64,000 bases of DNA, from the NCBI GenBank assembly GCA_030059665.1, contig JANVYR010000001.1, forward strand, positions 32,001 through 96,000. Reading direction: 5' to 3'. Shown here piece after piece: positions 1 through 64,000 of this stretch. Both the position numbers and the translations under genes were made by a program. Below the pieces are notes generated by a model. The model saw only the letters and a program-made list of their open reading frames with translations, ran no database searches and was not told the origin of the DNA. Origin of the DNA: Candidatus Calditenuis fumarioli. Lineage in GTDB: Archaea > Thermoproteota > Nitrososphaeria_A > Caldarchaeales > Calditenuaceae. Every line of letters starts with the position of its first letter. Position 1 is the first letter of the stretch.

Positions 1-1
1 G

Positions 2-403
2 TACACGCGGGTCTACGAGATCGAGCTCGAGCTCTTCGCCGGCGGCGCCAAGCCGGAGCTCCTCAGGTCCTACATCGGGCTCTCGCCGAGGATCAGGAAG
101 GTCTCGCCCGAGGCGGAGGGGCTGCCGGACTCGGCCATCGCCTACTTCATCGACATGGAGCAGTCGCTCCGGGAGATCATGAGGGTCCTGAGGGCGGGGG
201 GAAAGGCAGCCCTTGTGGTCTCGGGAGGGGTTTACCCCAACACGGTCGTGGAGGTCGACCTGATCCTGGCGAGGATGGCCCGCAGGCTCGGCTTCCATGT
301 GGAGAGGATACTGGCCCTCGGAAAGCGGGTGGCCACCTACGGCCGCGTCCACAGGATAGGCGAGTCGAGGGAGAGCGCTGTCATGCTGCGGAAGGAGGGA
401 TGA
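2..403 (+). CDS. DNA methyltransferase (N4-C/N6-A family), 3' part; 5'-truncated by window edge
   Basis: Frame is open from base 2: YTRVYEIELEL..RSYIG..YFIDMEQSLREIMRVLRAGGKAALVV..D.IL..GF..RES..LRK, the typical C-terminus of TSPPY-type DNA MTases; catalytic motifs lie outside the window. Confidence 0.65.
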   Translation, partial: YTRVYEIELELFAGGAKPELLRSYIGLSPRIRKVSPEAEGLPDSAIAYFIDMEQSLREIMRVLRAGGKAALVVSGGVYPNTVVEVDLILARMARRLGFHVERILALGKRVATYGRVHRIGESRESAVMLRKEG

Positions 404-418
404 CGGTGACCGGACGCC

Positions 419-1156
419 TCAGCCGCTGGCGCTGATCGCCGCAGCCCCCTCCTGATCGACGCGTTCCCGATCGACCCTCTCCTTGGGTATCGTGACGCGA
501 ATCCTGACCTTGTCGCCGTCGCGGAGCCCGTACTTCCCCCGCAGGTAGACGGGCGAGATCACCTCGATCACGTCCTCTCCGTAGTGGGACCGCTCGATGA
601 ACAGGATCGCGCAGAGCTCCGAGTCGTTGAACGTGCCCGTTATCGCCCTGAGGCCTCCGTAGGTCCTCGAGCCGTTCCGGAAGCCCTCTATCCTGATGTC
701 CGCCAGGCGCTCGAGAACCCTCCGGTTGGCGATCGCGTCCACCGAGAGGAGCCGGACGTTCAGAGTGCCGGGATAGGGGTCGAAGCCGAGCTTCTCTCGG
801 AACTGCTGCCGGTATCCGGGTAGCGACATGTAGTACGCGCCCTCCCCGAGACCGGAGAAGACCTTTCCCTCGATCACGTAGTCCAAGGGCCTCTCGAGCA
901 CGAGCCTGAGGTCAGAATATAGGTCTACCAGCTGGCGGTAGCCCAGCTCGGTGATCCGGGCGTAACCCGTCCGGCCCACGTTCCTCCTCTCGATCAACCG
1001 CTCCTTCTCGAGCCTGATCAGGACCCTCGAGGCCGACTGCTGCGAGGTGCCGAGGACCCTCGCCAGGTGGGGAGTCGAGATCCTGACCATTCCGGTGATG
1101 CCGTTCTGTGACGCCAGGAAGATCAGCGCCTTCAGGGCGAGCAGGTTCAGAGCCAT
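419..1156 (-). CDS. ribK: CTP-dependent riboflavin kinase with N-terminal winged-HTH (RbkR-type regulator)
   Basis: N-terminal HTH (LARVLGTSQQSASRVL); G.VFSGLGEGAYY, PYPGTLNV and EVISPVYLR..GDKV motifs. Confidence 0.92.
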   Translation of the reverse strand: MALNLLALKALIFLASQNGITGMVRISTPHLARVLGTSQQSASRVLIRLEKERLIERRNVGRTGYARITELGYRQLVDLYSDLRLVLERPLDYVIEGKVFSGLGEGAYYMSLPGYRQQFREKLGFDPYPGTLNVRLLSVDAIANRRVLERLADIRIEGFRNGSRTYGGLRAITGTFNDSELCAILFIERSHYGEDVIEVISPVYLRGKYGLRDGDKVRIRVTIPKERVDRERVDQEGAAAISASG

Positions 1157-1161
1157 TCGGT

Positions 1162-1174
1162 ATAACAGTGTTAT
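1162..1174. promoter_or_regulatory. Palindromic operator candidate upstream of ribK
   Basis: ATAACA-G-TGTTAT perfect inverted repeat between a TATA-like element (minus-strand CTTATAG, 1181-1187) and the ribK ATG at 1156. Confidence 0.5.
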
Positions 1175-1216
1175 GCCACGCTATAAGCGTATCAGGAGGA
1201 GGTGGCACATAGGAAA

Positions 1217-1825
1217 TCAGCTTACCGCTATCGTCTCGTCTCTGATGACGCCGTTCGGGCCGATCAGGAGGACGTCGATGCCGTTGCCGCTGCCGCTGTC
1301 GCGGGCCATCGAGGCCCTGAGCGCCTTAGTCGCGAGCTCGTAGATCTCGCTCGAGGACATCCCCTGCCTGTACTCGCCCTCGAGGACGCCCGCAGCGATC
1401 TCCGCACCTGTCCCGACCACGGCGAAGTCGTCCTCGATCATCGAGCCCATCGCATCCAGCACGATCACGTGGGGTCCGGTGTCGTCGAAGCCGCCGACGA
1501 TGGTCTCCGTGAGGTACGGGAAGTACCTGTTGCCGAAGAGGAGGTTCGAGACGACCTTCGCTATCACCCTGACGCTGGGCTGCCTCCTCTCCTCGATGGT
1601 GTAGAGGTTCACGAGGAACCGGACGTCCCTGATCAGGTTCTGCATGTCCGAGACGAAACCGGCACATGCGGCCCCGACCTTCGGCGTGATCTGGAAGACC
1701 TTCCTCACGTTCTTGGACATCACGAAGTAGCCGTACGTCAGCCTCTTCTCGGAGGCCAGGACGATCGCGTCCTTGCCCTTGATGCCGAGCGTCGTCGCTC
1801 CCGGGTACGGGTACTGGAACGCCAT
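1217..1825 (-). CDS. psmB: Proteasome beta subunit (Ala-type, G|ATT)
   Basis: GATTLGIKGKDAIVLASEKR..K.FQI..D..AVVGTG..A..RD.GSG; ATG at 1825 preferred over TTG at 1843. Confidence 0.93.
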   Translation of the reverse strand: MAFQYPYPGATTLGIKGKDAIVLASEKRLTYGYFVMSKNVRKVFQITPKVGAACAGFVSDMQNLIRDVRFLVNLYTIEERRQPSVRVIAKVVSNLLFGNRYFPYLTETIVGGFDDTGPHVIVLDAMGSMIEDDFAVVGTGAEIAAGVLEGEYRQGMSSSEIYELATKALRASMARDSGSGNGIDVLLIGPNGVIRDETIAVS

Positions 1826-1873
1826 TCCGCTCACGTCGTCCAATTCGGAGAATATGTGGATTTCCGGTCGGCC

Positions 1874-3076
1874 TCAGAGCAGAAGGAGCTCGGGCCTCTC
1901 GAGGTACCTGATCACAACCCGGAGGAACCTCGAGGCGGGCTCGCCGTCGACGATCCTGTGGTCGAAGGTCAGCGCGAGGGGCATCACGTACCTCGGTACC
2001 ACCTGATCGCCAACGACCCTCGGGGCCCTGACGATCCTGCCCGTGCCGAGGATGGCCGTCTCTGGGTAGTTCGGGATGGGGGTTCCGCTGAGGCCCTCGA
2101 CGGCTCCGTAGTTGGTGATGCCTATCGTCCCACCCCTGACCTCCTCCAGCGAGAGCTTCCTGCTCCTGGCCCGCTCGACCAGGTCCTCGAGGCGGCGGGC
2201 GACCTCGAAGAGCGAGAGACCGTCCGCGCCGTGCAGCACGGGAACCACCAGGCCCTCCTCCGTGTGGACCGCGACGCTGACGTTGACCCGCCTGTGGTAC
2301 CTGATCACCATCCGCTCCTCGTCGATGGTGGTGTTCATCACCGGGTATTCCTTAACGGCCTTAACGATCGCCCTGATCACGAAGGGCAGGTAGGTGAGCC
2401 TGAAGCCCATCCTCTCCGCCTCCTCCTTGAGCGTCTCCCTGACCTCGACGAGCCTGGTGACGTCAGCCTCGTCGAAGATCGTGACGTAGGCCGCGGACCT
2501 CACGGCCTTGGAGAGGTGGTCGGCGATGGCCCTCCTCACCCCCCTGATCGGCACCTCCTCGTACTCGACCTCTGTGACCGCCGTGGCCTGCGGTGCCTCC
2601 ACGAGCCTCTTAGCGGCCCTCGACTCGGCGTACCTCCTCACGTCCTCCTCGGTTATCCTGCCGCCGGGACCCGTGCCCTCGACCTCCTCGAGCGGGACGC
2701 CCAGCTCCCTCGCGAGCCTCCTGACCGCTGGCGAGGCGAGCACCTCCCTTTTCGGCCTCTCCGGCTTGACCTCGACCTCCTCGCGGCGTACCTCCTGGAC
2801 AGGGACCTCAGCCCTCTCAGTGACCCTCACCTCCGCAGGAGCTCCGACCTCCTCGATCACCGCGATCACCTGGCCCACCTTGACGACCTCGCCCTCCCTC
2901 GCGAGGATCTTGGCGATCCTTCCCTCCACAGGTGATGGCACCTCGATGTTCACCTTGACCGTCGTGACCTCGACTATAGGCTGGAACCTCCTCACGTGAT
3001 CGCCCTCCTTCACCAGCCACCTGACGACCTCGGCCTCCGTAACGCCCTCGCCGATCTCAGGAAGCCTGAACTCCAT
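1874..3076 (-). CDS. pdhC: 2-oxoacid dehydrogenase E2 dihydrolipoamide acyltransferase
   Basis: Lipoyl domain (LPEIGEGVTE..TVKV), E3-binding ASPAVRRLA..GTGPGGRIT, catalytic FDHRIVDG. Confidence 0.92.
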   Translation of the reverse strand: MEFRLPEIGEGVTEAEVVRWLVKEGDHVRRFQPIVEVTTVKVNIEVPSPVEGRIAKILAREGEVVKVGQVIAVIEEVGAPAEVRVTERAEVPVQEVRREEVEVKPERPKREVLASPAVRRLARELGVPLEEVEGTGPGGRITEEDVRRYAESRAAKRLVEAPQATAVTEVEYEEVPIRGVRRAIADHLSKAVRSAAYVTIFDEADVTRLVEVRETLKEEAERMGFRLTYLPFVIRAIVKAVKEYPVMNTTIDEERMVIRYHRRVNVSVAVHTEEGLVVPVLHGADGLSLFEVARRLEDLVERARSRKLSLEEVRGGTIGITNYGAVEGLSGTPIPNYPETAILGTGRIVRAPRVVGDQVVPRYVMPLALTFDHRIVDGEPASRFLRVVIRYLERPELLLL

Positions 3077-3087
3077 GCGACCCCACC

Positions 3088-4062
3088 TCAGAAGCTGTGG
3101 ATCTCGACGATTGCATCGAGTATCCTGTCCGAGCTGGGCAGATAAAGCGTTTCGTGGGCCAGCGGTATCGGGGACTCGAAGCCCGCGACCCGCTTCGGCG
3201 GCGCCTCGAGGTGGAGGAAGGCCTCCTCGACGACCTCAGCCACCACCTCCGCACCGTATCCGCCGAAGAAGGGCGCTTCGTGGGCCACGACCAGCCTCCC
3301 GGTCTTCCTCACGCTGCCGACGACGGTATCGAGGTCGAGGGGCTTCAGCGTCCTCAGGTCGATCACCTCGACGGATACCCCCCTCTCCTCGGCTTTCCGG
3401 GCCGCCTCGAGGGCCTCGTGGACGGTGGACCCGAAGGTGACCACCGTGACGTCCTCACCCTCCCTCACGACCCGGGCCCTTCCGATCTCGACGACGTAGT
3501 CGCCCTCGGGGACCTCGCCCTTGAGCGTCCAGTAGAGCCTCTTGGGCTCGAAGAAGATCACCGGGTCATCGGACCTGATGGCGGCCTTCAGGAGGCCCTT
3601 GGCGTCGTGGGGCGTCGAGGGACAGACGACGAAGAGCCCAGGTGTGTGGGCGAAGTACGCCTCCGGGCTCTGGGAGTGGTACATCCCTCCCCTGATCCAT
3701 CCGCCGACGGGGGCCCTGATGACCAGCGGGGCCGAGAAGTCTCCGCCTGACCTGTACCGCAGCGTTGCGAGGTTGCTGACGATCTGCTCGAAGGCGCCGT
3801 AGATGAAATCGGAGTACTGGATCTCAGCAACTGGCTTGAAGCCGTAGACCGCAAGCCCTATGGCAGCGCCCACGATGGCCGACTCCGAGAGGGGAGTGTC
3901 GACGACGCGCTCTGGCCCGAACTCCTCGAGGAGGCCCTGGGTGACGAGGTAGACGCCGCCCTTCCTCCCCACGTCCTGTCCGAGCACGATAACCCGCTCG
4001 TCGCGCCTCATCTCCTCCCTGAGGGCCTCGTTCAGCGCCTGGGCGAAGGTTACTGTCCTCAA
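3088..4062 (-). CDS. pdhB: 2-oxoacid dehydrogenase E1 beta subunit
   Basis: GQDVG..GGV, DTPLSESAI, EIQYSDF, HSQSPE, FFEPKRLY, IDLRTLKPLD; TTG start. Confidence 0.92.
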   Translation of the reverse strand: MRTVTFAQALNEALREEMRRDERVIVLGQDVGRKGGVYLVTQGLLEEFGPERVVDTPLSESAIVGAAIGLAVYGFKPVAEIQYSDFIYGAFEQIVSNLATLRYRSGGDFSAPLVIRAPVGGWIRGGMYHSQSPEAYFAHTPGLFVVCPSTPHDAKGLLKAAIRSDDPVIFFEPKRLYWTLKGEVPEGDYVVEIGRARVVREGEDVTVVTFGSTVHEALEAARKAEERGVSVEVIDLRTLKPLDLDTVVGSVRKTGRLVVAHEAPFFGGYGAEVVAEVVEEAFLHLEAPPKRVAGFESPIPLAHETLYLPSSDRILDAIVEIHSF

Positions 4063-4138
4063 CCGCCCTCGGCCTCTGACATTTGATAACCGACGTAATT
4101 CGCTGTCGCTCCCGGAAGCGCCTCTCCGCCCATCGATC

Positions 4139-5329
4139 TCACTCCGTCCCGAGGATTAGGGCTGCCGCGTTCACGAAGTGGCCGTGGTACCCTATGCCGC
4201 CTATGGCCGTGACGAGGGCCCTTCTCGCTCCCTTCACCTGACGCTCGCCGCACTCGCCCCTGAGCTGCATGACCGCCTCGACCACGTGCAGGCAACCGCA
4301 GGCCATCCCCGCCTGTCCGGCGGAGAGGAGGCCGCCGCTCGTGTTGATCGGCAAATTCCCCTTGTAGGAGATGTCGTTATCGTCGAGGAACTTGGGCGCC
4401 TTTCCCTTCTCGGCGAAGCCAGCGTCCTCGATCTGCATCAGCACCGCGACCGTGAAGTCGTCGTAGGGGTGGAAGTTGTCGATCTCCCCCGGCGAAGTCC
4501 CCGACATCCTGTAGGCCTCGGCCGCAGCCACCTTCACCCCGGTCGTCGTTATGTCAGGCGCGAATGGCCTCCCCTCCCTGTAGTTATGGTATTCTCCGAA
4601 TCCCAGAATCTGCACCGGCTTGTCGGTCACCTGACGTGCAATGCGGGTCGACGAGAGAAGTATTGCGAAGCCTCCGTTGACGAAGGGCGTAACGTCGAAC
4701 ATCCTGAGCGGATCCGAGAGCACCCTCGAGTTGAGGTAGTCCTCCATGCTCATCGGCGACCTGAAGTAGGCCTTCGGGTTCAGAGAGGCGTTGAGGCGCT
4801 CGGTGACGGCCACCTTGCCGAAGTGCTCCGGCTTCGCGCCGGACTCGTGCATGTACCTTTTCATGAGCTGAGCGGCAACGCTCACGGGCCCCATGTAACC
4901 GAAGGGCCTCATGTGGTCCGTGTCGTACTCCCAGGTCGGCCCGGGCCCTCCTAGGAGCGGCGAGTCGGCACCCACGATCAGGAAGTGGTCGATGTAGCCC
5001 GAGTGTATCAGGAGAGCTCCCTGCACGATCAGGGCGGCCGCGTTCGTCCCTCCCTGATCGGCCCTCAGGAGCACCTTCGGCTCGAGGCCCAGGTCCTGCA
5101 CCAGCTCCGGCGACCAGATCTCCGAGTGGGGGTACTCGCTCCCCATCACCCCGACTCCCTGACCCCTGAGGTCCTTCAGGCCGACGTTGGCGGATCTGAG
5201 CAGCTCCTCCAGAGCCCAGGCGCAGTACTCCTTCGGCGTCAGCCTCGGCTCCCCCCTGTCGGCCCTTCCCCTGCTGAAGGGCGTCTGGGAGACCGCCGTG
5301 ATCGAGACGGAGCCCCTGAAGGACGTCAC
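4139..5329 (-). CDS. Thiolase-fold protein (SCP2/Ltp-like, lacking the canonical Cys/His)
   Basis: A.LNP.A, SDPLRMFD, YDDF, INTSGGLLS, EAV.QLRGE..RQV motifs; GTG start overlaps upstream stop. Confidence 0.8.
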   Translation of the reverse strand: MTSFRGSVSITAVSQTPFSRGRADRGEPRLTPKEYCAWALEELLRSANVGLKDLRGQGVGVMGSEYPHSEIWSPELVQDLGLEPKVLLRADQGGTNAAALIVQGALLIHSGYIDHFLIVGADSPLLGGPGPTWEYDTDHMRPFGYMGPVSVAAQLMKRYMHESGAKPEHFGKVAVTERLNASLNPKAYFRSPMSMEDYLNSRVLSDPLRMFDVTPFVNGGFAILLSSTRIARQVTDKPVQILGFGEYHNYREGRPFAPDITTTGVKVAAAEAYRMSGTSPGEIDNFHPYDDFTVAVLMQIEDAGFAEKGKAPKFLDDNDISYKGNLPINTSGGLLSAGQAGMACGCLHVVEAVMQLRGECGERQVKGARRALVTAIGGIGYHGHFVNAAALILGTE

Positions 5330-7749
5330 GCCCCGCCACCCTCCCTTCCCCTGATCAACCTGAGCAGCTCCTCGGGCCTGACGTGCGAGGAGACCAACCA
5401 GACGTCTCCGTCGGCGATCGCGTCCTCGATCGCGTTGACCAGAGCGGGTATCGGCGTCCCGCAGCCCTCTCCAACCCCCCTCGAGCCGAGCGGCGAGGAG
5501 GTGGAGAGCGTCTCCATCGAGTAGGTCCTGAACTCCGGAGCCTCGAGGGCCGTCGGGCAGAGGTACTCGAGGAAGGAGGAGGTGAGGAGCTGACCGGACT
5601 CGTCGTACTCGATCGACTCGTAGAGCACCGCGGCCAGACCGTGAAGCGCCGCTCCGTGGAGCTGACCCTCCAGCACCAGCGGGTTGATCACCCTTCCGGC
5701 GTCGTCGACGATGACGTAGTCGAGCACCTTCACCACACCGGTCTCCCTGTCGACCTCGACCACAGCTCCGTGGACCTGATAGCTGTAGGTGAGCGCGAGG
5801 TTAGCCCTCTTCCTCTCGTCGGGCGAGCGCATCTCCGGCGCGTAGACGAACGTCTCCGAAAGCCCCAACCCGAGATCCCCGACCTCCTCGACGTTGGAGT
5901 AGGCGGTCCGCGCGATCCTCCTGAGGCTGACGTACCTCTCCGGCGATCCTGCGACGTACGCCTTCCCGTCCTCGAGCACCACGTCCTCCGGAGAGCACTC
6001 CAGAAGCCTCGCTGCCAGCTTGACGATCCTCTCTCTCACCTTCAGGGCCGCGCCGAGCACAGCGCCGACGCCGAAGCCCGCGAAGCGGCTGCCGTAGGTG
6101 CCAGAGTGGATGGTGTGGGGATGTGAGTGGGAGTCGAAGCCCCGGGCGACCGTGACGTCCTCGATCGGGACCCCGAGCACGTCCGCCACTATCTGCGCTG
6201 CAACGGTCTCATGCGACTGGCCCTGCGGGACGCTGCTGAGCTTGACGAGGACCTTACCGTCGAAGGTCACGGTCACCGTTGCGGCCTCGCTCCCTCCGAC
6301 GTTCGGTACCCGCGGGTTCATCATCTTGACCTGGCCCATGTTGGGAGATCCGGAGTCGAGCGTGCATGCGAACCCTATCCCTATCAGCCTCCCCTCCTTC
6401 CTCGCCCGCTCCTTCTCGGCCCTCCACCTCGCGTAACCGAGCGCCTCTGCGGCAGCGAGCAGGGCCCCGACGTAGTCGCCGCCGTCGTAGACGCACCCGT
6501 TCAGCGTCACGTAGGGCTGCTCATCCTTCGTGACGTAGTTCCGCTTCCGGATCTCGACCTGGTCGAGCCCGAGCTCCCTCGCGCCGGCGTTCAGGATCCG
6601 CTCGATCATGAACTGGTGCGGTGCCCTCGAGAAGCCCCTGTTGGGACCGGCGGGGCACTTGTTGGTGAAGACCGCGTACATCGTCATCGAGAGGTTCCTG
6701 AGCCTCGTGGCGCCGGGGGCGACCTGGGCCCAGACCGTCAGCCCCGCGGGTTCGTGCCTCGCGTAGGCTCCGATGTCGTCGACCGTGACCGCCTTGATCC
6801 CGAGCAGCTCACCACTCTTGCTGAAGGCTGCCTCGACCTTGAAGTGCCTGTCGGCTCCGTGGGAGCTGGCGAGCATGTGCTCCCTCCGCGTCTCGACCCA
6901 CTTCACGGGCCTTCCGGTGAGCTTGGAGAGGAGCGCCACGAGAACGAGGTACGTGTAGTTGATGATCTTGACGCCGAACCCACCACCTATGTCGGACGTT
7001 ACGATCCTGACCTTGTCGGCCGTGGTGTTGAGGGCCCTGAGGATAGCGGGCGAGAGGAAGACCGGCATCTGGTTGTTGCAGTAGATCAGGTACGAATCGG
7101 TCGATGCGTCGTAGGACGCCAGCACCGCGTTCGGCTCGAGGGGAGTGGAGCTGAAGCGGTGGAAGACCAGGTCCCTCCTGACGATCAGGTCGGCCCTCGC
7201 CTTGGCGGCCTCGTAATCCCCGTACTCGTAATCGACGCGGGCAGCTACGTTGGTGCCGATGTTCTCGTGGACCAGCACCTCCTTCTCCTCGAGCGCTTTC
7301 CACGGGTCAGTGACCGGTTTGAGGGGCTCGTACTCGACCTCGACCAGCTCCGCTGCGTCCTGCGCGGCCGACAGAGACTCGGCCACGACCGCCGCCACCG
7401 GCTCGCCCTGGTACCTCACCTTCCTGTACGCCATCGAGTAGTCGACCACGTCCGATGCTGGTGGAGGAACCAGTTGCGGGAACGGCTGCTGGACCCTCGC
7501 GATCTCCTCGCCGGTGAAGACGCCGACGACCCCCGGGACCCTCAGAGCCCCCTCAACGGAGATCGACTTGATCCGGGCGTGGGCCAGATCGCTCCTGACC
7601 AGAACTGCGTAAAGCTGTCCGGGCATCCTGAAGTCGTCCACGAACCTCCCGAGCCCACGGACGTGCCTCAGCCCCTCCCTCGTGGGAATTCGCTGACCGA
7701 CGTACTTCCACTTTAAACCGCGCGGAATCGGGGGAAATCTGTCAGACAT
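5326..7749 (-). CDS. Xanthine oxidase-family molybdopterin-binding large subunit (CoxL/CutL-like)
   Basis: VRS..AHARI, DIGGGFGVK, PQGQSHET..AQ, GTYGSR, GQLHG, S..GSRGVGE; active-site loop GPNRGFSR. Confidence 0.9.
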   Translation of the reverse strand: MSDRFPPIPRGLKWKYVGQRIPTREGLRHVRGLGRFVDDFRMPGQLYAVLVRSDLAHARIKSISVEGALRVPGVVGVFTGEEIARVQQPFPQLVPPPASDVVDYSMAYRKVRYQGEPVAAVVAESLSAAQDAAELVEVEYEPLKPVTDPWKALEEKEVLVHENIGTNVAARVDYEYGDYEAAKARADLIVRRDLVFHRFSSTPLEPNAVLASYDASTDSYLIYCNNQMPVFLSPAILRALNTTADKVRIVTSDIGGGFGVKIINYTYLVLVALLSKLTGRPVKWVETRREHMLASSHGADRHFKVEAAFSKSGELLGIKAVTVDDIGAYARHEPAGLTVWAQVAPGATRLRNLSMTMYAVFTNKCPAGPNRGFSRAPHQFMIERILNAGARELGLDQVEIRKRNYVTKDEQPYVTLNGCVYDGGDYVGALLAAAEALGYARWRAEKERARKEGRLIGIGFACTLDSGSPNMGQVKMMNPRVPNVGGSEAATVTVTFDGKVLVKLSSVPQGQSHETVAAQIVADVLGVPIEDVTVARGFDSHSHPHTIHSGTYGSRFAGFGVGAVLGAALKVRERIVKLAARLLECSPEDVVLEDGKAYVAGSPERYVSLRRIARTAYSNVEEVGDLGLGLSETFVYAPEMRSPDERKRANLALTYSYQVHGAVVEVDRETGVVKVLDYVIVDDAGRVINPLVLEGQLHGAALHGLAAVLYESIEYDESGQLLTSSFLEYLCPTALEAPEFRTYSMETLSTSSPLGSRGVGEGCGTPIPALVNAIEDAIADGDVWLVSSHVRPEELLRLIRGREGGGA

Positions 7750-7796
7750 CTGCATTACTCGAGAGCCGGTAGCGCCTATTAGCTCTGATTTCGGGC

Positions 7797-8990
7797 TCAG
7801 AAGCTCCTTGGGAGGCCGAGCGCCCTCGTCGCGAGGAAGTTCAGCACCATCTCCTCCGGAACCGGGCCAGTCTTGAAGAGCCGGACGTCCCTGAAGAACC
7901 GCTCGACGTCGTTGTCCTCCGCGAAGCCCATGCCTCCGTAGGTCTGGACTGCCCGGTCGGCAGCGGCGAAAGATGCCCTCGCGGACAGCAGCGAAGCTGC
8001 GTTAGCCTCGACGGCGCAGTCCCTGCCGGAGTCGAAGAGACGGGCGGCGTGCTGGAGCAAGAGCTTCGCAGCGTAAAGCTCGGCGTAGACCTGTGCCAGC
8101 GGGAACTGGATCCCCTGGTTCGAGCCGATGGGCCTTCCGAAGACGACGCGTTCCCTTGCGTACCTCACCGCCGCGGAGAGCGCGTACTCACCGCACCCGA
8201 GGGCGATCGAGGAGGTCGAGAGCCTCTCGGCGTTGAAGACGTGCTTGAGCACATCCCATCCTTTATCGACCTCGCCGAGGACGTTCTCCTCCGGAACCCA
8301 CGCGTCCTCGATGTAGAACTGCGTGGAGGTGAGGGGCCTCATCGACATGCCCTTGATCGGGAAGGCCCTGACGTTGTTCCCCCTCGTCTCGAGAAGCATC
8401 ACCGTGAGCCCGTGCGCCTTCGGCTGAGCGGGGTCGGTCGGCGTGGTCCGGGCAATGAGCAGCACGAGGTCCGCCAAGTGGCCCAGCGTTATCCAGACCT
8501 TCTGGCCCCTGACGACGAAGCCACCGTCCTTTTTGACGGCCTTCGTCTCGATCGCGAAAGTGTTCACGCCGGCGTTCGGCTCGGTGTGGGCTATCGCCAT
8601 CAGAATCTTACCCTCCACGAGCGCCTGCAGGTACTTCTCCTTGGCCTCCTTTGTCCCGAACCTCGATATCGCGAGCCCGCCGAAGACGAGCTGCCTCATC
8701 AGGACGTCCCCCGCCGGGAGGCCGCCGCCCTGCCTCGAGACCTCGTTCATCGCCGCACAGGCCGCCTCCATCCCCATCCCAAGCCCTCCGTACTCCTCGG
8801 GGACCGTGATCCCGAAGAAGCCCTGCCTTGCGGCCGCCTCGAAGTACTCTTTTGGGAACTCCCGGTTCCTGTCCTTCTCCCTCCAGTAATCGACGGGGTA
8901 GGAGCGCATCAGCTCCTGTGCCTGGCGCCTCAAGAGCACGAGGTCCTCGCTCTCCGGGAGGTCTATCACGTAGATGAGCGTGTTGCGCAT
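7797..8990 (-). CDS. Acyl-CoA dehydrogenase
   Basis: PEEYGGLG, AHTEPNAG, GQKVWIT, NAERL, R..FGRPIG.NQ.IQFPLA, QTYGGMGF; start ATG 8990 or GTG 8969 (track ORF over-extended). Confidence 0.9.
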   Translation of the reverse strand: MRNTLIYVIDLPESEDLVLLRRQAQELMRSYPVDYWREKDRNREFPKEYFEAAARQGFFGITVPEEYGGLGMGMEAACAAMNEVSRQGGGLPAGDVLMRQLVFGGLAISRFGTKEAKEKYLQALVEGKILMAIAHTEPNAGVNTFAIETKAVKKDGGFVVRGQKVWITLGHLADLVLLIARTTPTDPAQPKAHGLTVMLLETRGNNVRAFPIKGMSMRPLTSTQFYIEDAWVPEENVLGEVDKGWDVLKHVFNAERLSTSSIALGCGEYALSAAVRYARERVVFGRPIGSNQGIQFPLAQVYAELYAAKLLLQHAARLFDSGRDCAVEANAASLLSARASFAAADRAVQTYGGMGFAEDNDVERFFRDVRLFKTGPVPEEMVLNFLATRALGLPRSF

Positions 8991-9050
8991 GTGAAAAACC
9001 AATGCCGCAAAGGAAGCAGATCTAATTCGCAGCCTATCGGGTGAGATGAC

Positions 9051-10022
9051 GTGGTCCTGGTACTGAGCGGGAAGGATGTGAGGTCCCTCATCGGGCCGAG
9101 GGAGGCGCTGTCGGTGGCCACGGAGTTCTTCAGGACCTTCGACGAGGGCGACTACCGGATCCCCGAGAGGACCGTTCTGGCCGATGAAGGTGAAGGGTAC
9201 GTCTGGCTCTTCATGCCCTCCTCCTCGAGGGCCCTTAACGCGCTGGCGCTGAAGGTGGTGAACGAGTACAGGCGGAACCCTGAGCTTGGCCTTCCACACG
9301 CGCAGGGCCTGACGCTGCTTCACGACCTCTCCAACGGAAGACTGCTCTGCCTGCTAGACAGCCACGCGCTGACGCAGGTGAGGACTGCAGCGATGACGTG
9401 CGTCGCCGCGGACCGGCTCTCAAGCGGAGGTGCGGAGGTCCTCGCGGTGATAGGCAGCGGGGATCAGGCGAGGGTCAACGCCGAGTACCTCAAGGAGGTG
9501 CTGAGGCCGTCGTCGATCAGGGTCTACAGCAGGAGCAGGGAGAGGAGGGAGGCCTTCGCGGCAGAGCTGGAGCGGTTGCTCGGGATCGAGGTGACCGTTT
9601 GCGGTTCGCCCTCGGAGGCCTTGAAGGGAGCTGATGCGGTGCTGACCGCGACCAACTCGGCGACCCCGGTCCTGAACGGCGATGACCTTGAGGAGGACGC
9701 CCTCGTGATGAGCCTCGGAGCACTGCCCACCAGGAGGGAGCTGGACCTGCGCACCTTCGAGAGGACCTCTTTCGTCTGCGCCGACAGGAGGGCGAGCGTC
9801 GTGAAGGAGGCGGGAGACGTGATCGAGGCTCTCCGTCGTGGAGTTCTGAGGGAGGATGAGATCGCGGAGCTCCCGGAGGTCGTCAGGGGATCCAAAGAGC
9901 CCGTGACGTCGGGGATCAGGGTCTACAAGTCCGTCGGTTTCGCGGCGATAGACCTGTTCTTCTCATTGAGGCTGTACGAGATGGCCCGCGACCGGAAGGT
10001 GGGACGCGAGGTCGAGCTCTAG
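9051..10022 (+). CDS. Ornithine cyclodeaminase/mu-crystallin family protein
   Basis: LFMPS, ALKVV, LTQVRTAA, AVIGSGDQA, TATNS.TPV, E.GD, YKSVG.A..D. Confidence 0.88.
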   Translation: MVLVLSGKDVRSLIGPREALSVATEFFRTFDEGDYRIPERTVLADEGEGYVWLFMPSSSRALNALALKVVNEYRRNPELGLPHAQGLTLLHDLSNGRLLCLLDSHALTQVRTAAMTCVAADRLSSGGAEVLAVIGSGDQARVNAEYLKEVLRPSSIRVYSRSRERREAFAAELERLLGIEVTVCGSPSEALKGADAVLTATNSATPVLNGDDLEEDALVMSLGALPTRRELDLRTFERTSFVCADRRASVVKEAGDVIEALRRGVLREDEIAELPEVVRGSKEPVTSGIRVYKSVGFAAIDLFFSLRLYEMARDRKVGREVEL

Positions 10023-11146
10023 AGGGTGCTCGGCAGACCGAGGCCGCGGTGAGCGATGTAGGCCAGCGCGATTTCCTGCGTGACCGGCCCCGCCATCAGA
10101 ACCCAGACCTCCCTCACCAGCCTCTCGACGGTCGTCCCCTTTAGGAAGCCGTGACCGGCGAAGACCCTCATCGCGGTCGAGACCGATTCCATCGCGACCT
10201 CAGCGCCGAGGTACTTGGCAGCCATCGCGTCCACCTCGACCGATTCACCTCTATCGAACCTCTCCGCCACCTGGAGCACGTACGCCTTGAGGGCCGAGAG
10301 CTTAGCGCTGATCGCCGCGAGCGGTAGCTGTACCCCCTGGTTAGCGCCTATTGGTCTTCCGAAGGCCCTCCTCGAGGAAGCCCACCTGATGGCCCTCGAG
10401 AGCGCGAGCTCAGCAATGCCCGCACCGACAGCGCCGTACGCTATCCTGTCGGCCACGAGAGCCCTGGAGAGCGCGACCCAGCCCGCACCCGGCTCGCCGA
10501 TCACGTCCTCCTCTCCCACCGTGCAGCCCTTCAGCACCAGCTCTCCCACCGGAAGATGACCCATAGAGAGCGATGGCCTCACTGCGAACTCGACCCCGGG
10601 ACTCGACTTATCGAGGAGGAAGAGCGTCAACCCCTTCCACCACCTACCGCCCTCAGGCTCGGAGGTCCTGCAGAGGACGAGGTAGTGCGTGGCCCTGATG
10701 AGGTTAGCCACGAGGAACTTCCTGCCCTCGATGACGTACCCGGAACCGGACCTTCGAGCACGTGCCCCGATGCCCGACGGGTCAGATCCGGCCTGCTCCT
10801 CGGTCACCGCGAGCCCGCAGAGGTAACGCCCCTCCGCAAGGCCCCTCAGGAATTCCCTGTGCCTGTCTTTTCCGAAGGACTCTATCACCTTCCCCGCGAG
10901 GTTGTTGCTGATCAGGGGGTAGACGCCGATCCCCGCACCGGACGAGACGATGCCCATCACCGCCTCGCAGAGCTCCCTCAGGCCCATCCCGAGCCCCCCG
11001 CTCTCGCGGGACAGAATCAGTCCTGGCACCCTCCGCTCCGAGACGTGCCTCCAGAACTCCTCCGGGAACCTGCCCTGCGCCTCGCACCCGTTCCAGTAAT
11101 CGTCTCCGAAGGGGCTCAGGTCCAGACCATCGACTATTGACGACAT
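10019..11146 (-). CDS. Acyl-CoA dehydrogenase family protein
   Basis: GGLGMG, LAVTEEQAGSD, GRKFLV, R.AFGRPIGANQGVQLPLA, FAGHGF, ERLVRE; ATG 11146 preferred. Confidence 0.88.
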   Translation of the reverse strand: MSSIVDGLDLSPFGDDYWNGCEAQGRFPEEFWRHVSERRVPGLILSRESGGLGMGLRELCEAVMGIVSSGAGIGVYPLISNNLAGKVIESFGKDRHREFLRGLAEGRYLCGLAVTEEQAGSDPSGIGARARRSGSGYVIEGRKFLVANLIRATHYLVLCRTSEPEGGRWWKGLTLFLLDKSSPGVEFAVRPSLSMGHLPVGELVLKGCTVGEEDVIGEPGAGWVALSRALVADRIAYGAVGAGIAELALSRAIRWASSRRAFGRPIGANQGVQLPLAAISAKLSALKAYVLQVAERFDRGESVEVDAMAAKYLGAEVAMESVSTAMRVFAGHGFLKGTTVERLVREVWVLMAGPVTQEIALAYIAHRGLGLPSTL

Positions 11147-11201
11147 TTCACCCGCCTTCTCGCTCGACCCGGGTAAAAAGTTGGTCGATCGCCACGTCAA
11201 G

Positions 11202-11209
11202 ATATAATA
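11202..11209 (+). promoter_or_regulatory. TATA box of liv-type ABC operon
   Basis: ATATAATA about 27 nt upstream of ATG 11236 (leaderless geometry). Confidence 0.5.
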
Positions 11210-11235
11210 GCTGGACAGTGGGGAATCTCAGTGCT

Positions 11236-12564
11236 ATGGCGACGGCCACTTCCTCAAAACCCTCGAGGAAGACGCTTTACATCGCGGTCGGAGTCGTGAT
11301 CGTGATCGCGCTGATAGCCGCTGCGGTCCTCGTGGTGATGAACCCGTTCCAGCAACAGCAGAAGGAGATCGTCATAGGGCTTTCACTTCCCCTGACGAAC
11401 CCTGTCGGCATCCACGCGCGTAAGGCGGCCGAGCTAGCGGTGGAGGAGATCAACGCCGCGGGTGGTGTCAGGCTCAAGGACGGAGTTTACAGGCTGAGGC
11501 TCGTTGCGGAGGACACGAACGAGATGGACCCGCTGATCCCGGTAGACCAGGGTGTTGCTGCCTTCAAGCGGCTGATCGAAGTCCACGGAGCTCAAGTGAT
11601 CGTCGGCGGCGTTAGGACGGACGTCGTCGTCGCACAGACGCAGCTCCTCTCCCAGTACAAGATCGTGTACCTCGACATTGAGTCGAACCAGGGCATCGTC
11701 GAGGGCAAGGTCAAGGACGATTACCAGAACTACAAGTACTACTTCCACTTCTTCGGAGGAGGCCCCAAGTCGTCTGCAGGGCCGCTGATCATCGGCTTCC
11801 TCCAGCGGCTTAAGGACATGTCCGCGAAGGACCCGAAGATGCCGGACGTCTCCAAGGTGGCCCTCCTGGCTGAGAACGCCCTCTGGACCGTCGGCCTTGC
11901 GGGGAGGCCAGCAGGTAACTCGACGTTCTTCAAGCGCCTCGCCGACCTCGGTTTCAAGCTGGTCTACGCCGAGCTCTACCCGACCACCGAGTCGGACTTC
12001 TCCAGCTACCTCGCCAAGATGAAGGCCCAGTGCCCTGGAGTGATCGTCTTCCTCTTCTCCGGCCCGCCGGGGATAATCTTCACCAAGCAGTGGCAGGACT
12101 ACGACTGGTCGCCGTGCAAGAAGCCGATAGTCTTCGGTCCAGGGCTGCTCGGAGGGTTCTCCTGGTTCTGGGACCAGACGCAGGGCAAGGCTCAGGGAAC
12201 CATCTGGTGGCCCTCCACCGTCAGGGTCCAGGTGACGCCTAAGACGGTCGAGTTCATCGACAAGTTCAAGCGGAGGTACGGAGAGACGCCGAACACCGCC
12301 GCGATCGACGCCTACGACGCCATCTACGTCCTGAAGGATGCCCTCGAGAGGGCCGGTACATGGCAGGCCGAGGAGCTGGTGAAGGCGCTGGAGCAGACCG
12401 ACTACGTCGGCGTCATGGGCCGGATCAAGTTCTCCAGGGAGAACCACGGCCTCGACTTCACGTACGAGAACATCTACAGGTACTTCGGACAGTGGCAGAA
12501 CGGAGAGCTGGTCCCCGTCTGGGAGAGCACCTGGCCCGAGATAAAGAACCTCCTGATCCCGTAA
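11236..12564 (+). CDS. livK: Branched-chain amino acid-type ABC transporter substrate-binding protein, N-terminal membrane anchor
   Basis: TM anchor, IG..LPLT, AELAVEEINAAGGV, YDAIYVL.DAL.RAG, G.MG.IKF. Confidence 0.85.
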   Translation: MATATSSKPSRKTLYIAVGVVIVIALIAAAVLVVMNPFQQQQKEIVIGLSLPLTNPVGIHARKAAELAVEEINAAGGVRLKDGVYRLRLVAEDTNEMDPLIPVDQGVAAFKRLIEVHGAQVIVGGVRTDVVVAQTQLLSQYKIVYLDIESNQGIVEGKVKDDYQNYKYYFHFFGGGPKSSAGPLIIGFLQRLKDMSAKDPKMPDVSKVALLAENALWTVGLAGRPAGNSTFFKRLADLGFKLVYAELYPTTESDFSSYLAKMKAQCPGVIVFLFSGPPGIIFTKQWQDYDWSPCKKPIVFGPGLLGGFSWFWDQTQGKAQGTIWWPSTVRVQVTPKTVEFIDKFKRRYGETPNTAAIDAYDAIYVLKDALERAGTWQAEELVKALEQTDYVGVMGRIKFSRENHGLDFTYENIYRYFGQWQNGELVPVWESTWPEIKNLLIP

Positions 12565-12582
12565 GCCCTCAGTGACAGCATC

Positions 12583-13440
12583 ATGGCCGAACCGCTCGTC
12601 GTTTTCTTCTACGGTCTCGTCACGAGCCTGATCTTCGCCCTCTACTCCGTGGGCTTCTCGCTCGTCTTCGGCGTGGCGAGGGTGATCGACGCAGCATACG
12701 GGATCTGGTACACGACGGCCGCCTACCTGGTCTACGCCCTGGTGACGAGGTTGCTGCTCCCGCTTCCGGTGACGGTAGTAGTTGTGGTGGCCTCGATGGT
12801 CGCCCTCGGCATCAGCTATTACGCGGTCCTTGTGAGGGGCCTGCAGGAGAAGGTGGAAATGATAATGACCACGTTCCTCGTGGCGCTGATGGCACAGTAC
12901 CTGATAGTTGCGATCTTCACCAACTTCCCGTGGTCTATACCGGCCCTCTTCCCAGGGTCTACGCAGGTCCTCGGAGTCTCCCTCTTCAACCAGCAGGTCG
13001 CCGCGGCGATCACCGCGTTCCTCCTACTGCTCGTCCTCTGGTACCTGGTCTACCGGACGAAGATGGGGCTCGCGATAAGGGCGGTCGCCCAGGACAAGGA
13101 GGCGGCCCTCCTCATGGGCATCAACCCCGACAGGGTGATGGCCTTCACGCTGGCGCTCTCCTGCTCCCTCGCAGGGATAGCGGCTCTTCTTCAGGCTCCC
13201 AACTCGGTGATCTCACCGACGATGGGCTGGCCGATGCTGACCCTCGCCTTCGCGGTGGTGGTCCTCGGGGGAATGGGGGACTTCTTCGGAGCCATCATAG
13301 CTAGCTTCATCATAGGATTCTCCTACCAGCTGATAACTAACCTGGTCAACCCGCTCTACTCGATGGCCGCGGCGCTCGCCATGATCCTCCTCGTCCTCTG
13401 GCTGAGGCCCAGGGGCCTCTTCGGGAGGTCGCTGGAGTGA
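12583..13440 (+). CDS. livH: Branched-chain amino acid ABC permease
   Basis: GFSLVFGV, RTKMGLAIRAVAQD.EAA.LMGI, VVVLGGMG. Confidence 0.88.
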   Translation: MAEPLVVFFYGLVTSLIFALYSVGFSLVFGVARVIDAAYGIWYTTAAYLVYALVTRLLLPLPVTVVVVVASMVALGISYYAVLVRGLQEKVEMIMTTFLVALMAQYLIVAIFTNFPWSIPALFPGSTQVLGVSLFNQQVAAAITAFLLLLVLWYLVYRTKMGLAIRAVAQDKEAALLMGINPDRVMAFTLALSCSLAGIAALLQAPNSVISPTMGWPMLTLAFAVVVLGGMGDFFGAIIASFIIGFSYQLITNLVNPLYSMAAALAMILLVLWLRPRGLFGRSLE

Positions 13441-14357
13441 TGTCAGCCGTCAGACCCTCGCACCTCGCGGGCATCGCGTTGCTGGTGGTGCTCGCCGTGC
13501 TACCAGCGCTGCCTGGGATGAGGGCGCTGCTCTTCCCGCTGACGCTCACCAACATAATGGCCACACTGGCGATAGCCTGGAACCTCCTCTTCGGCTACGC
13601 GGGCCTCCTCAGCCTGGGTCACTCGTTCTTCTTCGGTGCTGCGGGCTACGCCTCCGCGATCCTCTCGAAGAGCTACGGGATACCGGTACCGGTCGCGATG
13701 GTCATCGGCGCAGCGGTCTCCTCCGGCATCGCAGCCCTCGTCGGCCTCCCGAGCTTGAAGCTTAGGGGCCACTACTTCGTGCTGGTGACGCTCGTCCTCC
13801 CAGCGGTTGCTTACCAGCTGACGAACGCTCTGGACGTCCTCGGAGGCCACGACGGGATCTTCGGGGTACCGCCCCTTGTCAGGGACTCCTACGCGGTCTA
13901 CCTCGGCAGCCTTTTCCTCATGCTCGCATCGCTGGTCGCATCCGCGTTCGTGATCAGGTCCCGGTTGGGGGTGGAGATGATCTCGGTGAGGGAGGACGAG
14001 GAGGCAGCGAAGGCCCTTGGCGTCGACACGCCGAGGGTCAAGCTGTACGCGCTGATGATCAGCGCCTTCCTCTCCGGCCTCGCGGGAGCCTACTGGGCCC
14101 ACCTCAACGGCGTCATCAGCCCATCGGTCTACGAGCTGGAGAAGGCGAGCATGCCACTGCTGATGAGCGTTCTGGGAGGGAAGGGCACGCTCCTCGGACC
14201 GGTGATCGGAGCATACGTGATCCAGACGCTCTTCGAGTCGCTGAAGATCGAGGCTATAGCGACGGCCAGGCTCTTCGTCTTCGCCGCAGCCACCTTCGCG
14301 ATCTACAGGATCTTCCCGCAGGGCCTCATGGGCGTGCTGAGGCGGGTGATAGGTTGA
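13437..14357 (+). CDS. livM: Branched-chain amino acid ABC permease
   Basis: WNLLFGYAGLLSLGH..FFG, LRGHYF.LVTL, REDEEAA..LGV, VLGGKGT..GP. Confidence 0.88.
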   Translation: MMSAVRPSHLAGIALLVVLAVLPALPGMRALLFPLTLTNIMATLAIAWNLLFGYAGLLSLGHSFFFGAAGYASAILSKSYGIPVPVAMVIGAAVSSGIAALVGLPSLKLRGHYFVLVTLVLPAVAYQLTNALDVLGGHDGIFGVPPLVRDSYAVYLGSLFLMLASLVASAFVIRSRLGVEMISVREDEEAAKALGVDTPRVKLYALMISAFLSGLAGAYWAHLNGVISPSVYELEKASMPLLMSVLGGKGTLLGPVIGAYVIQTLFESLKIEAIATARLFVFAAATFAIYRIFPQGLMGVLRRVIG

Positions 14358-15076
14358 GCGAGGTCCTGGTGACTCGGGACCTGAGGAAGTCCTTCGGCGG
14401 GATCGCTGCGGTCAACGGCGTCGACCTCACGGTCAGGGAGGGCGAGCTGACGGCGATCATAGGCCCGAACGGCGCGGGCAAGACCACGCTCTTCAACCTC
14501 ATCACGGGCTTCGAGCGGCCCGACTCGGGGAAGGTCTACTTCATGGGACGGGACGTGACCGGCGAGAAGCCGTATAATTTGGCGAGGATGGGGCTCATCA
14601 GGACCTTCCAGATCGTGAGGCCCCTCAGGAACCTGACCGTTCTCCAGAACGTTCTGATAGGGTGCAGGGTGCGGGGACTAGGTCCTGAAGCCGCAGAGGA
14701 GAGTCTCAGGGCCGTCGGGCTCTGGGAGAAGAGGGACGTCCTCGCGTCGCTACTGACGCACGGCGAGCTGAAGAAGCTCGAGCTGGCCAGGGCCCTCGCG
14801 ATGAGGCCGAAGCTGCTGCTCTTGGACGAGCCCCTGGGAGGCCTGACCTTCTCCGAGGCGGAGGAGGTGACCGGCGCTATCCGGGAGGCGAACGCTAACG
14901 GCACCACGGTCGTTCTGGTGGAGCACCGGCTGAGGGAGACCTTCAGGATCGTGAGGAGGGTCGTGGTGATGAACCAGGGGAGGATCATCTACGACGGCCT
15001 GCCCGAGAACGTGGCGAAGACCGAGGAGGTCGTGAAGGCGTACATGGGAGGGAGGGGGTGGGTCCTCGGGACCTGA
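14354..15076 (+). CDS. livG: Branched-chain amino acid ABC ATPase
   Basis: GPNGAGKTT, RTFQIVRP, LLLDEP, LVEH, V.KAYMG. Confidence 0.9.
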   Translation: MSEVLVTRDLRKSFGGIAAVNGVDLTVREGELTAIIGPNGAGKTTLFNLITGFERPDSGKVYFMGRDVTGEKPYNLARMGLIRTFQIVRPLRNLTVLQNVLIGCRVRGLGPEAAEESLRAVGLWEKRDVLASLLTHGELKKLELARALAMRPKLLLLDEPLGGLTFSEAEEVTGAIREANANGTTVVLVEHRLRETFRIVRRVVVMNQGRIIYDGLPENVAKTEEVVKAYMGGRGWVLGT

Positions 15077-15157
15077 CCTGGAACCGCACCGTCCGCTCAA
15101 CTCCAGCACGATCTAACGCCAATATCCCGGATTGGACTGTCAACTTCACGGACTTCC

Positions 15158-15730
15158 TTGATCGCGGAGGCGCTCTCTAGGGTGTTTGCCCGGATCTGGA
15201 GGATCGAGCCGTACAGGTTCTGGACTCACAAATGCGCGCTCGTCGGTGCGGTCTCGAGAGGCGCTGAGAGGGTCCTGGACGTCGGATGCGGGCCTCGCCT
15301 CTACAGGAACTGCTGCGAAGCGGTGGAGTACGTGGGCCTCGACCTCCATGGCAGACCGGAGGTCATCGGATCCGCATCAGCGCTCCCCTTCAGGGACGGA
15401 TCGTTCGACGCCGTGGTCGCGATGGACGTGCTGGAGCACGTGGAGGAGATCGACGCTGCAGCCTCCGAGTGCCACCGCGTTCTGAGGGAAGGCGGAAGAC
15501 TACTTCTGGTGACGCCCAATGCGCTCGGCTTCGGCACCTTCGACAGCCTCGCGGACCCGACGCACAGGCACCACCTGACCTGGAGGAGCGCGACCGAGCT
15601 CCTGACGAGGGCCGGTTTCAGAAGGCTCTCGAGCGTGACAACGCAGCTCCACGTCTTCCCGCCTCTCAACCGCCGGGTGAGAAGCCTCACCTTCTTGCAG
15701 CAGTCCGTCTGCCTGATCGCGACGAAATGA
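15158..15730 (+). CDS. Class I SAM-dependent methyltransferase (type 11)
   Basis: VLDVGCG, LPFRDGSFDAVV..DVLEHV, RVLREGG.L...TPN; TTG start. Confidence 0.8.
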   Translation: MIAEALSRVFARIWRIEPYRFWTHKCALVGAVSRGAERVLDVGCGPRLYRNCCEAVEYVGLDLHGRPEVIGSASALPFRDGSFDAVVAMDVLEHVEEIDAAASECHRVLREGGRLLLVTPNALGFGTFDSLADPTHRHHLTWRSATELLTRAGFRRLSSVTTQLHVFPPLNRRVRSLTFLQQSVCLIATK

Positions 15731-16734
15731 ACGTGATCGGCAGGTTCCTCCGGTCGCCGCTCGCGGGCCTACTCATCGCTGGCGTAGTGATCCCTTTGGT
15801 CCTGCTGAGGGCCGGGGGAATAGGGCTGGAGGACCTGATGGACGTGGGGCCGGATCTTCTGGCAACGTCGCTGGCGCTGAACGGGCTCAGGTTCCTCGCG
15901 CAGGGCATGAGGCTCCACGCGCTCCTCAACGCAGCGGGCGTCCGGCAAAAGCTAACCCGCTCCGTGCTTATACGTGGAGCGAGCGAGTTCTTCGCGCTGA
16001 CCGTCTTCCCCTTCGGCGCCGACGAGGCCTTCAGGACGGCCGTTCTCACGCGGCTCGGCCTCAGCGTCTGGACCTCCCTCAGGATCGCGTTCGCGGAGCT
16101 GATCTTCGACGTGATGGTCGTCGCGCCCTTCGCTTTGGTAGCAGGAACCATAGCCCTCTCGGCCGGTAACGCCCACCTCGCCGCCTTACTCATACCGGTC
16201 GCGTCTGTCCAGCTGACGTTCTCGCTCGCGATCTCCAGCGTGGTCCTGAAGGGCACCGTCCCGAGGTCGAGGGTGATCGGGTGGGTGAGCTCGGTGACGT
16301 CGAGGTTCAGGGTCGGTGGCCTCAACCGCCCGGTGAGTGAGGAAGGGTGGACCGATGACCGCTCGGACCTCCGGAAACCCCAGCTCGTCGCGTCGATGAC
16401 GCTCCTCTCGTTGGCCGTGATGCTCGCCCACGCGGTTCTTCTTCAGCTAGCGCTGAGCTCCTGGGGCATCGACCTCATCGTGGCCGTCATCGCCTTCTCC
16501 TCCGGCGGCGTTCTCGGATCGCTTCCCGTTACCGTGGGCGGAGCTGGCCTGACCGAGGCCGGGATACACCTCGCGCTCAGGTCCCTCTTCGGCGTCGACG
16601 ACCTGGAGGCCGTGCTGAAGTGGCGGCTGATGACCTACCACGTCTGCCTCGCCCTCTCGGCGCTCATTTTGCTCCTCTACGGCAGGAGAGTTAGGCAAGC
16701 TCCCGCGATCGGCGAGTCTCCCTCTGCCAGATGA
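15727..16734 (+). CDS. Lysylphosphatidylglycerol synthase TM-region / UPF0104 flippase-like membrane protein
   Basis: Multi-TM; G.DEAFR..., PVTVGGAGLTEAG, WRLMTY; ATG overlaps upstream stop. Confidence 0.7.
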   Translation: MNVIGRFLRSPLAGLLIAGVVIPLVLLRAGGIGLEDLMDVGPDLLATSLALNGLRFLAQGMRLHALLNAAGVRQKLTRSVLIRGASEFFALTVFPFGADEAFRTAVLTRLGLSVWTSLRIAFAELIFDVMVVAPFALVAGTIALSAGNAHLAALLIPVASVQLTFSLAISSVVLKGTVPRSRVIGWVSSVTSRFRVGGLNRPVSEEGWTDDRSDLRKPQLVASMTLLSLAVMLAHAVLLQLALSSWGIDLIVAVIAFSSGGVLGSLPVTVGGAGLTEAGIHLALRSLFGVDDLEAVLKWRLMTYHVCLALSALILLLYGRRVRQAPAIGESPSAR

Positions 16735-17858
16735 AACCCCTCAAGCTCCGTGATAGGTTTTTGTCAGCTGGCTCACATTACATTGACGTGGCAATCCGCA
16801 TCCCCCTCAGGATCGAGCGGAGGCTCGAGGTCCCCGCCTCGGTCTCGCTCGCTATGACGGTCGTCTTCCTGGCCCTCGCGCTCCTCTTCGCGGCGTTCCT
16901 GATGCAGGCGCTCGGCATCGACGCGATGAGCGTCCTCCACCAGATCGCCACCGTCTTCACCACGCGGGAGCTCCTCACCGCGGCGTTCCTCCGCTCAGTC
17001 CCGATCGGGCTGGCTGCCGTGGGCCTCACCGTCTCCTTCAGGGCCAACTTCTGGAACATAGGCGCCGAGGGGCAGATGTTCATGGGGATGTTCGCCTCCA
17101 CGGGAATCGTGCTGCTGCACGCCTACTACGGCCTCATCCCAGGCTGGGCCCTCCTGCCGGCGATGGCCGCTGCCTCCTTCGTCGCCGGGGGCCTCTACTG
17201 TGCGCTTAGTGGGGTGCTGAGGTCGAAGCTCGGCGTCAACGAGGTCCTGACGACCCTGATGATGAACTTCATCGCCATCCTCTTCGTCGACTACCTGGTG
17301 TACGGCCCCTGGAGGGACCCGAGGGGGTACGGCTTCCCGCTCTCGATACCGTTCCCTCCCGAGGCGAGGTTCGGTGGGCTGATGGGGGAGGCCTATGAGG
17401 GCCTGGCGCTGCTTGCGGTGCTCGCGGTTCTGACCCACCTGCTGATGACCCGCACCACCTTCGGCGTCGACGTCAAGGTCGTCGGCGAGAACCCCTACAT
17501 CGCTGGGATCGCTGGCGTCCGAATCCCGAGGACCTACTTCCTCGTGAACCTGATCAGCGGCGGCCTCGCGGGCCTAGCGGGCTTCTTCCTGCTCTCGGGC
17601 ATCATCGGACGTCTGAGGCCCCGCGCCTCACCAGGGTACGGATACACCGCCATCATCATAGCCTTCCTCGCAGGCCTTCACCCGATCCTCGCGATCCCTG
17701 CGGCGGTCTTCATGGGCGGACTGATAGTTGCGGGCGACGTCCTTCAGGCGACGTTGAACCTGCCCTTCGCGGCCGTTCAGCTGCTCCAGTCCACGATCTT
17801 CGTGATGATCGTCGTGGCCGAGTTCGTCAAGCGGTACCGGATCATCTGGAGGTGGTGA
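16731..17858 (+). CDS. BMP-family (nucleoside/sugar) ABC permease
   Basis: WNIGAEGQ, GVNEVLTTLMMN, GYGYTAIIIAFL. Confidence 0.87.
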   Translation: MKPLKLRDRFLSAGSHYIDVAIRIPLRIERRLEVPASVSLAMTVVFLALALLFAAFLMQALGIDAMSVLHQIATVFTTRELLTAAFLRSVPIGLAAVGLTVSFRANFWNIGAEGQMFMGMFASTGIVLLHAYYGLIPGWALLPAMAAASFVAGGLYCALSGVLRSKLGVNEVLTTLMMNFIAILFVDYLVYGPWRDPRGYGFPLSIPFPPEARFGGLMGEAYEGLALLAVLAVLTHLLMTRTTFGVDVKVVGENPYIAGIAGVRIPRTYFLVNLISGGLAGLAGFFLLSGIIGRLRPRASPGYGYTAIIIAFLAGLHPILAIPAAVFMGGLIVAGDVLQATLNLPFAAVQLLQSTIFVMIVVAEFVKRYRIIWRW

Positions 17859-17861
17859 GGC

Positions 17862-18842
17862 GTGGTGGAGCTCTCCTGGATCGAGGGCGTACTGGCCCTG
17901 ACCGTCCAGTTCGGGACCGTTTACCTGCTCGCGTCGCTCGGCGAGATCTACGCCGAGAGGAGCGGTATCCTGAACCTGGGCATGGAGGGGATGATGATAG
18001 TGGGCGCGGCGATCGCCTTCGTCTTCACCAACGCGCTCGGCCACCTCCTGAGCCTCGTCTCGGTCGTCCTGATAGGCGCGCTGATGGGGCTGCTTCTGGC
18101 GTTCCTGGTGGTGACGCTCCGGCTCAACCAGGTCGTGGTCGGCCTGGCCCTTACGCTCTTCGGCTACGGTCTCAGCGGCCTGCTCACCCAGCCCGCGATA
18201 AGGGCGCGGATCATGAGGGCTCTTAACCCGGAGGTCCCGGAGGTGAGGATCGTCACGCAGCAGGCCGAGGCCCTCAGGGCCGTGAAGGTCCCCGTCCTCT
18301 CGGATATACCGGTTGTGGGGCCGGTCCTCTTCTCCCAGAACGCGCTGGTCTACTTCGCCCTAATCGCGGCCGTGGTCATGTGGTTCGTCCTCTTCAGGAC
18401 CTCGATCGGTCTGGCCATCAGGTCCGTAGGAGAGAACCCCTCGATGGCCGACTCGTTGGGGATCAACGTCTTCAGGATCAGGTACGTCACCTCGGTGATC
18501 GCCGGCGTCATGGGAGCTCTCGCGGGCGCATACCTCTTCATCGGCTACCAGCCCTTCTGGGTCGAGATGATGACCAACGGCAGGGGGTTCATCGCGCTGG
18601 CCCTGGTGATCCTGGCCTCCTGGAGCCCCATCAGGGCGGTCTTCGGGTCCCTCCTCTTCGGGGGTGTGGAGGTGATCCAGTTCAGGCTTCAGCTCTTCGG
18701 CTTCGCGGCCCAGACGCCGCAGTTCGTGCTGATGCTTCCGTACGTCGTCGCGATAGTGACCCTGACCGTCCTCTCCGTCGAGAGCGTGAGGAAAAGGCTG
18801 GGCGTCCCCGAGGCGCTCGGAAAGCCGTACTATCGCGAGTGA
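17862..18842 (+). CDS. BMP-family ABC permease
   Basis: GEIYAERSGILNLGMEGMM, RSVGENP..ADSLGINV, GRGFIALA, MLPY. Confidence 0.88.
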   Translation: MVELSWIEGVLALTVQFGTVYLLASLGEIYAERSGILNLGMEGMMIVGAAIAFVFTNALGHLLSLVSVVLIGALMGLLLAFLVVTLRLNQVVVGLALTLFGYGLSGLLTQPAIRARIMRALNPEVPEVRIVTQQAEALRAVKVPVLSDIPVVGPVLFSQNALVYFALIAAVVMWFVLFRTSIGLAIRSVGENPSMADSLGINVFRIRYVTSVIAGVMGALAGAYLFIGYQPFWVEMMTNGRGFIALALVILASWSPIRAVFGSLLFGGVEVIQFRLQLFGFAAQTPQFVLMLPYVVAIVTLTVLSVESVRKRLGVPEALGKPYYRE

Positions 18843-18893
18843 CGTCGGGGGAAGAGCGGAAACGGAAAAATGGGCAACAACAGACCGGAAGCC

Positions 18894-20315
18894 TCACCCT
18901 CGAGGCAGCTCGCTCAGGATGTACTCAACGAACCAGTCCATCTCCCACAGCGCGTCCCTGTCCAGCCTGCCACCCTCCCTCCTCTCGCCGCTGCGCTTGC
19001 TGACGACGTAGGTCTTGCCGTCGACCATCACCTCTCCGGACTGGTCCCTTATCGGCTCCCCGAGGTTGCCCTCCGGTGAGAAGGGCTCGAAGATCAGCTC
19101 CTTCATCTGCTCGTACCTCCGCTTGATCTCGGCCTGCCACTCGCTCGGGATCGCCGGGTTAAGGGGAGCGAGGTAGACCGTTCCCTCGGGCTGGCCAGCG
19201 GTGCTCTTGTCGACCGGCCTCCTCCACCTGTAGGGCACGTAGTCGCCGATCCTCGTCCAGATGTCAACTGACTGCCAGGTGTTGGTGGCCACCATCCTGT
19301 AGAACTCGAGATAGAGTGGGCCCCAGTTGACCACCTGGCCTGTCAGGTGCGCGTTCGGGCCGTACTGCCTCATGTCGCTGTAGTGGCTGAAGCTCCAGAC
19401 CCTCTTCCCCTTCTGGGTCGTGTACTCCTCTGCGACCTGGAGGACCGTCGGGCTGTCCTCCGTGTAGGCTAGCACGTCAGCGTTCTTCTCCTCGATCAGC
19501 GATATTGCCCCGGTCCTAGCCTTCGCTGGATCGAACCACGAGAAGAGCCAGACGACGTACGCCTTGATGTTCTTCCCGGTCCTCTTCTTGTAAGCGTAGT
19601 TGGCCCCGAGGACGAAGGCGTTGATGTGCCTCACCACCTCTGGTATCGGGTGTGCTGCGACGTATCCCACCACACCTGTCTGGGTGACGGCTCCTGCGGC
19701 GAGGCCGTTGAGGTAGTAAAGCTGGTAGAACTCCGCGAAGGCCGAGCTCATGTTGTTCGGCGCGTTCCCCGCGGCACCGCTCCTGTAACCCGATATGTGG
19801 ACGAAGTAGCGATCTGGATACTTCGCCGCCATCTCGGCCGTCGGGTCCATGTAGCCGAAGCTGGTTGTGATGATCAGCTTCGCGTTCTCCTTGGTGATGA
19901 GCGACTCGATCGCGCTGGCCGCCTGAGGCTCGGGAACGCTCTCGATGTACGCGGACTTGGCTGCTGGGAACCTCTGGTCAGCCCACTTCCTGCCCTGATC
20001 GTGGGCGTGGCTCCAGCCGTAATCGCCGACGGGCCCCACGTAGATGTAGCCGACCTTCAGCTCCGTGACCTGCGGCGCCGTGACCGTTCTCTCGACAGTG
20101 GCGGTCCTCTGCACCGTTACGGTCCTCTCGGCCGCTGCCTGCGTAACCGTGGTTGTGACTGCCCTCGGAGGGGCTGCCGACTGGCCGGCGAGGTAGCCAG
20201 CTATGCCGCCTATGACTCCGGCGGCCACGATACCTCCGACCGCGGCACCCGTTGAGACGCCGAGGAACTCCCTCCTGGTGATCCTCCTCCGGTCCGTACC
20301 GGATTTTTCCGTCAT
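18894..20315 (-). CDS. BMP-family ABC substrate-binding protein with Tat signal and Thr/Val-rich linker
   Basis: TRREFL twin-arginine motif; YVGPVGDYGWSHAHDQGR, TSFGYMD, WFDPAK, NWGPLY. Confidence 0.9.
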   Translation of the reverse strand: MTEKSGTDRRRITRREFLGVSTGAAVGGIVAAGVIGGIAGYLAGQSAAPPRAVTTTVTQAAAERTVTVQRTATVERTVTAPQVTELKVGYIYVGPVGDYGWSHAHDQGRKWADQRFPAAKSAYIESVPEPQAASAIESLITKENAKLIITTSFGYMDPTAEMAAKYPDRYFVHISGYRSGAAGNAPNNMSSAFAEFYQLYYLNGLAAGAVTQTGVVGYVAAHPIPEVVRHINAFVLGANYAYKKRTGKNIKAYVVWLFSWFDPAKARTGAISLIEEKNADVLAYTEDSPTVLQVAEEYTTQKGKRVWSFSHYSDMRQYGPNAHLTGQVVNWGPLYLEFYRMVATNTWQSVDIWTRIGDYVPYRWRRPVDKSTAGQPEGTVYLAPLNPAIPSEWQAEIKRRYEQMKELIFEPFSPEGNLGEPIRDQSGEVMVDGKTYVVSKRSGERREGGRLDRDALWEMDWFVEYILSELPRG

Positions 20316-20331
20316 AGCGCAATTACACGTT

Positions 20332-20341
20332 CACCGCGGTG
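20332..20341. promoter_or_regulatory. Palindromic operator candidate upstream of BMP gene
   Basis: CACCGCGGTG between minus-strand TTTAT (20343-20347) and ATG 20315; flanked by repeated TTACAC/ACACGT words. Confidence 0.3.
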
Positions 20342-20436
20342 GATAAAGGTATTGGACACGTCATTACACAGGTTTATGCAAATGCGCTCCGTTCCTGTAA
20401 AAATTGGGGCGCGGAGCGCGGCGATGACCCGACCGG

Positions 20437-21864
20437 TCAGTAGGCTCTCCCGAAGTAGGCGGTGACCCTCGCCTCTCCGCCGCAGTAGATGCATTTCGAG
20501 AGGATCGGCTCCGGCTCGAAGGGTATGACCCTGACGGTGGCGCCCGTGAGCTCCTTGATCGCGGCCTCGCACTCCCTCGATCCGCAGTAGGACGCCTTGA
20601 TGAAGCCGCCCTTCTCCTCGAGGGCCCTTGAGAACTCCTCGAGCGACCTGACCTCGGTTATGTGCTCGAGCAGGAACTTCTTGGCAGCCTCGTAAAGGGA
20701 CCGCTGTATCTCGGCCAAGAGGCTCCGCACGGCGTCGACCAGCTCCCCATCGCCAACGGTCACCCGCGTCAGCGTGTCCCTTCTTGCCAGCGTCACCCTA
20801 CCGCCCTCGACCTCCTTGGGCCCGATCTCGGCCCTCAGCGGCACGCCCTTCAGCTCCCACTCGTTGAACTTCCACCCCGGAGTGTACTCGGTCCTGTCGT
20901 CGAGGTGGACCCTGATGCCTGCCTCCGAGAGCCGGCGCACGACCTCCCTGCACTTCTCGATCACCGCGGCCCTCTCCTCGTCCCGGTAATGTATCGGGAT
21001 CACCACGACCTGGATCGGAGCTATCTCCGGCGGCAGCCTGAGGCCCCGGTCGTCTCCGTGGACCATGATCACGGCCCCTATGACGCGCCAAGAGAGGCCC
21101 CACGAGGTGCTCCACGCGTAGTGCATCTGTCCGTCCGGCCCCAGGTACCTGACCTCGAAGGGGACGGTGAAGTTCTGGCCGAGGTTGTGGGACGTGGCCA
21201 TCTGGAGGACCTTGCCGTCGGGCATCACAGCCTCGAGCGTCGTCGTGTAAACCGCCCCCACGAACTTCTCCAGCTCCGACTTGTACCCCGCGAGGACCGG
21301 TATCGCCAGCTTCTCCTCCACGACCTCCCTGTAGACGTTCAGCATCCTCATCACCTCCTGCTCCGCCTCCTCCTTCGTCGCGTGGATCGTGTGACCCTCC
21401 TGCCAAAGGAACTCGGAGGTGCGGATGAAGGGCTTGGTGGACTTGATCTCGGCCCTGAGAGCGGAGTTCCAGAAGTTCACCAGTACCGGGAGCTCCCTCC
21501 AACTCTTTATCGAGGCTCCGAAGGTGGCGTAGAAGAGCGTCTCAGAAGTGGGCCTCACCGCAAGCCTCTCTCCCAGCGGGTCGTCGCCCGAATGGGTGAC
21601 CCAGAAGACCTCGGGCGTGAAGCCCTTGAAGTGCTCCGCCTCCTTCCTCAATAGCGATTCGGGTATCAGCACCGGCAGGAACGCGTTCCTGTGGCCCGTC
21701 TCCCTGAACCTCCTGTCCAGGTGGGACCTGATCAGCTCCCAGATCTCGTACCCGTAGGGGAGCAGGTATATCGTCCCCTTCACCGGCGCGTACCCCGCCA
21801 GCCCCGCCTCCTCGACCACCTCCAGGTACCACTCCGAGAAGTTCTCGGACTTCTTGTGCTTCAT
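20437..21864 (-). CDS. proS: Proline--tRNA ligase (archaeal/eukaryal type)
   Basis: RPTSET, PFIRTSEFLWQEGHT, TSHNLGQNF, SWGLSWR, HGDDRGL, C-terminal Zn cysteines. Confidence 0.97.
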   Translation of the reverse strand: MKHKKSENFSEWYLEVVEEAGLAGYAPVKGTIYLLPYGYEIWELIRSHLDRRFRETGHRNAFLPVLIPESLLRKEAEHFKGFTPEVFWVTHSGDDPLGERLAVRPTSETLFYATFGASIKSWRELPVLVNFWNSALRAEIKSTKPFIRTSEFLWQEGHTIHATKEEAEQEVMRMLNVYREVVEEKLAIPVLAGYKSELEKFVGAVYTTTLEAVMPDGKVLQMATSHNLGQNFTVPFEVRYLGPDGQMHYAWSTSWGLSWRVIGAVIMVHGDDRGLRLPPEIAPIQVVVIPIHYRDEERAAVIEKCREVVRRLSEAGIRVHLDDRTEYTPGWKFNEWELKGVPLRAEIGPKEVEGGRVTLARRDTLTRVTVGDGELVDAVRSLLAEIQRSLYEAAKKFLLEHITEVRSLEEFSRALEEKGGFIKASYCGSRECEAAIKELTGATVRVIPFEPEPILSKCIYCGGEARVTAYFGRAY

Positions 21865-21977
21865 CGCGCCCTGCAGGTCTCCCCCAGCTCGTCTTATGAC
21901 CTTAGCGCGCTCCTTCCCGCAGGAGGACCGGAAGGGAACCGTATATCTCGTGGTTAGGCGATATCACGTCGGAAGCC

Positions 21978-22310
21978 ATGGGGAAGAGGAAGATCATCTC
22001 CGAGCCGAAGGAGCTGGAGCAGATGCCAGAGCTGGGACCGGGAGACGTCTACGGCGTGGTGGTGAAGCTCGTGGGATACGACAACGCGCTGGTCGAGTGC
22101 TCCGACGGGAAGCAGCGCCTCTGCCGGATCCGGGGCCAGCTGAAGCGGAAGATCTGGATAAAGGAGGGAGACCTGGTGGCGGTCAGCCCCTGGGACTTCC
22201 AGAGCGACAAGCGGGGCGACATATGGTGGAGGTTCACCAAAAACCAGGCGCTGGAGCTGGCACAGAAGGGAGTTCTGCCGGACTTCCTCAGGGCGAAGAT
22301 CGAGGGCTGA
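21978..22310 (+). CDS. eif1a: Translation initiation factor aIF-1A
   Basis: CSDGKQRLCRIRGQLKRKIWIKEGD.V.VSPWDFQ.DKRGDI.WR. Confidence 0.95.
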   Translation: MGKRKIISEPKELEQMPELGPGDVYGVVVKLVGYDNALVECSDGKQRLCRIRGQLKRKIWIKEGDLVAVSPWDFQSDKRGDIWWRFTKNQALELAQKGVLPDFLRAKIEG

Positions 22311-22373
22311 GCTCACCTCACCGGAACCGATTTAACGGACAAGCCTATTATCGGGATTTGGGAACATCGCGGT

Positions 22374-22988
22374 ATGGGCAGGGAGGTCTCGCTCGGGAAG
22401 GAACGCTTCCTCCTCCTGGACTGGGACGACATCGTCTCGGGGGTCGAGGAGCTGGCCAGCAAGATCGCGTCATCGGGTTTCAGGCCCGAGGTGATCGTGG
22501 GGATCCTGAGGGGAGGGCTCTTCGTGGCCAACCTGCTGTCCGACGTGATGGACGTTGAGGACGTGATACCGCTGGGGATCCGGAGCTACGTCGGCGTCAA
22601 GTCCAGAGGCACGCCGGTTGTCTACCACAGGCCCTCCCTCGAGGAGCTCACCGGAAAGAGGGTGCTGCTGGTGGACGACGTCTCTGACGAGGGGAAGACT
22701 TTGATGACGGCCCACTCCCTCATCCGGAGTTCATCTGACCCGGCCGAGCTGAAGACCTCGGTCCTCCACATCAAGCCCTGGACGAAGTTCGTCCCCGACT
22801 ACTACGTCCTCATGACCTCCCACTGGATCCTCTATCCGTGGAGCAGGTACGAGAGCGCGAGGCTCCTCTGGCGTCAGATGTCCCCGCACGTCCCCGGCGA
22901 GGACCTCCTCCCTCAGCTCTCATCGCTGCTCGGGCTGGACGAGGAGAAGATACGGAGGGTGATTCTGGGGGCACAGCAGCCCGGCTGA
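22374..22988 (+). CDS. Purine phosphoribosyltransferase (type I PRTase)
   Basis: GILRGG, PRPP loop VLLVDDVSDEGKTL, PDYY..WI.YPW. Confidence 0.88.
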   Translation: MGREVSLGKERFLLLDWDDIVSGVEELASKIASSGFRPEVIVGILRGGLFVANLLSDVMDVEDVIPLGIRSYVGVKSRGTPVVYHRPSLEELTGKRVLLVDDVSDEGKTLMTAHSLIRSSSDPAELKTSVLHIKPWTKFVPDYYVLMTSHWILYPWSRYESARLLWRQMSPHVPGEDLLPQLSSLLGLDEEKIRRVILGAQQPG

Positions 22989-23051
22989 CCTGCGTCACTT
23001 AGGAACAGATGGTTAAATGGCCCATTAGGTCTGACGGGTGACGGACAGGAA

Positions 23052-24377
23052 ATGCCGAAGGTCTACGTCGAGAGCTACGGATGCGCGGCGAACCTCCACG
23101 ACACCGAGATCATGAAGGCCCTCCTCGCGAGGGCCGGGTACGAGGAGGCGTCGTCGCCGGAGCAGGCAGACCTCCTCCTGATCAACACCTGCACGGTCAA
23201 GACGCCCACCGCCAACCGGATGGTCCACAGGATCGCGACGCTCTCCGGATACGGGAAGCCGCTGATCGTTGCGGGGTGCTTCGCCAAGGCGCAGCCGGAG
23301 CTTGTCGAGCGGATCAACCCGAGGGCGTCCCTGCTGGGTCCAGACGCGGTGGACGAGGTCGTCCGTGTGGCAGAAATCGCGCTCTCCGGCGGAAGGGCGT
23401 CCGTTCTCGACGGTAGGCGTGCCGAGAAGACCCTCCTGCCCAGCGTGAGGACGAACCCCGTGGTCGAGATCGTCGAGGTCTCAAGCGGCTGCCTCTCCTC
23501 CTGCACCTTCTGCCAGACGAAGCTCGCCCGCGGCACGCTCTTCAGCTACAGGCCTGCTACCATCCGGGAGAGGGTCAGGGCAGCGGTCGCGGAGGGGGTG
23601 AAGGAGATCTGGCTGACCTCACAGGACATGTCGGCCTACGGAAGGGACATCGGCACGAACCTCGCTGAGCTGCTGAGGAGCATCACGTGCAACGTCCAGG
23701 GCGACTACCGGATCAGGGTCGGGATGATGAACCCGCTACACTTCAGGAAGCTCGAGCTGCAGGAGCTGATCGAGGCGTACCTCGACGTCCACGTCTTCAA
23801 GTTCCTCCACCTCTGCGTCCAGTCTGGAAGCGACAAGGTCCTCAGGGACATGAGGAGGGGATACACCGTCGCGGACTTCGAGGAGTACGTCTCCGCTTTC
23901 AGGTCAGCCATCCCGGACATGACGTTGATGACCGACGTCATAGTGGGCTACCCGACAGAGGAAGAGGAGGACTTCGAGATGACGCTGAGGCTACTCGAGA
24001 GGACGAGGCCGGACTTCGTCAACATCTCCCGTTTCTTCCCCAGGCCCAAGACCGAGGCGGCCAAGCTCAGGCAGCTTCGGCCTGAGGTGGTCAACAGGAG
24101 GAGCAGAGAGATCACGGAGCTCTGCGAGGAGATCGCGCTCCGTAACATGTCCAAGTGGATCGGGTGGAGCGGGCCGGTTCTGATCGACGAGGTGGGCCAG
24201 AAGGGCGAGGTCATCGGAAGGACGGACCACTACAGGCCCGTCGTGATCAGGTCGCCCGACGCCAGATCTCTTTTCGGAAGGTGGGTGGAGGTGGTGGTGG
24301 AGGAGGCGAGGCCCTACTGCCTGATCGGCCGCCCGATATCCAGGGAAGTGGATCTGGCGCAGGCTCAGGCGACGTAG
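23052..24377 (+). CDS. tRNA t6A37 methylthiotransferase (archaeal MtaB/CDKAL1-like), radical SAM + TRAM
   Basis: YGC..N..D, NTCTVK, VAGC, GCLSSCTFC, RVGMMNP, QSGSDKVL, SRFFPRP.T. Confidence 0.92.
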   Translation: MPKVYVESYGCAANLHDTEIMKALLARAGYEEASSPEQADLLLINTCTVKTPTANRMVHRIATLSGYGKPLIVAGCFAKAQPELVERINPRASLLGPDAVDEVVRVAEIALSGGRASVLDGRRAEKTLLPSVRTNPVVEIVEVSSGCLSSCTFCQTKLARGTLFSYRPATIRERVRAAVAEGVKEIWLTSQDMSAYGRDIGTNLAELLRSITCNVQGDYRIRVGMMNPLHFRKLELQELIEAYLDVHVFKFLHLCVQSGSDKVLRDMRRGYTVADFEEYVSAFRSAIPDMTLMTDVIVGYPTEEEEDFEMTLRLLERTRPDFVNISRFFPRPKTEAAKLRQLRPEVVNRRSREITELCEEIALRNMSKWIGWSGPVLIDEVGQKGEVIGRTDHYRPVVIRSPDARSLFGRWVEVVVEEARPYCLIGRPISREVDLAQAQAT

Positions 24378-24856
24378 GTCAGGTTCTCGTCGTCGAAGTC
24401 CCTCACCAGGACCGGCTCTCCTTCACCGATCTGGTGGGAAGCCTCCATCAGCCTCCTCACGGTCATCTCGTCGAGCGGCCTGAGAGCGGCCTCGTAGGCG
24501 GGATGGTCCTCCCCGAAGACCTCCCTGGTCAGCTCGGCCACAAGCCTCCTGACCTCCTGCTCGTCGAGGAACCCCAGCGAGTGCAGGTACTCGTGGAGTA
24601 GAACCGTAAAGAGGTACGAGTTCAGCCGGACCCTCGGGAGGCCGGAGGAGAGCAGCGCGCCCAGCACCCTCCTGTTGACGACGATGAAGTTGGTGCCGAC
24701 TCCGTGGAAGGCCAGGACGTAGGCCGGAGCGTCCGCGAGGACCAGCATCAGGCCAGCCCTCCTCAGGCCCAGCTTCTCCTCGACCACGCGCTTCACCAAC
24801 CTGAACACCTCCTTGAAGGAGCCTGCCGCCTCGAGCTCCTCCCGGACCTTCTCCAT
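24365..24856 (-). CDS. Small hypothetical protein with HEXXH zincin-like motif
   Basis: 163 aa; FTVLLHEYLHSLG; track ORF over-extended upstream. Confidence 0.7.
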   Translation of the reverse strand: MEKVREELEAAGSFKEVFRLVKRVVEEKLGLRRAGLMLVLADAPAYVLAFHGVGTNFIVVNRRVLGALLSSGLPRVRLNSYLFTVLLHEYLHSLGFLDEQEVRRLVAELTREVFGEDHPAYEAALRPLDEMTVRRLMEASHQIGEGEPVLVRDFDDENLTYVA

Positions 24857-24964
24857 CCCTCCCTCCACCGACCGGCCGCCGAATAAGGGTGCCACCTCTA
24901 CGCGGTCGACGGGCCGCACGGATAAGCATAATACCGGAGGAGGTCCGGCCGTTACTGGAGCGGC

Positions 24965-25582
24965 ATGGTCCGGATCGGCGTCACGACCTTCCAGGGCGAC
25001 GTGGAGGAGCACCTGGCGGCCACGAGGGAGGCGCTTCGGAGGCTTGGGGTACCCGGAGAGGTGGTGACGGTCAAGCTGCCGGAGGAGGTGGAGGGCCTCG
25101 ACGCCCTGATCATACCCGGAGGCGAGAGCACCGTGATGGGGAGGCTCGCCCAGAGGACGGGTGCGCTGGACGCCATCAGGAGGAGGGTGCTGGAGGGGAT
25201 GCCTGTGCTGGGGACGTGCGCGGGGCTCATCTTCCTCGCCAAGCGCGTCTACGACCGCGTCGTCGGCGAGACGGGCCAACCTCTTCTTGGGGTTCTGGAC
25301 GTCCTCGTCGAGAGGAACGCCTACGGCAGGCAGCGCGAGTCCTTCGAGGTCGAGCTGGACATACCCGCTCTCGGAGCAAGGGGGTTCAGGGCCGTCTTCA
25401 TCAGGGCCCCGTCGATCCTCGAGGTGGGGGAGGGCGTCGAGGTCCTCGCCAGCTACGGCAATAGGCCGGTCGCGGTGCGGCAGGAGGCCGTCTACGGGAC
25501 CACCTTCCACCCCGAGCTCTCGGGGAGCACCGCCTTCCACGAGGCGCTGGTGAGGGAGGCGGTCAGGTTCTCGCGGCGCTGA
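24965..25582 (+). CDS. pdxT: PLP synthase glutaminase subunit
   Basis: QGDVEEH, IIPGGEST, GTCAG, RNAYGRQ.ESF, FIRAP, FHPEL. Confidence 0.95.
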   Translation: MVRIGVTTFQGDVEEHLAATREALRRLGVPGEVVTVKLPEEVEGLDALIIPGGESTVMGRLAQRTGALDAIRRRVLEGMPVLGTCAGLIFLAKRVYDRVVGETGQPLLGVLDVLVERNAYGRQRESFEVELDIPALGARGFRAVFIRAPSILEVGEGVEVLASYGNRPVAVRQEAVYGTTFHPELSGSTAFHEALVREAVRFSRR

Positions 25583-25637
25583 AGGAGGCCTTTCGTCCCA
25601 TCAAAATGATATTAGCAGGACGGAGACCTCTGGAGCG

Positions 25638-26588
25638 ATGAGGTTCGTCAGGGACGACGAGGTGGCCTCGGCCATACCGATGAGGGAGGTGATCGATGCG
25701 GTGGAGAGGGGGTTCGCGCTCTACAGCCTCAGGCGCGTCAGGATGCCACAGCGCGTCAGGACCGACGTCCCCGAGCACAACGGCGCGATCCTGCTGATGC
25801 CGTGCCTCGTCCCTGAGCTGGAGGTCTACAGCGTCAAGTACGTCACCGTCTATCCCGATAACCCCTCGAGGGGCCTGCCCACGATCTTCGCGGCGCTTCT
25901 CATCTCCGATCCCAGGACCGGTGAGCCCAAGGTGCTCGCGGAGGCCAGGGCGGCCACGGGGCTCAGGACCGGTGCGGCGACTGCGGTCTCGATCAAGCAC
26001 CTCGCCAGGAGGGACGCGGAGAACCTCGGCATCATCGGTTGCGGGTACCAGGCCAGGTGGCAGCTGAGGGCTGCGGCGGAGGTGATGCGCTGCAGCGCGG
26101 TGAGGGCGTACGACGTCGTGAGGCAGAGGGCCGAGGAGCTGGCCTCCGAGGCCTCGAGGGAGCTGGGGCTCGAGGTCAGGGTTTCGGATACGGCGGAGGA
26201 GGTCGTCAGGAGAAGTGACGTGGTGATCACCGCGACCACCTCGAGGACGCCCTTCGTGAAGAAGCAGTGGGTCAGGCCTGGTACGCACTTCTCCGCGATA
26301 GGCGCCTTCACTCCGGACATGGCCGAGCTCGAGGCGGAGCTGGTCGCATCGTCGAAGGTCTACGTCGACTCGCTCGAGGCCGCTAAGGAGGAGGCGGGGG
26401 ACATCATCCAGGCGGTCGCCAAGGGGCTAATGCGGTGGGAGGACGTCAGGGCCGAGATAGGCGAGGTCGTCGCGGGCCTGAAGAAAGGGAGGGAGAACGA
26501 CGAGGAGGTGACGGTCTTCAAGAGCGTGGGGATCGCCGTGCAGGACGCCGCTGTGGCCGCGCTCATCCTCCGGCACCTAGGGGAGTGA
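25638..26588 (+). CDS. ala: Alanine dehydrogenase, archaeal OCD/mu-crystallin type
   Basis: MP, VKYVTVYPDNP.RGLPTI, RTGAATA, GCGYQA, AIGAF, FKSVGIAVQD. Confidence 0.75.
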   Translation: MRFVRDDEVASAIPMREVIDAVERGFALYSLRRVRMPQRVRTDVPEHNGAILLMPCLVPELEVYSVKYVTVYPDNPSRGLPTIFAALLISDPRTGEPKVLAEARAATGLRTGAATAVSIKHLARRDAENLGIIGCGYQARWQLRAAAEVMRCSAVRAYDVVRQRAEELASEASRELGLEVRVSDTAEEVVRRSDVVITATTSRTPFVKKQWVRPGTHFSAIGAFTPDMAELEAELVASSKVYVDSLEAAKEEAGDIIQAVAKGLMRWEDVRAEIGEVVAGLKKGRENDEEVTVFKSVGIAVQDAAVAALILRHLGE

Positions 26589-26594
26589 CCCTTC

Positions 26595-29171
26595 TTGCGG
26601 GGATCATCAGGTCCCTCCGTCGCCTCGTTCGCGCTTCTGGTGTTCTCCCTTCTGCTGGCTCTCGGTTCGCTGGTCCTCCTCACCGAGCCCGCGTCCGCAC
26701 AGCCCAGGTGGAGCTTCCGCGCCAACGTAACCGGCACGCTCTACCCAGGAGAGGAAGGGACGATCCTCGTCTCGGTGATGAACACCGAGTGCGTGAACAG
26801 GGTCCGGATGGCCAAGCTCGACTACACCAGGCACGACTTCGTCAGGAACGTCGAGGAGCCCCAGATCGAGGCCATCAGGGCAAGGCTCGAGGAGCTGAAG
26901 GGGCTGAACCTCATCGGGAACTATCTGATCGCAGAGAATTCAAGCCAGCTCTTCGGGAGCGTCGTCCGGTTCAACCTAACGGTCTTCGTCTACGACTACT
27001 GCACGGGCCGTAACGCTCAGGTCCAGAAGGCCAGGGTCTGGTTCACATGGCCGGGTTACGGCAGGTCCTACAGCTCCGAGGTCGTCGTGGGGAGGACGCT
27101 ACCGCCGTTCGACGTGCTCGGGTACGTCGTCACCGGCTCCACCTCAGGCTTCAGGATCGACCTCTCGTTCGCATTCAAGGTGCCGAAGGACATCGACTCG
27201 GAGCTCCTGGTGCCCTCCACCCCGGTCGTCGAGCTGGACGCGGTCGTCACAAGGGATCAGTACACCTTCGGAGGGCCGTTCGGTCTGAGGGAGGTCGTGG
27301 TGACCGGATCGGTCAGGATAGAGCCGTTCAGGACCTTCGAGCTCCTGATCACCGACAGCTACGGCGAGAGGCCACTGCCTTCTGCGACTCTTCGGCTACA
27401 GGCCCACGTCTACCCCTTCTCGCTCGAGCTCCGAACGGGACCTGACGGTAGGCTATTGATCAGGAGGCTCCCCGACCAGTACAGCTACAGGGCCTACGTG
27501 CTCTTCCAGACACCGGTCGTAGAGGAGCCGATCACGGTAGCCGTGCTCGACGTCGAAGCGAGGGAACTTGCGGCTTCCGGAACCATCAGGACCGAACTGT
27601 ACACGGTGAGGGTCTCCGTGCGGGACTCGAAGGGCAAGCCTGTCCAGGGAGCTGACGTGACCCTTTCGCCGATCGAGGTGATCTACGCCAAGGAATGGAG
27701 GCCGGTTTCGGTGACCACGACCGGTGAAGGCAAGGCCGAGTTCCCGCTGATATCTCGAGGCAACTACTCGGTCTCCGTCAGAAGACTCGGGATCGAGGTC
27801 TTCAGCTCCTCGCTCTACGTGGGATATCACCCGACGTACGGCTTCAGGGAGCCAAACCTGGACGCGGTCGCGAGGCTCGACGACCTGAAGGTCTCGGTGG
27901 TGGACGGCAAGGGGAGGCCGGTGCCCGCGAACGTGGAGGTCATGATGTCCCCAAGCGGAGAGGTCCTCGCCTCGCTCACCGCACCCGATGGGAAGGTCCT
28001 TCTGGCCCAGATCCCCGTGATCGATTACCGCATCAGGGTCAGCGTCAAGTCGTCGCTGGGAACGGCGCTGGTCAGCGAGGCCACCGCGAGGCCTGGCGAT
28101 GGCGAGGGTGTTACGGTCCGGATGCCTTTGTTCAGGGTGAGGCTCGAGGCCCGAACCGCAGACGGCAGGCCCCTGCCGGAGGGAACGGTCAGGGTCGACG
28201 GCGCGAGCTTCGAGTTAGTGGGCGGCTCGATAGCTCTGGACCTGGTCCCTGAGGGACCACACCGGATCTCGGTCACGTTCAGGGGAGCGGAGGTCTTCAC
28301 GGGCGAGCTCGTGGTCGCTGACGACCAGGAACGGGTGCTCCCGGCATCGGTCTACAGGCTGGATCTGAGCTTCGTGGACGCCGAGGGGAACCCTGTCGAC
28401 GTCTCGTGGCGTGCATCGGGGGCCGGCCTCAGAAAGGAGGGCACAGGCCGCTCCGTTACGCTCGATCTAGTCCCGGACGTTCAGCTCGAGCTCTCCGTGA
28501 CCTACCGCTTCCTCAACACGAGCGCGGATCTGCTGCGGCTGACCGAAAGGGTCTCGTCCCTCGCGAAGGAGGACCGGCTGGTTCTGCCGCTGGCGAGGCT
28601 CAGGGTCTCGGTGGTCTGGGACTACGGCGCGCCCTTCTCAGGTTCCATCTCCCTGACATATGGGAACGCATCCGTGACAGGCCAGGTGAGGAACGGCGAG
28701 TTCTCCACAGGAGTTCCAGTCCCCTTCGGCAACTACTCCTTCAGGGTCGCTGACGGTTTCGGAAACGTCCTGAGCTCGGGCGTCGTCCATCACCGTGGCG
28801 AGACCATCAGGATCACCGTGAGGACCGTCCGGATCGCGGTGGACGTGATAGACCTGTTCGGCACGCCTGTTCCGGGAGCCAACGTCAGGGTCCTCCTCGG
28901 ACCATCTCCCTACCGCATGGGTATCACCGATCTGACCGGAAGGGTCGAGTTCACGGGCCTTCCCGAGCGCCTCTCCCCGTATGTGGTGGAGGTAACCGTC
29001 AGGGATTACGTGGAGCGCAAAATGGTGTCCGCGTCATCAACCTTCACCGTCCCCTACGTCCGCGTGCTGGACTCGCTGCTGTCGTTGCTCGAACTCGGAA
29101 TCGTTGCTGTTGCCGTCTTAGCCGCCAGTGCCGCACTGGCATTATACTCTATCCGGCGACCAAGGTCCTGA
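26595..29171 (+). CDS. Large surface protein: signal peptide, tandem beta-sandwich (carboxypeptidase-regulatory-like) repeats, C-terminal TM anchor
   Basis: Hydrophobic N-terminus ending ASAQ; repeated V.V.D..G.P..GA.V..T...G.. units; C-terminal TM followed by RRPRS. Confidence 0.75.
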   Translation: MRGSSGPSVASFALLVFSLLLALGSLVLLTEPASAQPRWSFRANVTGTLYPGEEGTILVSVMNTECVNRVRMAKLDYTRHDFVRNVEEPQIEAIRARLEELKGLNLIGNYLIAENSSQLFGSVVRFNLTVFVYDYCTGRNAQVQKARVWFTWPGYGRSYSSEVVVGRTLPPFDVLGYVVTGSTSGFRIDLSFAFKVPKDIDSELLVPSTPVVELDAVVTRDQYTFGGPFGLREVVVTGSVRIEPFRTFELLITDSYGERPLPSATLRLQAHVYPFSLELRTGPDGRLLIRRLPDQYSYRAYVLFQTPVVEEPITVAVLDVEARELAASGTIRTELYTVRVSVRDSKGKPVQGADVTLSPIEVIYAKEWRPVSVTTTGEGKAEFPLISRGNYSVSVRRLGIEVFSSSLYVGYHPTYGFREPNLDAVARLDDLKVSVVDGKGRPVPANVEVMMSPSGEVLASLTAPDGKVLLAQIPVIDYRIRVSVKSSLGTALVSEATARPGDGEGVTVRMPLFRVRLEARTADGRPLPEGTVRVDGASFELVGGSIALDLVPEGPHRISVTFRGAEVFTGELVVADDQERVLPASVYRLDLSFVDAEGNPVDVSWRASGAGLRKEGTGRSVTLDLVPDVQLELSVTYRFLNTSADLLRLTERVSSLAKEDRLVLPLARLRVSVVWDYGAPFSGSISLTYGNASVTGQVRNGEFSTGVPVPFGNYSFRVADGFGNVLSSGVVHHRGETIRITVRTVRIAVDVIDLFGTPVPGANVRVLLGPSPYRMGITDLTGRVEFTGLPERLSPYVVEVTVRDYVERKMVSASSTFTVPYVRVLDSLLSLLELGIVAVAVLAASAALALYSIRRPRS

Positions 29172-29348
29172 ACTCCGACGGTCATATCCGGGAATTGGTT
29201 TCCTGAGGTCCTACGGAATTTTTGGGAAAGGTCATGTGATCCGCAGGGAATCCTCGTATATCATCCCGCATCTGACAATAATATGGTGCTGGTGGGCGAA
29301 ATCTATCACGGTTATAGTGGGTTTGTGGCCAATTGAGCCCGAAGACCG

Positions 29349-30470
29349 ATGCAGAGGTTCGTAGAGTACGTCTCGAGCTACGAACTCGAGGGCGGTTGGA
29401 AAACTGAGAAGAGGAAAAGCCACCCACTCCACTCCCTATGCTCACGGACCGGTTCCTTCCCACCGGCTTTGGCGAGGTGGTACATCGAGCGCTGCTCGGC
29501 ACCTGGAGGCGTTGTGTTGGACCCGTTCTCCGGGAAGGGGACGGCGCCCCTGGAGGCTTGCCTGGGAGGCAGAATAGGCATCGGCAACGACCTAGCGCCC
29601 GAGGCGTACATCCTGACCAGGGCTAAGGTGAGGCCGGTGACGTTCGGGGAGGTGAAGGGGTGGGTTGAGAGGAACAGGCGCTTCATCGAGGGCTACAGAT
29701 CCTCCGATGCTCCGGAGGAGGTGGAGGTCTTCTACAGCAGGAGGACGCTCAGGCAGATACTCGCCGTCAGGGAGCTGCTGAGGGAACCTGAGGAGGACGT
29801 GGACTGGTTCGTGAGCGCGGTGATGCTGGGAATCCTGCACGGCTCATCCAGCGACTCGCTATCGGTCAAGTGCTCCCACTCCTTCTCGATGTCGCCCGGA
29901 TACGTCAAGAGGTCGGTCAGGGAGCTGCGCCTTAGGAAGCCGGAGAGGAACGTTCCCGATTGCATCCTGATGAGGGCGAGGAGGGTGCTCTGCGAGGGGA
30001 TCCCGAGCGTGAGGGGTGATGCGTTCAACGTCGACGCCAGGTCGCTGCCTCTCGGAGACGAGTCGGTGGACCTGATCGTGACCTCGCCGCCCTACTTCAG
30101 CATGCAGACCTACGCGTGGGACAACTGGCTCAGGCTTTGGTTCCTCGGCCACGACTACCGTGAGGTAGCCAAGAGGCTCTTCCACACCAGCTCCGTCCCC
30201 AAGTTCCTCGAGTTCATGGAGGAGGTCCTCAGGGAGTCGCACAGGGTCCTGAAAAGGGGAGGAGCCTGTGTCCTGGTCCTCGGCGTGGTCAGGTTGAAGG
30301 GGGTGCTGATCAACATGGCGGAACTCCTCCTCCCCGTCGCGGAGAGGGTCGGGTTTGAACCGATCAGGATAGTGGCCGACGAGATACCGAAGGAGCGGAA
30401 GTACCTGATGTACCTGGACAGGTCGCAGGGCGTGGGGAGGGAGGTGGTCCTGGAGCTGAGGAAAAGGTGA
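29349..30470 (+). CDS. DNA methyltransferase (amino-MTase; motif I before motif IV)
   Basis: H.LH...GSFPP, VLDPFSGKGT, VDLIVTSPPY, RVLKRGG. Confidence 0.88.
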   Translation: MQRFVEYVSSYELEGGWKTEKRKSHPLHSLCSRTGSFPPALARWYIERCSAPGGVVLDPFSGKGTAPLEACLGGRIGIGNDLAPEAYILTRAKVRPVTFGEVKGWVERNRRFIEGYRSSDAPEEVEVFYSRRTLRQILAVRELLREPEEDVDWFVSAVMLGILHGSSSDSLSVKCSHSFSMSPGYVKRSVRELRLRKPERNVPDCILMRARRVLCEGIPSVRGDAFNVDARSLPLGDESVDLIVTSPPYFSMQTYAWDNWLRLWFLGHDYREVAKRLFHTSSVPKFLEFMEEVLRESHRVLKRGGACVLVLGVVRLKGVLINMAELLLPVAERVGFEPIRIVADEIPKERKYLMYLDRSQGVGREVVLELRKR

Positions 30471-31597
30471 TGGACGTGATCGTGGAGACGCACGGAGAGG
30501 TCTGCCGCCTCGGATACCTCAGGGCCATCACGGCGATAGCCGCATCCCTCGGTGAGGGCACCACCCTGGAGTACATAGCGGCCATGCTCCACAGCCTCGT
30601 GCAGAGCACCCCGCTCGTCGACCAGTCCGAGGAGAAGTTGACCGGCTTCATCAGGAACCCGGTGACCGCGAGGAACTACGTCACCCTGGCGAGGGACCTG
30701 GGCTTCGTCGGCGGCGAGAGGACCGGCGGGCTCGGAACATGGGGTAGGATATACATGGCGATGAAGTCGTCGGCGAAGTTCTCGGCGTACGTCAGGGGAG
30801 ACGTGAAGCTGAGCCACAGGGACCTGATATCGCTCAACCCGGTCGAGAAGTTCCTGATGCTGTACGTCGTCCTCCAGCGAGACCACCTGATGACGAAGAG
30901 GCTCCTCGAGTTCGCGATCGAGAGGGGCGAGTTCACCAGGAACGAGGCGATGATCTTCCTGATGGAGGAGGTCTACCCGGAGGTTTTGAGGACGCTGATG
31001 AGCTCGGCCGGGAAGAGGAGGAGGGCGGAGCTGATGCAGAAGCTTGAGGAGGCCCAGCGCTTCAGGGAGCTCAGGGAGAGCTTCGGGAGGAAGTCCGAGT
31101 GGATCAGGTCCCCGCTATACGCGAAGTACCGGCACGTCGCACCTCCGAGGCTCGAGTGGCTGGTGGACCTCGACCTGCTATCGAAGGTGAGGCGCGGAAG
31201 GTATGCGGTCTCAGAGCTCCTCAGGAACAACTCCTCCATTTTCAGGAAGGTGCTGGGCTTCCCGCCCTCCTCGCTCCCTGACCAGCTCTTCGCCAACATC
31301 GCACCCGTTTACCTGAAGTACGTGAAGTCGCCTCCCAGGGGCATGTCGCTCCAGGCACTGCTGACAGCGTTCCGGCAGCTCTCGAGGGACGGGAGGGAGC
31401 CGGTGAACGTCAAGACGCTCGAGGTCGCAACCTCCTTCCTGCTGCTGGAGAACAACCTGCTGATGACGCCGAAGGAGGCGCACGAGTTCCTGAACGGCCT
31501 ATCGCTGATCCACTCGGACAAGATCTTCATGACGCCGATGGAGGACGGCCTTTACATCACCCGCATCGCGCTGAGGGAGACGGACCTCACCACCTAA
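30467..31597 (+). CDS. Hypothetical protein, probable multi-winged-helix DNA-binding protein coupled to the MTase
   Basis: GTGA start/stop overlap; host-like codon usage; wHTH-like segments ARNYVTLARDLGFV and RLEWLVDLDLL. Confidence 0.65.
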   Translation: MMDVIVETHGEVCRLGYLRAITAIAASLGEGTTLEYIAAMLHSLVQSTPLVDQSEEKLTGFIRNPVTARNYVTLARDLGFVGGERTGGLGTWGRIYMAMKSSAKFSAYVRGDVKLSHRDLISLNPVEKFLMLYVVLQRDHLMTKRLLEFAIERGEFTRNEAMIFLMEEVYPEVLRTLMSSAGKRRRAELMQKLEEAQRFRELRESFGRKSEWIRSPLYAKYRHVAPPRLEWLVDLDLLSKVRRGRYAVSELLRNNSSIFRKVLGFPPSSLPDQLFANIAPVYLKYVKSPPRGMSLQALLTAFRQLSRDGREPVNVKTLEVATSFLLLENNLLMTPKEAHEFLNGLSLIHSDKIFMTPMEDGLYITRIALRETDLTT

Positions 31598-32151
31598 GCG
31601 ATGGACCTGAGGTTCCTGATCAGCTCCCTGACCGCTTTGGCCCTGTGCGACCTGAGGTTCTTCTCCTCGGGAGTCATCTCCGCGAAGGTCCGCTCCGACC
31701 CTTCTGGAACGAAGACCGGATCGAACCCGAACCCGCCGGTGCCCCTCGGACTCTCCGCTATGAAGCCCCTCACCTCGCCGAGGAAGACGCTCACCTTGCC
31801 CTCCCGGTCGACGTGGGCGACGGCGGACCTGAAGACGGCCGACCTGTCCCGGGCACCTCGCATCAGCCGTAGCAACCCATCGATGCCGATGGTCCTGAAG
31901 ACGTACGAGGAATAGGGTCCAGGGAAGCCGTTCAGCGCCTCCACGAAGAGCCCAGCGTCCTCCACGACCACGTCTCCCCCGAACTTCGCGTAGGCGTCGA
32001 GGGCCGAGGTCCTGGCGATCTCCGCCAGATCGTCGGACTGGATCTCGAGGACGCGGGCGTTGATCCGCTCCACCCTGACGGAGTGCTCCGCGAAGACCAG
32101 CGAGACCTCGAGCCACTTGCCGTCGTTGGTGGTTACGAACCTCAGGACCAA
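31594..32151 (-). CDS. rdgB: Non-canonical purine NTP pyrophosphatase (RdgB/HAM1)
   Basis: FVTTN.GK, EIQ, VEDAGL, GFPGPYS, GFGFDPVF, K...SHRAKA. Confidence 0.95.
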   Translation of the reverse strand: MVLRFVTTNDGKWLEVSLVFAEHSVRVERINARVLEIQSDDLAEIARTSALDAYAKFGGDVVVEDAGLFVEALNGFPGPYSSYVFRTIGIDGLLRLMRGARDRSAVFRSAVAHVDREGKVSVFLGEVRGFIAESPRGTGGFGFDPVFVPEGSERTFAEMTPEEKNLRSHRAKAVRELIRNLRSIA

Positions 32152-32161
32152 CCCGGCCCCC

Positions 32162-32641
32162 TCAGCCGCCGTAGTACCAGCCGGTGTCCCACATGACGAG
32201 GTACCGGTCTGCCTGCCTCACGAGCTCGCCGTCGACCACCTTACCCACGTAGATCACGTGGTCTCCCTGATCGACCTTCTCGACCACCTGACACTCGAAC
32301 CAGGCAGGGCACTCCTCCAGAACCGGCAGAGAGAGGGTCCTGGAGAGCCTGAACGGGTGGCCGTTGATGTTGTTCCCCTCCACCTTGACGGGCTTGAAGA
32401 AGTCGGCTGCGAGCTGCTTCTGGTCGGCCGAGAGGACGTTCACCGCGAAGGACCTGGAACTCTCTACGGCTCGCTGGAGGCCGCTATCGCGTTTGAGCGC
32501 CACCACCACCAGCGGCGGGTTGAAGCTCGTCTGCGTCAGGAAGTTCACCGTGGCCGCGGAGAGCTCACCACCGGACCTGCTCGTGACGACGTACAGCCCG
32601 TATGTCAGGGTCCTGAGGGCCTTCCTGAACGCCTCCGACAC
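32162..32641 (-). CDS. Flavin reductase-like FMN-binding protein
   Basis: FRKALR..TYGLYVVT, Q.SFNPP, FAVNVL..DQ, GDH.IYVG, YGG. Confidence 0.88.
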   Translation of the reverse strand: MSEAFRKALRTLTYGLYVVTSRSGGELSAATVNFLTQTSFNPPLVVVALKRDSGLQRAVESSRSFAVNVLSADQKQLAADFFKPVKVEGNNINGHPFRLSRTLSLPVLEECPAWFECQVVEKVDQGDHVIYVGKVVDGELVRQADRYLVMWDTGWYYGG

Positions 32642-32690
32642 GCATCAGGACCGCGGGGGCCGCACTTCAACCTTAGCCGATTACTCCGCA

Positions 32691-33350
32691 TCAGTCCTCT
32701 ACCCTCTCCACGTACCTCCCCCTCGCCCTGATCTCCTCGACCCTCTCCAGCACCTCCCTCGTCCTGAGGGGGCCAGCCACCTCCTCGTAGCCCGACCTGA
32801 AGGACTCCATGAAGGCGTCGGCGATCTCCGGGTAGCCGGACCTTAGGCTCCGGTCGAGGAGGTGGTAATCGATCGCGTGCTCCTCGATGTCTGGGGAGTG
32901 CCCCGAGAGGCCGAAGTCGATCAGGTAGGGCTTGCCGCGCTGAACGATCACGTTGGAAGGCACCAGGTCTCCGTGGTAGAGCTCGGCGGAGTGGAGACGA
33001 GCGACGTAGGCGCCGAGGGCCCTCGCAATGGACGGTATGTCGCCCTCCCGTCTACTCAGAACCGACCTCAGGTCGTCGCCGAGGACGTACTGCATGTAGA
33101 TCGTTGATGTGGAGAGCTCCAAATGGACGACGGAGGGACACGGAACGCCCAACCGCTTCGCCCTGTGCATGATCCTCGCCTCCCGCTCCGTCCGCTCGGT
33201 CCTGATCTGGTGGTCGACCTCCGGCCTCCTGTAGGGCTTGGGGACCCTGGTCTTCGCGACGAGCAGCAGGCCGTTCCACCGGACGAGCCTCACCACCGCC
33301 TCCGCGCCCACCTGAAGCACCCTCAGCTCCTCGAAGGGTCCGCCATCCAA
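32691..33350 (-). CDS. bud32: KEOPS kinase Bud32
   Basis: GAEA, K.RVPKPYR, RT.REA, HGDL..SN, LIDFGL, RGRY. Confidence 0.93.
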   Translation of the reverse strand: MDGGPFEELRVLQVGAEAVVRLVRWNGLLLVAKTRVPKPYRRPEVDHQIRTERTEREARIMHRAKRLGVPCPSVVHLELSTSTIYMQYVLGDDLRSVLSRREGDIPSIARALGAYVARLHSAELYHGDLVPSNVIVQRGKPYLIDFGLSGHSPDIEEHAIDYHLLDRSLRSGYPEIADAFMESFRSGYEEVAGPLRTREVLERVEEIRARGRYVERVED

Positions 33351-34327
33351 GGGACTTCCACCTCGTCTATCCTGTACCTAGGCCTCACCCTGCTCTCCTC
33401 TATCGGAACCGTCATGCCGTGGAGGTACATCAGGAGACCTGTCCAGGCGATCATGGCCCCGTTGTCGCCGAGCAGGTCGTCGGGTATCTGACGGAACGAG
33501 GCGCCGTGCAGCCCGACCATCCTGGAGACCATCTCGGAGAGCCGCCTGCTCCTCGCCAGCCCTCCCACCACCAGGACCTCCTTCTTCCCGGTCAGGGCAA
33601 GGGCGCGCTCCAGGACCTCGGTCAGCATCGAGTAAACGGCCTCGGTGAGCGAGAGGCAGAGGTCCTCGACCCTGTGGCCGGTCCTTGCGAGGGAGAGGGC
33701 CCGCGTGAGGAGGCCGCTGAAGGAGACGTCCATGCCCTTCACTTTCATCGGCAGGGGCACGTACCTCTCTCCCCTTGAGGCCAGCAGCTCCGGCGCAGGC
33801 ATCGGTCCTATCCCGACCTTGATGCCGAAGGCGTCGAGGCAGTTTCCCGCCGCTATGTCGAGCGTCTCACCGAGTATCCTGTACCTTCCCGCGTTGTGGG
33901 TGGTCACCAGCGTGTTCCCTCCTGCCACGTAGAGCACCACCGGGTCCCTGAAGCCGGTCGACAGCCGGCCGATCTCGATGTGGGCCACTCCGTGGTTGAC
34001 CGCGACCAGAGGCCTGTTGAGGCGGTACGCCAGAGCCCTCGCGACGGTCGCACCGGTCCTCAGGCAGGGCCCGAGACCAGGTCCTGCGGTGAAGGCAACC
34101 GCGTCGACCTCCCTCAGCCCGATCCCCGCCCTCTCGAGGGCCCTCTCTAGGACCTCGTGGGCCACCGAGGCGTGGTGCTGCGCCGCCTCCCTCGGGTGTA
34201 TCCCGGAGTCAACCGGCCTGTAAACCGCCAGCTCGTTCGCGAGTATCCTTCCGGAGGAGGTGGCTACGCCGACGCCGAAGGTGTGGGCCGACGACTCGAT
34301 CCCGAGGCAGATCACCTCTCCGCGCAA
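33323..34327 (-). CDS. kae1: KEOPS t6A synthase Kae1
   Basis: LGIESSAHT.GVG, GIHPREAAQHH, GPGLGPCL, VNHGVAHIEIG, GETLDIAAGN, DNGAMIA. Confidence 0.96.
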   Translation of the reverse strand: MRGEVICLGIESSAHTFGVGVATSSGRILANELAVYRPVDSGIHPREAAQHHASVAHEVLERALERAGIGLREVDAVAFTAGPGLGPCLRTGATVARALAYRLNRPLVAVNHGVAHIEIGRLSTGFRDPVVLYVAGGNTLVTTHNAGRYRILGETLDIAAGNCLDAFGIKVGIGPMPAPELLASRGERYVPLPMKVKGMDVSFSGLLTRALSLARTGHRVEDLCLSLTEAVYSMLTEVLERALALTGKKEVLVVGGLARSRRLSEMVSRMVGLHGASFRQIPDDLLGDNGAMIAWTGLLMYLHGMTVPIEESRVRPRYRIDEVEVPWMADPSRS

Positions 34328-34421
34328 ACCCTCCTGGAGACGGATCGGCTGGGCCGGTCATAAGGTCATTCCGGAAGAGCTCGGAACTAAATTATGGGAA
34401 GTAGGCGGTGGGTGAGGAAGG

Positions 34422-35138
34422 ATGCGGACGATGCTGAAGGTCGAGGGCCTGAGGTCCGGGTACGGAGGGTCGGAGGTCCTGCACGGGGTCTCGCTCGAGG
34501 TGCACGAGGACGAGGTGGTCTCGGTGATAGGCCCGAACGGCGCCGGGAAGTCGACGCTGCTCCTGACGATCGCCGGGATAGTTCGGCCTCACGAGGGCAG
34601 GATCCTCTACGACGGCGTTGACGTGACGTCGCTACCGGTCCACGAGCGGGTGAGGAGGGGTCTGGTCCTCTGCCCGGAGCGTAGGAGGCTCTTCCCGGAG
34701 ATGACGGTCGGTGAGAACCTCCTGGCCGGAGCCTACCTGAGAAGGGACAGGGAGGGCGTGAGGAGGGACCTGGAGAAGGTCTTCGAGATCTTCCCGTTCA
34801 TCAGGGAGAGGTGGAACCAGATGGCGGGAACCCTCAGCGGCGGCGAGCAGCAGATGGTCGCCATCGCGAGGGCCCTCATGTCCAGGCCGAGGCTACTGAT
34901 GTTGGACGAGCCGAGCGTGGGGCTGGCGCCGGTGATGAAGGTGACCGTCTTCGAGAAGGTAAGGGAGATCCGGGAGAGGGAGGGGATACCGGTGCTGGTC
35001 GTGGAGCAGGACGCTTACCTTGCCATGTCGGTCTCCGACAGGACCTACGTCCTCGAGAGCGGCTCGGTCGTCCTCGAGGGGAGGTCGTCGGAGCTCATGT
35101 CGAACGACGACGTCAAGTCCCGTTACCTCGGCCTCTGA
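34422..35138 (+). CDS. livF: Branched-chain amino acid ABC ATPase (isolated)
   Basis: GPNGAGKST, PERRRLFP.MTV.ENL, LSGGEQQM.AIARAL, LDEPS.GLAP, VEQ, YLG. Confidence 0.9.
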   Translation: MRTMLKVEGLRSGYGGSEVLHGVSLEVHEDEVVSVIGPNGAGKSTLLLTIAGIVRPHEGRILYDGVDVTSLPVHERVRRGLVLCPERRRLFPEMTVGENLLAGAYLRRDREGVRRDLEKVFEIFPFIRERWNQMAGTLSGGEQQMVAIARALMSRPRLLMLDEPSVGLAPVMKVTVFEKVREIREREGIPVLVVEQDAYLAMSVSDRTYVLESGSVVLEGRSSELMSNDDVKSRYLGL

Positions 35139-35150
35139 GGGAGTCCTCCC

Positions 35151-36470
35151 TCACCTCAAAGCCTCCACCACCTCCTGGGCCTCCTCCAGCAGCGCCTCCA
35201 CGTCAACCCCCACAAGACTGTGGTCGCGGACCACGAACTCGCCGGCGACGATCAGGTGCTCTGCGGTCGAGGTGATGTCGCCGTACGCGAGGGCCTGTAC
35301 CGGGTCGCCAAGGGGCAGGAGCCCCACGGATCTTCGCAGGTCGAAGACCGCCAGGTCAGCGGGACCGCCCACCGTGATCCTCCCCGCACCCCTGACGCCG
35401 GCGACCTCCGACGCACTGGTGGTTGTCAGCGAGAGGACGGAGCCTGACGAGAACGCGGCCGGGTCCGACGAGAGGTCCTTGAGGAGGAGAGCCAGGAACG
35501 CCGCCGCCCTGAGCGGGCTGAAGGACCTCGAGGATGGACCTCCGTCGGTCCCGACGCAGAGCCTCACTCCAGACCTGATCAGCTCGAGGTAACGGCCCTT
35601 GACCGAGAGGCCCTTTCCCTTCATCGCACCGGAGACCGGACAGACCACAACACCCGATCCGGACCGCGCTATCCTTGAGACGTCTTCGGAGTCGAGGTAT
35701 ACGGCATGGACCAAGACGGTGTCCCGGTCGAGGACGCCGAGCGACTCGAGGTACCGGATGGGCGTCATGCCTGTCCTGGAAGCGACCCGCTCGACTTCTG
35801 AGAGCGTCGATGCCGCGTGGACGTAGATCCGCCAACCCCTCTCCGAGGCAACCCTCTTCGCCTCCCTGATCAATTCGGGGGAGCAGGTGGACGCCGAGAT
35901 CGGCGCCAGGCCACAGCTCACCCTGCCCTTGAACTCGCCGACGGACCTCTCCAGCTCGTCCGCGACCCTGACGACCTCGTCCGGACTCGTCCTGTTGAAC
36001 TCGGGTAGGTCCCACAGCCAGGGACACAGGATCGACCTGAGCCTGATCCGCCTGAGCGCATCGAGGTGAGCGGAGAGGTGAACGTAACCGGCCTCGACAT
36101 AGAGCGAGACGCCCTGGAGGGCCATCGTCGCCAGCTGCAGCTCGACCGCTACCCGCTCCGCCCGCTCGTCAAGGGAAGCGTGGTAGGGCATCGCGTACCT
36201 CGCCATCCATTCGTCGGGTGCCACCGTGTCGGGGAAGAGGAAGGCCGCCAACCTCTCCCTCGAGTGGACGTGAGCGTCGATCAGCCCCGGCACCACAACC
36301 CTTCCCTTACCGCCCACGACGAGCTCCGGCCTGTGGGCCTCGATCACCTCCCTCGCGGGACCCAGACCGATAACCCTCCCCTGCTCGATCGCTACCGCGG
36401 CGTCCCTCAGCACCGGCGCGCCCGGATCCATCGCGACCACGTAATCGCCGACGACGCAGACCGTCCCCAT
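35151..36470 (-). CDS. Amidohydrolase (MTA/SAH deaminase / chlorohydrolase-like)
   Basis: PGLIDAHVH, HAA, LVHAV, GTDG, G.ITVG.PADL. Confidence 0.85.
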   Translation of the reverse strand: MGTVCVVGDYVVAMDPGAPVLRDAAVAIEQGRVIGLGPAREVIEAHRPELVVGGKGRVVVPGLIDAHVHSRERLAAFLFPDTVAPDEWMARYAMPYHASLDERAERVAVELQLATMALQGVSLYVEAGYVHLSAHLDALRRIRLRSILCPWLWDLPEFNRTSPDEVVRVADELERSVGEFKGRVSCGLAPISASTCSPELIREAKRVASERGWRIYVHAASTLSEVERVASRTGMTPIRYLESLGVLDRDTVLVHAVYLDSEDVSRIARSGSGVVVCPVSGAMKGKGLSVKGRYLELIRSGVRLCVGTDGGPSSRSFSPLRAAAFLALLLKDLSSDPAAFSSGSVLSLTTTSASEVAGVRGAGRITVGGPADLAVFDLRRSVGLLPLGDPVQALAYGDITSTAEHLIVAGEFVVRDHSLVGVDVEALLEEAQEVVEALR

Positions 36471-36549
36471 GCCCGCTGTGGATGAAGATGCAATTCAAAA
36501 CCGTCTCCAGGAAACGCAAATATACCCTTCACACAGCAGGTGACTCGCG

Positions 36550-37962
36550 ATGCCGAACAACAACGTGAACAAGGTCGTTCTCGATGAGGACGGCATACCG
36601 AAGGAGTGGTACAACATCCTGCCCGACCTTCCGGTACCTCTGCCGCCGCCTATCAACCCGGCTACGCGGGAACCGGTCAAGCCGCAGGACCTCGAGAGGG
36701 TCTTCGCGAAGGAGCTGATCAGGCAGGAGGTTAGCCAGGAGAGGTGGATACCGATACCGGAGGAGGTGAGGGAGGTCTACAGGATCTGGAGGCCGACGCC
36801 CCTCTACAGGGCGAGGAGGCTCGAGCAGTACCTGAAGACGCCCGCCAGGATCTACTACAAGTTCGAGGGCGTAAGTCCACCGGGCTCCCACAAGCCGAAC
36901 ACCGCCGTGGCGCAGGCGTACTACAACATGAAGGAGGGGATCGAGAGGCTCACGACCGAGACCGGTGCGGGACAGTGGGGCTCGTCGCTTGCGTTCGCCA
37001 CGATGCTCTTCGGCCTCAAGTGCACCGTCTACATGGTCAGGGCCTCCTACAACCAGAAGCCGTACAGGGCCATCCTGATGAGGAGCTGGGGAGCCGAGAT
37101 CTACCCGAGCCCGAGCGACAAGACCAACTTCGGCCGCTCGCTTTACCAGAAGGACCCGAACCACCCGGGAAGCCTGGGGATCGCCATCAGCGAGGCCCTC
37201 GAGGACGCCGTCACCCACGACAACACCAGGTACTCCCTGGGTTCGGTGCTGAACCACGTCCTAATGCACCAAACGGTTCAGGGGCTCGAGGCGAAGAGGC
37301 AGCTGGAGATGCTCGACGAGTACCCTGACATAGTGGCCGGATGCGTCGGAGGAGGGAGCTCCTTCTCAGGGCTTTTCTGGCCGTTCTACTACGACGTTTA
37401 CGTCTCGAAGAAGGCCCCGAAGAAGACCAAGTTCGTCGCCACAGAGCCCACGGCGTGCCCCACGATGACGAAGGGGATCTACACCTACGACTTCGGTGAC
37501 ACCGCGAAGATGACGCCTCTGCTGCCGATGTACACGCTCGGATCGGACTTCATCCCGGCACCGATCCACGCCGGCGGCCTCAGGTACCACGGCGACGCGC
37601 CGACGCTCTGCCTCCTCCTGAAGAAGGGGTACATCGAGCCCCACGCTTACAACCAGGTCGAGGTCTTCCAGGCGGCAACGATCTTCGCGAGGACCGAGGG
37701 GATAATTCCGGCGCCGGAGCCCTCCCACACCATCAAGTACGTCATAGACGAGGCCCGCAGGTGCAAGCAGACAGGAGAGGAGAAGGTGATCCTCTTCAAC
37801 CTCTGCGGCCACGGCTACTTCGACCTGCAGGCGTACCTCGACTTCTTCGAGGGGAAGCTCCAGCCCTTCGACTACCCGGAGGAGGCCATCAGGAGGTCCA
37901 TAGAGCGCCTGAAGAGCGAGTTGCCCTGGATCGACCAGCTGCCCTACCTCAAGAACCTCTGA
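36550..37962 (+). CDS. trpB2: Tryptophan synthase beta chain 2 (TrpB2)
   Basis: [47 protein letters not shown]. Confidence 0.94.
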
Positions 37963-37980
37963 CCGCGACCTGTTCGGCAG

Positions 37981-37988
37981 CTTTTTTC
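37981..37988 (+). terminator. Oligo-T terminator candidate after trpB2
   Basis: CTTTTTTC about 20 nt after the stop, between convergent genes. Confidence 0.35.
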
Positions 37989-38004
37989 AGCGCGCATTTC
38001 CCCA

Positions 38005-39297
38005 TCAGAAGACGAAGGACTCGGGCTCAGCCCTTCTCCCCCTTATCCCCAGCCAGGAGACAGGGACCCTCTCGCCGGTGTAAAGGACGAACTCCTCCTC
38101 GCCCAGCAGGAGGGAGGTGACGGCCCTTCCTATGGCGTCGCACTTCATCACCCCGGAACCGCTGCCCCCGGTCGCTACCACCATGTTCATCGACCTGAAG
38201 ACGATGGGGTTCTCGTCGATCGTGTTGATCGAGTAGCAACCGGCCCACATGCTGGTGGGTCTGACGTCCTTGAGGACCGGGAAGATCTTGCTGACCATCG
38301 GGTAGATGTTGTCGTAGTAGAAGCTCTCCTCCGGCGTGAAGTCGATCCCCCATGGCCTCCCCACGTCGTCGCTGTACCCGAGCCAGAGGGCCCTCTCCCT
38401 GACGCGGGGTGCGACGTATGGGCCTCTGGGGACGAACGTCATCGGCATCGAGCGGTGGCCGTTGAAGCCATCGACGTCGAAGAACTTCGCCAGCTCTCCG
38501 CGCGCCTCGACCGAGAAGACCTGCCTCTTCTTCGGCTTGACGTGCGAGTCTATCCCGAGGGGGTCCAGCAGCTGGTTGACCCATGCGCCCGCTGCGACCA
38601 CGACGTTCTCCGCGGAGACGTCTCCGTTGTCCGTCTCGATCGCTCCGACCCTCTTCGCCTGCCAGGCCAGAGGCTCCCGCGGGTGACCGATGCTGATCAC
38701 CGGGCTCAGCCTCAGGCGCTTGACGGTGGTCCCGAACCGGAACTCGACGCCTTTGTCCAGCAGGTCCCTGTAGTAGTGTGCCACGAGCTTCTCGACGTCG
38801 AGGTAGCCGGAGCTCGGTGAGAAGACGGCGGCCTCCACGTCCCTCATCCCCAGAAGCTGCGCCTCCTCGTCGTCCCCGAAACGCAATTTCATCCAGGGAA
38901 CCATGGATCCGAGCTCGTCTGCACCCATCACCCGGGCGTTCCCCTTCCTGACGAACTCCTCGATCGCTGCGGAGTTACTCTCAAGCGCCTCCGAGTCGAG
39001 CAGTATCAGGTACCCTATGGGATGCATGCCAAGGTCGACGCCGGACCTCTGAAGGTCCTCGAAGAAGGCCACGGTGGACTCGGAGAGGAGACGGTTGAGG
39101 TTGGAGGTGAATATCCCCTTCCGGTAGCCGCCGACGCTCCTGCCGGTGTTCCCCTGACCTGGGCCGCTGAGGGCATCGAGGACCACCACCTTCCCGCCAG
39201 CCCTCCTGACGTAGTGGTACGCCGAGGCGAGCCCGAAGATCCCAGCTCCTATCACTGCGAGGTCGTATCTCTCCAACCCGGTTAAGGGAAACCTCAC
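38005..39297 (-). CDS. FAD-dependent oxidoreductase (DAO/sarcosine oxidase/proline dehydrogenase family)
   Basis: VIGAGIFG, GNTGRS.G, VVAAGAW, WAGCY..T.D.NP, GSG.MK; true start may be TTG 39276. Confidence 0.85.
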   Translation of the reverse strand: MRFPLTGLERYDLAVIGAGIFGLASAYHYVRRAGGKVVVLDALSGPGQGNTGRSVGGYRKGIFTSNLNRLLSESTVAFFEDLQRSGVDLGMHPIGYLILLDSEALESNSAAIEEFVRKGNARVMGADELGSMVPWMKLRFGDDEEAQLLGMRDVEAAVFSPSSGYLDVEKLVAHYYRDLLDKGVEFRFGTTVKRLRLSPVISIGHPREPLAWQAKRVGAIETDNGDVSAENVVVAAGAWVNQLLDPLGIDSHVKPKKRQVFSVEARGELAKFFDVDGFNGHRSMPMTFVPRGPYVAPRVRERALWLGYSDDVGRPWGIDFTPEESFYYDNIYPMVSKIFPVLKDVRPTSMWAGCYSINTIDENPIVFRSMNMVVATGGSGSGVMKCDAIGRAVTSLLLGEEEFVLYTGERVPVSWLGIRGRRAEPESFVF

Positions 39298-39391
39298 TCG
39301 CTTATAACGGATGATTGAGAGAGCAGCATGGGGCTAAACCCACACGGTCACGCTGTCCCAGAAAATGAGAGGAGTCGAATCGGAAGACCGC

Positions 39392-40414
39392 TCAGAGCTT
39401 CAGCGGAATTCCCAGCGAGGCATCGGTCCTGGAGGCGCTCTCCCGGTACGGAACGTCCGTGACGAGGGCCCTCACGGCGTCGACGTTCTCCGGCACGACT
39501 ATCGCCTCCTGGTGGACCCCCATGAAGAACATCACCTCGTTCCCGGAGACGCTGATCGAGTCCCTCCAGACCACGACCTCGTACAGGTCCCCACGCGGCC
39601 TGCCGGCCTCCCGGGCCAACTCGATCAGGCTGGCGGTGGACTTGAAACCGACCTTGGACTCCAGCAGGAGGATCCTCCGGGAGGAAGCGAGGGCCTCGAT
39701 CACCTGGTCCCTGGTGATGCTCTGACCGGAGACCCGGCCGATGAAGGAGTGGATGTGGACCTGCGTGTTGGGGACCTTCATGGCCATCGTGACGATGTCG
39801 AACCCCTTGATCACAGTTCGGACGTCGTCGGCGTGGTGCGATGGCACCTCCACGGGGTCGAGCACTATCGCGTTGATCGGGCCCTTCGAGACCTCCTCCG
39901 GGTCGGCGGCCCTCCTCGCGATCACAACCCGCGCTGATCCGAGACCGATGCCCTTCACCAGCGCGTTGATGACGCGGCAGAGGCCCGTCGTGTTGCACGA
40001 CACGACCCTGACGTACCTCCTGCCCCTCGCCTGGTCGTAGTTGCACTCGGCCACGAAGGAGACCTCGCCGACGTCGGCCTCCTCACCTCCCTGGAAGATC
40101 GCCGGCTTACCGAGCTCCCGGTAGAGGGAGAGGTTCTTCGCTCCGACTCCGTCGGGGGTCGCGTCGATCGTCACGTCCGAAGCCCTGACCGCGTCGGCCG
40201 TCAGTCCGGCGACCTCGATGCCCAACGAGGAGAAGGCCTGGGCCTCCTTCTCTGACGGCACGTAGATCCTGTAACCCTTAACCGCGGCCAGCCTAGCCTT
40301 GTAGTCGGCCTTCGTCTTCCCTATACCGATGAGCTCCATGTCCGTCTGCCGCGCGATCGCATCGGCCACCCTCCTCCCGATGACGCCGTACCCGTTTACG
40401 AACACCCTCCTCAT
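39392..40414 (-). CDS. gap: Glyceraldehyde-3-phosphate dehydrogenase, archaeal type II
   Basis: NGYGVIGRRVADA, DATP.G.G, FQGGE, VVSCNTTGL, RRAADP, SHH..D, HQE.IVVPENVDA. Confidence 0.95.
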   Translation of the reverse strand: MRRVFVNGYGVIGRRVADAIARQTDMELIGIGKTKADYKARLAAVKGYRIYVPSEKEAQAFSSLGIEVAGLTADAVRASDVTIDATPDGVGAKNLSLYRELGKPAIFQGGEEADVGEVSFVAECNYDQARGRRYVRVVSCNTTGLCRVINALVKGIGLGSARVVIARRAADPEEVSKGPINAIVLDPVEVPSHHADDVRTVIKGFDIVTMAMKVPNTQVHIHSFIGRVSGQSITRDQVIEALASSRRILLLESKVGFKSTASLIELAREAGRPRGDLYEVVVWRDSISVSGNEVMFFMGVHQEAIVVPENVDAVRALVTDVPYRESASRTDASLGIPLKL

Positions 40415-41679
40415 GCTCCTCCCCTCCCCTTGGCGACATTTGACCATGTCTCATACGAAACGGCCAGCGCCTCGAACATCGGCATCTTCTTCCCGGCCAG
40501 GTACATGACCAGCGCACCACCTGCGGTGCTGACGTAGTCGATCCAGTCCTTGACCCCGAGCTTCTGGAGGGCAGCGTTCAGATGGCCTCCGCTGACGATC
40601 GTGATGCCGAGCGAGCTCGCGGTCGCCTGCAGTATCTCGTAGGTCCCGTAGGAGAAGCGGTCGTCCTCGAAGACTCCTGGTGGGCCGCTGACGAAGACGG
40701 TGCCGGCGCTCTTGATCAGCCTGACGTACCTCCTGACGGTCGCTGAACCTATGTCCCTCACCTGGGTCGGGTCCTCGATGGAGCTCACCGGCAGCTCGAC
40801 GCGCTCGCCGTTCCTCTCGACCGCAAGGTCCTCCGGCAGCTCGAACTTCTCGTCGTACTTCTGGTAGATCGTTCTCGCCTTCTCGACCATCTGCTCCTCG
40901 TTCTGGAGGTTCAGCTTGCCCTTGATCTTGCCGACGGCCTTCAGGAAGACCAGCGCGATCAGCCCGGTCAGCAGGATCTTGTCGGCCTTCCCTCCCTGTA
41001 TCAGGGCCTCCATAGCCTCGAGCCTGTCCCTCACCTTCGCACCGCCCAGGACCGTCACGAAGGGAGCCTTCATCACCGACTGGATCTTGCGGAGCGACTT
41101 CAGCTCCTTCATCACCAGCCTGCCTGCCATGGTCGGCTTCACCTTCGCGAACCCCACGATGGAGGGATGGGCCCTGTGGGCGGTGGGGAATGCGTCGAGG
41201 ACGCAGAAGTCGATCACGGACGAGAGCCTCCGGACGAAGTGGGTCCTCATAGCCTCATCGATGGTGAACTCGAAGTTCTCCTCGGCCGCGAACCTTAGGT
41301 TGTCGAGGACGAGGACCTCGCCGTCGCTGAGCGACCTGATCTCCTGAAGCGCAGCCCTCCCCATCACGTCGTCCACAAATTTCACCGGCCTCCCCAGGTA
41401 CTCCTCGAGGATCCTGGCGTGCTGCTCGAGGGAGACGTAGTCGTGACCTCCGACCCTGCCCTGATGGGAGGCGACGACGACCTTCGACCTGGCCAGGTCC
41501 CTCAGCGTGACAGCCGCCTCGGCTATCCGCGAGTTGTCCATGATCTTCCCGGTCCTGGGATCTATAGAGCTGTTCATGTCGGCCCTCACGAAGACCGTCT
41601 TCCCCTCGAGGTCGAAATCGTCCAATGTGAGAACGTTCGCGTTCGCTGAGGACAACACAGGCACCCCTTGCAGTTTCAA
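40411..41679 (-). CDS. pgk: Phosphoglycerate kinase
   Basis: VRAD.NS, SHQGR, LDNLRF, DAF..AHRAH.S, GGAKV.D, SGGH, STAGGA; exact start uncertain. Confidence 0.95.
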   Translation of the reverse strand: MKLQGVPVLSSANANVLTLDDFDLEGKTVFVRADMNSSIDPRTGKIMDNSRIAEAAVTLRDLARSKVVVASHQGRVGGHDYVSLEQHARILEEYLGRPVKFVDDVMGRAALQEIRSLSDGEVLVLDNLRFAAEENFEFTIDEAMRTHFVRRLSSVIDFCVLDAFPTAHRAHPSIVGFAKVKPTMAGRLVMKELKSLRKIQSVMKAPFVTVLGGAKVRDRLEAMEALIQGGKADKILLTGLIALVFLKAVGKIKGKLNLQNEEQMVEKARTIYQKYDEKFELPEDLAVERNGERVELPVSSIEDPTQVRDIGSATVRRYVRLIKSAGTVFVSGPPGVFEDDRFSYGTYEILQATASSLGITIVSGGHLNAALQKLGVKDWIDYVSTAGGALVMYLAGKKMPMFEALAVSYETWSNVAKGRGGA

Positions 41680-41706
41680 CTCACTCCATCCAAGTGATAA
41701 GTGTTT

Positions 41707-41768
41707 GTGTCAGTTCGGGCATCACTCTTCATCCCCGAAGGTCAGAAATACCCGCTCACTTCATCCAC
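41707..41768 (-). ncRNA. Box C/D guide sRNA candidate
   Basis: Minus strand: GTG-GATGA-AGTGAGCGGGTATTT-CTGA-CC(TTCG)GG-GATGA-AGAGTGATGCCCGAA-CTGA-CAC; two 15-nt guides, C/D'/C'/D boxes, UUCG loop, intergenic. Confidence 0.75.
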
Positions 41769-41819
41769 GTGATCTACTGTGAAGCCGTCTAATGAACGTT
41801 CCACGGAACGGTTCTCCGG

Positions 41820-44504
41820 TTACGGAGACCTGAGGCGTTTGAGCAGCTCGATGCTGGCGAAGGTGACCACTCCTCCGAGAACGCACCACAGCACGTCTTC
41901 CGGTGTCGGCACAGTGAGGTGGAGCAGCTCCCTCGTAACCGGAACCGATACGAGGACCGTGATCAGGATAAGCTCCCAGATCACCGAGAGCACCAACCAC
42001 CTGTGCGGCCTCACCCTGAAGACCGTATGCCTCAGTGACCTGCAGTTGAGGGCGACGACTAGCTCGATCGCGATGAATAGCAGGAATAGCCTGGTCCTGG
42101 CCGCATCGATGCCGTTCGGGAGGGCGAAGTAGAACGCGGCTATCAGCAGGGGCGACTCGACCACGACCGCCCTCACCAGGAAGCCGACGACCTCGGAGCT
42201 CAGCACTCCTTCCCCCCTCCTCGGTGGAGGTCTCCTCATCAGGTCCGGATCCGGTGGGCTGACGCCCAGCGCGAGGGCCGGCAATCCGTCCGTGGCCAGA
42301 TTGATGTACAGGACGTGGACCGGCAGAAGGGCCAGCGACTCCTCTCCCGAGTATCCGAGGGCCCTCAATATCACGAGAGTCGTGACGGAGAGGACGACGA
42401 TCTCGACGAGGTTCGCCTGGAGCAGGTACGCCAGGTACTTCTTGATGTTGTCGAAGATCCACCTCCCCAGCTCGATCGCCTTCACCAACGTCGACAGGCT
42501 GTCGTCCGTGAGTATGATGTCGGAGGCCTCCTTCGCCACCTCGGTCCCCCTCATCCCCATTGCAACACCTATGTCGGCCCTCTTCAGGGCTGGAGCGTCG
42601 TTGACCCCGTCACCGGTCATCGCAACGATGTAGTCCTTACGCTTCCAGGCCTCGACGATCTTCAGCTTCTGGGACGGCGTGGTCCTGGCGTAGACCCTGA
42701 CGCGCTCCACGACCTCTGCCAGCTCTTCGGCCGACATCCGCTCGAGCTCCTTCCCCGTCAGGACGAGGTCCACGTCGATCCCGCACTCCCGTGCGATCGA
42801 GACGGCTGTGAGCCTGTGGTCACCGGTTATCATGACAGGTATGACGCCTGCCGATTTGGCGGAGGATATGGCCTCAATCGCCCCTGGCCTCGGCGGATCG
42901 ATCATGCCCACGAGCCCCAGCAGGACCAGCGAGGACTCGGGGTCGTCGTCGGGCCCCGCCATCTCCTTGTAAGCCACCGCCAGCACCCTCATCCCCTCGG
43001 AGGCCAGCTGCTCGCTCACCTGAAGGACCCTCATCCTCTCGGCCTCGTCGAGCGGCCTCACCACACCGTCGCGCATGACCCGATCGCACCTAGAGAGAAC
43101 GACCTCGACCGCGCCCTTCACGTGAGAGACCAGCTTTCCATCGACCAGGTTGACCGTGCTCATCATCATCCTGTCGCTGGTGAAGGGCCTCTCCGAGACG
43201 CGCGGCGCAGCAGACCTGACCTCCTCGGGATCGATCCCTGTTCTCTTCGCGAGGACGAGGAGTGCCACCTCCGTCGGGTCTCCCGAGTGCTGGTGTTTGC
43301 CGTCAGGGGAGTGAAGCCTCGCGTCGTTGCAGAGGACGACCGCCCTGAGCAGGCTCCTGAGCGTGGGAGATTCCGGGGTGTAGGCCGAGCCGTCCTCTGA
43401 GACCAGACCACGATCGGAGTCCCTCAGCAGCCTGTCGTCGACGTAGACCGCCCTCACCACCTGCTCACCCTTGGTCAGGGTGCCCGTCTTGTCGAAGCAC
43501 ATCACCTGCGTTGATCCGAGGCTCTCGACCGCCGAAAGCCTCCTGACCAGCGCTCCGTGCTTGGCGAGCGTCCAGGCACCGATGGCGAGGGACGCGGTCA
43601 CGATCGCCGGCAGCGCCTCCGGAACTGCGGCCACCGCGAGGGCGACACTGAACAGGAAGACCTCCAGCAGGAAGCCGAGGCTCGCGTCACCTGCGATAAG
43701 GGATTCGATGAGCTCGACGACGAAGAGGACCGCGATGATCGCGAGCGCCAGAATGCCGAACTTTTTGCCGAGGTCCTCCATGCGTGCCTCGAGCGGCGTC
43801 CTCTCCTCCCGCATCTGACCCGTGAACTCGGCGATCCTCCCCAGCTCCGTCGATTTGCCTGTGGCGGTGACCACCGCCTTCCCCTTTCCGGAGACGACGA
43901 GGGTTCCGGCGTAAACCACGTTCACCCTGTCGGCCATCGGCGTCTCCTCAGGCAGGGGGTCTGTCCTCTTGTCGACGGGGACCGACTCACCGGTCAGGGG
44001 CGACTCGTCCACGCGGAGCCCGACCGACTCTATCACCCGCGCATCGGCAGCCACTATGTCTCCCTCCGACAGCACCAGAACGTCGCCCGGGACCACGTCC
44101 TCAGACGGTATCACCTGGACGGAGCCGTCCCTGAGCACCTTGCACCTGGGAGCCGTCAGCTCCCTCAGCTTCTCCAGCGCGCGCTCCGCCCTGTACTCCT
44201 GCAAAAAGCCCATCACCCCGATGAAGATCAGGATGACGCCGATCACGGCCGCCTCGATCACGTCACCCAGCAGCGCGCTGATCGCGGTCGCAGCCAGCAG
44301 TATCAGCACCAGCACGCTCCTGTACTGGTTCAGGAAGACCATCACGGGGTTCGGCCGCCTGACCTCGACGATCGCGTTGGGTCCGTGGATCCTCCTCCGG
44401 CGCTCGACCTCCTCGACCCTCAGCCCAGTCGCTGGATCGACGCCGAGCGCCCCGACCACCTCCTCGACCGTCATGCTGTGGTAGGCCCGACGGACCTCCG
44501 CCAT
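41820..44504 (-). CDS. P-type cation-transporting ATPase (type IIA, Ca2+-ATPase-like)
   Basis: TGES, AAVPEALP, DKTGTLT, KGA.E, TGD, GDGVNDAPALK.ADIG, NLATDGLP. Confidence 0.95.
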   Translation of the reverse strand: MAEVRRAYHSMTVEEVVGALGVDPATGLRVEEVERRRRIHGPNAIVEVRRPNPVMVFLNQYRSVLVLILLAATAISALLGDVIEAAVIGVILIFIGVMGFLQEYRAERALEKLRELTAPRCKVLRDGSVQVIPSEDVVPGDVLVLSEGDIVAADARVIESVGLRVDESPLTGESVPVDKRTDPLPEETPMADRVNVVYAGTLVVSGKGKAVVTATGKSTELGRIAEFTGQMREERTPLEARMEDLGKKFGILALAIIAVLFVVELIESLIAGDASLGFLLEVFLFSVALAVAAVPEALPAIVTASLAIGAWTLAKHGALVRRLSAVESLGSTQVMCFDKTGTLTKGEQVVRAVYVDDRLLRDSDRGLVSEDGSAYTPESPTLRSLLRAVVLCNDARLHSPDGKHQHSGDPTEVALLVLAKRTGIDPEEVRSAAPRVSERPFTSDRMMMSTVNLVDGKLVSHVKGAVEVVLSRCDRVMRDGVVRPLDEAERMRVLQVSEQLASEGMRVLAVAYKEMAGPDDDPESSLVLLGLVGMIDPPRPGAIEAISSAKSAGVIPVMITGDHRLTAVSIARECGIDVDLVLTGKELERMSAEELAEVVERVRVYARTTPSQKLKIVEAWKRKDYIVAMTGDGVNDAPALKRADIGVAMGMRGTEVAKEASDIILTDDSLSTLVKAIELGRWIFDNIKKYLAYLLQANLVEIVVLSVTTLVILRALGYSGEESLALLPVHVLYINLATDGLPALALGVSPPDPDLMRRPPPRRGEGVLSSEVVGFLVRAVVVESPLLIAAFYFALPNGIDAARTRLFLLFIAIELVVALNCRSLRHTVFRVRPHRWLVLSVIWELILITVLVSVPVTRELLHLTVPTPEDVLWCVLGGVVTFASIELLKRLRSP

Positions 44505-44589
44505 CTCCTCCCCGACCCGGTCCGACGCCCCTCTCAAAACGTTACCCCAAATCTTCGCTGATGGACCTTTCCGCCGTCGCCTCGCTGCG

Positions 44590-44601
44590 TTAAACTTTAA
44601 G
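44590..44601 (+). promoter_or_regulatory. TATA-like promoter of tRNA-Gly-like gene
   Basis: TTAAACTTTAAG about 25 nt upstream of the tRNA 5' end. Confidence 0.45.
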
Positions 44602-44625
44602 GCTCGAGGAAGGAGCTCCGATCCG

Positions 44626-44699
44626 GCGGCCGTCGTCTAGCCTGGTAGGACGGCGGGGCCCCGGCCCGCAGATCCCGGGTTCAAATCCCGGCGGCCGCA
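44626..44699 (+). tRNA. tRNA-Gly(CCC)-like gene with non-canonical anticodon loop
   Basis: Acceptor GCGGCCG/CGGCCGC + A73; D-stem GTCT/GGAC; anticodon stem GCGGG/CCCGC; loop GCCCCGG; T-arm CCGGG-TTCAAAT-CCCGG. Confidence 0.85.
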
Positions 44700-44769
44700 T
44701 ATGCTTCTAGAAACGACATCCGTGAAGGTTCTAGAGGCGAGCTGAGCGCCGTTGCTCGGTCGTTAAAGA

Positions 44770-46140
44770 ATGCTTAAAGATGAGCAAACAAGGAGTGCGA
44801 AATGGATGTCGGAACGAGAAGTAGACCGAAGGCGACACGAATTAAAAGCAAAGAAAGCAAGGGAATTAAAACCAGATAAACTAACGTTAGAACCTCGAAG
44901 GATCTACGTAAAGGACTTCGGCCCTATCAGGGAGGCTGATATTGAGTTGGGTAAGTTAACAATACTCATGGGACCGAATAACACAGGCAAGACCTTTACA
45001 GCTGCGCTGATACCTGCTCTAGAAGGTCTGATCATTAGCCTAACAATTATTGCAAGTGTGCCAATTTTCAAGTCTGATGAAAAGGAATATGAAAGATTTC
45101 TCAAAAACAGATTTAATGAGATTGTAATTAACATATATTCGGTTGATGATCCGAGACAGCTTATCAGACGAGGTTCTGATAATACAGTTTTAAGCTATTG
45201 GTTAAGTCCTATTGAAGTTTTGAAAGGAGATCACCAATTAAAAATAGAGTTCGATAGAACAGGTGGGATGACTTTTGATTTAGATGGGCTTAGGGAGTTG
45301 ATCAATAATAAAATAGCCCCCCTGTTATCTCCTGTTGTTTTCATACCTGCCGAGAGGGCAGGAATAATGAGGACCTACAAGCAGCTGCTCAGACTTCACT
45401 TAGAGACGAGCTGGTCTTTTGTTCCTCCATCGCTCAGGCAAAAGGTCGTGGAACTGTTAGGCAGCAAAGTGCGGCTTCCTGGACTCGTGAGGATGCTACT
45501 TGACGAGATACTCAGCATAGAGAGGTTCACCTTAGAGGAACGGCAGAGGTCCGATGTAGGAGGAGCACTAGAAGTGCTGGAGGAAGAAGTTCTGCGAGGA
45601 AGGTTAGAAATGGGGGAAGACCTTTCGGTAAAGTATCACGAGGCGGCAGCTGAGAACCCAATAGACCTGATTAATGCATCCTCCATGGTATCCGAAGTCT
45701 CAGCAATCTACCTGCTGTCTGGAATGTTGAGACGCGGCGGGTGGCTAATCATCGAGGAACCGGAGGCCCATGTCCATCCACGGGGACAGATGGGACTGGC
45801 CAGGTTCATGGCCAGGCTGGTCCGACTCGGCGTGAACGTCGTTGCCACCACCCACAGCGACCTGATAGCGCTCAAGCTGGCGCAGATGGTCGGCCTCGCC
45901 AAACTAAGCCCAGAGCAGCGGCGCAGTCTCGGGTACCGGGAAGACGAGTACCTCCAGAAGGACGAGCTCGCCCTTTACTTCTTTGAGCCGACGGAGAGCG
46001 GCTCCGTGACAAGGAAGGTGGAGGTCTCGGAGACCGGTGAGGTGGAGGACCTACCAACATATTCTAGAGTTACGGAGGAGATGTACGGTGAAGCCGTCAA
46101 ATTGCTCGAGCTTCATGGGAAAATTCCAAAACTACCTTAA
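44770..46140 (+). CDS. ABC/AAA_15-AAA_21-type ATPase (defence/TA-associated)
   Basis: V.DFGPI..ADI, Walker A GPNNTGKT, FIPAERAG, signature-like ASSMVSE, Walker B IIEEPEAHVHP..Q, TTHS. Confidence 0.85.
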   Translation: MLKDEQTRSAKWMSEREVDRRRHELKAKKARELKPDKLTLEPRRIYVKDFGPIREADIELGKLTILMGPNNTGKTFTAALIPALEGLIISLTIIASVPIFKSDEKEYERFLKNRFNEIVINIYSVDDPRQLIRRGSDNTVLSYWLSPIEVLKGDHQLKIEFDRTGGMTFDLDGLRELINNKIAPLLSPVVFIPAERAGIMRTYKQLLRLHLETSWSFVPPSLRQKVVELLGSKVRLPGLVRMLLDEILSIERFTLEERQRSDVGGALEVLEEEVLRGRLEMGEDLSVKYHEAAAENPIDLINASSMVSEVSAIYLLSGMLRRGGWLIIEEPEAHVHPRGQMGLARFMARLVRLGVNVVATTHSDLIALKLAQMVGLAKLSPEQRRSLGYREDEYLQKDELALYFFEPTESGSVTRKVEVSETGEVEDLPTYSRVTEEMYGEAVKLLELHGKIPKLP

Positions 46141-46519
46141 ACACAGAAGCTCGGACCTGCAGTTTTACGACTTCGAGAACGCAGTGTTAACTGTGAACGG
46201 CGTGGAGAAAGCTAAGGGCGGGTGCGACTATGCCGTATTATCAAACGAAGGGGAGAACTGCAACCTCATACTCGTTGAGTGCAAGCGCGGACGACTTGGG
46301 GTAAGAGATTTCGAGCAAGGGAAAGCGCAGCTAGAGTGTGGGATCCGCTTCATTTTCAACGCGTTCGGCGAACCGCCTGATTTGGCGGTCCTATGCTGCG
46401 AGAAACTCGATCCTATGGTAACCAAGATTCTACAACTACCCAAAAACCAAAGATTGGTCCATAATGTCCCGCTCATCCGCAAAGGGCTAAAAGAATCCGA
46501 TTGTAGATGCTGCCGCTAA
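46115..46519 (+). CDS. Small PD-(D/E)xK-like protein (putative nuclease partner of ATPase)
   Basis: 134 aa from ATG 46115 overlapping the ATPase end; GCDY...ILVECK.G..QL motif; Cys-rich C-terminus. Confidence 0.55.
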   Translation: MGKFQNYLKHRSSDLQFYDFENAVLTVNGVEKAKGGCDYAVLSNEGENCNLILVECKRGRLGVRDFEQGKAQLECGIRFIFNAFGEPPDLAVLCCEKLDPMVTKILQLPKNQRLVHNVPLIRKGLKESDCRCCR

Positions 46520-46585
46520 TGAGATTCGACCTCTTTCTCACTCTCGTGCACTTCAACCGGAAATCTCAACTCGTAGAAATCGTTG

Positions 46586-46674
46586 AGCCCCGGGAGGGAT
46601 TCGAACCCTCGACCACCGGCTCACCCGGATCAGGGTCATACGAGGCCGGCGCTCTACCGCTGAGCTACCGGGGC
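46586..46674 (-). tRNA. tRNA-Thr(CGU) with 17-nt intron at 37/38
   Basis: GCCCCGG/CCGGGGC, U73; loop CT-CGT-A; intron 46622-46638 TGACCCTGATCCGGGTG forms a BHB (CTCG:CGGG helix); promoter TTAAA at 46704-46708. Confidence 0.95.
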
Positions 46675-46720
46675 CCTCGGCCGTATCGCCCTACCAGTTT
46701 GAATTTAACCCTCAGCCCCG

Positions 46721-47128
46721 TCAACGCCGTCTGGGCCTCGAGAGCCCCCAGCTGACCTTCTTCTCAGGAACAAGCTTGATCACCACCGCCTCGCCCTCGT
46801 CCCAGGGGTCGGCCCGGGCCCACTCGAACCTCTCGTAGAACACCTCCGAGACCCTCCTGAACTCCTCTCCGGAGGTCAGAAGCTCGACGGGCCCCTCGAC
46901 GAGGACTGCCCTGTTGGGCTTGTAGACGTCGACGACCAGCGCCGCGTAGGGGTTCCTCTCGAGGTTCCTGTGCTTCTTGGTTCCGGGATCCGTGACCATG
47001 TAGAACGCGCCGTCGAGGTAGACGTAGCAGATCGGTACGACGTGGGGCCTGCACCGCTCGTCGACCGTCGCCAAGCGGCAGAGCTCCATCCTCCTGAGGA
47101 ACTCCAGCTCGGCATCCGTGAAGCTCAC
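46721..47128 (-). CDS. Pyridoxamine 5'-phosphate oxidase-like (split-barrel flavin/F420-binding) protein
   Basis: RLATVD..RPHVVP, T..GTKK.RNL.RNP..ALVVD, VLVEG. Confidence 0.85.
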   Translation of the reverse strand: MSFTDAELEFLRRMELCRLATVDERCRPHVVPICYVYLDGAFYMVTDPGTKKHRNLERNPYAALVVDVYKPNRAVLVEGPVELLTSGEEFRRVSEVFYERFEWARADPWDEGEAVVIKLVPEKKVSWGLSRPRRR

Positions 47129-47231
47129 CGGGGCCACAACCGTCCTGCCGCACAACGGCCTAATACCGCTATCCCGATCCGCGGAGCCGGAAATTCCCGT
47201 TTATTACGCGGTGGGGAAGTGCTGGGCCGAA

Positions 47232-47681
47232 TTGTGGCTCGAGGAGTTCCGGGAGGGGATGACGCTCTCAACGCGGAGCAGAACCGTTACGCCCTCCGAT
47301 GTGGACCTCTTCGCATCGCTCACTTGGGCCGTCAACCCGATCTTCCTCAGCGACGAGGTGGCGAGGTCCAGGGGCCTTCCCGGTAGGGTCGCACCGGGAG
47401 CGCTGACCCTCTCCTACGCGATCGGCCTCCTCTACCAGACCGGAGTCTTCGACCACATACAGGCGCTGACCAGGATATCGGAGGTCGAGTTCAAGTCTCC
47501 CGTAAGGCCTGGCGACGAGATCTCGGTCGAGGCCGAGGTGGTTGAAGTCAGGGAGGTGAGGCAGGACGCCGGTGCGGTCACTTTGAGGTTCAGGGTGCAG
47601 AACCTCAGCTCCGGAAGGACCTCGCTGACCGGGTCGCTAACCGTCATCGTCCTCAAATCGAGGCCGCAGGGCTCTAAGTGA
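47232..47681 (+). CDS. MaoC-like dehydratase (hot-dog fold)
   Basis: E.FREG....RSRTVT.SD..LFA.LT...NPI...E.A, APG, F..PV.PGD.I; start refined to TTG 47232. Confidence 0.8.
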   Translation: MWLEEFREGMTLSTRSRTVTPSDVDLFASLTWAVNPIFLSDEVARSRGLPGRVAPGALTLSYAIGLLYQTGVFDHIQALTRISEVEFKSPVRPGDEISVEAEVVEVREVRQDAGAVTLRFRVQNLSSGRTSLTGSLTVIVLKSRPQGSK

Positions 47682-47752
47682 AAGAGTGCGAGCTCCCACC
47701 GGAATCGGCACTAACCGATTTATCCAGGGCCGGCGACGTGAACACGGAGAGG

Positions 47753-48466
47753 ATGGAGTTCAGGATCAGCCGGATCGCCCCGAGGGCGAAGGTCCTCGTG
47801 ACGGGCCTGCCGGACATGGGGAACGTGGCCGGGATATCGATGGAGGTACTGGTGAGGTCCTGCAACCTCGAGGAGTTCGCATCGGCCCTCGGAGACTGGC
47901 CGCCGTTCGTCACCCACACCGGCAGCATGATCAGGTTCGAGCGGGGTTGGTACAGGTTCTACGGAAGCGACGCCCACGATTTCGTCGCGCTGACCGGGAG
48001 CTATCAGCCGCCAGAGTCGAACGCGCTTTACGAGCTCTGCAACGCGGTGCTCGACCTGGCCCAGTCGATAGGCGTGGAGACCGTCATCTCGCTCGGCGCA
48101 GCCCACTTCGGCGAGGGCTTCATCGAGAACCCAAGGGTGTTCTTCGCGGCAACCTCCGAGCGGATGGCTGAGAAGGCCAGGCTTCACGGCGCTCTGCCGT
48201 TGCCTGACGAGGGTTACATCACGGGCTACAACGGGCTCATCCACGGCCTCGCGATGGAGCGGGGCATGGAGGGCCTCTGCCTGCTGGGCGAGATCGGGAA
48301 CCCGCGAGTCAGGCAGCCGGCCGCGGCCAAGGCCGTCCTCCAGGTCCTCTCCTCGATGCTGAACGTCTCGATCGACTACACCGACTTGGACAGGGAGATA
48401 GAGCAGATGAGAGCGATGAGGGCCCTCAGGAGGTGGAGGAGGGACCAGCCGCCTGGCGTCATGTGA
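47753..48466 (+). CDS. PAC2-family proteasome assembly chaperone-like protein
   Basis: GLPDMGNVAG, LTGSYQP, YELC..VL, ISLGAA, GYITGYNGL, CLLGE, P.AAKAVL..L. Confidence 0.8.
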   Translation: MEFRISRIAPRAKVLVTGLPDMGNVAGISMEVLVRSCNLEEFASALGDWPPFVTHTGSMIRFERGWYRFYGSDAHDFVALTGSYQPPESNALYELCNAVLDLAQSIGVETVISLGAAHFGEGFIENPRVFFAATSERMAEKARLHGALPLPDEGYITGYNGLIHGLAMERGMEGLCLLGEIGNPRVRQPAAAKAVLQVLSSMLNVSIDYTDLDREIEQMRAMRALRRWRRDQPPGVM

Positions 48467-49238
48467 GCCGCAGCAGCCTCCTGATCAGGTACCTGAGGTT
48501 CCAGATGGCGAAGGTCAGGACGTCGTTCAGACCGAGCTTGCTCTTGCCCGAGAGGCGCGGCCTGAACCTGATCGGCACCTCGACTATCCTTGCGCCTGCC
48601 CTGAAGTAAGCGGCGAGGGTCTCGACCTGGAAGACGTAACCCTTCGTGGAAGGCGGTATGCCGGAAAGGACCCGGAGGAGCAGCGAGGAGGAGATGGCCC
48701 TGTAGCCGCTGGTGGCGTCCCTCACCCTGACGCCAGTGCAAAGCCTCGCGAGGAGGTTCGCGCCCCTACTGACGATCTCCCTGAGGCCCTGCCCTCCCTC
48801 CCATCCTCCGCCCTCCACGTACCTGGACCCGATCGCGACGTCCGCCTCTCCGGAGAGAACAGGCATCACGAGCCTCGGAAGGTCTTTTGGGTCGTGGCTT
48901 CCGTCGGCGTCCATCTCGACCAGCACCCGGACCGATTCGTCCTCCTCCAACGCCCTCCGGAAGCCCTCGAGGTAGGCGCTTCCGATCCCGGACTTGGCCG
49001 GCCTCACGATCAGCCTCACGCGCCTCTCGGTGGACATCAGCTGCCTCACCAGCTCCGCGGTACCGTCGGGGCTGCTGTCGTCCACCACCGTCACGGTGCC
49101 GTCGAGTCCAGCCCTATTCATCGCCTCCAGGACCTCGCCGAGGACCCTGAGGACGTTGCCCGCCTCGTTGTAGGTCGGGATGATCACCGCCACCCTTCGC
49201 GGCCCTGCACCCTCTCCACCCGTGCCGGATCCGCCCAA
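48459..49238 (-). CDS. Polyprenol-phosphate mannose synthase-like GT2 glycosyltransferase
   Basis: IIPTYNE, VDDSSPDGT, MDADGSHDP, GSRYV.GG, DATSGYR, Y.FQVE. Confidence 0.9.
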   Translation of the reverse strand: MGGSGTGGEGAGPRRVAVIIPTYNEAGNVLRVLGEVLEAMNRAGLDGTVTVVDDSSPDGTAELVRQLMSTERRVRLIVRPAKSGIGSAYLEGFRRALEEDESVRVLVEMDADGSHDPKDLPRLVMPVLSGEADVAIGSRYVEGGGWEGGQGLREIVSRGANLLARLCTGVRVRDATSGYRAISSSLLLRVLSGIPPSTKGYVFQVETLAAYFRAGARIVEVPIRFRPRLSGKSKLGLNDVLTFAIWNLRYLIRRLLRLT

Positions 49239-49319
49239 GTCGCCTCCCCGGATTCCCGAACTTTCCGCTCATACCTCCTCAAAACTTAAATCTGGGGCAT
49301 GGGATCTGGTGGGCGAATA

Positions 49320-49631
49320 ATGGTGGATTCGTGTCCCACGTGCGGCCTGCCGAGGAGCCTGTGCGTCTGCCAAACGATCGCCTACGAGAAGCAGAAGGTG
49401 AAGGTCAAGCTGGAGACGAAGAAGTGGAACAAGGTCACGACCGTGATCGAGGGGCTGGCCGACTCGGGGATAGACCTGGAGGACCTGACGTCGAAGCTGA
49501 AGACGAAGTGCGCCTGCGGTGGTGCGGTCAAGAACGGCGTCATCATGCTCCAGGGCGACCAGCGGGAGAAGGTCGTGAGGATCCTCTCGCAGGAGCTCGG
49601 GATCATGCCGGAGAACATAGAGGTCATCTGA
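49320..49631 (+). CDS. Translation initiation factor aIF-1 (SUI1) homolog
   Basis: CPTCGLP..LCVC, K.VT.IEG, LK.KCACGG.VK, LQGDQR. Confidence 0.93.
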   Translation: MVDSCPTCGLPRSLCVCQTIAYEKQKVKVKLETKKWNKVTTVIEGLADSGIDLEDLTSKLKTKCACGGAVKNGVIMLQGDQREKVVRILSQELGIMPENIEVI

Positions 49632-49709
49632 GGTCGTTCGTCATAGGTATGGCTGGGAAGGAGAGGACGATAAAACGGAGAAGAAACGAAGCGAACGGCT
49701 ACGCGCCTA

Positions 49710-50663
49710 TCAGCCGGAGACCTCTGCGGGCTGCTTCCCCTCGAGGACCTCCTTCAAACCCTTGAACCTGTTCCTCACCGTTACCTCGGTGACGCCCGCG
49801 GCCCTCGCGATGTCCTTCTGGGTCACGTTCTGCATCGTCTCCTGGCAGGCCATGTAGAGCGCTGCGGCCGCTATGCCGACCGGGTCCTTCCCGATGGTGG
49901 CACCCCGCTTCGCGGCCTCCTTGAGCAGCCTGATCGCCTCCTGCACCGTCCGCTCGTCGACGTTGACCTTCGAGGCTATCTTGGAGACGTAGATCGACGG
50001 ATCCGTGACGGGCACCTTCAGGTTCAGGTGCTTCAGCATCAACCGGTAACCCTGCGCGATCGTCTTCCTCTTCACGAGCGGGTACGCCTTCTCGAACTCC
50101 CTCAGGTCCCTCGGCACACCGCTGAGCCTGCAGGCAGCGTAGACCGCAGCCGCCATGATGCTCCTGATCGACCTGCCCCTGACGAGCCCTGCCTTGAGCG
50201 CCTTCCTGTAGATCAGCATCGCCTGCTCAGCGACTGACTGGGGAAGGTTCAGCTTGTCCATGTAGATGCCGAGGATGTTCGCCGCCTGCTGGAGGTTCCT
50301 GGTCTCGGACGCGTTGACCTGCGAGGTCTGGTCGAGCTTCTTCAGCCTCAGCATCTTCTCCTTCGCCTCCTTCGGGAGCTTCCTTCCTCCGGCGTCCTCG
50401 CTGGTCTGGTCGATCACCGTCGAGAGCCCGAAGTCCTTGTACATGATCGAGAGCGGAGCGCCGGCCCTGGCCTTGCTTCCCTCTCCCTCCTCGACGTTCC
50501 TCCACTCCGGTCCCCTGTTGACGCCGCGCTCTATGACGACCGCACCGCACTCCTGGCATGAGACCTCTCCCGTGACCGGATCGGTGACGAGCTTCGTGCT
50601 GCCGCACTCCGGGCACATCAGGTCCTCCCTCCAAGCCCTTACCTTACCGCTCATCTGGTCCAC
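49710..50663 (-). CDS. tfb: Transcription initiation factor IIB
   Basis: Zn ribbon CPECG..CQECG, GPEWR, RVGAP-like RAGAP, cyclin repeats, GKDP.G.AAAA.Y, A.VTEVTVRNR. Confidence 0.96.
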   Translation of the reverse strand: MDQMSGKVRAWREDLMCPECGSTKLVTDPVTGEVSCQECGAVVIERGVNRGPEWRNVEEGEGSKARAGAPLSIMYKDFGLSTVIDQTSEDAGGRKLPKEAKEKMLRLKKLDQTSQVNASETRNLQQAANILGIYMDKLNLPQSVAEQAMLIYRKALKAGLVRGRSIRSIMAAAVYAACRLSGVPRDLREFEKAYPLVKRKTIAQGYRLMLKHLNLKVPVTDPSIYVSKIASKVNVDERTVQEAIRLLKEAAKRGATIGKDPVGIAAAALYMACQETMQNVTQKDIARAAGVTEVTVRNRFKGLKEVLEGKQPAEVSG

Positions 50664-50771
50664 CTACCTCCGACAGGGTTTATGCGGAACCCCATCAACC
50701 ACAAATAAGTTTTACCTTTAGATAAATGTTGCGGTAAATGGCGTGCCGGCGTTATTCCGGTATCACTTGAA

Positions 50772-52199
50772 TTAGCTCCGATCGGCCCTCGGACCTGTAA
50801 CGCGCCACCTCGGGCCCCTGGACGTGTCCTCAACGACGATGCCGAGCGCGGAGAGCCCTGACCTTATCGAGTCGGCGAGGTCGAACCGGCGTTCTCGCCT
50901 CAGGGTCTCCCTCACCTCCAGCAGGAGGCCGAGGACGCCCTCCAGTAGCCTGCTCTCGGAGGCCCGCTCCTCCGGCAGGATGCCGAGCAACCCGTCCGCA
51001 ACGGCCATCAACCCCTCCGCCTCGACCAGAACGCTGCGGGAGACCTCCTCGCTGTCCTCGAGGTACCTCGCGAGAAGGCGGGTGCCCGCGTGGAGCGACG
51101 CGAGGGCCTCGGGCGTGTTCAGGTCGTCCTCCAGCTGTCCGACGAACGAGTCCCGAAGAGTCCTCAAACGTCCGGCGACCTCCGCGTCCCGCTCCGACTC
51201 CTCGTCCCTGACGTCCCTACGCCGCAGCTCGTCGACGACCGAGACTATGCCGTCAAGGGCCCTCGAGGCCGACTCGAGCTTCTCCCAGTCGAACTCGATG
51301 GGGCTCCTGTAGTGCGACGCCGCGTAGAAGTACCTGAGCTCCTCGGCCCTGAACCTCCTCAGCACTTCTCTTATCGTGACGATGTTCCCGAGCGACTTGG
51401 ACATCTTCTCTCCTCCCACGGTTAGTAGGCCGGTGTGGACCCAGAACCTGCTGAAGGGAGCGACGCCGGAGTAGGCCTCTGCCTGGACCCGTTCCGCCTC
51501 GTGGTGCGGGAAGATCAGCTCGATCGCGCCTCCGTGTATGTCCAGCTGGGGTCCGAAGTAGGTGAGGATGATCGCGGTGTCCTCTATGTGCCAACCCGGC
51601 CTCCCGTACCCCCACGGCGAGTCCCACCCCAGCTCCTCTTTGGGCCTCCGCTTCCAGAGCGCGAAGTCCTGGGGTCGCTTCTTGGTCGGATCGGGCTCGA
51701 TCCTGTGGACGCTCAGCTCCTCCGGCTCCCTTCCCGACAGCTCTCCGTATGGCCCGAAGGCAGAGGTGTCGAAGTAGACGCCGGTCTCCGTGACGTACGC
51801 GAAACCCTTCCTAAGCAGCTCCTCGATGACCGAGATGATCTCGTCGATGTGTTCCGATGCCCTGGCGAAGAGGTTTACGCTGGAGATCCTCAGGTCCCTC
51901 AGGTCCTCCATGAAGTACCTCTCGAACTCCCTCGCGTGCTCGATCGGGTCTACACCACGCTCTGCTGCACGTTGGATGATCTTGTCGTCCACGTCGGTGA
52001 TGTTCATCAGGTAGAAGAGCGAGTACCCCCGGAACCTCAGCAACCTCGCGAGGAAGTCGTAGGAGATGTAGGTCCTCGCGTGGCCGACGTGGGAGTAATC
52101 GTACACCGTGGGACCGCAAACGTACATCTTCACCCTGTTGGACCTCGCTGGCCTGAACTCCTCAACCCTCCTGGTCAGGGAGTTGTAGAGCCGCAGCAC
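50772..52199 (-). CDS. cysS: Cysteine--tRNA ligase
   Basis: MYVCGPTVY..H.GHAR, NITDVDDKII, DFALWK, GRPGWHIE, FPHHE, KMSKSLGN. Confidence 0.97.
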   Translation of the reverse strand: MLRLYNSLTRRVEEFRPARSNRVKMYVCGPTVYDYSHVGHARTYISYDFLARLLRFRGYSLFYLMNITDVDDKIIQRAAERGVDPIEHAREFERYFMEDLRDLRISSVNLFARASEHIDEIISVIEELLRKGFAYVTETGVYFDTSAFGPYGELSGREPEELSVHRIEPDPTKKRPQDFALWKRRPKEELGWDSPWGYGRPGWHIEDTAIILTYFGPQLDIHGGAIELIFPHHEAERVQAEAYSGVAPFSRFWVHTGLLTVGGEKMSKSLGNIVTIREVLRRFRAEELRYFYAASHYRSPIEFDWEKLESASRALDGIVSVVDELRRRDVRDEESERDAEVAGRLRTLRDSFVGQLEDDLNTPEALASLHAGTRLLARYLEDSEEVSRSVLVEAEGLMAVADGLLGILPEERASESRLLEGVLGLLLEVRETLRRERRFDLADSIRSGLSALGIVVEDTSRGPRWRVTGPRADRS

Positions 52200-52302
52200 A
52201 ATCGGTCATGCACCTTCCCCGCATCACCTCCGGCTACTCATCTACCTTTTCCCGGAGGAGGGCGTTCCGAACAGGGCGAGCACCGGCATTTCTCCACCGC
52301 CG

Positions 52303-53652
52303 TTGCCGAGGGGAAAGCGATATGTGTGGTTCCCGGATCTGGACCTGGAGTTGAGAGTCTTCGCGGACCTGCAGATCCACTCCAGGTACTCGGGAGCCAC
52401 GTCGGGCAACATGAACCTGGACGAGCTGACGCACTACGCGGACCTGAAGGGGATAGACCTGCTCGGCACAGGGGACGCGCTACACCCGGCCTGGCTGAGG
52501 GAGCTGAGGGAGAACCTGGAGGAGGAGGCGCCGGGGATCTACCGGTACCGGCGTGGAGGGAGGGTCAGGTTCCTGGTCCAGACGGAGGTCGCGACGGTCC
52601 ACGAGCACGCGGGGAAGGTGAGACGGATCCACCACGTGATACTGATGAGGTCGCTGGAGGTCGCCGAGCAGCTCTCCTACGCCCTGAGAAGGTTCGGTGA
52701 CGTTTCCTCCGATGGGAGGCCAGTGCTGAACGTCCATCCCGCGGAGCTCGTGGACGTGGTGCTTTCCACCGACAGCAGGTCCTACCTCTTCCCAGCCCAC
52801 GCCTGGACTCCCTGGTGGTCCGTCTTCGGAGCGATAGGCGGGGTCGACAAAATCGAGGAGTGCTACGCCGACAGGTCGGACAGGATTCACGCCATCGAGA
52901 CCGGCCTCAGCAGCGACCCGCCGATGAACTGGAGGGTGAGCTGGCTGGACCGCTTCCTGCTGCTGAGCTCATCCGACGCGCACAGCCCTTACCCCTATCG
53001 GCTCGGCCGCGAGATGGTGGTCTTCGAGCTGGGGGAACTCAGCTACGAGGAGGTCCTCAGGGCCCTGACGAGGTATCCCGGCAACTCGAGGGTCGTGATG
53101 ACGGTGGAGGTCCCTCCGAGCTACGGGAAGTACCACTGGTCGGGCCACAGGAGGTGCGGTGTGGGGCCGCTCCCTCCTGAGAAGGCGAGGGCGCTGAACT
53201 ACAGGTGCCCCAGGTGCGGCAGGAAGCTCACGAAGGGCGTCGAGGACCGGGTCGAGGAGCTCGCCGACAGGCCGCCGGGTTACAGGCCCGAGAACGCGGT
53301 GGACTTCGTGTACGCGCTGCCGCTACAGGAGCTGATAGCGCTGTCGATGGGGGAGGACCCGACCGCCACTAACCTGATGTCGAAGAGGATCTGGGGCGAG
53401 TACGTGAGGCTGGTGAACGCCTTCGGCAGCGAGGTGGAGGTCCTCCTGAGGGCACCGGTCGAGAAGGTGGCCGAGATCGGTGGCCCTCTGCTCGGCAGAC
53501 TGATCTCGATGATGCGGAGGGGTCAGCTCCAGGTGATTCCGGGGTACGACGGCGTCTACGGCAGGCTAGTTCTTCCGGAGGACCTGAGACCGGGGAGGGC
53601 GAGGCGCAGGTCGAGGGGCCCAGCTGACGGCCAGCTCGACGCGTTCGTTTAG
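52303..53652 (+). CDS. Endonuclease Q family (PHP domain + Zn ribbon)
   Basis: ADLQIHS.YS, GTGD..HP.W, PAHAWTPW.S, ETGLSSDP.MN, SDAHS, GKYH..GHR.C, CP.CG..KGV..RV, PGYDG.YG; start may be 52324. Confidence 0.88.
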   Translation: MPRGKRYVWFPDLDLELRVFADLQIHSRYSGATSGNMNLDELTHYADLKGIDLLGTGDALHPAWLRELRENLEEEAPGIYRYRRGGRVRFLVQTEVATVHEHAGKVRRIHHVILMRSLEVAEQLSYALRRFGDVSSDGRPVLNVHPAELVDVVLSTDSRSYLFPAHAWTPWWSVFGAIGGVDKIEECYADRSDRIHAIETGLSSDPPMNWRVSWLDRFLLLSSSDAHSPYPYRLGREMVVFELGELSYEEVLRALTRYPGNSRVVMTVEVPPSYGKYHWSGHRRCGVGPLPPEKARALNYRCPRCGRKLTKGVEDRVEELADRPPGYRPENAVDFVYALPLQELIALSMGEDPTATNLMSKRIWGEYVRLVNAFGSEVEVLLRAPVEKVAEIGGPLLGRLISMMRRGQLQVIPGYDGVYGRLVLPEDLRPGRARRRSRGPADGQLDAFV

Positions 53653-53658
53653 CCCACC

Positions 53659-55569
53659 TCAGTCGCCTGCGAGGTGGATTGAGTCCAGGTTCTTCGGCGC
53701 GTATATCGAGGCCCCGGGCACGACCTTCCGTGCGACCGAGGAGATCGATCCGACCGCCTCCGGCTCGCCGTGGACGAAGACCAGGTTCCTCGGCTTCGGG
53801 CTGACCCGCTTCATGTAGGCGATCAGCTGCTGCCTGCTCGAGTGCCCGGAGAAGCCCTCGATCTTCTCGACCTGCATGCGAACCGTCAGCGGCTCGTACT
53901 TCCCCTCCTCGTTCATTATCTGGACCTCCCTCATCCCCTTCAGTATCTTCCGGCCGAGGGTACCCTCCACCTGGTAGCTCACGAAGAGGAGCAGGTTCCG
54001 CTCGTCGCCGCAGAGCTTCCTGAAGTAGGACAGCACCGGCCCTCCCTCCATCATGCCCGACGTCGCGAGGATCACCGCTGGCTCCCTCGACTCCAGGACC
54101 TCAGCCCTCTGCTGCGGGCTCCTCACCAGCGTGAAGTAGTCGGAGAGGAAGACGTTACCGACCTCAGCCATCTCCTTCTGCAGCCTCGGCGACATGTACT
54201 CGGGGAACATCATGTGGATGGCCGTCGACTCGATCAGGAGGCCGTCCGCGAATATCGGGACCTCCCTCAGCTTCTTCTCCTCGAAGAGCCTCCTGAGCAC
54301 CAGCATCACCTCCTGGGCCCTTCCCACCGCCGGCACCGGCATCAGCACCTGACCTCCCCTCTCGACGGTGCGGGAGATGTGCTCGCCCAGCAGCCTCACC
54401 GCCTCCTCCCTGGTGTAGGGCACAGGCGTGGCTCCGTAGGTGCTCTCCATTATCAGCGTCTCCATCCGGGGGAACTTCGTCACCGCAGGCCCGAGCATCT
54501 CCGTCTCCTCGTACTTGAAGTCCCCGGTGTAGACCACGTTGTAGAAGCCCTCGTCGAAGTGGAGGTGGGCTATGGCGGAGCCTATGATGTGGCCCGCGTT
54601 GTAGAACGTGAGCCTGATGTCCGGGGTTATGTTGGTCACCACGCCGTACTTCAGGGTGGTGACGTACTGGGCCATCACCCTCACGTCGTTCTCGGAGTAG
54701 GGAGCCATCTCGCCCTCCTTCCCCATCAGGTTCAGGTAGTCCAGGTGCTCCATGATCATCAGCGGAAGCGTCGGCTCCGTCATGTACACCGGCCCCCTGT
54801 ACCCGTACTTGAACAGCAGCGGCAGAGCTCCGTGGTGGTCCATGTGGGAGTGCGTGATGACGACCGCGTCGAGCTCGTCTATCAGTTCAGGCCGCGCATC
54901 GAAGCGTGGGAAGGCCTCGGAGACCCTCGAGGCGCCTGCATTTATCCCTGCGTCGAGCAGGACCTTGCTCTCCTTCGTCTCCACGAGGACGCAGGAGCGG
55001 CCGACCTGTAGGCCTCCGCCGAGGAAGGTCAGCCGGACCTCGTTCCCCTGGAGGATCCTGTCCCGGAAGACCCGCTCGCCGATGGAGCGGAGGATCTCGA
55101 GCCTCTCGGATCCAGCGCCGTAGATGTACTTCCTGACCTTCTCCACCGTGGTGGAGGTCATCGGCGGCTCCCTGTTGACGACGACCACCCAATTGAGCCT
55201 CCGCTCGAGCTCCGAGATGACCGACTCGTCTATCGGGACCACGACGTCCCTCGTCTTTATCGTGAGCACCACCTCGCCCAGCTCCTCGTCTATCCTGAGC
55301 GAGTACTGGTGTCCGGAGAAGGCCTCCGCGACGGCCCTCTCCACTTCCTCCCGGGGTGCCCTGATGGACGGGTCGGGCCTGACGATCACGCGCTTCTTGA
55401 TCAGGTTGACCAGCTCCCGCGCTATCCTGTTCCTTTCGGCGAAGACCTCCGGCCTGTCGGTGTATATCGCTATCCGGGGCCCCTCGAAGTCGAGCTTCGT
55501 CGCTACCCTCTGGCCGTTCCCGATCGTGGCTAGATACCGGAATATCTCGTCCCTGAGCGCACTGAACAT
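53659..55569 (-). CDS. fttA: KH-domain beta-CASP ribonuclease aCPSF1 (transcription termination factor FttA)
   Basis: N-terminal KH domains, LGGG.QVGRS, THSHMDH.G, AGHIIGS, GDF, AVGRAQE, FSGHS, VHGE. Confidence 0.95.
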   Translation of the reverse strand: MFSALRDEIFRYLATIGNGQRVATKLDFEGPRIAIYTDRPEVFAERNRIARELVNLIKKRVIVRPDPSIRAPREEVERAVAEAFSGHQYSLRIDEELGEVVLTIKTRDVVVPIDESVISELERRLNWVVVVNREPPMTSTTVEKVRKYIYGAGSERLEILRSIGERVFRDRILQGNEVRLTFLGGGLQVGRSCVLVETKESKVLLDAGINAGASRVSEAFPRFDARPELIDELDAVVITHSHMDHHGALPLLFKYGYRGPVYMTEPTLPLMIMEHLDYLNLMGKEGEMAPYSENDVRVMAQYVTTLKYGVVTNITPDIRLTFYNAGHIIGSAIAHLHFDEGFYNVVYTGDFKYEETEMLGPAVTKFPRMETLIMESTYGATPVPYTREEAVRLLGEHISRTVERGGQVLMPVPAVGRAQEVMLVLRRLFEEKKLREVPIFADGLLIESTAIHMMFPEYMSPRLQKEMAEVGNVFLSDYFTLVRSPQQRAEVLESREPAVILATSGMMEGGPVLSYFRKLCGDERNLLLFVSYQVEGTLGRKILKGMREVQIMNEEGKYEPLTVRMQVEKIEGFSGHSSRQQLIAYMKRVSPKPRNLVFVHGEPEAVGSISSVARKVVPGASIYAPKNLDSIHLAGD

Positions 55570-55719
55570 GCTTGATCCATCACCACCGGATAGGGCTTAG
55601 CCCTGCCCGATCAGATGGAGGGCCGGTTATTAGCGTTTCTTCACGCTGCGGTCCCACGCGATCATCGGGTAGCACGGACTCTCAATTCCCATTCGCCGGA
55701 TCACGTTGCTATCAAATTC

Positions 55720-55824
55720 TGCCGGGGGTGGGATTCGAACCCACGACAACCGCGTCTCCCATCGAACCCGATTATGAGCGCGGCCCTGTGGCCGTGAGCC
55801 TCTGGCCAGCTGAGGTACCCCGGC
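55720..55824 (-). tRNA. Elongator tRNA-Met(CAU) with two introns (22/23 and 37/38)
   Basis: GCCGGGG/CCCCGGC, A73; D-stem CCTC/GAGG; intron 1 55788-55801 (GGCC:GGCC BHB helix); intron 2 55756-55772 (CTCA:TGGG helix); anticodon stem CCGCG/CGCGG. Confidence 0.92.
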
Positions 55825-55950
55825 CGATCAGGAGTTCCTCCGACCCTACTCATTAACTTACACTGGACCGAACTCCGACCACCAGCACGCGGAGCCGTGT
55901 TCGGGGCATGAGGAGTCGCCGCCTGGTCACGGCCCGGTGAAAGGCGCGCC

Positions 55951-57414
55951 TCAAGGAGCCCTCCTTTTCGGTGACAGCAGCTGCAAGATGAACGCTCCCT
56001 GCCCCGCAGCCAGCAACGCGCCGAAGGTCAGCAGAGCAGCAACGCCCTCGGAGCCGACGGGCAACGGATAAGCCCTGCGGGGCGCGCCGAGGGAACCCAT
56101 GAAGGCCATCGTGTAGAGGAGCCCGAGGGCCGCGACGGCCGTGAGCACTATGTGGGCGTATGCCAGCTTCGGGTTCTCCGGCCTCCCGAAGAGCAGCCTG
56201 TAGCTGTGGTAGAGCGCACCGATCCAGATCAGGGTCACGGCGATCAGGATCGTCATCAGGTGGGCCGTGGCCGCGTAGGTCCCGTGAAGCCTGAAGGCCC
56301 ATCCGATCGTGCCGAGCTGCATCGCGAGAAAACCGTCAGCTATGTAGACGCCGAAGCCGAGCATGGCCGCGAGGACCGCAGGCGTCAGCCGCAGGCCGAA
56401 AACGTAGGACGTTGCGAGGACGTTGAAGACGGAGAAGGCCGCACCGAACCCCGTCAGCCAGCTGGCGACCTGTCCCGTGTAGCTAAGCCCCTGGGGCTGG
56501 GAGGTGGGCATCGTGAACAGATGGTGGGGGAAGGCCATGATCGCTGCTGTGGAGTAGAAGACGATCGCGAAGAGCCCGAGCTTCTCGCTGAAGAGCGTCC
56601 TCGCCCTCTGCTCCTCCGAGGCCGTGTAGCGCGGGATCAGCCAGTAAACGGTTCCGAGCGCCATTATCCCCATGGCCTCCATCAGGTTGTGGGCGAATAT
56701 CCAGAACGGGTAGTTGAAGTTCATGGGTGTAAGAGCCCAACCGATGGAACCCAACGGGACGATGCCGACGAGCGCCAGGCCGATCGCGACCGCACCAACT
56801 GTGATCGCCGCACCGAGGGGAGGCAAGATGAAGACGTAAGGGAGCATCCCGGCCATCCCGGAGGGGTTGAGCGTTCCCATGAACCTCTCGAGGACGAGGG
56901 CCTCCTGCGTCTTGCCTCCGAAGACGAGCCGCGCCAGCGCAGCCGGGTAGAGGGCCACCACCACCGCGAGCACGAGAACCACTCCCCAGACGAAGACGGT
57001 CAACCCCTCCATCGACCAGAGGCCTTTGAAGACGCCGACCGCCGGCAGCGGGAACATCAGGGTGTAGCTGGTCCTGACGCCGAGGCCGAGGACAGACGCC
57101 GCTATCATCAGCATCCCCAGGTTCAGCAGGACGTATGATGCCTTGACCAGGAGACCCTTCACCGGTTTGCCGTAGCAGAATCCAGCCCTCAGCAGCGAGA
57201 GGCCCATCATCAGCTGGAAGAGGCCGCCGAAGGTCATGACGGTCCCGTGGAAGGTGAGAAGCGTGTTGTATTCCGGTATCCTCAGCAGACCGGTGGCGTG
57301 GGCCAGGACCATCAGCAGCCCAGCGGTGCCGCCGGCGAGGAACCAAGCCAGCGAGGTCAGCACCATCAGCCTCGGATACCTCGTCAGGTCCTCCAGTTTC
57401 ACGCCGGCCTCCAC
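55951..57414 (-). CDS. Heme-copper oxidase superfamily subunit I, B-family-related, NO-reductase-like active site
   Basis: 12-TM; FHG (helix II), FWIFAHNLME (helix VI), FPHH (helix VII), LHGTY..AHLM (helix X), PRR. Confidence 0.88.
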   Translation of the reverse strand: MEAGVKLEDLTRYPRLMVLTSLAWFLAGGTAGLLMVLAHATGLLRIPEYNTLLTFHGTVMTFGGLFQLMMGLSLLRAGFCYGKPVKGLLVKASYVLLNLGMLMIAASVLGLGVRTSYTLMFPLPAVGVFKGLWSMEGLTVFVWGVVLVLAVVVALYPAALARLVFGGKTQEALVLERFMGTLNPSGMAGMLPYVFILPPLGAAITVGAVAIGLALVGIVPLGSIGWALTPMNFNYPFWIFAHNLMEAMGIMALGTVYWLIPRYTASEEQRARTLFSEKLGLFAIVFYSTAAIMAFPHHLFTMPTSQPQGLSYTGQVASWLTGFGAAFSVFNVLATSYVFGLRLTPAVLAAMLGFGVYIADGFLAMQLGTIGWAFRLHGTYAATAHLMTILIAVTLIWIGALYHSYRLLFGRPENPKLAYAHIVLTAVAALGLLYTMAFMGSLGAPRRAYPLPVGSEGVAALLTFGALLAAGQGAFILQLLSPKRRAP

Positions 57415-57415
57415 G

Positions 57416-57967
57416 TCACACCACCCTGAACTTCGATGCCATCGCGGAGTGGCCGTCGCCGCAGTACTCGAGGCACCTCACCGTGTACTCTCCTGGTTCC
57501 CTCAGCTCGAGGACGATCTCCTCGGTCATACCAGGCATCAGCATGACCGTTGCGAGCAGCTCTCCCTTCGGCGAGTAGACGGCAAACGCGTGGATCGCAT
57601 CGAGGCTCCTGGCGACGAACTTGACGACCCCGGTTCTGAGCTCGTACGCGTCCAGCCTGTAGCCCCACATGAAGGCCTCCACCTGGACGACCTGCGTGGG
57701 CTCCTGTTGCGTCGAAACCGCTGTCTGGGCCTGGATCCAAGGTATCCACTGGATGCTGACCAGGTTGATCGCGGTCCACGTCAAGCCGATCGCTATCAAC
57801 CATACCACCTCCGCGGCCCTGATGAGGCGCTCGTTCTCCCGCAGTCCCTCCGCTGAAGCTCGCTTCCCCCTCCTCACCGAGAGCAGGAACAGCGCGACGA
57901 ATACCACTAGGAAAGGTGCCGTGAGGTAGACGAAGATCAGGACCGCGCCGGCACCTGTGCCCATCAT
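57416..57967 (-). CDS. Heme-copper oxidase subunit II (CuA)
   Basis: Two TM helices; A.MWGY, SLDAIHAF, CLEYCGDGHSAM. Confidence 0.9.
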   Translation of the reverse strand: MMGTGAGAVLIFVYLTAPFLVVFVALFLLSVRRGKRASAEGLRENERLIRAAEVVWLIAIGLTWTAINLVSIQWIPWIQAQTAVSTQQEPTQVVQVEAFMWGYRLDAYELRTGVVKFVARSLDAIHAFAVYSPKGELLATVMLMPGMTEEIVLELREPGEYTVRCLEYCGDGHSAMASKFRVV

Positions 57968-57987
57968 CGCCAGACCCTTTTCCCCGT

Positions 57988-57997
57988 CAATATATAG
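57988..57997 (-). promoter_or_regulatory. TATA box for the HCO operon
   Basis: Minus-strand TATATATTGA 21-30 nt upstream of ATG 57967. Confidence 0.5.
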
Positions 57998-58212
57998 CCG
58001 TTATACTGGAATTAGGCTGCAATAAGACCACCAAAAAGGGAACCGCAGCGACGGGCTGTTCGCCTAGGGACCACCACAGAGCGGGCCGGTTAGCTCCACG
58101 AGGAGAGGACGGTCCATCGAGACGGCGCGAGCGGAAAGGTCAGGGACGCGTCTGCTGGGTGGCATCGGTGGGAAGACGCGCGTTAAACGCTTAAATCAAA
58201 TGCGCTGGGGAT

Positions 58213-58788
58213 GTGGGTGTGAGCCTGAACCTGAAGGTGACGACGATAATGAACCGCGACATAGCAGCGGTCGATGCGGACAGCACCGTCGAGGAGGCTG
58301 CGAGGGTGATGGCGTCCCGGAACATCGGTGCTATCGCGGTGAAAAGGGGAGGAGAGATCGTGGGGATCATGACCGAGCGGGACGTTCTGAAGCGCGTGGT
58401 GGCGGCCGGTAGGGATCCGAGGACGACGCGGGTGGAGGAGGTGATGAGCAGCCCTCCGATATCGGTGGACTCGAACGCCACGGTGGGAGAGGCCGTCGAC
58501 CTGATGAACAGGAGGGGAATAAGGAGGGTCTTCGTCAGGGAGGGCGGAAGGATCGTTGGGATCTTCACCCAGCGCGACGTGCTCGCCCTGATGAGGGTCT
58601 GCCTCTACTGCCTCGGGGAGATAATCCGTACGCCCGGCGCTCCGAGCTCAGGCCTCATCGGCTGCAGGTGCGGTGCCCTCTACCACGCAGACTGCGCCAG
58701 AACGGTGGTTTACTGCATCGACTGCGGATCGAAACTGGTCGAGCTCGTCGAGTACACGTCACCTGAAGACACGATGGCTGCCGACTGA
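58213..58788 (+). CDS. CBS-pair protein fused to a C4HC3 (RING/PHD-like) zinc finger
   Basis: Two CBS repeats (GIMTERD, GIFTQRD), then C130-x2-C-x17-C-x-C-x4-H-x2-C-x6-C-x2-C171. Confidence 0.85.
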   Translation: MGVSLNLKVTTIMNRDIAAVDADSTVEEAARVMASRNIGAIAVKRGGEIVGIMTERDVLKRVVAAGRDPRTTRVEEVMSSPPISVDSNATVGEAVDLMNRRGIRRVFVREGGRIVGIFTQRDVLALMRVCLYCLGEIIRTPGAPSSGLIGCRCGALYHADCARTVVYCIDCGSKLVELVEYTSPEDTMAAD

Positions 58789-58799
58789 GGGGGCGATCG

Positions 58800-59600
58800 A
58801 TGGACTTCGAGATCCCCTTCTTTTTCTATCACCAGGGGAGGAGGTTAGCGACCGTCTCGATTGAGCTGATGAGGCCGGTCCGGAACCTCGGAAGGGTGCT
58901 CGACGCGCTTGAAAGTTCAGGCATCTCGGTGCTCGGGCTCACCAGCTGGTTGCCGTCCGGTGACTCGGAGTGCGTGGGCTTCCTGATGGTGGTGGACACG
59001 ACAGGACACGGAAGCGATCCGGGTGAGCTGGTCAGGAAACTCTCCGAGCTCCCTGGGGTCACTAACGTCAGGATCTGGCGCTCCGGGATCGACGGTTTCG
59101 CGGCGATGACGCCGAACGGCTTCCCGACCTTCATCGGCGAACGGGTGTACGTCATGCCATCGGTCGTCTTCAAATCCATCTACCACGCTCTGTACAGGAG
59201 CCACGGAAAGACCCTCTTCGTCATCCTTTACCTCGCAGGAAAGGCAACGGGCGAGAGGGCAGCCGAGCTCAGATCCCTCTTCATGGATCAGGAGGCGGAG
59301 CCACTCGAGTCGCTGGTCGCGATCCTCAAGGTGCTCGGCCCTCCGCTGGGAGTCCTAAGGGACGTCGAACGTTTGGAAACGAATGGAGACGTCACGAGGC
59401 TGATGGTCGAGGATCTGGCGGACTGCGTGGCTCTGAGGGAGCTGAGCCCAAGAGCTCCGACAGGTCACTTCCTCCGCGGGTTCATCGAGGGCTTCATGCG
59501 GTCGCTCGGCGAACCGGTCGAGGTCTTCGAGACGGAGTGCATCAACCTCGGACACCCGAGCTGCGAGTTCGAGCTGAAGCGCACCGGTGTCCACAGCTGA
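58800..59600 (+). CDS. ACT-like + V4R domain ligand-sensing protein
   Basis: N-terminal ACT-like (RNLGRVLDAL..GISV); V4R C-terminus DC..GHFLRGFIEG..ETEC..GHPSCEF. Confidence 0.75.
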   Translation: MDFEIPFFFYHQGRRLATVSIELMRPVRNLGRVLDALESSGISVLGLTSWLPSGDSECVGFLMVVDTTGHGSDPGELVRKLSELPGVTNVRIWRSGIDGFAAMTPNGFPTFIGERVYVMPSVVFKSIYHALYRSHGKTLFVILYLAGKATGERAAELRSLFMDQEAEPLESLVAILKVLGPPLGVLRDVERLETNGDVTRLMVEDLADCVALRELSPRAPTGHFLRGFIEGFMRSLGEPVEVFETECINLGHPSCEFELKRTGVHS

Positions 59601-59654
59601 TCCATTGGACTGGAGAAATGAGAAGAGGCGGACAACAAAATCGCCTTCTCGATT

Positions 59655-61127
59655 TCAGAACTGATACCTCTCCCTGAGGGCGTGGTACAGGTCGAGGTCC
59701 GAGACCACCTCATCGACCGGTGCGGGGTCGAGCTCCCTCGGATCCGATATGCGGCCGTTGATGGCGGATGCGGCGGCGGTCGCTGGGCTAGCCAGGTGGG
59801 TCCTGGCGTTGGGGCCCTGACGGTGCTCGAAGTTCCTGTTCGACGTCGAGACGCACCTCTTACCCGGCTCAACCCTGTCGCCCGGAGCCATCGCGATGCA
59901 GTAGCTGCATCCGGAGTTCCTCCACTCGAACCCAGCCTCGATCAGCACCCTGTGGATGCCGAGACGCTCCGCCCACCTCTTCGTTACCATCGATCCCGGA
60001 ACGACCACTGCCTTGACCCCTGGAGCCACCCTCCTCCCCTTCACGAGACGGGCCACCTCTATCAGGTCCGAGAGCCTCGCGTTGGTGCACGAGCCGATGA
60101 AGACCACGTCAACGGGCGTCTCCGAGATCTTCTGGCCCGGCCTCAGGCCCATGTACTTCAGAGCCCTCTCCACCGAGACTCTCTGCGCCGGATCGGCGAA
60201 GTCCTCGGGCGATGGCACCTCCTCCGTGACGCCCACCGTCTGGGCCGGGTTGGTGCCCCAGGTGACCTGAGGCTCGATCCGGGAGACGTCGAACTCGTGC
60301 CTCTTGTCGTAGACCGCGTCGTTGTCGGTCCTGAGCTGGGCCCAGTACCTCACCGCCTCCTCCCAGTCCTCGCCCCTCGGTGCCAGCGGCCTCCCCTTCA
60401 GGTACCTGAGCACCTTCTCGTCAGGGGAGATTATCGCGGTCCTCGCGCCCCCCTCGATGGACATGTTGCAGAGGGTCATCCGGTCGTCGACGCTCATCCT
60501 TTCGACCGTCTCGCCGGTGAACTCCATCACGTGCCCGATGCCTCCTCCTGTCCCGATGCTGCGGATCACGTAGAGGATCACGTCCTTGGCAGACACGCCC
60601 TCCCTCATCTGCCCCCTCAGCCTGATCTCCATCTTCTTGGGCTTCTTCAGCCAGAGCGTCTGCGTCGCGAAGACGTGCTCGCCCTCGCTCGTCCCGATCC
60701 CGAAGGCTAGGGCACCGAAGGCGCCGTGGGTGCTGGTGTGGGAGTCGCCGCAGGCCACGGTCAGACCCGGGAGCGTGAGGCCGAGCTCCGGCATGATCAC
60801 GTGAACGATCCCCTGGTAAGGGCTGAAGTAGTCGAACAGCGTTACGCCGAACTCCCTCGCGTTCCTCTTGAGGGCCTCCATCTGGGCCGCCGACATCTCG
60901 TCCGTCACGGGCAGCGTCCTGTCGTAGGTCGGGACGTTGTGGTCCATCACCGCGAAGGTCAGGTCCGGCCTCCTCACCTTCCTCTTAGCGGCCCTCAGCC
61001 CCTCGAAGGCGATCGGAGAGGTGACCTCGTGCGTGTAGTGGCGATCTATGTACAGGAGGGTCATGCCGTCCTCGCGCTCAGCCAGGGCGTGTGCGTCCCA
61101 GATCTTCTCGAAGACCGTCCTTCCCAC
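59655..61127 (-). CDS. leuC: 3-isopropylmalate dehydratase large subunit (bacterial-type)
   Basis: EKIWDAH, IDRHYTHEVTSP.AF, QGIVHV, CGDSHTSTHGA, RMTLCNMSIE, GSCTNAR, CSYC, STSNRNFE. Confidence 0.95.
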   Translation of the reverse strand: MGRTVFEKIWDAHALAEREDGMTLLYIDRHYTHEVTSPIAFEGLRAAKRKVRRPDLTFAVMDHNVPTYDRTLPVTDEMSAAQMEALKRNAREFGVTLFDYFSPYQGIVHVIMPELGLTLPGLTVACGDSHTSTHGAFGALAFGIGTSEGEHVFATQTLWLKKPKKMEIRLRGQMREGVSAKDVILYVIRSIGTGGGIGHVMEFTGETVERMSVDDRMTLCNMSIEGGARTAIISPDEKVLRYLKGRPLAPRGEDWEEAVRYWAQLRTDNDAVYDKRHEFDVSRIEPQVTWGTNPAQTVGVTEEVPSPEDFADPAQRVSVERALKYMGLRPGQKISETPVDVVFIGSCTNARLSDLIEVARLVKGRRVAPGVKAVVVPGSMVTKRWAERLGIHRVLIEAGFEWRNSGCSYCIAMAPGDRVEPGKRCVSTSNRNFEHRQGPNARTHLASPATAAASAINGRISDPRELDPAPVDEVVSDLDLYHALRERYQF

Positions 61128-61191
61128 GTCCTGCCTCTAAAAAAGAACCCTCCTAAAACCCTGTTGCTCGATCCGGGGCGGATGGGTTGCC

Positions 61192-61620
61192 TCAGATCTT
61201 CCGGACAGGCGTCCGCGCGCCGCAGGCCTCGCAGACGAGGAACCTGAACCTCTTCTCCGCGACGATCTGGGTGTCTATCCCTCCGCAGACCGGGCACTTC
61301 ACGAACTCCTTGTAGTAGAGCTGGAGCAGCTTCCCCAGCTCCTGCTCACCTATTTTTCCGTTGATGACGAGCCTCTCTCCCTCGAGCGTTCCGGGCTTAC
61401 CCGTCTCCTTGAAGATGAACCTGGCGAGGTGCTCAGGGTCACGTCCCAAGGCGTCAGCCAGCTGCTTGAAGTTGGTTATCACGGTCCTCCGGTGGTCCTG
61501 GAGCAACGTCGGCCTCAGCGCGATCTCCCTCTCACCACCTCCTGCAGCTCTGCCCTTCAGCTGCGAGTAGAGCCGGTCCAGCAGGGCCACGTACGCTTCC
61601 CGTCCCGAGAGCTCGGTCAA
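61192..61620 (-). CDS. eif2b: Translation initiation factor aIF-2 beta
   Basis: Y..LLDRLY, TVITNF, RDPEHL..FI.KE.G, KCPVCG..DT, CEACGA; start refined to TTG 61620. Confidence 0.93.
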   Translation of the reverse strand: MTELSGREAYVALLDRLYSQLKGRAAGGGEREIALRPTLLQDHRRTVITNFKQLADALGRDPEHLARFIFKETGKPGTLEGERLVINGKIGEQELGKLLQLYYKEFVKCPVCGGIDTQIVAEKRFRFLVCEACGARTPVRKI

Positions 61621-61809
61621 CGGCGACGAGTTGTTGGCAGCCGTATTTGGCTTTGAGCGCACGACGTCCTTTCGCCCTTTGGGAGCCCAGGGATCGCGGA
61701 CAAACCAATTAGCTGGACGGATCGGTCCGGTCCATGGGCGCCCTCTCGTCAGAGGAATCGCATGCGAACCGGTTAAGGGTCCGTCGTCCCGTCCAGGTGC
61801 GGCGCTGAG

Positions 61810-62943
61810 GTGGTCGCGGTGAGGGTCGCCGTTGTTGGCGGCGGGCCTGCGGGTCTCGTGGCGGCGAGGGAGCTGGCGTCTTCAGGTTTCGAGGTGACCG
61901 TCTTCGAGGAGGACGAGGTCATCGGCAGGCCCGAGCACTGCGCAGGCCTCTACAGCGTCTCTGGTCTCCGCCGGATCGCGGGACTTGAGAGGAGGTTCCT
62001 TCTGAATGCGATCAGAGGGGCAGTCTTCACGTCCGTCAGGGGGAGTACGTTCGAGCTCAGGTTCCCCCATCCCGTGGCCGTGGTCGCCGACAGGGAGGAG
62101 CTCGACAGGCACCTCGCCGAGCAGGCCCTTTCAGCGGGGGCCGAGATCCGCCTCGGCACCGGGGTCGTGGGCGTCAGGAGGGGCATGAGGCACTCCGTGG
62201 TGACGAAGGAAGGGTCGTCGGAGTTCGATGCGGTGATCGTGGCAGAGGGGATGTCGCGCAGGCTCACCCGGTCCCTCTTCGGAGACCCCTTCGGAAGGCC
62301 ACCGCTCCCGATAGCGCAGTTCCTGATCAGCCGCCACGGCCTCGAGCGCGACAAGGTCTACGTCTGGTTCGAGCGGTACCTCGACGAGTACTTCTCGTAC
62401 GCCGTCCCGATCGACGAGGAGCTGGCGCGCGTCGGTCTGGCCTGCAGGAGGAACGTGATGGAGCTCGCCCGGAGGTTCCTGAAGGAGAGGTTTCCGGAGG
62501 CCAGGGTCCTGGGCCACTACGTCCACTCGATATGGCTCGACGGCCCGGCCAGCGTGGGGCTCGACGGAAGCGTCGTCCTCGTGGGAGACTGTGCGGGCCA
62601 GAACAAGCCTCTCACAGGTGGGGGCGTCGTGGTGGGAGGCCTCTGCGCTCTGGCAGCGGCGCGCCACGTAGCGGTGCTCCTGAACGAGGGAAGGGACGGC
62701 ACCTACCGGAGGCTCGTCAGGGGGATCTACAGGGACCTGAACTGGACCAAGAGGCTCAGGGACTGGGCCTCCAGGAGGATCGACCCGTCAGACGTCGTGG
62801 AGCTCGCTGCCGAGGCCGGTCTCGATGACGTGCTGAGGAGGGTCGGAGACATGGACATGCACTTCCGGACGCTGCTCATGTCCCTCCCTAACCCACGGGG
62901 CCTGATGTTCCTCGCGGGCCTCATCCGGTCGCTGCTGGTCTAA
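61810..62943 (+). CDS. Geranylgeranyl reductase-family flavoprotein
   Basis: VVGGGPAG, G.PEHCAG, DREELD..LA, GDCAGQ.KP.TGGG. Confidence 0.85.
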   Translation: MVAVRVAVVGGGPAGLVAARELASSGFEVTVFEEDEVIGRPEHCAGLYSVSGLRRIAGLERRFLLNAIRGAVFTSVRGSTFELRFPHPVAVVADREELDRHLAEQALSAGAEIRLGTGVVGVRRGMRHSVVTKEGSSEFDAVIVAEGMSRRLTRSLFGDPFGRPPLPIAQFLISRHGLERDKVYVWFERYLDEYFSYAVPIDEELARVGLACRRNVMELARRFLKERFPEARVLGHYVHSIWLDGPASVGLDGSVVLVGDCAGQNKPLTGGGVVVGGLCALAAARHVAVLLNEGRDGTYRRLVRGIYRDLNWTKRLRDWASRRIDPSDVVELAAEAGLDDVLRRVGDMDMHFRTLLMSLPNPRGLMFLAGLIRSLLV

Positions 62944-64000
62944 CCCCTGGCCTCTATCGGCACGTACCTCTGTCCCGGCTCGGGTCCGGTGTACAGGTGG
63001 AGGGGCCTGATGAGCCTGTTGTCCTTCCAGTACTCGAGGACGTGCGCCACCCACCCGACGACCCTGCTGACCGCGAAGACCGCTGTGAAGTACCCGGGAG
63101 GTATGCCTATCGCGGTGTAGACGATCGGCGTCCAGAAGTCCACGTTGGGGAATAGGCCCCTCGAGGAAAGCTTCTCGATGGCAGCCTGCTCGAGCCTGAC
63201 CGCGATCTCGTACAGGGTCTTCACGCGCCCACCCGCCAGCTCCGCGGCCCTAGCGGCCATCGCCTTCACGTACTTCGCCCTCGGGTCGTAGATCTTGTAG
63301 ACCCTGTGGCCGAAGCCCATCACCCTCCTCTTCTCAGCGAGCGTCCTCTCCAGCCAGCTCTCAACCCTGTCCGGATCGCCGATCTCCACGAACTGGTAGT
63401 ATGCAGCCTCGGCAGCGCCGCCGTGGAGGGGGCCCTTCAGCGTCATCAGACCGGTGACGATCGAGGAGTAGACGTCGCTCAGCGTGGAGGCCGTAACGAC
63501 CGCACCGAAGGTCGAGGCGGGGACGCCGTGCTCCGCGTGGAGGATCAGGATGTCGTCGAGGAACTCCACCTGGTACTGCTCCGGTCTCTTGGAGGTGACG
63601 AGGTAGATCAGGTTCCCTGCGATCCCCAGCTCGGGCTGCGACTCGATCGGCTCCTCCCCCCTCTGGACCCTGATCGTGTTCCCCAGGACAGAGCCGGCCT
63701 TGGCCACCGCTTTGATCGCGTGCTCCATCTGGTCCTTCGCCTGCGGCGGGTCCTTCGACGCGAAGAGGTAGAAGGCCGCCAGCGCGTCCATCGGGCCCGT
63801 TCGCTTCGCGGCGTACTGGACGTCCCTCTTCTCCTCCGGGGTGAGCTCCATCTCGGACCTGAGCTTCGTCAGGAACGCCTCGAACTCCGACCTGCGGGGA
63901 AGCCTGCCGTTCAGGAGGAGGTAGGAGACCTCCTCGTAGCTGCTCTTCTCCGCCAGCTCCTCCACGTCATATCCCACGTAGTACAACTTCCCGTGCTCGG
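62940..64000 (-). CDS. gltA: Citrate synthase, 5'-truncated by window edge
   Basis: L.Y.GYD, HAEHG..AST, LKGPLHGGA, MGFGHRVYK.YDPRA, PNVDF, SRVVGW.AH, RLIRP. Confidence 0.95.
   Translation of the reverse strand, partial: EHGKLYYVGYDVEELAEKSSYEEVSYLLLNGRLPRRSEFEAFLTKLRSEMELTPEEKRDVQYAAKRTGPMDALAAFYLFASKDPPQAKDQMEHAIKAVAKAGSVLGNTIRVQRGEEPIESQPELGIAGNLIYLVTSKRPEQYQVEFLDDILILHAEHGVPASTFGAVVTASTLSDVYSSIVTGLMTLKGPLHGGAAEAAYYQFVEIGDPDRVESWLERTLAEKRRVMGFGHRVYKIYDPRAKYVKAMAARAAELAGGRVKTLYEIAVRLEQAAIEKLSSRGLFPNVDFWTPIVYTAIGIPPGYFTAVFAVSRVVGWVAHVLEYWKDNRLIRPLHLYTGPEPGQRYVPIEARG

What the first reader, a model, noticed from the sequence alone, without database searches (positions are those of the whole stretch)
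55951..57967. CuA heme-copper oxidase with Glu replacing the cross-link Tyr and His/Met low-spin heme: probable novel-type NO reductase
Helix VI is H-N-L-M-E (His 56689-91, Glu 56677-79) rather than HPxxY, as in NO reductases, and there is no C-family Tyr at the usual spacing before FPHH in helix VII. Helix X is A-H-L-M (Met 56254-56) instead of HxH, implying His/Met ligation of the low-spin heme. Subunit II retains a complete CuA site. As I recall, this matches the B-family-derived 'nNOR' clade defined from sequence surveys, which I do not know to be biochemically characterised. Automated pipelines would mislabel it cytochrome c oxidase. It implies NO reduction or denitrification capacity in this archaeon.
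Basis: partly seen in the sequence, partly recalled or inferred. Interest (0 to 1): 0.75.

Follow-up and report, generated by a model that had tools for sequence, protein, structure and literature searches.

The report
Archaeal nNOR-type nitric oxide reductase
A hot-spring archaeon carries a two-gene enzyme that looks like a respiratory oxygen reductase. Its altered active site matches the published but never purified "nNOR" family of probable nitric oxide reductases, and it would be the missing middle step between this genome's nitrite reductase and nitrous oxide reductase.

Summary
Subunit I (55951-57414, minus strand, 487 aa) has H242-N-L-M-E246 where oxygen reductases have H-P-x-V-Y. It has H385-L-M387 where they have H-x-H. 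Subunit II (57416-57967) keeps a complete CuA site. These residues are invariant in all 27 full-length relatives examined (40-84 % identity, archaea and Chloroflexota).

The features are those by which Murali et al. 2024 (PMC11214002) describe the nNOR family: a CuA subunit, a cNOR-like 3 His + Glu site, and a His/Met low-spin heme. The family is known but uncharacterised, so this is a new member of a known kind.

New here:
- The genome also encodes a three-domain NirK and a clade II NosZ. It has no nirS, narG, cNOR or qNOR, so this gene is the only candidate for NO reduction to N2O.
- Across 76 genomes of the order, nNOR occurs in 10. Seven of those have NosZ, against 6 of the 66 without nNOR.
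- nNOR shares only the metal-ligating Glu with cNOR. It lacks cNOR's two other glutamates and has a family-only invariant Asp360.
- NCBI source names label relatives "cbb3-type cytochrome c oxidase subunit I".

NO reductase activity is inferred, not shown.

The parts
57416..57967 (-). Subunit II, 183 aa. Two N-terminal hydrophobic stretches (by eye) followed by a cupredoxin domain with a complete CuA site.
   Evidence: translation. COX2/CoxB matches (TIGR02866, E 2e-15). CuA ligands invariant in 7 relatives.
57440..57475 (-). CuA motif C165-L-E167-Y-C169-G-D-G-H173-S-A-M176. The first His ligand, H126, is at 57590-57592.
55951..57414 (-). Subunit I, 487 aa, a heme-copper oxidoreductase fold of about a dozen long helices. 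No subunit III fusion.
   Evidence: PF00115, 125 bits. AlphaFold model, pLDDT 85.7, pTM 0.90; matches to all HCO families, Z 22-38.
57247..57249 (-). His56, helix II, first axial ligand of the low-spin heme.
   Evidence: Invariant. Aligned to the T-L-H-G His of caa3.
56677..56691 (-). Helix VI H242-N-L-M-E246. His242 is a ligand of the active-site metal. Glu246 sits at the cross-link Tyr position and aligns with the metal-ligating Glu of cNOR.
   Evidence: aligned to H-L-W-V-E of Sinorhizobium meliloti NorB.
56521..56526 (-). Helix VII His297-His298, the other two ligands of the active-site metal.
56254..56262 (-). Helix X H385-L-M387. His385 is the proximal ligand of the high-spin heme. Met387 replaces the His that normally ligates the low-spin heme.
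56335..56337 (-). Asp360, helix IX, invariant and specific to the family. All other HCO classes sampled have Gly or Ala here. It sits next to Gly361, which aligns with a residue that contacts the high-spin heme in bovine oxidase. Candidate second active-site carboxylate or proton donor (inferred).
   Evidence: The mapping to bovine G351/G352 uses the alignment plus my recollection of heme a3 contacts.
56422..56646 (-). Candidate cytoplasmic proton-path residues: Tyr257 (56644-56646), Ser/Thr328 (56431-56433), Asn331 (56422-56424). Ser328 aligns with the K-channel Lys of A-family enzymes.
   Evidence: Y257 27/27, S/T328 27/27, N331 26/27. alignment. The equivalence to ba3 Y248/T312/T315 is from memory of ba3 numbering.
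56074..56079 (-). Arg446-Arg447, the P-R-R motif that binds heme propionates in A/B-type enzymes. It is absent from cNOR NorB.
57989..57996 (-). TATATATT, 22-29 nt upstream of the subunit II ATG. Possible archaeal TATA box for a leaderless or short-leader transcript (inferred only).
   Evidence: sequence.

Best explanation
The two genes encode a member of the nNOR family, a CuA-containing heme-copper enzyme that most probably reduces nitric oxide to nitrous oxide (2 NO + 2 e- + 2 H+ -> N2O + H2O).

Proposed path, all steps inferred:
1. An extracytoplasmic donor, probably a membrane-anchored blue copper protein, reduces CuA in subunit II.
2. Electrons pass to a low-spin heme ligated by His56 and Met387. 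The published estimate is that Met raises its potential by about 150 mV.
3. Electrons then reach the high-spin heme (His385) and a non-heme metal held by His242, His297, His298 and Glu246. That ligand set is the one that binds FeB in cNOR.
4. No Tyr is available for the His-Tyr cofactor that four-electron O2 reduction requires.
5. Conserved polar residues (Tyr257, Ser/Thr328, Asn331, perhaps Asp360) may bring protons from the cytoplasm, which would make the reaction electrogenic.

In this organism the enzyme would link NirK (NO2- to NO) to NosZ (N2O to N2). That gives a nitrite-to-N2 chain alongside an A-type oxygen reductase.
For: Sequence evidence:
- Ligand substitutions are exact and invariant in 27 family members.
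- Glu246 aligns with the metal-ligating Glu of S. meliloti NorB and with the cross-link Tyr of A-family oxidases.
- The CuA site is complete and invariant.
- The subunit II-subunit I gene pair is conserved in all 17 loci from public genomes.
- The family is a discrete clade. Profile scores run 818-353 bits, then drop to 137 bits. Clade support is SH-aLRT 100.
- The features match the published definition of nNOR (PMC11214002).

Context evidence:
- The genome has a 500-aa three-domain NirK, E 1e-140 to PDB 6hbe, and a clade II NosZ at 738 bits, above the curated cut-off.
- It has no nirS or narG match.
- The only other PF00115 gene above threshold is an A-type oxidase with G-H-P-E-V-Y.
- In 76 genomes of the order, 7 of 10 nNOR-positive genomes have NosZ, against 6 of 66 nNOR-negative ones. 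Nine of 10 have NirK or NosZ. Co-occurrence with NosZ spans five genera.
- In a Pyrobaculum MAG a hemerythrin-domain gene follows nNOR, and in a Caldarchaeum MAG a sulfocyanin-like cupredoxin does. This genome has a 52 % identical homologue of that cupredoxin.
Against: - No nNOR has been purified or assayed. The function rests on active-site analogy and gene co-occurrence.
- The nNOR genes are not adjacent to nirK or nosZ here, nor in any of the 17 loci. The neighbours in this window are housekeeping genes.
- The active site is not identical to cNOR. The positions of cNOR's second and third conserved glutamates hold Gly249/Ile250 and Thr321.
- The identity of the non-heme metal (Fe or Cu) is unknown.
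- Three nNOR-positive genomes lack NosZ and four lack NirK, although several of these are incomplete.
- Related genomes are not independent, so the Fisher p values (7e-5 and 0.017) overstate the association.
- The organism's lineage is described as aerobic, so NO detoxification rather than respiration is possible.
Confidence: 0.72

Rival explanations
1. It is an NO-detoxifying enzyme of an aerobe rather than a respiratory one. The chemistry is the same (NO to N2O), but it serves to remove NO made by its own NirK or by neighbouring denitrifiers, and contributes little to energy conservation.
For: - The genome has an A-type oxygen reductase, and relatives are described as aerobic (PMC12979851).
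- There is no nitrate reductase.
- The nNOR operon sits among housekeeping genes with no denitrification regulator.
- Four of 10 nNOR-positive genomes lack NirK.
Against: - Strong co-occurrence with NosZ (7 of 10 against 6 of 66) suggests a chain in which the product is used.
- Conserved polar residues at K-channel-like positions and the channel reported for the family (PMC11214002) suggest coupling to the membrane potential.
Confidence: 0.15
2. It is an oxygen reductase that works without the His-Tyr cofactor, for example a low-turnover or high-affinity oxidase, with Glu246 playing another role.
For: - The scaffold is A/B-like. It keeps the P-R-R motif and the CuA subunit, and its best PDB matches are cytochrome c oxidases.
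- cNOR-type sites are known to reduce O2 slowly (established knowledge).
Against: - All characterised heme-copper O2 reductases need the redox-active Tyr. None is present at the helix VI or helix VII positions.
- The 3 His + Glu set is the cNOR/qNOR FeB site.
- The genome already has a canonical A-type oxidase.
- The co-occurrence is with N-oxide enzymes.
Confidence: 0.06
3. It catalyses a different N-oxide or small-molecule reaction, such as NO dismutation or N2O reduction. Such reactions have been proposed for other divergent heme-copper clades.
For: - The same paper proposes NOD and an N2O-reducing family among NOR relatives.
- nNOR has family-only residues of unknown role: Asp360, Asn243, Trp319, Gln366.
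- It lacks two of cNOR's three glutamates.
Against: - The intact CuA and low-spin heme electron-input path argues against dismutation, which needs no electrons.
- NosZ is already present for N2O.
- No positive evidence exists for any alternative substrate.
Confidence: 0.05

Closest known systems
nNOR family of heme-copper oxidoreductases (Murali, Hemp, Gennis et al. 2024, PMC11214002; first named in bioRxiv 10.1101/592808)
   Same: CuA subunit II. Helix VI His-x3-Glu giving a cNOR-like 3 His + Glu site. His/Met low-spin heme. Conserved polar residues at a K-channel-like position. [quoted passage not shown]
   Different: Nothing tested here departs from the published description. I could not place this sequence in a tree with the paper's own reference sequences, because its datasets are not held.
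cNOR (NorCB; Pseudomonas aeruginosa structure 3O0R, Roseobacter denitrificans 4XYD, S. meliloti NorB used here)
   Same: The His-x3-Glu on helix VI aligns residue for residue. The HH pair and the proximal His are the same. There is no cross-link Tyr. Same overall fold (Z 32.9 to 4xyd).
   Different: - The electron-entry subunit is a CuA cupredoxin, not the cytochrome c NorC.
- The low-spin heme is His/Met, not bis-His.
- cNOR's other two conserved glutamates are absent (Gly249/Ile250 and Thr321 at those positions).
- nNOR keeps the P-R-R propionate motif that NorB lacks, and has Asp360 where NorB has Ala.
- The resemblance is convergent, not membership.
sNOR/bNOR-type enzymes (helix VI His-x3-Asn)
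   Same: These are the nearest non-family hits to the nNOR profile (137-80 bits). They keep the P-R-R motif and lack the Ser found at nNOR position 325 in B-like sequences.
   Different: They have Asn, not Glu, at the Tyr position, bis-His on the low-spin heme, and Gly at position 360. They form a separate clade (SH-aLRT 99).
eNOR (characterised from Rhodothermus marinus; an eNOR-like gene found here on Thermus thermophilus plasmid NZ_AP025614.1)
   Same: A CuA-type, two-subunit, B-family-derived NOR. Some members also replace the low-spin heme His, with Lys (H-F-K in the Thermus gene). The Thermus gene lies 1.7 kb from a three-domain NirK 54 % identical to this archaeon's NirK.
   Different: Helix VI reads H-G-A-Q-Q (Gln, not Glu). 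The helix X substitution is Lys, not Met.
B-family oxygen reductase (Thermus thermophilus ba3, 1EHK/3EH3)
   Same: Fold (Z 30.9). CuA subunit. Tyr257 and Ser/Thr328 at positions I recall as ba3 Y248 and T312. A single candidate proton path.
   Different: No cross-link Tyr, and a Met heme ligand. Subunit II appears to have two N-terminal hydrophobic stretches rather than one. Sequence and fold scores to ba3 are not higher than to A-family enzymes.

Membership tests
nNOR (Murali et al. 2024) | Heme-copper oxidoreductase subunit I with the canonical helix II, VI, VII and X ligand positions | tested here: met
   PF00115 at 125 bits. Model pLDDT 85.7. Z 31-38 to A, B and C family oxidases and cNOR. 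Ligand columns aligned.
nNOR (Murali et al. 2024) | No Tyr for the His-Tyr cofactor; active-site residues as in cNOR/qNOR (three His plus Glu) | tested here: met
   H242-x3-E246, H297, H298. E246 aligns with the Glu of S. meliloti NorB H-L-W-V-E and with Tyr244 of A-family oxidases. Ala291 sits at the C-family Tyr position.
nNOR (Murali et al. 2024) | Low-spin heme ligated by His and Met | tested here: met
   By alignment only. M387 occupies the second His of H-x-H in 27 of 27 members, against His in 40 of 41 other classed HCOs. Actual ligation was not observed.
nNOR (Murali et al. 2024) | CuA-containing subunit II encoded with subunit I | tested here: met
   H126, C165, E167, C169, H173 and M176 invariant. 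The gene pair is conserved in 17 of 17 loci.
nNOR (Murali et al. 2024) | Phylogenetic position near the B-family and sNOR, far from cNOR/qNOR | tested here: inconclusive
   The nearest non-members are His-x3-Asn and H-P-[VI]-V-Y sequences, and the nNOR clade has SH-aLRT 100. The P-R-R motif is kept, unlike NorB. However, no named references were in the tree, and PDB profile and fold scores slightly favour A-family enzymes over ba3.
nNOR (Murali et al. 2024) | Conserved proton channel from the cytoplasmic side | tested here: inconclusive
   Y257, S/T328, N331 and T335 are conserved, and S328 aligns with the K-channel Lys of A-family enzymes. No coordinates were available to trace a path.
nNOR (Murali et al. 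2024) | NO reductase activity | not testable with these tools
   This is only predicted for the family in the literature.
cNOR (NorCB) | Cytochrome c subunit NorC as electron entry; bis-His low-spin heme; three conserved glutamates (P. aeruginosa E211, E215, E280) | tested here: not met
   The partner is a CuA cupredoxin. Met387 replaces the His. Only the first Glu is present; Gly249/Ile250 and Thr321 sit at the other two positions.
B-family (ba3-type) oxygen reductase | His-Tyr cross-link on helix VI (H-P-x-V-Y) | tested here: not met
   Glu246 is at the Tyr position in all members.
sNOR/bNOR | Asn at the helix VI Tyr position (His-x3-Asn) with a bis-His low-spin heme | tested here: not met
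   Glu246 and Met387. Separate clade.

The most novel reading that the evidence does not exclude
nNOR is an energy-conserving (electrogenic, possibly proton-pumping) NO reductase. Its chemistry differs from cNOR: a high-potential His/Met heme feeds an FeB site that has a single ligating Glu. The family-only buried Asp360 on helix IX replaces cNOR's Glu215/Glu280 as terminal proton donor, fed from the cytoplasm through Tyr257-Ser328-Asn331. If so, thermophilic archaea and Chloroflexota would gain membrane potential from the NO step of denitrification. The enzyme would also be a compact, thermostable two-subunit model for how oxygen-reductase scaffolds were converted to NO reduction.
Probability: 0.3. 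Interest if true: 0.7.

Novelty: new member of a known kind. Interest (0 to 1): 0.42.

Why it matters
Papers on Caldarchaeales (Aigarchaeota) state that these archaea have nirK and/or nosZ but no identifiable NO reductase. One invokes abiotic NO reduction instead (PMC10547907; PMC9270275).

Recognising nNOR, and a gNOR-like enzyme in sister genomes, closes that gap for part of the order. It predicts nitrite-to-N2 denitrification in this genome. It also shows why routine annotation ('cbb3-type cytochrome c oxidase subunit I') hides N2O-producing capacity in hot springs.

The gene is a good expression target for the first biochemical test of the nNOR family. It is a small two-subunit enzyme from a thermophile, with clear mutational targets (E246, M387, D360). 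That test bears on whether NO reduction can be coupled to energy conservation.

Tried and rejected
- A single-sequence phmmer search of subunit I against PDB sequences found nothing. Only the family profile reached A-family oxidases, and neither reached ba3 or cNOR.
- Foldseek and VIA-align matched every HCO family at similar scores. The fold therefore cannot decide between A-family and B-family ancestry.
- hhalign of the family profile against a single NorB sequence gave a spurious 41-column alignment, which I discarded. I replaced it with hmmalign to a profile built from the 60-sequence HCO alignment.
- The supplementary datasets of PMC11214002 and PMC12979851, which would list nNOR-bearing taxa and reference sequences, are not held. 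A tree with named nNOR references could not be made.
- Flanking genes were examined in this window and in six other loci. They gave no denitrification genes apart from one cupredoxin and one hemerythrin gene.
- I tried to show insertion or deletion at the locus by comparing same-genus genomes that lack nNOR. Synteny ends at the FttA gene, so this was uninformative.
- ARAGORN found no tRNA in the 380-nt spacer downstream of subunit I, although a tRNA-like gene is visible there.
- No complex prediction was run. Subunit I with subunit II is a textbook pair, and a transient cupredoxin contact is unlikely to be informative.
Full report
**Anatomy**

The minus strand of 55951-57967 holds two tightly coupled genes.
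- Subunit II is 183 aa (57416-57967).
- Subunit I is 487 aa (55951-57414), and its GTG start lies one base after the subunit II stop.
- A TATATATT box sits 22-29 nt upstream of the subunit II ATG.

Pfam and NCBIfam recognise the pair only weakly. Subunit I scores 125 bits on COX1, and 65 bits on CtaD against a cut-off of 671. Subunit II scores 57 bits on CoxB. A single-sequence search found no solved structure. An AlphaFold model built on 19 relatives is confident (pLDDT 85.7, pTM 0.90). It matches every heme-copper family: A-type at Z 35-38, cNOR 32.9, cbb3 32.5, ba3 30.9, qNOR 22.

**The observation**

A profile of the family aligns to A-family oxidases as follows:
- H242-N-L-M-E246 lies on H-P-E-V-Y.
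- H297-H298 lies on the CuB His pair.
- H385-L-M387 lies on H376-F-H378 (bovine numbering).
- H56 lies on the helix II heme ligand.

Glu therefore takes the place of the cross-link Tyr, and Met the place of the second low-spin heme ligand. The C-family Tyr position, six residues before HH, is Ala291.

The other invariant histidines are unlikely to supply the missing heme ligand. H377 aligns with the Mg-site His of A-type enzymes, in the outer loop. H421 aligns with bovine H413, near the inner surface. This is an inference from the alignment and from known structures.

Subunit II has the full CuA set: H126, C165, E167, C169, H173, M176.

**Is it a family trait?**

The word-index search found 27 relatives at E 1e-77 or better. 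An exhaustive profile search of 1.84 billion cluster representatives found only 13 hits at or below E 1e-30. Family members score 818-353 bits, and the next protein scores 137 bits.

All 27 full-length members carry both Glu246 and Met387. Of the other classed sequences, 19 have His-x3-Asn and 22 have His-x3-Tyr. At position 387, all but one have His.

In a maximum-likelihood tree the Glu/Met sequences form one clade (SH-aLRT 100) on a long stem. The His-x3-Asn sequences form another (SH-aLRT 99), next to H-P-V-V-Y sequences. The tree has no named references and was built from the best hits to the nNOR profile. It shows that the clade is coherent, but it does not show the clade's origin.

**What is known**

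Murali et al. 2024 (PMC11214002) describe nNOR as follows:
- It is related to the B-family and has a CuA subunit.
[quoted passage not shown] - It has a conserved proton channel.
- They count it in 6 NCBI genomes, 32 GTDB genomes and 289 IMG metagenomes.

In that paper only eNOR and bNOR have been assayed. An earlier preprint (10.1101/592808) says nNOR and sNOR are close relatives. That agrees with my finding that His-x3-Asn enzymes are the nearest non-members. I found no later biochemical work on nNOR.

**Comparison with cNOR**

I fetched NorB from S. meliloti pSymA and aligned it, together with representatives of the other classes, to a profile of 60 diverse HCOs.
- nNOR F-A-H-N-L-M-E lines up with NorB V-V-H-L-W-V-E, so Glu246 corresponds to the FeB-ligating Glu.
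- NorB's next Glu (E215 in P. aeruginosa numbering) falls at Gly249/Ile250.
- NorB's helix VIII Glu (E280) falls at Thr321.
- nNOR keeps the P-R-R propionate motif of A/B-type enzymes, which NorB lacks.
- nNOR has an invariant Asp360 on helix IX where every other class has Gly or Ala.

Asp360 neighbours Gly361. Through the alignment, Gly361 corresponds to bovine Gly352. I recall Gly352 as a heme a3 contact.

The resemblance to cNOR is therefore limited to the metal ligand set and is convergent. Asp360 is a candidate substitute for the missing carboxylates; this is inferred.

Conserved Tyr257, Ser/Thr328 and Asn331 are plausible members of a K-channel-like proton path. Ser/Thr328 aligns with the K-channel Lys. 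At position 325, nNOR and His-x3-Asn enzymes have Ala where B-like sequences have Ser. This fits the paper's remark that sNOR lacks that Ser and that the nNOR and sNOR channels differ from the B-type one.

**Genomic context**

Neighbours in the window are housekeeping genes: FttA/aCPSF1, CysRS, TFB, CBS and V4R proteins, aconitase. The genome is 1.57 Mb in 3 contigs, 91 % complete. It contains:
- an A-type oxidase with G-H-P-E-V-Y fused to subunit III;
- a clade II NosZ (738 bits);
- a 500-aa three-domain NirK, E 1e-140 to PDB 6hbe (which I recall as the Thermus scotoductus enzyme), followed by an SCO1/SenC gene.

It has no nirS, no narG, and no other PF00115 gene above threshold. nNOR is thus the only candidate for the NO-to-N2O step.

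**Distribution**

A scan of 185,579 species genomes found nNOR only in thermophile genomes:
- Calditenuaceae and Caldarchaeum MAGs;
- two Pyrobaculum MAGs, one of them frameshifted;
- Thermoflexus, Thermomicrobium and other Chloroflexota.

A Halobacteria MAG also carries one. The subunit II-subunit I pair is conserved in all 17 loci.

Counts across 76 genomes of the order:

| Feature | Genomes |
|---|---|
| nNOR present | 10 |
| NosZ present | 13 |
| This NirK type present | 20 |
| nNOR-positive with NosZ | 7 of 10 |
| nNOR-negative with NosZ | 6 of 66 |
| nNOR-positive with NirK or NosZ | 9 of 10 |
| All three genes | 4 |

The nNOR-NosZ co-occurrence spans five genera. Related genomes are not independent, so this is supportive rather than statistical proof.

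Three of the six NosZ-positive, nNOR-negative genomes carry a third HCO type. It has Asp in place of the helix VI His (G-L-D-L-I-A-D-G). In the one case read, its subunit II lacks the CuA cysteines. These are the published hallmarks of gNOR.

The Caldarchaeales literature states that no NO reductase could be identified in these archaea.

**Side evidence on partners**

A sulfocyanin-like cupredoxin gene follows nNOR directly in one Caldarchaeum MAG, and this genome has a 52 % identical homologue. A hemerythrin-domain gene follows nNOR in a Pyrobaculum MAG.

On a Thermus thermophilus plasmid, a NirK 54 % identical to this archaeon's lies 1.7 kb from an eNOR-like CuA enzyme with a His/Lys heme motif. 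This shows the same NirK type teamed with a B-derived NOR family that has been validated elsewhere.

**Verdict**

- Membership of nNOR is about 95 % likely, on features.
- NO reduction as the catalysed reaction is about 85-90 % likely. That splits into a respiratory role (about 72 %) and a mainly detoxifying role (about 15 %).
- The metal identity, the proton path and the role of Asp360 are inferred.

The family is published, so novelty is modest. The value lies in the pathway context, the correction of annotation, and a well-defined target for the first biochemical test.

Noticed in passing
window 55715-55830 (-): A tRNA-like gene lies in the spacer between subunit I and FttA. It has an acceptor stem, D-arm, a C-T-C-A-T-A-A anticodon loop (CAT) and a G-G-T-T-C-G-A-A-T-C-C T-arm, interrupted by extra sequence that is probably an intron. 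ARAGORN reports nothing. Rfam gives only a partial tRNA-clan (tmRNA model) hit at 55727-55772.
   Followed up: partly
L043 166-2348 (G029:C1), L044, L045: Other Caldarchaeales genomes carry a gNOR-like heme-copper enzyme. Helix VI reads G-L-D-L-I-A-D-G, with Asp in place of the metal-ligating His. Subunit II (checked in L043 only) reads S-T-E-Y-S-G-P-Q-H and has no CuA cysteines. Similar-scoring hits occur in 16 of 76 genomes, including three that are NosZ-positive and nNOR-negative. It is absent from this genome.
   Followed up: partly
L055 8503-13311 (Thermus thermophilus plasmid NZ_AP025614.1): An eNOR-like enzyme (helix VI H-G-A-Q-Q, helix X H-F-K, CuA subunit II, plus a 41-aa ORF) is annotated 'cbb3-type cytochrome c oxidase subunit I'. 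It lies 1.7 kb from a three-domain NirK annotated 'multicopper oxidase domain-containing protein'. Rrf2, DUF542 and hemerythrin genes are nearby.
   Followed up: partly
G000:C2:320950-323050 (L004 1345-3442): A three-domain NirK (two NirK domains plus a C-terminal cupredoxin) scores below the TIGR02376 cut-off (152 against 296 bits) but hits PDB 6hbe at E 1e-140. An SCO1/SenC copper chaperone gene overlaps its end.
   Followed up: yes
L034 9449-9916; G000:C3:76671-77024: A membrane-anchored sulfocyanin-like blue copper protein is encoded directly after nNOR subunit I in a Caldarchaeum MAG. A 52 % identical homologue sits elsewhere in this genome. It is a candidate electron donor.
   Followed up: partly
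window 52303-53652 (+): A 449-aa ORF with coding-like GC3 has no Pfam match. It is conserved at 80-82 % identity next to FttA in two same-genus genomes.
   Followed up: no
L033 8001-9448 (G034:C1) and L042 8001-9369: nNOR subunit I is interrupted in two MAGs: one frameshift in a Nitrososphaerota MAG, and several in a Pyrobaculum MAG. These are either decay or assembly errors.
   Followed up: no

What the first reader, a model, noticed from the sequence alone, without database searches (positions are those of the whole stretch)
58213..58788. CBS-pair fused to a C4HC3 RING/PHD-like finger: candidate adenylate-regulated E3-like adaptor
C-x2-C-x17-C-x-C-x4-H-x2-C-x6-C-x2-C (58600-58725) follows two CBS domains. 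The H-x2-C-x6-C spacing resembles prokaryotic RING family 1. CBS pairs bind AMP/ADP/ATP/SAM. Aigarchaeota are known to have a eukaryote-like ubiquitin-E1-E2-RING system, so this could couple energy status to substrate ubiquitylation and proteasomal degradation. I know of no described CBS-RING protein.
Basis: inference. Interest (0 to 1): 0.75.

Follow-up and report, generated by a model that had tools for sequence, protein, structure and literature searches.

The report
Energy-sensing protein with repurposed RING finger
This small archaeal protein joins an AMP/ATP-sensing module to a zinc finger related to ubiquitin ligases, but it lacks the ligase's working residues and is kept by many archaea with no ubiquitin system, so it is probably an undescribed energy-status regulator rather than a ligase.

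Summary
Window 58213/58219-58788 encodes a CBS pair, a C4HC3 finger (58600-58725) and an invariant C-terminal tail. It is transcribed in one hot-spring metatranscriptome. The finger is homologous to the tested Caldarchaeum E3 srfp (HH probability 92%) and folds RING-like, and this genome encodes ubiquitin, E1, E2 and Rpn11. The E3 reading still fails. In 126 of 126 family members the srfp Trp58, loop-2 Pro and linchpin Arg69 are missing, and the E2-contacting helix is four residues shorter. The fusion occurs in 34 non-ammonia-oxidising Nitrososphaerales-related genomes, three nearly closed, with no detectable E2 or ubiquitin (proteasome control 121/121). In Caldarchaeales E2 is in 75/76 genomes but the fusion in only 26/76, unlinked to the ubiquitin operon. 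What is conserved is both adenylate-binding motifs, an arginine cluster and a Y-P-x-P-x-E-T tail at a fixed distance from the last cysteine. Best reading: a free-standing, ubiquitin-independent adenylate-sensing regulator that docks on an unknown partner. It is a new variant of archaeal 'CBS pair plus small zinc domain' proteins such as TA0289. I found no description of it.

The parts
58213..58788 (+). ORF for the CBS-pair + RING-like finger + tail protein (191 aa from GTG 58213; probable true start GTG 58219, 189 aa)
   Evidence: transcribed on the sense strand in run X5
58191..58196 (+). TTAAAT, candidate archaeal TATA box about 25 nt before GTG 58219 (leaderless transcript inferred)
   Evidence: sequence; RNA depth 0 in 58024-58200 and 10.6 in 58201-58377; function inferred
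58234..58593 (+). CBS pair (Bateman module), residues about 8-127
   Evidence: Pfam E=4.8e-28; VIA-align Z 15-17, rmsd 1.3-1.9 A over 115-124 residues for the closest solved CBS pairs
58363..58383 (+). First adenylate-binding motif G-I-M-T-E-R-D (G51-D57)
   Evidence: G51 99%, T54 99%, R56 95%, D57 100% of 123 rows
58522..58527 (+). Invariant R104-R105 (with R100, R121, R128: basic cluster, inferred phosphate or acidic-tail binding)
   Evidence: 95-100% conserved
58558..58578 (+). Second adenylate-binding motif G-I-F-T-Q-R-D (G116-D122)
   Evidence: G116 98%, T119 98%, R121 98%, D122 100%
58600..58725 (+). C4HC3 binuclear RING-like finger lacking the E2-binding Trp, the loop-2 Pro and the linchpin Arg
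58753..58785 (+). Conserved C-terminal tail (family consensus Y-P-E-P-S-E-T-F/M-S-G; here YTSPEDTMAAD), ending 18 residues after the last Cys in 118 of 126 members
   Evidence: Y181, P184 and T187 100%; tail length
58800..59600 (+). Downstream V4R-domain gene, 11 bp after the stop and apparently co-transcribed; neighbour only in close relatives, not family-wide
   Evidence: Pfam V4R E=3.2e-10; read-through depth; neighbourhoods

Best explanation
A free-standing, ubiquitin-independent adenylate-sensing regulator. SHOWN BY SEQUENCE: both CBS nucleotide motifs and an arginine cluster are intact and under strong selection; the finger has a RING-like two-zinc layout that has lost the E2-binding surface; an acidic Y-P-x-P-x-E-T-hydrophobic-x-G tail is held at a fixed distance behind it. 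INFERRED: the CBS pair, probably as a dimer, binds AMP/ADP/ATP competitively. The change in shape repositions the rigid finger-plus-tail arm, possibly releasing the acidic tail from the arginine-rich CBS cleft. The arm then docks on, and switches, a conserved partner protein shared by Caldarchaeales and non-ammonia-oxidising Nitrososphaerales. It would work like AcuB on AcuC (PMC13121692), with a RING-derived domain as the docking arm. The partner is not identified.
For: Conservation concentrated on the CBS motifs, the Cys ligands and the tail. W, P and R of srfp absent in 126/126. Present in 34 genomes with no E2 or ubiquitin hit, while proteasome subunits were found in all 121 searched. Gene neighbours change from clade to clade, as expected of a stand-alone regulator. 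The same genome has CBS pairs with other Zn tails, C2H2 and C4. CBS-rubredoxin TA0289 and a CBS-Zn-ribbon protein are among the solved relatives. Expressed at about ten times the depth of its neighbours in one metatranscriptome.
Against: No ligand binding, dimer or partner was shown. The tail has low model confidence (block pLDDT 58 and 36), so its docking is conjecture. No conserved neighbour points to a target. This genome's own srfp orthologue also lacks I30 and W58, so residue loss alone does not prove inactivity.
Confidence: 0.55

Rival explanations
1. One reading: an adenylate-gated RING E3 ligase or adaptor acting with the Aigarchaeota Ub-E1-E2 system.
For: Same C4HC3 layout as the tested E3 srfp (PMC3082918 motif); profile match probability 91.7%, E=7.8e-7; best fold matches are almost all RING domains; Ub, E2 and E1 lie 7.7 kb downstream in this genome.
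Against: At srfp W58 the family has V/I (126/126); at P66 never P; at R69 S/G/A; at I30 Y/H/Q/F/N. The C6-C7 spacing is 6, against 10 in every other C4HC3 finger inspected. 34 carriers lack E2 and ubiquitin, including G427, G478 and G479, each almost one contig. 49 of 75 E2-bearing Caldarchaeales genomes lack the fusion. Distance to E2 is 45-180 kb in other genera. The genome has other RING proteins with more canonical surfaces.
Confidence: 0.07
2. A combined energy and metal/redox sensor in the manner of TA0289: the Cys7-His finger binds or releases Zn/Fe with oxygen or metal stress and modulates the CBS module.
For: TA0289 is a CBS pair plus metal-binding tail (2qh1, Z 16.8; described as iron-binding in PMC7521041). 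The His ligand is Met in 7/126 members, including C. subterraneum, showing a tolerant site. All 26 Caldarchaeales carriers have a heme-copper oxidase, and none of the 30 genomes without one carries the fusion. Here the gene lies head-to-head with a cox operon.
Against: The oxidase link follows family boundaries, so it is not independent evidence, and 20 oxidase-bearing genomes lack the fusion. The cox neighbourhood is not conserved. It does not explain the invariant tail.
Confidence: 0.13
3. A ribosome-associated, energy-sensing hibernation or recycling factor; a dimer would mimic the CBS tetrads of Sri, Dri and Hib, with finger and tail contacting the ribosome.
For: Top PDB sequence hits include CBS proteins from ribosome structures (9zni, 9sr9, 9zng). 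Archaeal CBS proteins are established hibernation factors (PMC13004131, PMC13728122). The gene sits about 40-50 bp upstream of an HflX-type GTPase in one Nitrososphaerales clade. Relatively high RNA depth.
Against: Known factors have four CBS domains or an HPF domain; this has two and no HPF. The PDB scores are sums over several CBS repeats. The hflX link is confined to one clade of 6 genomes. The tail is acidic rather than basic.
Confidence: 0.12
4. An E2-independent degradation adaptor that hands substrates to the E1/SAMP system, an AAA unfoldase or the proteasome when energy is low.
For: RING ancestry; proteasome present in all carriers searched; the tail ends in Gly in most members (SG 84, GG 19, AG 14 of 126).
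Against: The tail is not an HbYX motif. In this genus it ends in -AAD/-TAD with no Gly. No linkage to proteasome or E1 genes.
Confidence: 0.07

Closest known systems
srfp (CSUB_C1477), the RING E3 of Ca. Caldarchaeum subterraneum
   Same: C4HC3 ligand order (C-x2-C...C..C-x4-H-x2-C...C-x2-C); profile match probability 91.7%; occurs in the same genomes.
   Different: Lacks I30, W58, P66 and R69 equivalents; C3-x-C4 instead of C3-x2-C4; C6-x6-C7 instead of x10; fused to a CBS pair; not in the Ub operon; present in genomes without E2.
TA0289 (CBS-rubredoxin-like, PDB 2QH1/1PVM) and the CBS + Zn-ribbon-like protein of PDB 3GHD
   Same: Stand-alone archaeal CBS pair with a small C-terminal metal-binding domain; CBS part aligns at Z 16.8, rmsd 1.3 A over 123 residues. 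A CBS-rubredoxin cluster also exists in Nitrososphaerota.
   Different: Those tails are, from my own knowledge, mononuclear four-Cys domains; this one has eight ligands in a RING-like layout plus an invariant tail.
AcuB (CBS-ACT) and CBS-CP12
   Same: CBS pair plus a small C-terminal module; AcuB regulates a partner enzyme according to adenylate state (PMC13121692).
   Different: Different C-terminal modules, bacterial, and with operon-linked or known partners; no partner is known here.
Prokaryotic RING family 1 (PF14446) and tandem C4HC3 repeats of Thermoplasmata proteins
   Same: Weak family-wide hits (21/25 members, best E 8.2e-5). The Thermoplasmata repeats share the C-x-C and C6-x6-C7 spacing (P0009, P0022, P0024).
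   Different: Weak Pfam match only; those fingers keep the loop-2 Pro in many copies and are not fused to CBS domains.
Archaeal CBS hibernation factors (SriA-D, Dri, HibA/AHA, ARC)
   Same: Archaeal CBS proteins that couple adenylate status to a macromolecular target.
   Different: They are CBS tetrads, some with HPF; none is reported with a RING-like finger in the passages searched.

Membership tests
CBS-pair (Bateman) adenylate-binding proteins | Two tandem CBS domains | tested here: met
   Pfam E=4.8e-28, 97.7 bits vs cut-off 24; fold Z up to 17
CBS-pair (Bateman) adenylate-binding proteins | G-h-h-T/S-x-x-D ribose-phosphate motifs intact | tested here: met
   Both motifs 98-100% conserved at G, T and D
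CBS-pair (Bateman) adenylate-binding proteins | Actual binding of AMP/ADP/ATP/SAM | not testable with these tools
   Needs ITC, DSF or a structure
RING-like binuclear (cross-brace) zinc fingers | Eight conserved ligands in interleaved order | tested here: met
   7 Cys invariant; His in 119/126, Met in 7
RING-like binuclear (cross-brace) zinc fingers | RING-type fold rather than PHD or Zn ribbon | tested here: inconclusive
   Model pLDDT 76.7. Best VIA-align hit a RING, Z 5.0, rmsd 2.8 A, 52 aligned; most rows RING at Z 3-4, with PHD and C1 rows close behind. Foldseek top 50 all RING-containing entries but E>=0.06. Leans RING.
RING E3 ligases (srfp type) | E2-contacting Trp on the central helix (srfp W58) | tested here: not met
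   V 116, I 10 of 126; helix four residues shorter
RING E3 ligases (srfp type) | Loop-2 Pro and linchpin Arg/Lys (srfp P66, R69) | tested here: not met
   Pro 0/126; linchpin S 99, G 22, A 5
RING E3 ligases (srfp type) | Loop-1 aliphatic residue (srfp I30) | tested here: inconclusive
   Y 87, H 20, Q 13, F 4, N 2; Tyr is hydrophobic, but I30Q abolished srfp activity (PMC5654768)
RING E3 ligases (srfp type) | Co-occurrence with E2 and ubiquitin | tested here: not met
   Met in this genome; 0 of 34 Nitrososphaerales-related carriers have either (control)
RING E3 ligases (srfp type) | E2 binding and ubiquitin transfer | not testable with these tools
   Needs the in vitro cascade of PMC5654768
Prok-RING_1 (PF14446) | Score above the Pfam cut-off of 29.1 bits | tested here: not met
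   No hit for this protein at E<=10; best family member E=8.2e-5, a level that scored about 23 bits for another protein
Sri/Dri/Hib ribosome hibernation factors | Four tandem CBS domains, or CBS plus HPF | tested here: not met
   Two CBS domains only, no HPF hit; family length 188-193 aa
Sri/Dri/Hib ribosome hibernation factors | Ribosome binding | not testable with these tools
   Needs co-sedimentation or cryo-EM

The most novel reading that the evidence does not exclude
The protein is an energy-charge-gated protein-targeting factor: a working E3 with a non-canonical E2 surface in Caldarchaeales, or an E2-independent adaptor to SAMP, an AAA unfoldase or the proteasome in all carriers. It would be the first direct link between adenylate sensing and regulated proteolysis in archaea, and a RING finger that kept its targeting role after the ubiquitin system was lost.
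Probability: 0.12. Interest if true: 0.85.

Novelty: new variant of a known kind. Interest (0 to 1): 0.42.

Why it matters
The family has at least 204 database proteins and 60 genomes in two archaeal orders, yet is annotated only as 'CBS domain-containing protein'. It appears to show a RING finger of the same type as the archaeal E3 srfp being used outside ubiquitylation, which bears on how RING domains were recruited before eukaryotes. It also warns against calling every Aigarchaeota RING an E3. The invariant tail and intact nucleotide sites make the partner findable by a simple nucleotide-dependent pull-down, and an in vitro ubiquitylation system from a carrier organism already exists to test the E3 idea.

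Tried and rejected
Complex prediction of finger + own E2 + Zn: no answer (score 0.00); not used as evidence either way. No solved-structure sequence match to the finger (best E 0.057). Atlas feature hits were all below 0.9, leads only. Two of three RNA runs gave no reads, which is no test. The tail motif occurs in no other credible ORF of the genome. A ubiquitin-like conjugatable C-terminus was considered and rejected because this genus ends in -AAD/-TAD. Operon linkage to Ub genes rejected: seven unrelated genes intervene and the distance is not conserved. The tree clusters members by lineage but its deep branches are unresolved, so no direction of transfer is claimed. Burroughs et al. 2011 on prokaryotic RING fingers could not be fetched, so a mention there cannot be excluded. 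Literature searches for CBS + RING in archaea found nothing relevant.

Full report
OBSERVATION. The ORF at 58213-58788 (+) encodes 191 residues. Homologues are 189 aa and a TTAAAT box lies about 25 nt before GTG 58219, so that codon is the probable, leaderless start (inference). Pfam finds two CBS domains (E=4.8e-28). A loose C4HC3 pattern occurs in 3 of 1928 likely-coding ORFs of the genome and never in 200 shuffles. In one hot-spring metatranscriptome (run X5, 243 reads laid) the gene is read on its sense strand at depth 23-43 over most of its length, against under 5 for the flanking cox and leuC genes, with read-through into the V4R gene. This is one run only.

ORGANISM AND UBIQUITIN SYSTEM. 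The window is C1:32001-96000 of a 1.57 Mb genome. A genome of the same order, G026, has a single 1,680,938 bp contig, the length reported for Ca. Caldarchaeum subterraneum (PMC3082918), so the host is a Caldarchaeales (Aigarchaeota) archaeon. It encodes ubiquitin, E2 and E1 in a row at C1:98523-100456, just beyond the window and 7.7 kb from the finding, and Rpn11/JAB elsewhere. Seven unrelated genes lie between. In other genera the distance to E2 is 45-180 kb. The genome has three other RING-like proteins: an srfp orthologue, a membrane-anchored RING, and one in a second Ubl-E2/JAB cluster.

THE FINGER IS RING-LIKE AND RELATED TO A REAL E3. The C. subterraneum srfp, shown to be an E3 (PMC5654768), has the motif C-x2-C-x11-C-x2-C-x4-H-x2-C-x10-C-x2-C (PMC3082918). 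I recovered it from G026 with I30, W58 and R69 at the published positions. The finger profile matches the srfp profile at probability 91.7%, E=7.8e-7. The AlphaFold model of the finger (pLDDT 76.7) aligns best to a RING domain (Z 5.0, rmsd 2.8 A, 52 residues), with mostly RING rows below, and Foldseek's top rows are RING entries at non-significant E-values. The fold call leans RING but is weak, as is usual for a small domain.

THE E3 SURFACE IS GONE. In srfp, I30Q abolished and W58A and R69A impaired ubiquitylation. Across 126 family members the I30 position is Y/H/Q/F/N, the W58 position V or I, the loop-2 Pro position never Pro, and the R69 position S, G or A. The segment carrying the E2-contacting helix is 6 residues, against 10 in all other C4HC3 fingers inspected. 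The His ligand is Met in 7 members, including C. subterraneum. One caution: this genome's own srfp orthologue has Ala and Leu at I30 and W58, though it keeps Pro and a Lys linchpin, so residues alone are not proof.

THE DISTRIBUTION IS UNCOUPLED FROM UBIQUITIN. The profile search returned 204 proteins of about 190 aa, annotated only as CBS proteins; the Atlas has a matching 89-member Nitrososphaerota cluster. In Caldarchaeales the fusion is in 26 of 76 genomes (one family 18/18, part of the host's family, none in two other families), whereas E2 is in 75 of 76. Five further carriers are MAGs titled Thaumarchaeota, Nitrososphaerales, Nitrososphaerota or Nitrosopumilales. Among 121 relatives of one of them, 34 carry the finger; two of these are split or truncated. 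None of the 34 has an E2 or ubiquitin hit, and no genome of the 121 passes either cut-off. Proteasome subunits were found in all 121. Three carriers are essentially one contig: G427, G478 and G479. None of the 34 has amoA. Completeness values were not given for these genomes, so this is 'not found in those searched', but 34 independent assemblies missing the same two genes by chance is unlikely. A protein kept at this level of conservation where no E2 is found must have an E2-independent job.

WHAT IS CONSERVED INSTEAD. In 123 full-length rows both CBS motifs (G51/T54/D57 and G116/T119/D122) are 98-100% conserved, as are R100, R104, R105, R121 and R128 (95-100%), Y157 and V166 in the finger, and Y181, P184 and T187 in the tail. 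The protein ends 18 residues after the last Cys in 118 of 126 members, with consensus Y-P-E-P-S-E-T-F/M-S-G. Such a fixed, invariant, poorly ordered tail is typical of a docking peptide (inference). Neighbours vary: V4R gene in close relatives; metallophosphoesterase and 2-hydroxyacid dehydrogenase in Caldarchaeaceae; hflX in one Nitrososphaerales clade; unrelated genes elsewhere.

MECHANISM. Most likely (0.55) the CBS pair reads the AMP/ADP/ATP balance and moves a RING-derived arm whose tail binds and switches a conserved partner, as AcuB does to AcuC (PMC13121692). The motifs and distribution are shown; nucleotide binding, dimerisation, tail docking and the partner are inferred. Rivals are a metal/redox co-sensor (0.13), a ribosome factor (0.12), a canonical E3 (0.07) and an E2-independent degradation adaptor (0.07). 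All Caldarchaeales carriers have a heme-copper oxidase, but this follows family lines and is only a hint.

RELATION TO KNOWN SYSTEMS. The host genome alone has CBS pairs ending in a C2H2 finger and in a C4 zinc ribbon, and TA0289 and the protein of PDB 3GHD are solved examples of the same design. The finding is therefore a new variant of 'CBS pair plus small zinc domain'. It is a member of the CBS-pair family and probably of the RING-like fold. It fails the membership test for RING E3 ligases, Prok-RING_1 and the CBS-tetrad hibernation factors. I found no paper describing it, with the caveat that one key review was unavailable.

VERDICT. Real, conserved, expressed and apparently undescribed, but probably not the energy-gated ubiquitin ligase proposed. 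Interest 0.42.

Noticed in passing
G000:C1:817867-818706 (L023:4868-5707, -); orthologues L050:9380-10132, L051:2259-3023, L053:8430-9125, L055:8295-9020: A membrane-anchored C4HC3 RING protein (hydrophobic N-terminal segments, C-terminal finger over the zf-RING_2 cut-off) that keeps Ile, Trp/Tyr and Pro. In C. subterraneum and three other Caldarchaeales genomes it lies three genes after srfp in the ubiquitin locus. It is a much better candidate for an undescribed second, membrane-bound archaeal E3; a literature search for it found nothing.
   Followed up: partly
G000:C2:190880-194407 (L021): A second ubiquitin-like cluster: RING-like protein (C4 site has Asp for the second Cys), two coiled-coil-like genes, a Ubl-E2 fusion with an internal GG, and a JAB protease, near a type IV pilus/archaellum-type ATPase. 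The second E2 hit was seen only in the host's genus (G173, G180, G404, G405).
   Followed up: partly
G000:C1:264587-264802 (L022): The srfp orthologue has moved away from the Ub-E2-E1 operon together with its usual downstream gene, and has Ala and Leu at the I30 and W58 positions.
   Followed up: partly
G000:C1:98523-98759 (just beyond the window end): Ubiquitin here ends directly in GG with no C-terminal pro-peptide, unlike C. subterraneum, and rpn11 is not adjacent.
   Followed up: no
G000:C2:232858-233397 and C1:713102-713704: Two more CBS-pair proteins with different zinc tails (C2H2-type and C4 ribbon-type).
   Followed up: no
L037, L040, L041, L043, L044: A Caldarchaeum subclade, including C. 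subterraneum, replaces the finger's His ligand with Met while keeping all seven Cys.
   Followed up: partly
protein P0008: A 104 aa database protein joining the N-terminus of the V4R gene to the finger and tail; seen on one contig only, probably an assembly chimera.
   Followed up: partly
proteins P0009, P0015, P0019, P0022, P0024: Tandem arrays of small C4HC3 fingers with the same C-x-C and x6 spacing, one on the cytoplasmic tail of a Thermoplasmata PKD-domain surface protein; function unknown.
   Followed up: no
window 55951-57967 (-): A divergent heme-copper oxidase subunit II/I pair (COX1 E=4e-36) transcribed head-to-head with the finding; a second, canonical COX1 lies elsewhere in the genome.
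   Followed up: no

What the first reader, a model, noticed from the sequence alone, without database searches (positions are those of the whole stretch)
58213..58788. CBS-pair fused to a C4HC3 RING/PHD-like finger: candidate adenylate-regulated E3-like adaptor
C-x2-C-x17-C-x-C-x4-H-x2-C-x6-C-x2-C (58600-58725) follows two CBS domains. The H-x2-C-x6-C spacing resembles prokaryotic RING family 1. CBS pairs bind AMP/ADP/ATP/SAM. Aigarchaeota are known to have a eukaryote-like ubiquitin-E1-E2-RING system, so this could couple energy status to substrate ubiquitylation and proteasomal degradation. I know of no described CBS-RING protein.
Basis: inference. Interest (0 to 1): 0.75.

Follow-up and report, generated by a model that had tools for sequence, protein, structure and literature searches.

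The report
CBS sensor fused to RING-like finger
This hot-spring archaeal gene encodes a small protein that joins a nucleotide-sensing CBS pair to a RING-type double zinc finger; the fusion is real and conserved, but relatives also occur in archaea with no ubiquitin machinery, so it is more likely a general energy-sensing adaptor than a ubiquitin ligase.

Summary
ORF 58213..58788 (+) encodes two CBS domains followed by C-x2-C-x17-C-x-C-x4-H-x2-C-x6-C-x2-C at 58600-58725. A conserved acidic tail, Y-P-x-P-x-[DE]-T, follows.

The finger has no Pfam hit of its own, but three lines place it as a divergent Prok-RING_1 (PF14446) cross-brace domain:
- Profile-profile match to bona fide Prok-RING_1 modules: 98.5 %, E 4e-15.
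- 49 of 56 relatives give sub-threshold PF14446 hits.
- The finger-only AlphaFold model matches only RING domains in Foldseek's top 50.

The family (about 189 aa, at least 236 proteins at E <= 0.01) is single-copy in every carrier genome searched. It occurs in part of the window's own order (26 of 76 genomes) and in soil and peat Nitrososphaeria.

The E3 reading is only partly supported:
- The window's genome does have Ub, E2 and E1, about 8 kb away. E2 is present in 75 of 76 genomes of the order whether or not the fusion is there.
- Distances to E2 elsewhere are 45-180 kb.
- 9 of 10 carriers outside the order have no E2 match.
- The position of the RING linchpin basic residue is never basic.
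- No gene neighbour is conserved.

Best reading: an adenosyl-ligand-gated protein-binding adaptor, analogous to CBS-CP12 and CBS-Zn-ribbon proteins, with an unknown partner.

The parts
58191..58196 (+). TTAAAT, a candidate archaeal TATA box about 25 nt upstream of the GTG at 58219
   Evidence: Read from the sequence. The spacing fits a leaderless transcript. Inference only; no RNA data.
58213..58788 (+). CBS-CBS-RING-like finger gene (191 codons from the GTG at 58213; probably 189 aa from the GTG at 58219; stop TGA 58786-58788)
   Evidence: ORF list and translation. Homologues of 189 aa start at the position of 58219.
58237..58401 (+). CBS domain 1 (about residues 9-63), with the motif G-h-h-T-E-R-D at residues 51-57
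   Evidence: PF00571, two stretches. G51 and D57 are invariant; T54, E55 and R56 are at least 96 % conserved in 56 relatives.
58432..58593 (+). CBS domain 2 (residues 74-127), with the motif G-h-h-T-x-R-D at residues 116-122 and invariant R104-R105
   Evidence: PF00571 best stretch 74-127. Conservation. The model has pLDDT 93-98 over the Bateman module and matches solved CBS pairs.
58600..58725 (+). C4HC3 binuclear cross-brace finger, a divergent Prok-RING_1 type (C130, C133, C151, C153, H158, C161, C168, C171)
   Evidence: hhalign against Prok-RING_1 modules: 98.5 %, E 3.9e-15. PF14446 is the commonest sub-threshold hit, 49 of 56 members. Foldseek top 50 are all RING domains. VIA best Z 5.3, a RING.
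58747..58785 (+). Conserved acidic, proline-rich C-terminal tail: [VI]-x-Y-P-x-P-x-[DE]-T-x-x-G/A (Y181, P184, T187 invariant)
   Evidence: Alignments A1, A3 and A4. Most members end exactly at a Gly. The window's genus ends in AAD or TAD. Low model confidence, pLDDT 49-67.
58800..59600 (+). Downstream gene, 12 nt after the stop: 266-aa protein with a C-terminal V4R domain; a possible operon partner in this genus only
   Evidence: PF02830, E 3.2e-10. Found downstream only in the same-genus locus L015 and contig L101, and beside none of the other fetched loci.
55951..57967 (-). Divergently transcribed haem-copper oxidase genes (COX1-like 55951-57414, COX2-like 57416-57967); context only
   Evidence: PF00115 E 4e-36; PF00116 E 4e-4, just under its cut-off. 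This arrangement is not found beside relatives.

Best explanation
The gene encodes a small cytosolic regulator of a conserved, so far uncharacterised Nitrososphaeria family. It has three parts. (1) A Bateman module (two CBS domains) in which both CBS domains keep the ribose/phosphate-binding motif G-h-h-T-x-x-D, plus an invariant Arg pair. (2) A divergent Prok-RING_1-type C4HC3 cross-brace finger expected to hold two metal ions. (3) A conserved acidic tail, Y-P-x-P-x-[DE]-T. Proposed mechanism, all steps inferred. The Bateman modules dimerise and bind an adenosyl ligand (AMP, ADP, ATP or SAM). Ligand occupancy changes how the finger and tail are presented. The finger and tail bind a partner protein whose activity or stability is thereby tied to energy status. 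This would work like CBS-CP12, plant CBSX, AcuB or the TA0289-type CBS-Zn-ribbon proteins. The RING-like domain acts here as a protein-binding module and does not need a ubiquitin E2. Shown: the domain composition, its conservation, the RING-like fold (predicted) and the phyletic pattern. Inferred: ligand, oligomeric state, partner and output.
For: Two CBS domains. The model's Bateman module has pLDDT 93-98 and matches solved CBS pairs at Foldseek E 1e-13 to 1e-9, among them AMP- or ADP-binding regulators such as CBS-CP12 and AcuB. G51, D57, T119, R104 and R105 are invariant; T54, R56, R121 and D122 are at least 96 % conserved. The finger is homologous to Prok-RING_1 modules and its predicted fold is RING-like. 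Finger plus tail are acidic, net charge mean -1.8 and range -6 to 0, which favours protein binding over nucleic-acid binding. The family is one gene per genome in every carrier searched. It keeps its length of 185-193 aa and its tail across at least 236 proteins at E <= 0.01 (the 120 listed all carry CBS), and occurs in two distant lineages. Gene neighbours differ between lineages, as expected for a stand-alone regulator. 9 of 10 carriers outside the order lack E2. The four of these also searched for ubiquitin have none. CBS-CP12 is a documented precedent: a CBS pair fused to a small Cys-containing partner-binding domain that inhibits phosphoribulokinase in an AMP-dependent manner (PMC6142219).
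Against: No partner, ligand or phenotype is known. No conserved neighbour points to a target. The tail and the first loop of the finger are modelled with low confidence. In 6 of 56 members the His ligand is Met. That is unusual for a purely structural zinc site and may mean the metal centre itself is functional. The explanation is generic and fits any protein made of a CBS pair plus a small domain.
Confidence: 0.5

Rival explanations
1. One reading: in this order (Aigarchaeota-type archaea) the protein is an adenylate-regulated RING E3 or E3-like adaptor. It would recruit the archaeal E2~Ub through the finger and couple energy status to ubiquitylation.
For: RING-like cross-brace fold and Prok-RING_1 homology. 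The genome encodes Ub, E2 and an E1-like protein. That Ub-E2-E1 operon has no RING gene next to it: the next gene is a Cys-free 187-aa protein. In two genomes the Ub cluster lies within 6-8 kb of the fusion gene: G000, and G419, which lies outside the window's order. A hydrophobic residue is kept at C6+4/+5 and an Arg or Lys at C8+2 in 44 of 56 members.
Against: E2 is in 75 of 76 genomes of the order and the fusion in only 26 of 76. Distance to E2 is 45-180 kb in other genomes of the order. 9 of 10 carriers outside the order have no UQ_con match, two complete chromosomes among them. The four of these also searched for ubiquitin have none. C8+1, the linchpin position, is Ser/Gly/Ala in all 56 members. 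There is no Pro after C7, and C1+2 is Tyr/His/Gln rather than Ile/Val (the functional residues I30, W58 and R69 of srfp are from PMC5654768). Other RING-like proteins exist in the genome.
Confidence: 0.12
2. Redox or metal sensor. The Cys-rich binuclear site is itself the sensing or reactive element, either a thiol-zinc redox switch or an Fe-binding centre as in the TA0289 CBS-rubredoxin-like protein. The CBS pair would add an energy input. The role would be linked to aerobic life.
For: The nearest solved architecture is TA0289, deposited as a 'CBS-rubredoxin-like protein, Fe2+-bound' (PDB 2qh1 and 1pvm). The His ligand is replaced by Met, a ligand more typical of Fe or Cu sites, in 6 of 56 members. 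All 26 carriers in the order have a haem-copper oxidase, and none of the 30 oxidase-less genomes has the fusion. 8 of 10 carriers outside the order have one too. In the window the gene is divergent from cox genes. Nitrososphaerota also have a CBS plus rubredoxin-like (PF21349) family.
Against: 20 oxidase-positive genomes of the order lack the fusion, and related genomes are not independent observations. The cox neighbourhood is not found in relatives. The sequence match to TA0289 covers only the CBS part, query residues 6-125. The finger is homologous to RING-type structural zinc sites, not to rubredoxin.
Confidence: 0.15
3. Ribosome hibernation factor. It would resemble the archaeal CBS-based factors (Dri, Sri, ARC, AHA/HibA): a dimer forms a four-CBS disc that sits on the ribosome at low energy charge, and the finger and tail act as the occluding element.
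For: The best PDB sequence hit is an M. acetivorans 70S-bound CBS protein of the Sri family (9zni_6, E 1.7e-19). CBS proteins have repeatedly been found as energy-sensing hibernation factors in archaea (PMC13454478; bioRxiv 10.64898/2026.01.19.700304). In one soil lineage the gene sits directly upstream of an HflX-type GTPase.
Against: The known factors have four tandem CBS domains per chain and basic occlusion elements or an HPF domain. This protein has two CBS domains and an acidic finger and tail. The similarity to Sri is generic CBS similarity. The HflX neighbour is limited to a few close relatives.
Confidence: 0.08

Closest known systems
Prokaryotic RING finger family 1 (Pfam PF14446, Prok-RING_1; Burroughs, Iyer and Aravind 2011, a paper not held in the library)
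   Same: Identical ligand order and spacing in the second half: C-x-C-G-x2-[YF]-H-x2-C-x6-C-x2-C. Profile-profile probability 98.5 %, E 3.9e-15. 49 of 56 members give sub-threshold PF14446 hits. The predicted fold is RING-like.
   Different: The query scores below the family's gathering cut-off; no hit is listed even at E <= 10. The first loop is longer (17-21 residues against about 12). A conserved acidic tail is appended. It is fused to a CBS pair, an architecture I found in no paper searched.
Caldiarchaeum subterraneum small RING finger protein (srfp), the experimentally shown archaeal RING E3 (PMC5654768)
   Same: Small archaeal cross-brace zinc finger in an organism with a Ub/E1/E2 system.
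   Different: srfp is RING-H2, is encoded in the Ub operon, and needs I30, W58 and the linchpin R69. Here the gene is unlinked to the operon. The linchpin position is Ser/Gly/Ala in all members, there is no Pro after C7, and the family also occurs in genomes without an E2 match.
TA0289-type CBS-Zn-ribbon / CBS-rubredoxin-like proteins (PDB 1pvm, 2qh1, 3ghd; Proudfoot et al. 2008, not held)
   Same: Same design: an archaeal CBS pair of about 125 aa followed by a small C-terminal Cys-ligated metal domain, about 180-190 aa in all.
   Different: TA0289's C-terminal domain is described as a rubredoxin-like or Zn-ribbon-like domain. From my own knowledge it is mononuclear with four Cys. Here there are eight ligands in a RING-type cross-brace. 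The sequence match is confined to the CBS part.
CBS-CP12 fusion proteins of cyanobacteria (PMC6142219)
   Same: A CBS pair fused C-terminally to a small Cys-containing partner-binding module. Output depends on AMP (phosphoribulokinase inhibition). Gene neighbourhoods vary. Foldseek match of the CBS part at E 1e-11.
   Different: The effector domain is unrelated (CP12 against a RING-like finger), as are the taxa. The target is known there and unknown here.
PHD fingers (C4HC3)
   Same: Same ligand order, C4HC3. The best PDB profile hits are PHD fingers (1wev E 9e-4; KAT6A E 0.06).
   Different: Only 6 residues lie between C6 and C7. PHD fingers have about 12-46 there (my knowledge). The structural matches are mostly to RING domains.

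Membership tests
CBS pair / Bateman module (PF00571) | Two tandem CBS domains scoring above the Pfam cut-off | tested here: met
   97.7 bits against a cut-off of 24, two stretches. The model matches solved CBS pairs, TM by target 0.8-0.88.
CBS pair / Bateman module (PF00571) | Ribose/phosphate-binding motif G-h-h-[ST]-x-x-[DN] in the CBS domains (the motif definition is from my knowledge of the CBS literature) | tested here: met
   GIMTERD (residues 51-57) and GIFTQRD (116-122). G, T and D are 96-100 % conserved in 56 relatives. Ligand binding itself was not tested.
Prok-RING_1 (PF14446) | Score above Pfam's gathering cut-off (29.1 bits) | tested here: not met
   No PF14446 hit for the query even at E <= 10, and none at this locus in the genome-wide scan. 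Relatives reach at best E 1.3e-5, sub-threshold.
Prok-RING_1 (PF14446) | Homology to bona fide members, with the same ligand order and spacing | tested here: met
   hhalign of A4 against modules taken from the phmmer hits P0009, P0017, P0018, P0021 and P0024: 98.5 %, E 3.9e-15, 42 columns. P0017, P0021 and P0024 score above the PF14446 cut-off. P0009 (28.6 bits) and P0018 (24.1 bits) fall just below it.
RING-type E3 ubiquitin ligase | Binuclear cross-brace fold with eight conserved metal ligands | tested here: met
   Prediction only. The finger model has pLDDT 78.7. Foldseek top 50 are all RING domains: best E 0.037, probability 0.99, TM 0.56. VIA best Z 5.3, a RING. Seven Cys are invariant; His in 50 of 56.
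RING-type E3 ubiquitin ligase | Linchpin Arg/Lys directly after the last Cys, and Pro after C7 (R69 of srfp, PMC5654768; the general rule is from knowledge of RING E3s) | tested here: not met
   C8+1 is Ser 44, Gly 10, Ala 2 of 56. C7+1 is Val/Ile/Leu. Arg or Lys is found only at C8+2, in 44 of 56.
RING-type E3 ubiquitin ligase | Co-occurrence or gene linkage with E2 and ubiquitin | tested here: not met
   E2 in 75 of 76 genomes of the order against the fusion in 26 of 76. Distances are 45-180 kb. No E2 match in 9 of 10 carriers outside the order. No ubiquitin match in the four of these also searched for it.
RING-type E3 ubiquitin ligase | Binding to E2 and stimulation of ubiquitin transfer | not testable with these tools
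   Needs biochemistry: a reconstituted cascade as in PMC5654768.
TA0289-type CBS-Zn-ribbon family | C-terminal domain homologous to the TA0289 rubredoxin-like Zn ribbon | tested here: inconclusive
   phmmer aligns only query residues 6-125 to 1pvm and 2qh1. Foldseek aligns 172 columns but at rmsd 15 A. The finger is instead homologous to Prok-RING_1.
Archaeal CBS ribosome hibernation factors (Sri, ARC, Dri, AHA/HibA) | Four tandem CBS domains per chain plus a basic occlusion element or an HPF domain | tested here: not met
   Two CBS domains only. The C-terminal part has net charge -6 to 0.

The most novel reading that the evidence does not exclude
In this order the protein is a true energy-gated RING E3 (or E2-recruiting adaptor) for the archaeal ubiquitin system. 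In the soil lineages without E2, the same RING-like module works without ubiquitin. The family would then be a living intermediate showing how a prokaryotic protein-binding RING was recruited as an E3, and the first E3 in any domain of life regulated directly by a fused adenylate sensor.
Probability: 0.1. Interest if true: 0.8.

Novelty: new variant of a known kind. Interest (0 to 1): 0.45.

Why it matters
CBS pairs fused to small effector domains are a known way of tying protein activity to adenylate levels. RING-like fingers in prokaryotes are known but almost unstudied.

A conserved, single-copy CBS plus Prok-RING_1 fusion gives a defined and tractable protein for asking what a prokaryotic RING-type domain does when no E2 is present. 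It occurs both in archaea with a eukaryote-like ubiquitin system and in relatives where no E2 or ubiquitin match was found. That bears on how RING E3 ligases arose.

If the partner can be found, it would also reveal an energy-sensing circuit in Aigarchaeota-type and soil Nitrososphaeria. These groups remain uncultured or poorly studied.

Tried and rejected
- **Complex prediction of the genome's E2 (alignment A5) with the finger (alignment A4):** verdict 'no answer', score 0.00, controls not run. This is evidence neither for nor against binding.
- **Expression:** no RNA holder was listed for the locus. The one metatranscriptome laid gave nothing. This says nothing about expression.
- **Pfam and NCBIfam on the finger alone:** only noise (C1_1, PHD_3, S27e and LysW ribbon at E 0.5-0.9).
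- **Word-indexed search with the query's finger alone:** found only relatives at 81-90 % identity. The exhaustive phmmer search and the profile searches were needed to reach the family.
- **Conserved-neighbour analysis over 38 loci:** no neighbour is shared beyond close relatives. The V4R gene is a partner only within the genus.
- **Stand-alone finger proteins:** the short hits are truncated gene calls or a chimeric contig end, not a separate family.
- **Whole-protein Foldseek:** swamped by CBS pairs. The finger had to be folded alone.
- **Literature:** Burroughs et al. 2011 (PMC5938088) and Proudfoot et al. 2008 (PMC2613313) are not held. I could not check whether a CBS-RING architecture is already drawn in the former. 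Full-text searches for 'prokaryotic RING' with CBS, and for PF14446 or Prok-RING, found no such description.
- **Nucleic-acid-binding regulator:** considered and set aside, because the finger and tail are acidic.
- **Tail ending in Gly as a ubiquitin-like conjugation tail:** considered and set aside. Some members do end in Gly-Gly, but the window's own genus ends in AAD or TAD and there is no beta-grasp domain.

Full report
**What is there.** The window holds an ORF at 58213..58788 on the + strand. Pfam finds two CBS domains (PF00571, E 4.8e-28). After them come eight metal-ligand residues: C130, C133, C151, C153, H158, C161, C168 and C171. Close homologues of 189 aa start at the second GTG, 58219. 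A TTAAAT box lies about 25 nt upstream of it, so I infer a leaderless transcript from 58219. A 266-aa V4R-domain gene starts 12 nt after the stop. Haem-copper oxidase genes lie divergently upstream, and an aconitase-family gene lies convergently downstream.

**The pattern is not chance.** An exhaustive phmmer search of 1.84 billion cluster representatives with the finger alone found CBS-plus-finger relatives at 37-49 % identity. A profile search found at least 236 proteins at E <= 0.01. The 120 listed are mostly 185-193 aa, and all carry CBS. In an alignment of 56 of them all seven Cys are invariant. The His is kept in 50 and is Met in 6, which form one Caldarchaeum subgroup. A C-terminal tail, [VI]-x-Y-P-x-P-x-[DE]-T-x-x-G, is as well conserved as the finger. 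Most members end exactly at that Gly. The window's genus ends in AAD or TAD.

**What the finger is.**
- Pfam and NCBIfam give no significant hit for the finger itself.
- The more distant phmmer hits are multi-finger proteins. Three of them (P0017, P0021, P0024) score above the Pfam cut-offs for Prok-RING_1 (PF14446) and zf-RING_2. P0009 falls just under the PF14446 cut-off and above the zf-RING_2 one.
- These modules have the same second half: C-x-C-G-x2-[YF]-H-x2-C-x6-C-x2-C.
- A profile-profile comparison of the family's finger with 13 such modules gives 98.5 % probability, E 3.9e-15.
- PF14446 is the commonest sub-threshold hit among family members, 49 of 56.
- A language-model look-alike search also points to Prok-RING_1 and zf-RING_2 clusters. 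Scores of about 0.8 make this a lead only.
- The finger folded alone has pLDDT 78.7. Foldseek's top 50 PDB matches are all RING domains of E3 ligases: best E 0.037, probability 0.99, TM 0.56.
- An independent aligner ranks a RING first (Z 5.3), followed by Slx1 and Nse1 RINGs, PHD fingers and C1 domains at Z 3-4.

The scores are modest, as expected for about 60 residues, but the class is consistent: a binuclear cross-brace treble clef.

**Is it an E3?** The genome (1.57 Mb, 3 contigs, 91 % complete) does encode ubiquitin, a UQ_con E2 and an E1-like protein. They form an operon at G000:C1:98.5-101 kb, about 8 kb downstream of this gene and just outside the window. The comparative evidence does not tie the family to it:
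- In the window's own order, E2 is found in 75 of 76 genomes. The fusion is in 26: one family 18 of 18, and the window's family 7 of 18 besides the window's own genome. It is absent from two other families, 0 of 39.
- Where both lie on one contig, they are 45-180 kb apart.
- Outside the order the family occurs in soil and peat MAGs labelled Nitrososphaerales, Nitrososphaerota and similar, and in 6 of 121 sampled genomes of that other order.
- Of ten such carriers, nine have no UQ_con match, two of them complete chromosomes. The four of these also searched for ubiquitin have none.
- The tenth, G419, has an Rpn11-Ub-E2-E1 cluster about 6 kb from its copy, in a different orientation and with unrelated genes between.
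- At residue level, the position after the last Cys is Ser/Gly/Ala in all 56 members. That is where RING E3s carry the linchpin Arg/Lys, R69 in the experimentally tested C. subterraneum srfp (PMC5654768).
- There is no Pro after C7, and C1+2 is Tyr/His/Gln rather than Ile/Val.
- The genome has at least three other RING-like proteins. One is srfp-like (71 aa from its first Met, in an 82-codon open frame). One is a membrane protein with a C-terminal RING. One is a 99-aa protein next to a second, genus-specific Ub-like/E2-like fused gene.

An E3 role in this order is thus possible but unsupported. It cannot be the general function of the family.

**What it most likely does.** Both CBS domains keep the G-h-h-T-x-x-D ribose/phosphate motif, and an invariant Arg pair is present. 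An adenosyl ligand is therefore likely; this is an inference. Finger and tail are acidic, net charge -6 to 0, which argues for protein binding rather than nucleic-acid binding. Neighbours differ in every lineage examined:
- V4R gene in the window's genus.
- 2-hydroxyacid dehydrogenase downstream in Caldarchaeum.
- XPD-like helicase and HflX-type GTPase in one soil lineage.
- ABC1 kinase and acyl-CoA dehydrogenase in another.

So this is a stand-alone regulator. The closest functional precedents are CBS-CP12, which inhibits phosphoribulokinase in an AMP-dependent way (PMC6142219), and the TA0289-type CBS-Zn-ribbon proteins. I therefore favour an adenosyl-ligand-gated adaptor whose RING-like finger and tail bind an unknown partner (confidence 0.5).

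**Rivals.**
- *Redox or metal sensor (0.15).* Suggested by the His-to-Met variants, the Fe-binding precedent TA0289 and a loose association with aerobes. All 26 carriers in the order have COX1, and none of the 30 COX1-less genomes has the fusion. 8 of 10 carriers outside the order have COX1 too. Against this, 20 COX1-positive genomes lack the fusion, and related genomes are not independent.
- *E3 reading (0.12).* See above.
- *Ribosome hibernation factor (0.08).* The best PDB sequence hit is a Sri protein, and archaeal CBS proteins are a recurring solution for hibernation. Those factors, however, have four CBS domains per chain and basic occluding elements.

**Novelty.** Databases call the family only 'CBS domain-containing protein'. 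JGI adds an RPC12/RpoP zinc-ribbon label. I found no paper describing a CBS plus Prok-RING fusion. The key 2011 survey of prokaryotic RINGs is not in the library, so prior mention cannot be excluded. I rate it a new variant of a known kind (a CBS pair plus a small effector domain), of moderate interest. It offers a clean case of a RING-type domain kept in lineages where no E2 or ubiquitin match was found.

**Habitat.** The stretch is held by hot-spring and sediment metagenome runs from 11 studies. No RNA evidence could be obtained.

Noticed in passing
G000:C1:98523-101070, outside the window, about 8 kb downstream of the gene (loci L004, L006): A ubiquitin (78 aa, ends GG) - E2 (167 aa) - E1-like (394 aa) operon. 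Unlike the published C. subterraneum operon it has no adjacent RING gene. The next gene encodes a Cys-free 187-aa protein with no Pfam hit. Upstream, on the other strand, lies a 349-aa ORF that was not scanned against any family library.
   Followed up: partly
G000:C2:190880-193950 (loci L003, L005, L007): A second system. A 274-aa ORF carries both a ubiquitin-like (24 bits) and an E2-like (31 bits) match. About 2 kb upstream lie a 99-aa Prok-RING_1-like protein (25 bits, the same 'YH-x-DCAR' core as the CBS finger) and a 280-aa protein with no Pfam hit. The second E2-like match is seen only in genomes of the window's own genus.
   Followed up: partly
Relatives P0040, P0044, P0053, P0087, P0090, P0097 (Caldarchaeum sp.), at the position of H158: The His metal ligand is replaced by Met ('YMQEC' or 'YMMEC') in 6 of 56 family members, while all Cys stay. 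This is unusual for a structural zinc site.
   Followed up: no
window 58800-59600 against 58213-58788: In contigs from two independent metagenome runs the CBS-finger gene is identical to the window, while the adjacent V4R gene carries 22-33 substitutions and small indels. Contigs break at about 58840-58990, which suggests a strain-variable segment starts just after the CBS-finger gene.
   Followed up: no
L101:109-423 (protein P0008): A 104-aa gene call at the start of a 4.7-kb metagenome contig joins the N-terminus of the V4R protein to the finger and is followed by the intact V4R gene. Most likely a chimeric contig end, not a real gene.
   Followed up: yes
Protein P0015: A family member from a public assembly contains the peptides 'SYTHLDVYKRQ' and 'LLYTSRCV'. 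To my knowledge these are translations of sequencing-adaptor sequence, i.e. contamination in that contig.
   Followed up: no
window 55951-57967 (-): The haem-copper oxidase next to the gene is a divergent second copy (COX1 125 bits here). The genome's main COX1 scores 440 bits at C1:217510.
   Followed up: no
L064 (G419:C2, about 487.8-495.6 kb): In a MAG labelled Bathyarchaeota, whose copy is the closest relative fetched from outside the window's order, an Rpn11-like JAMM membrane protein and a Ub-E2-E1 cluster lie about 6 kb from the CBS-finger gene. This is the only other genome seen with the two loci this close.
   Followed up: partly
ESM Atlas cluster, row 4: Nitrososphaerota also have a separate family of about 171 aa made of a CBS pair plus a rubredoxin-like domain (PF21349 in 62 % of members). 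That is a TA0289-like sister architecture to the one studied here.
   Followed up: no
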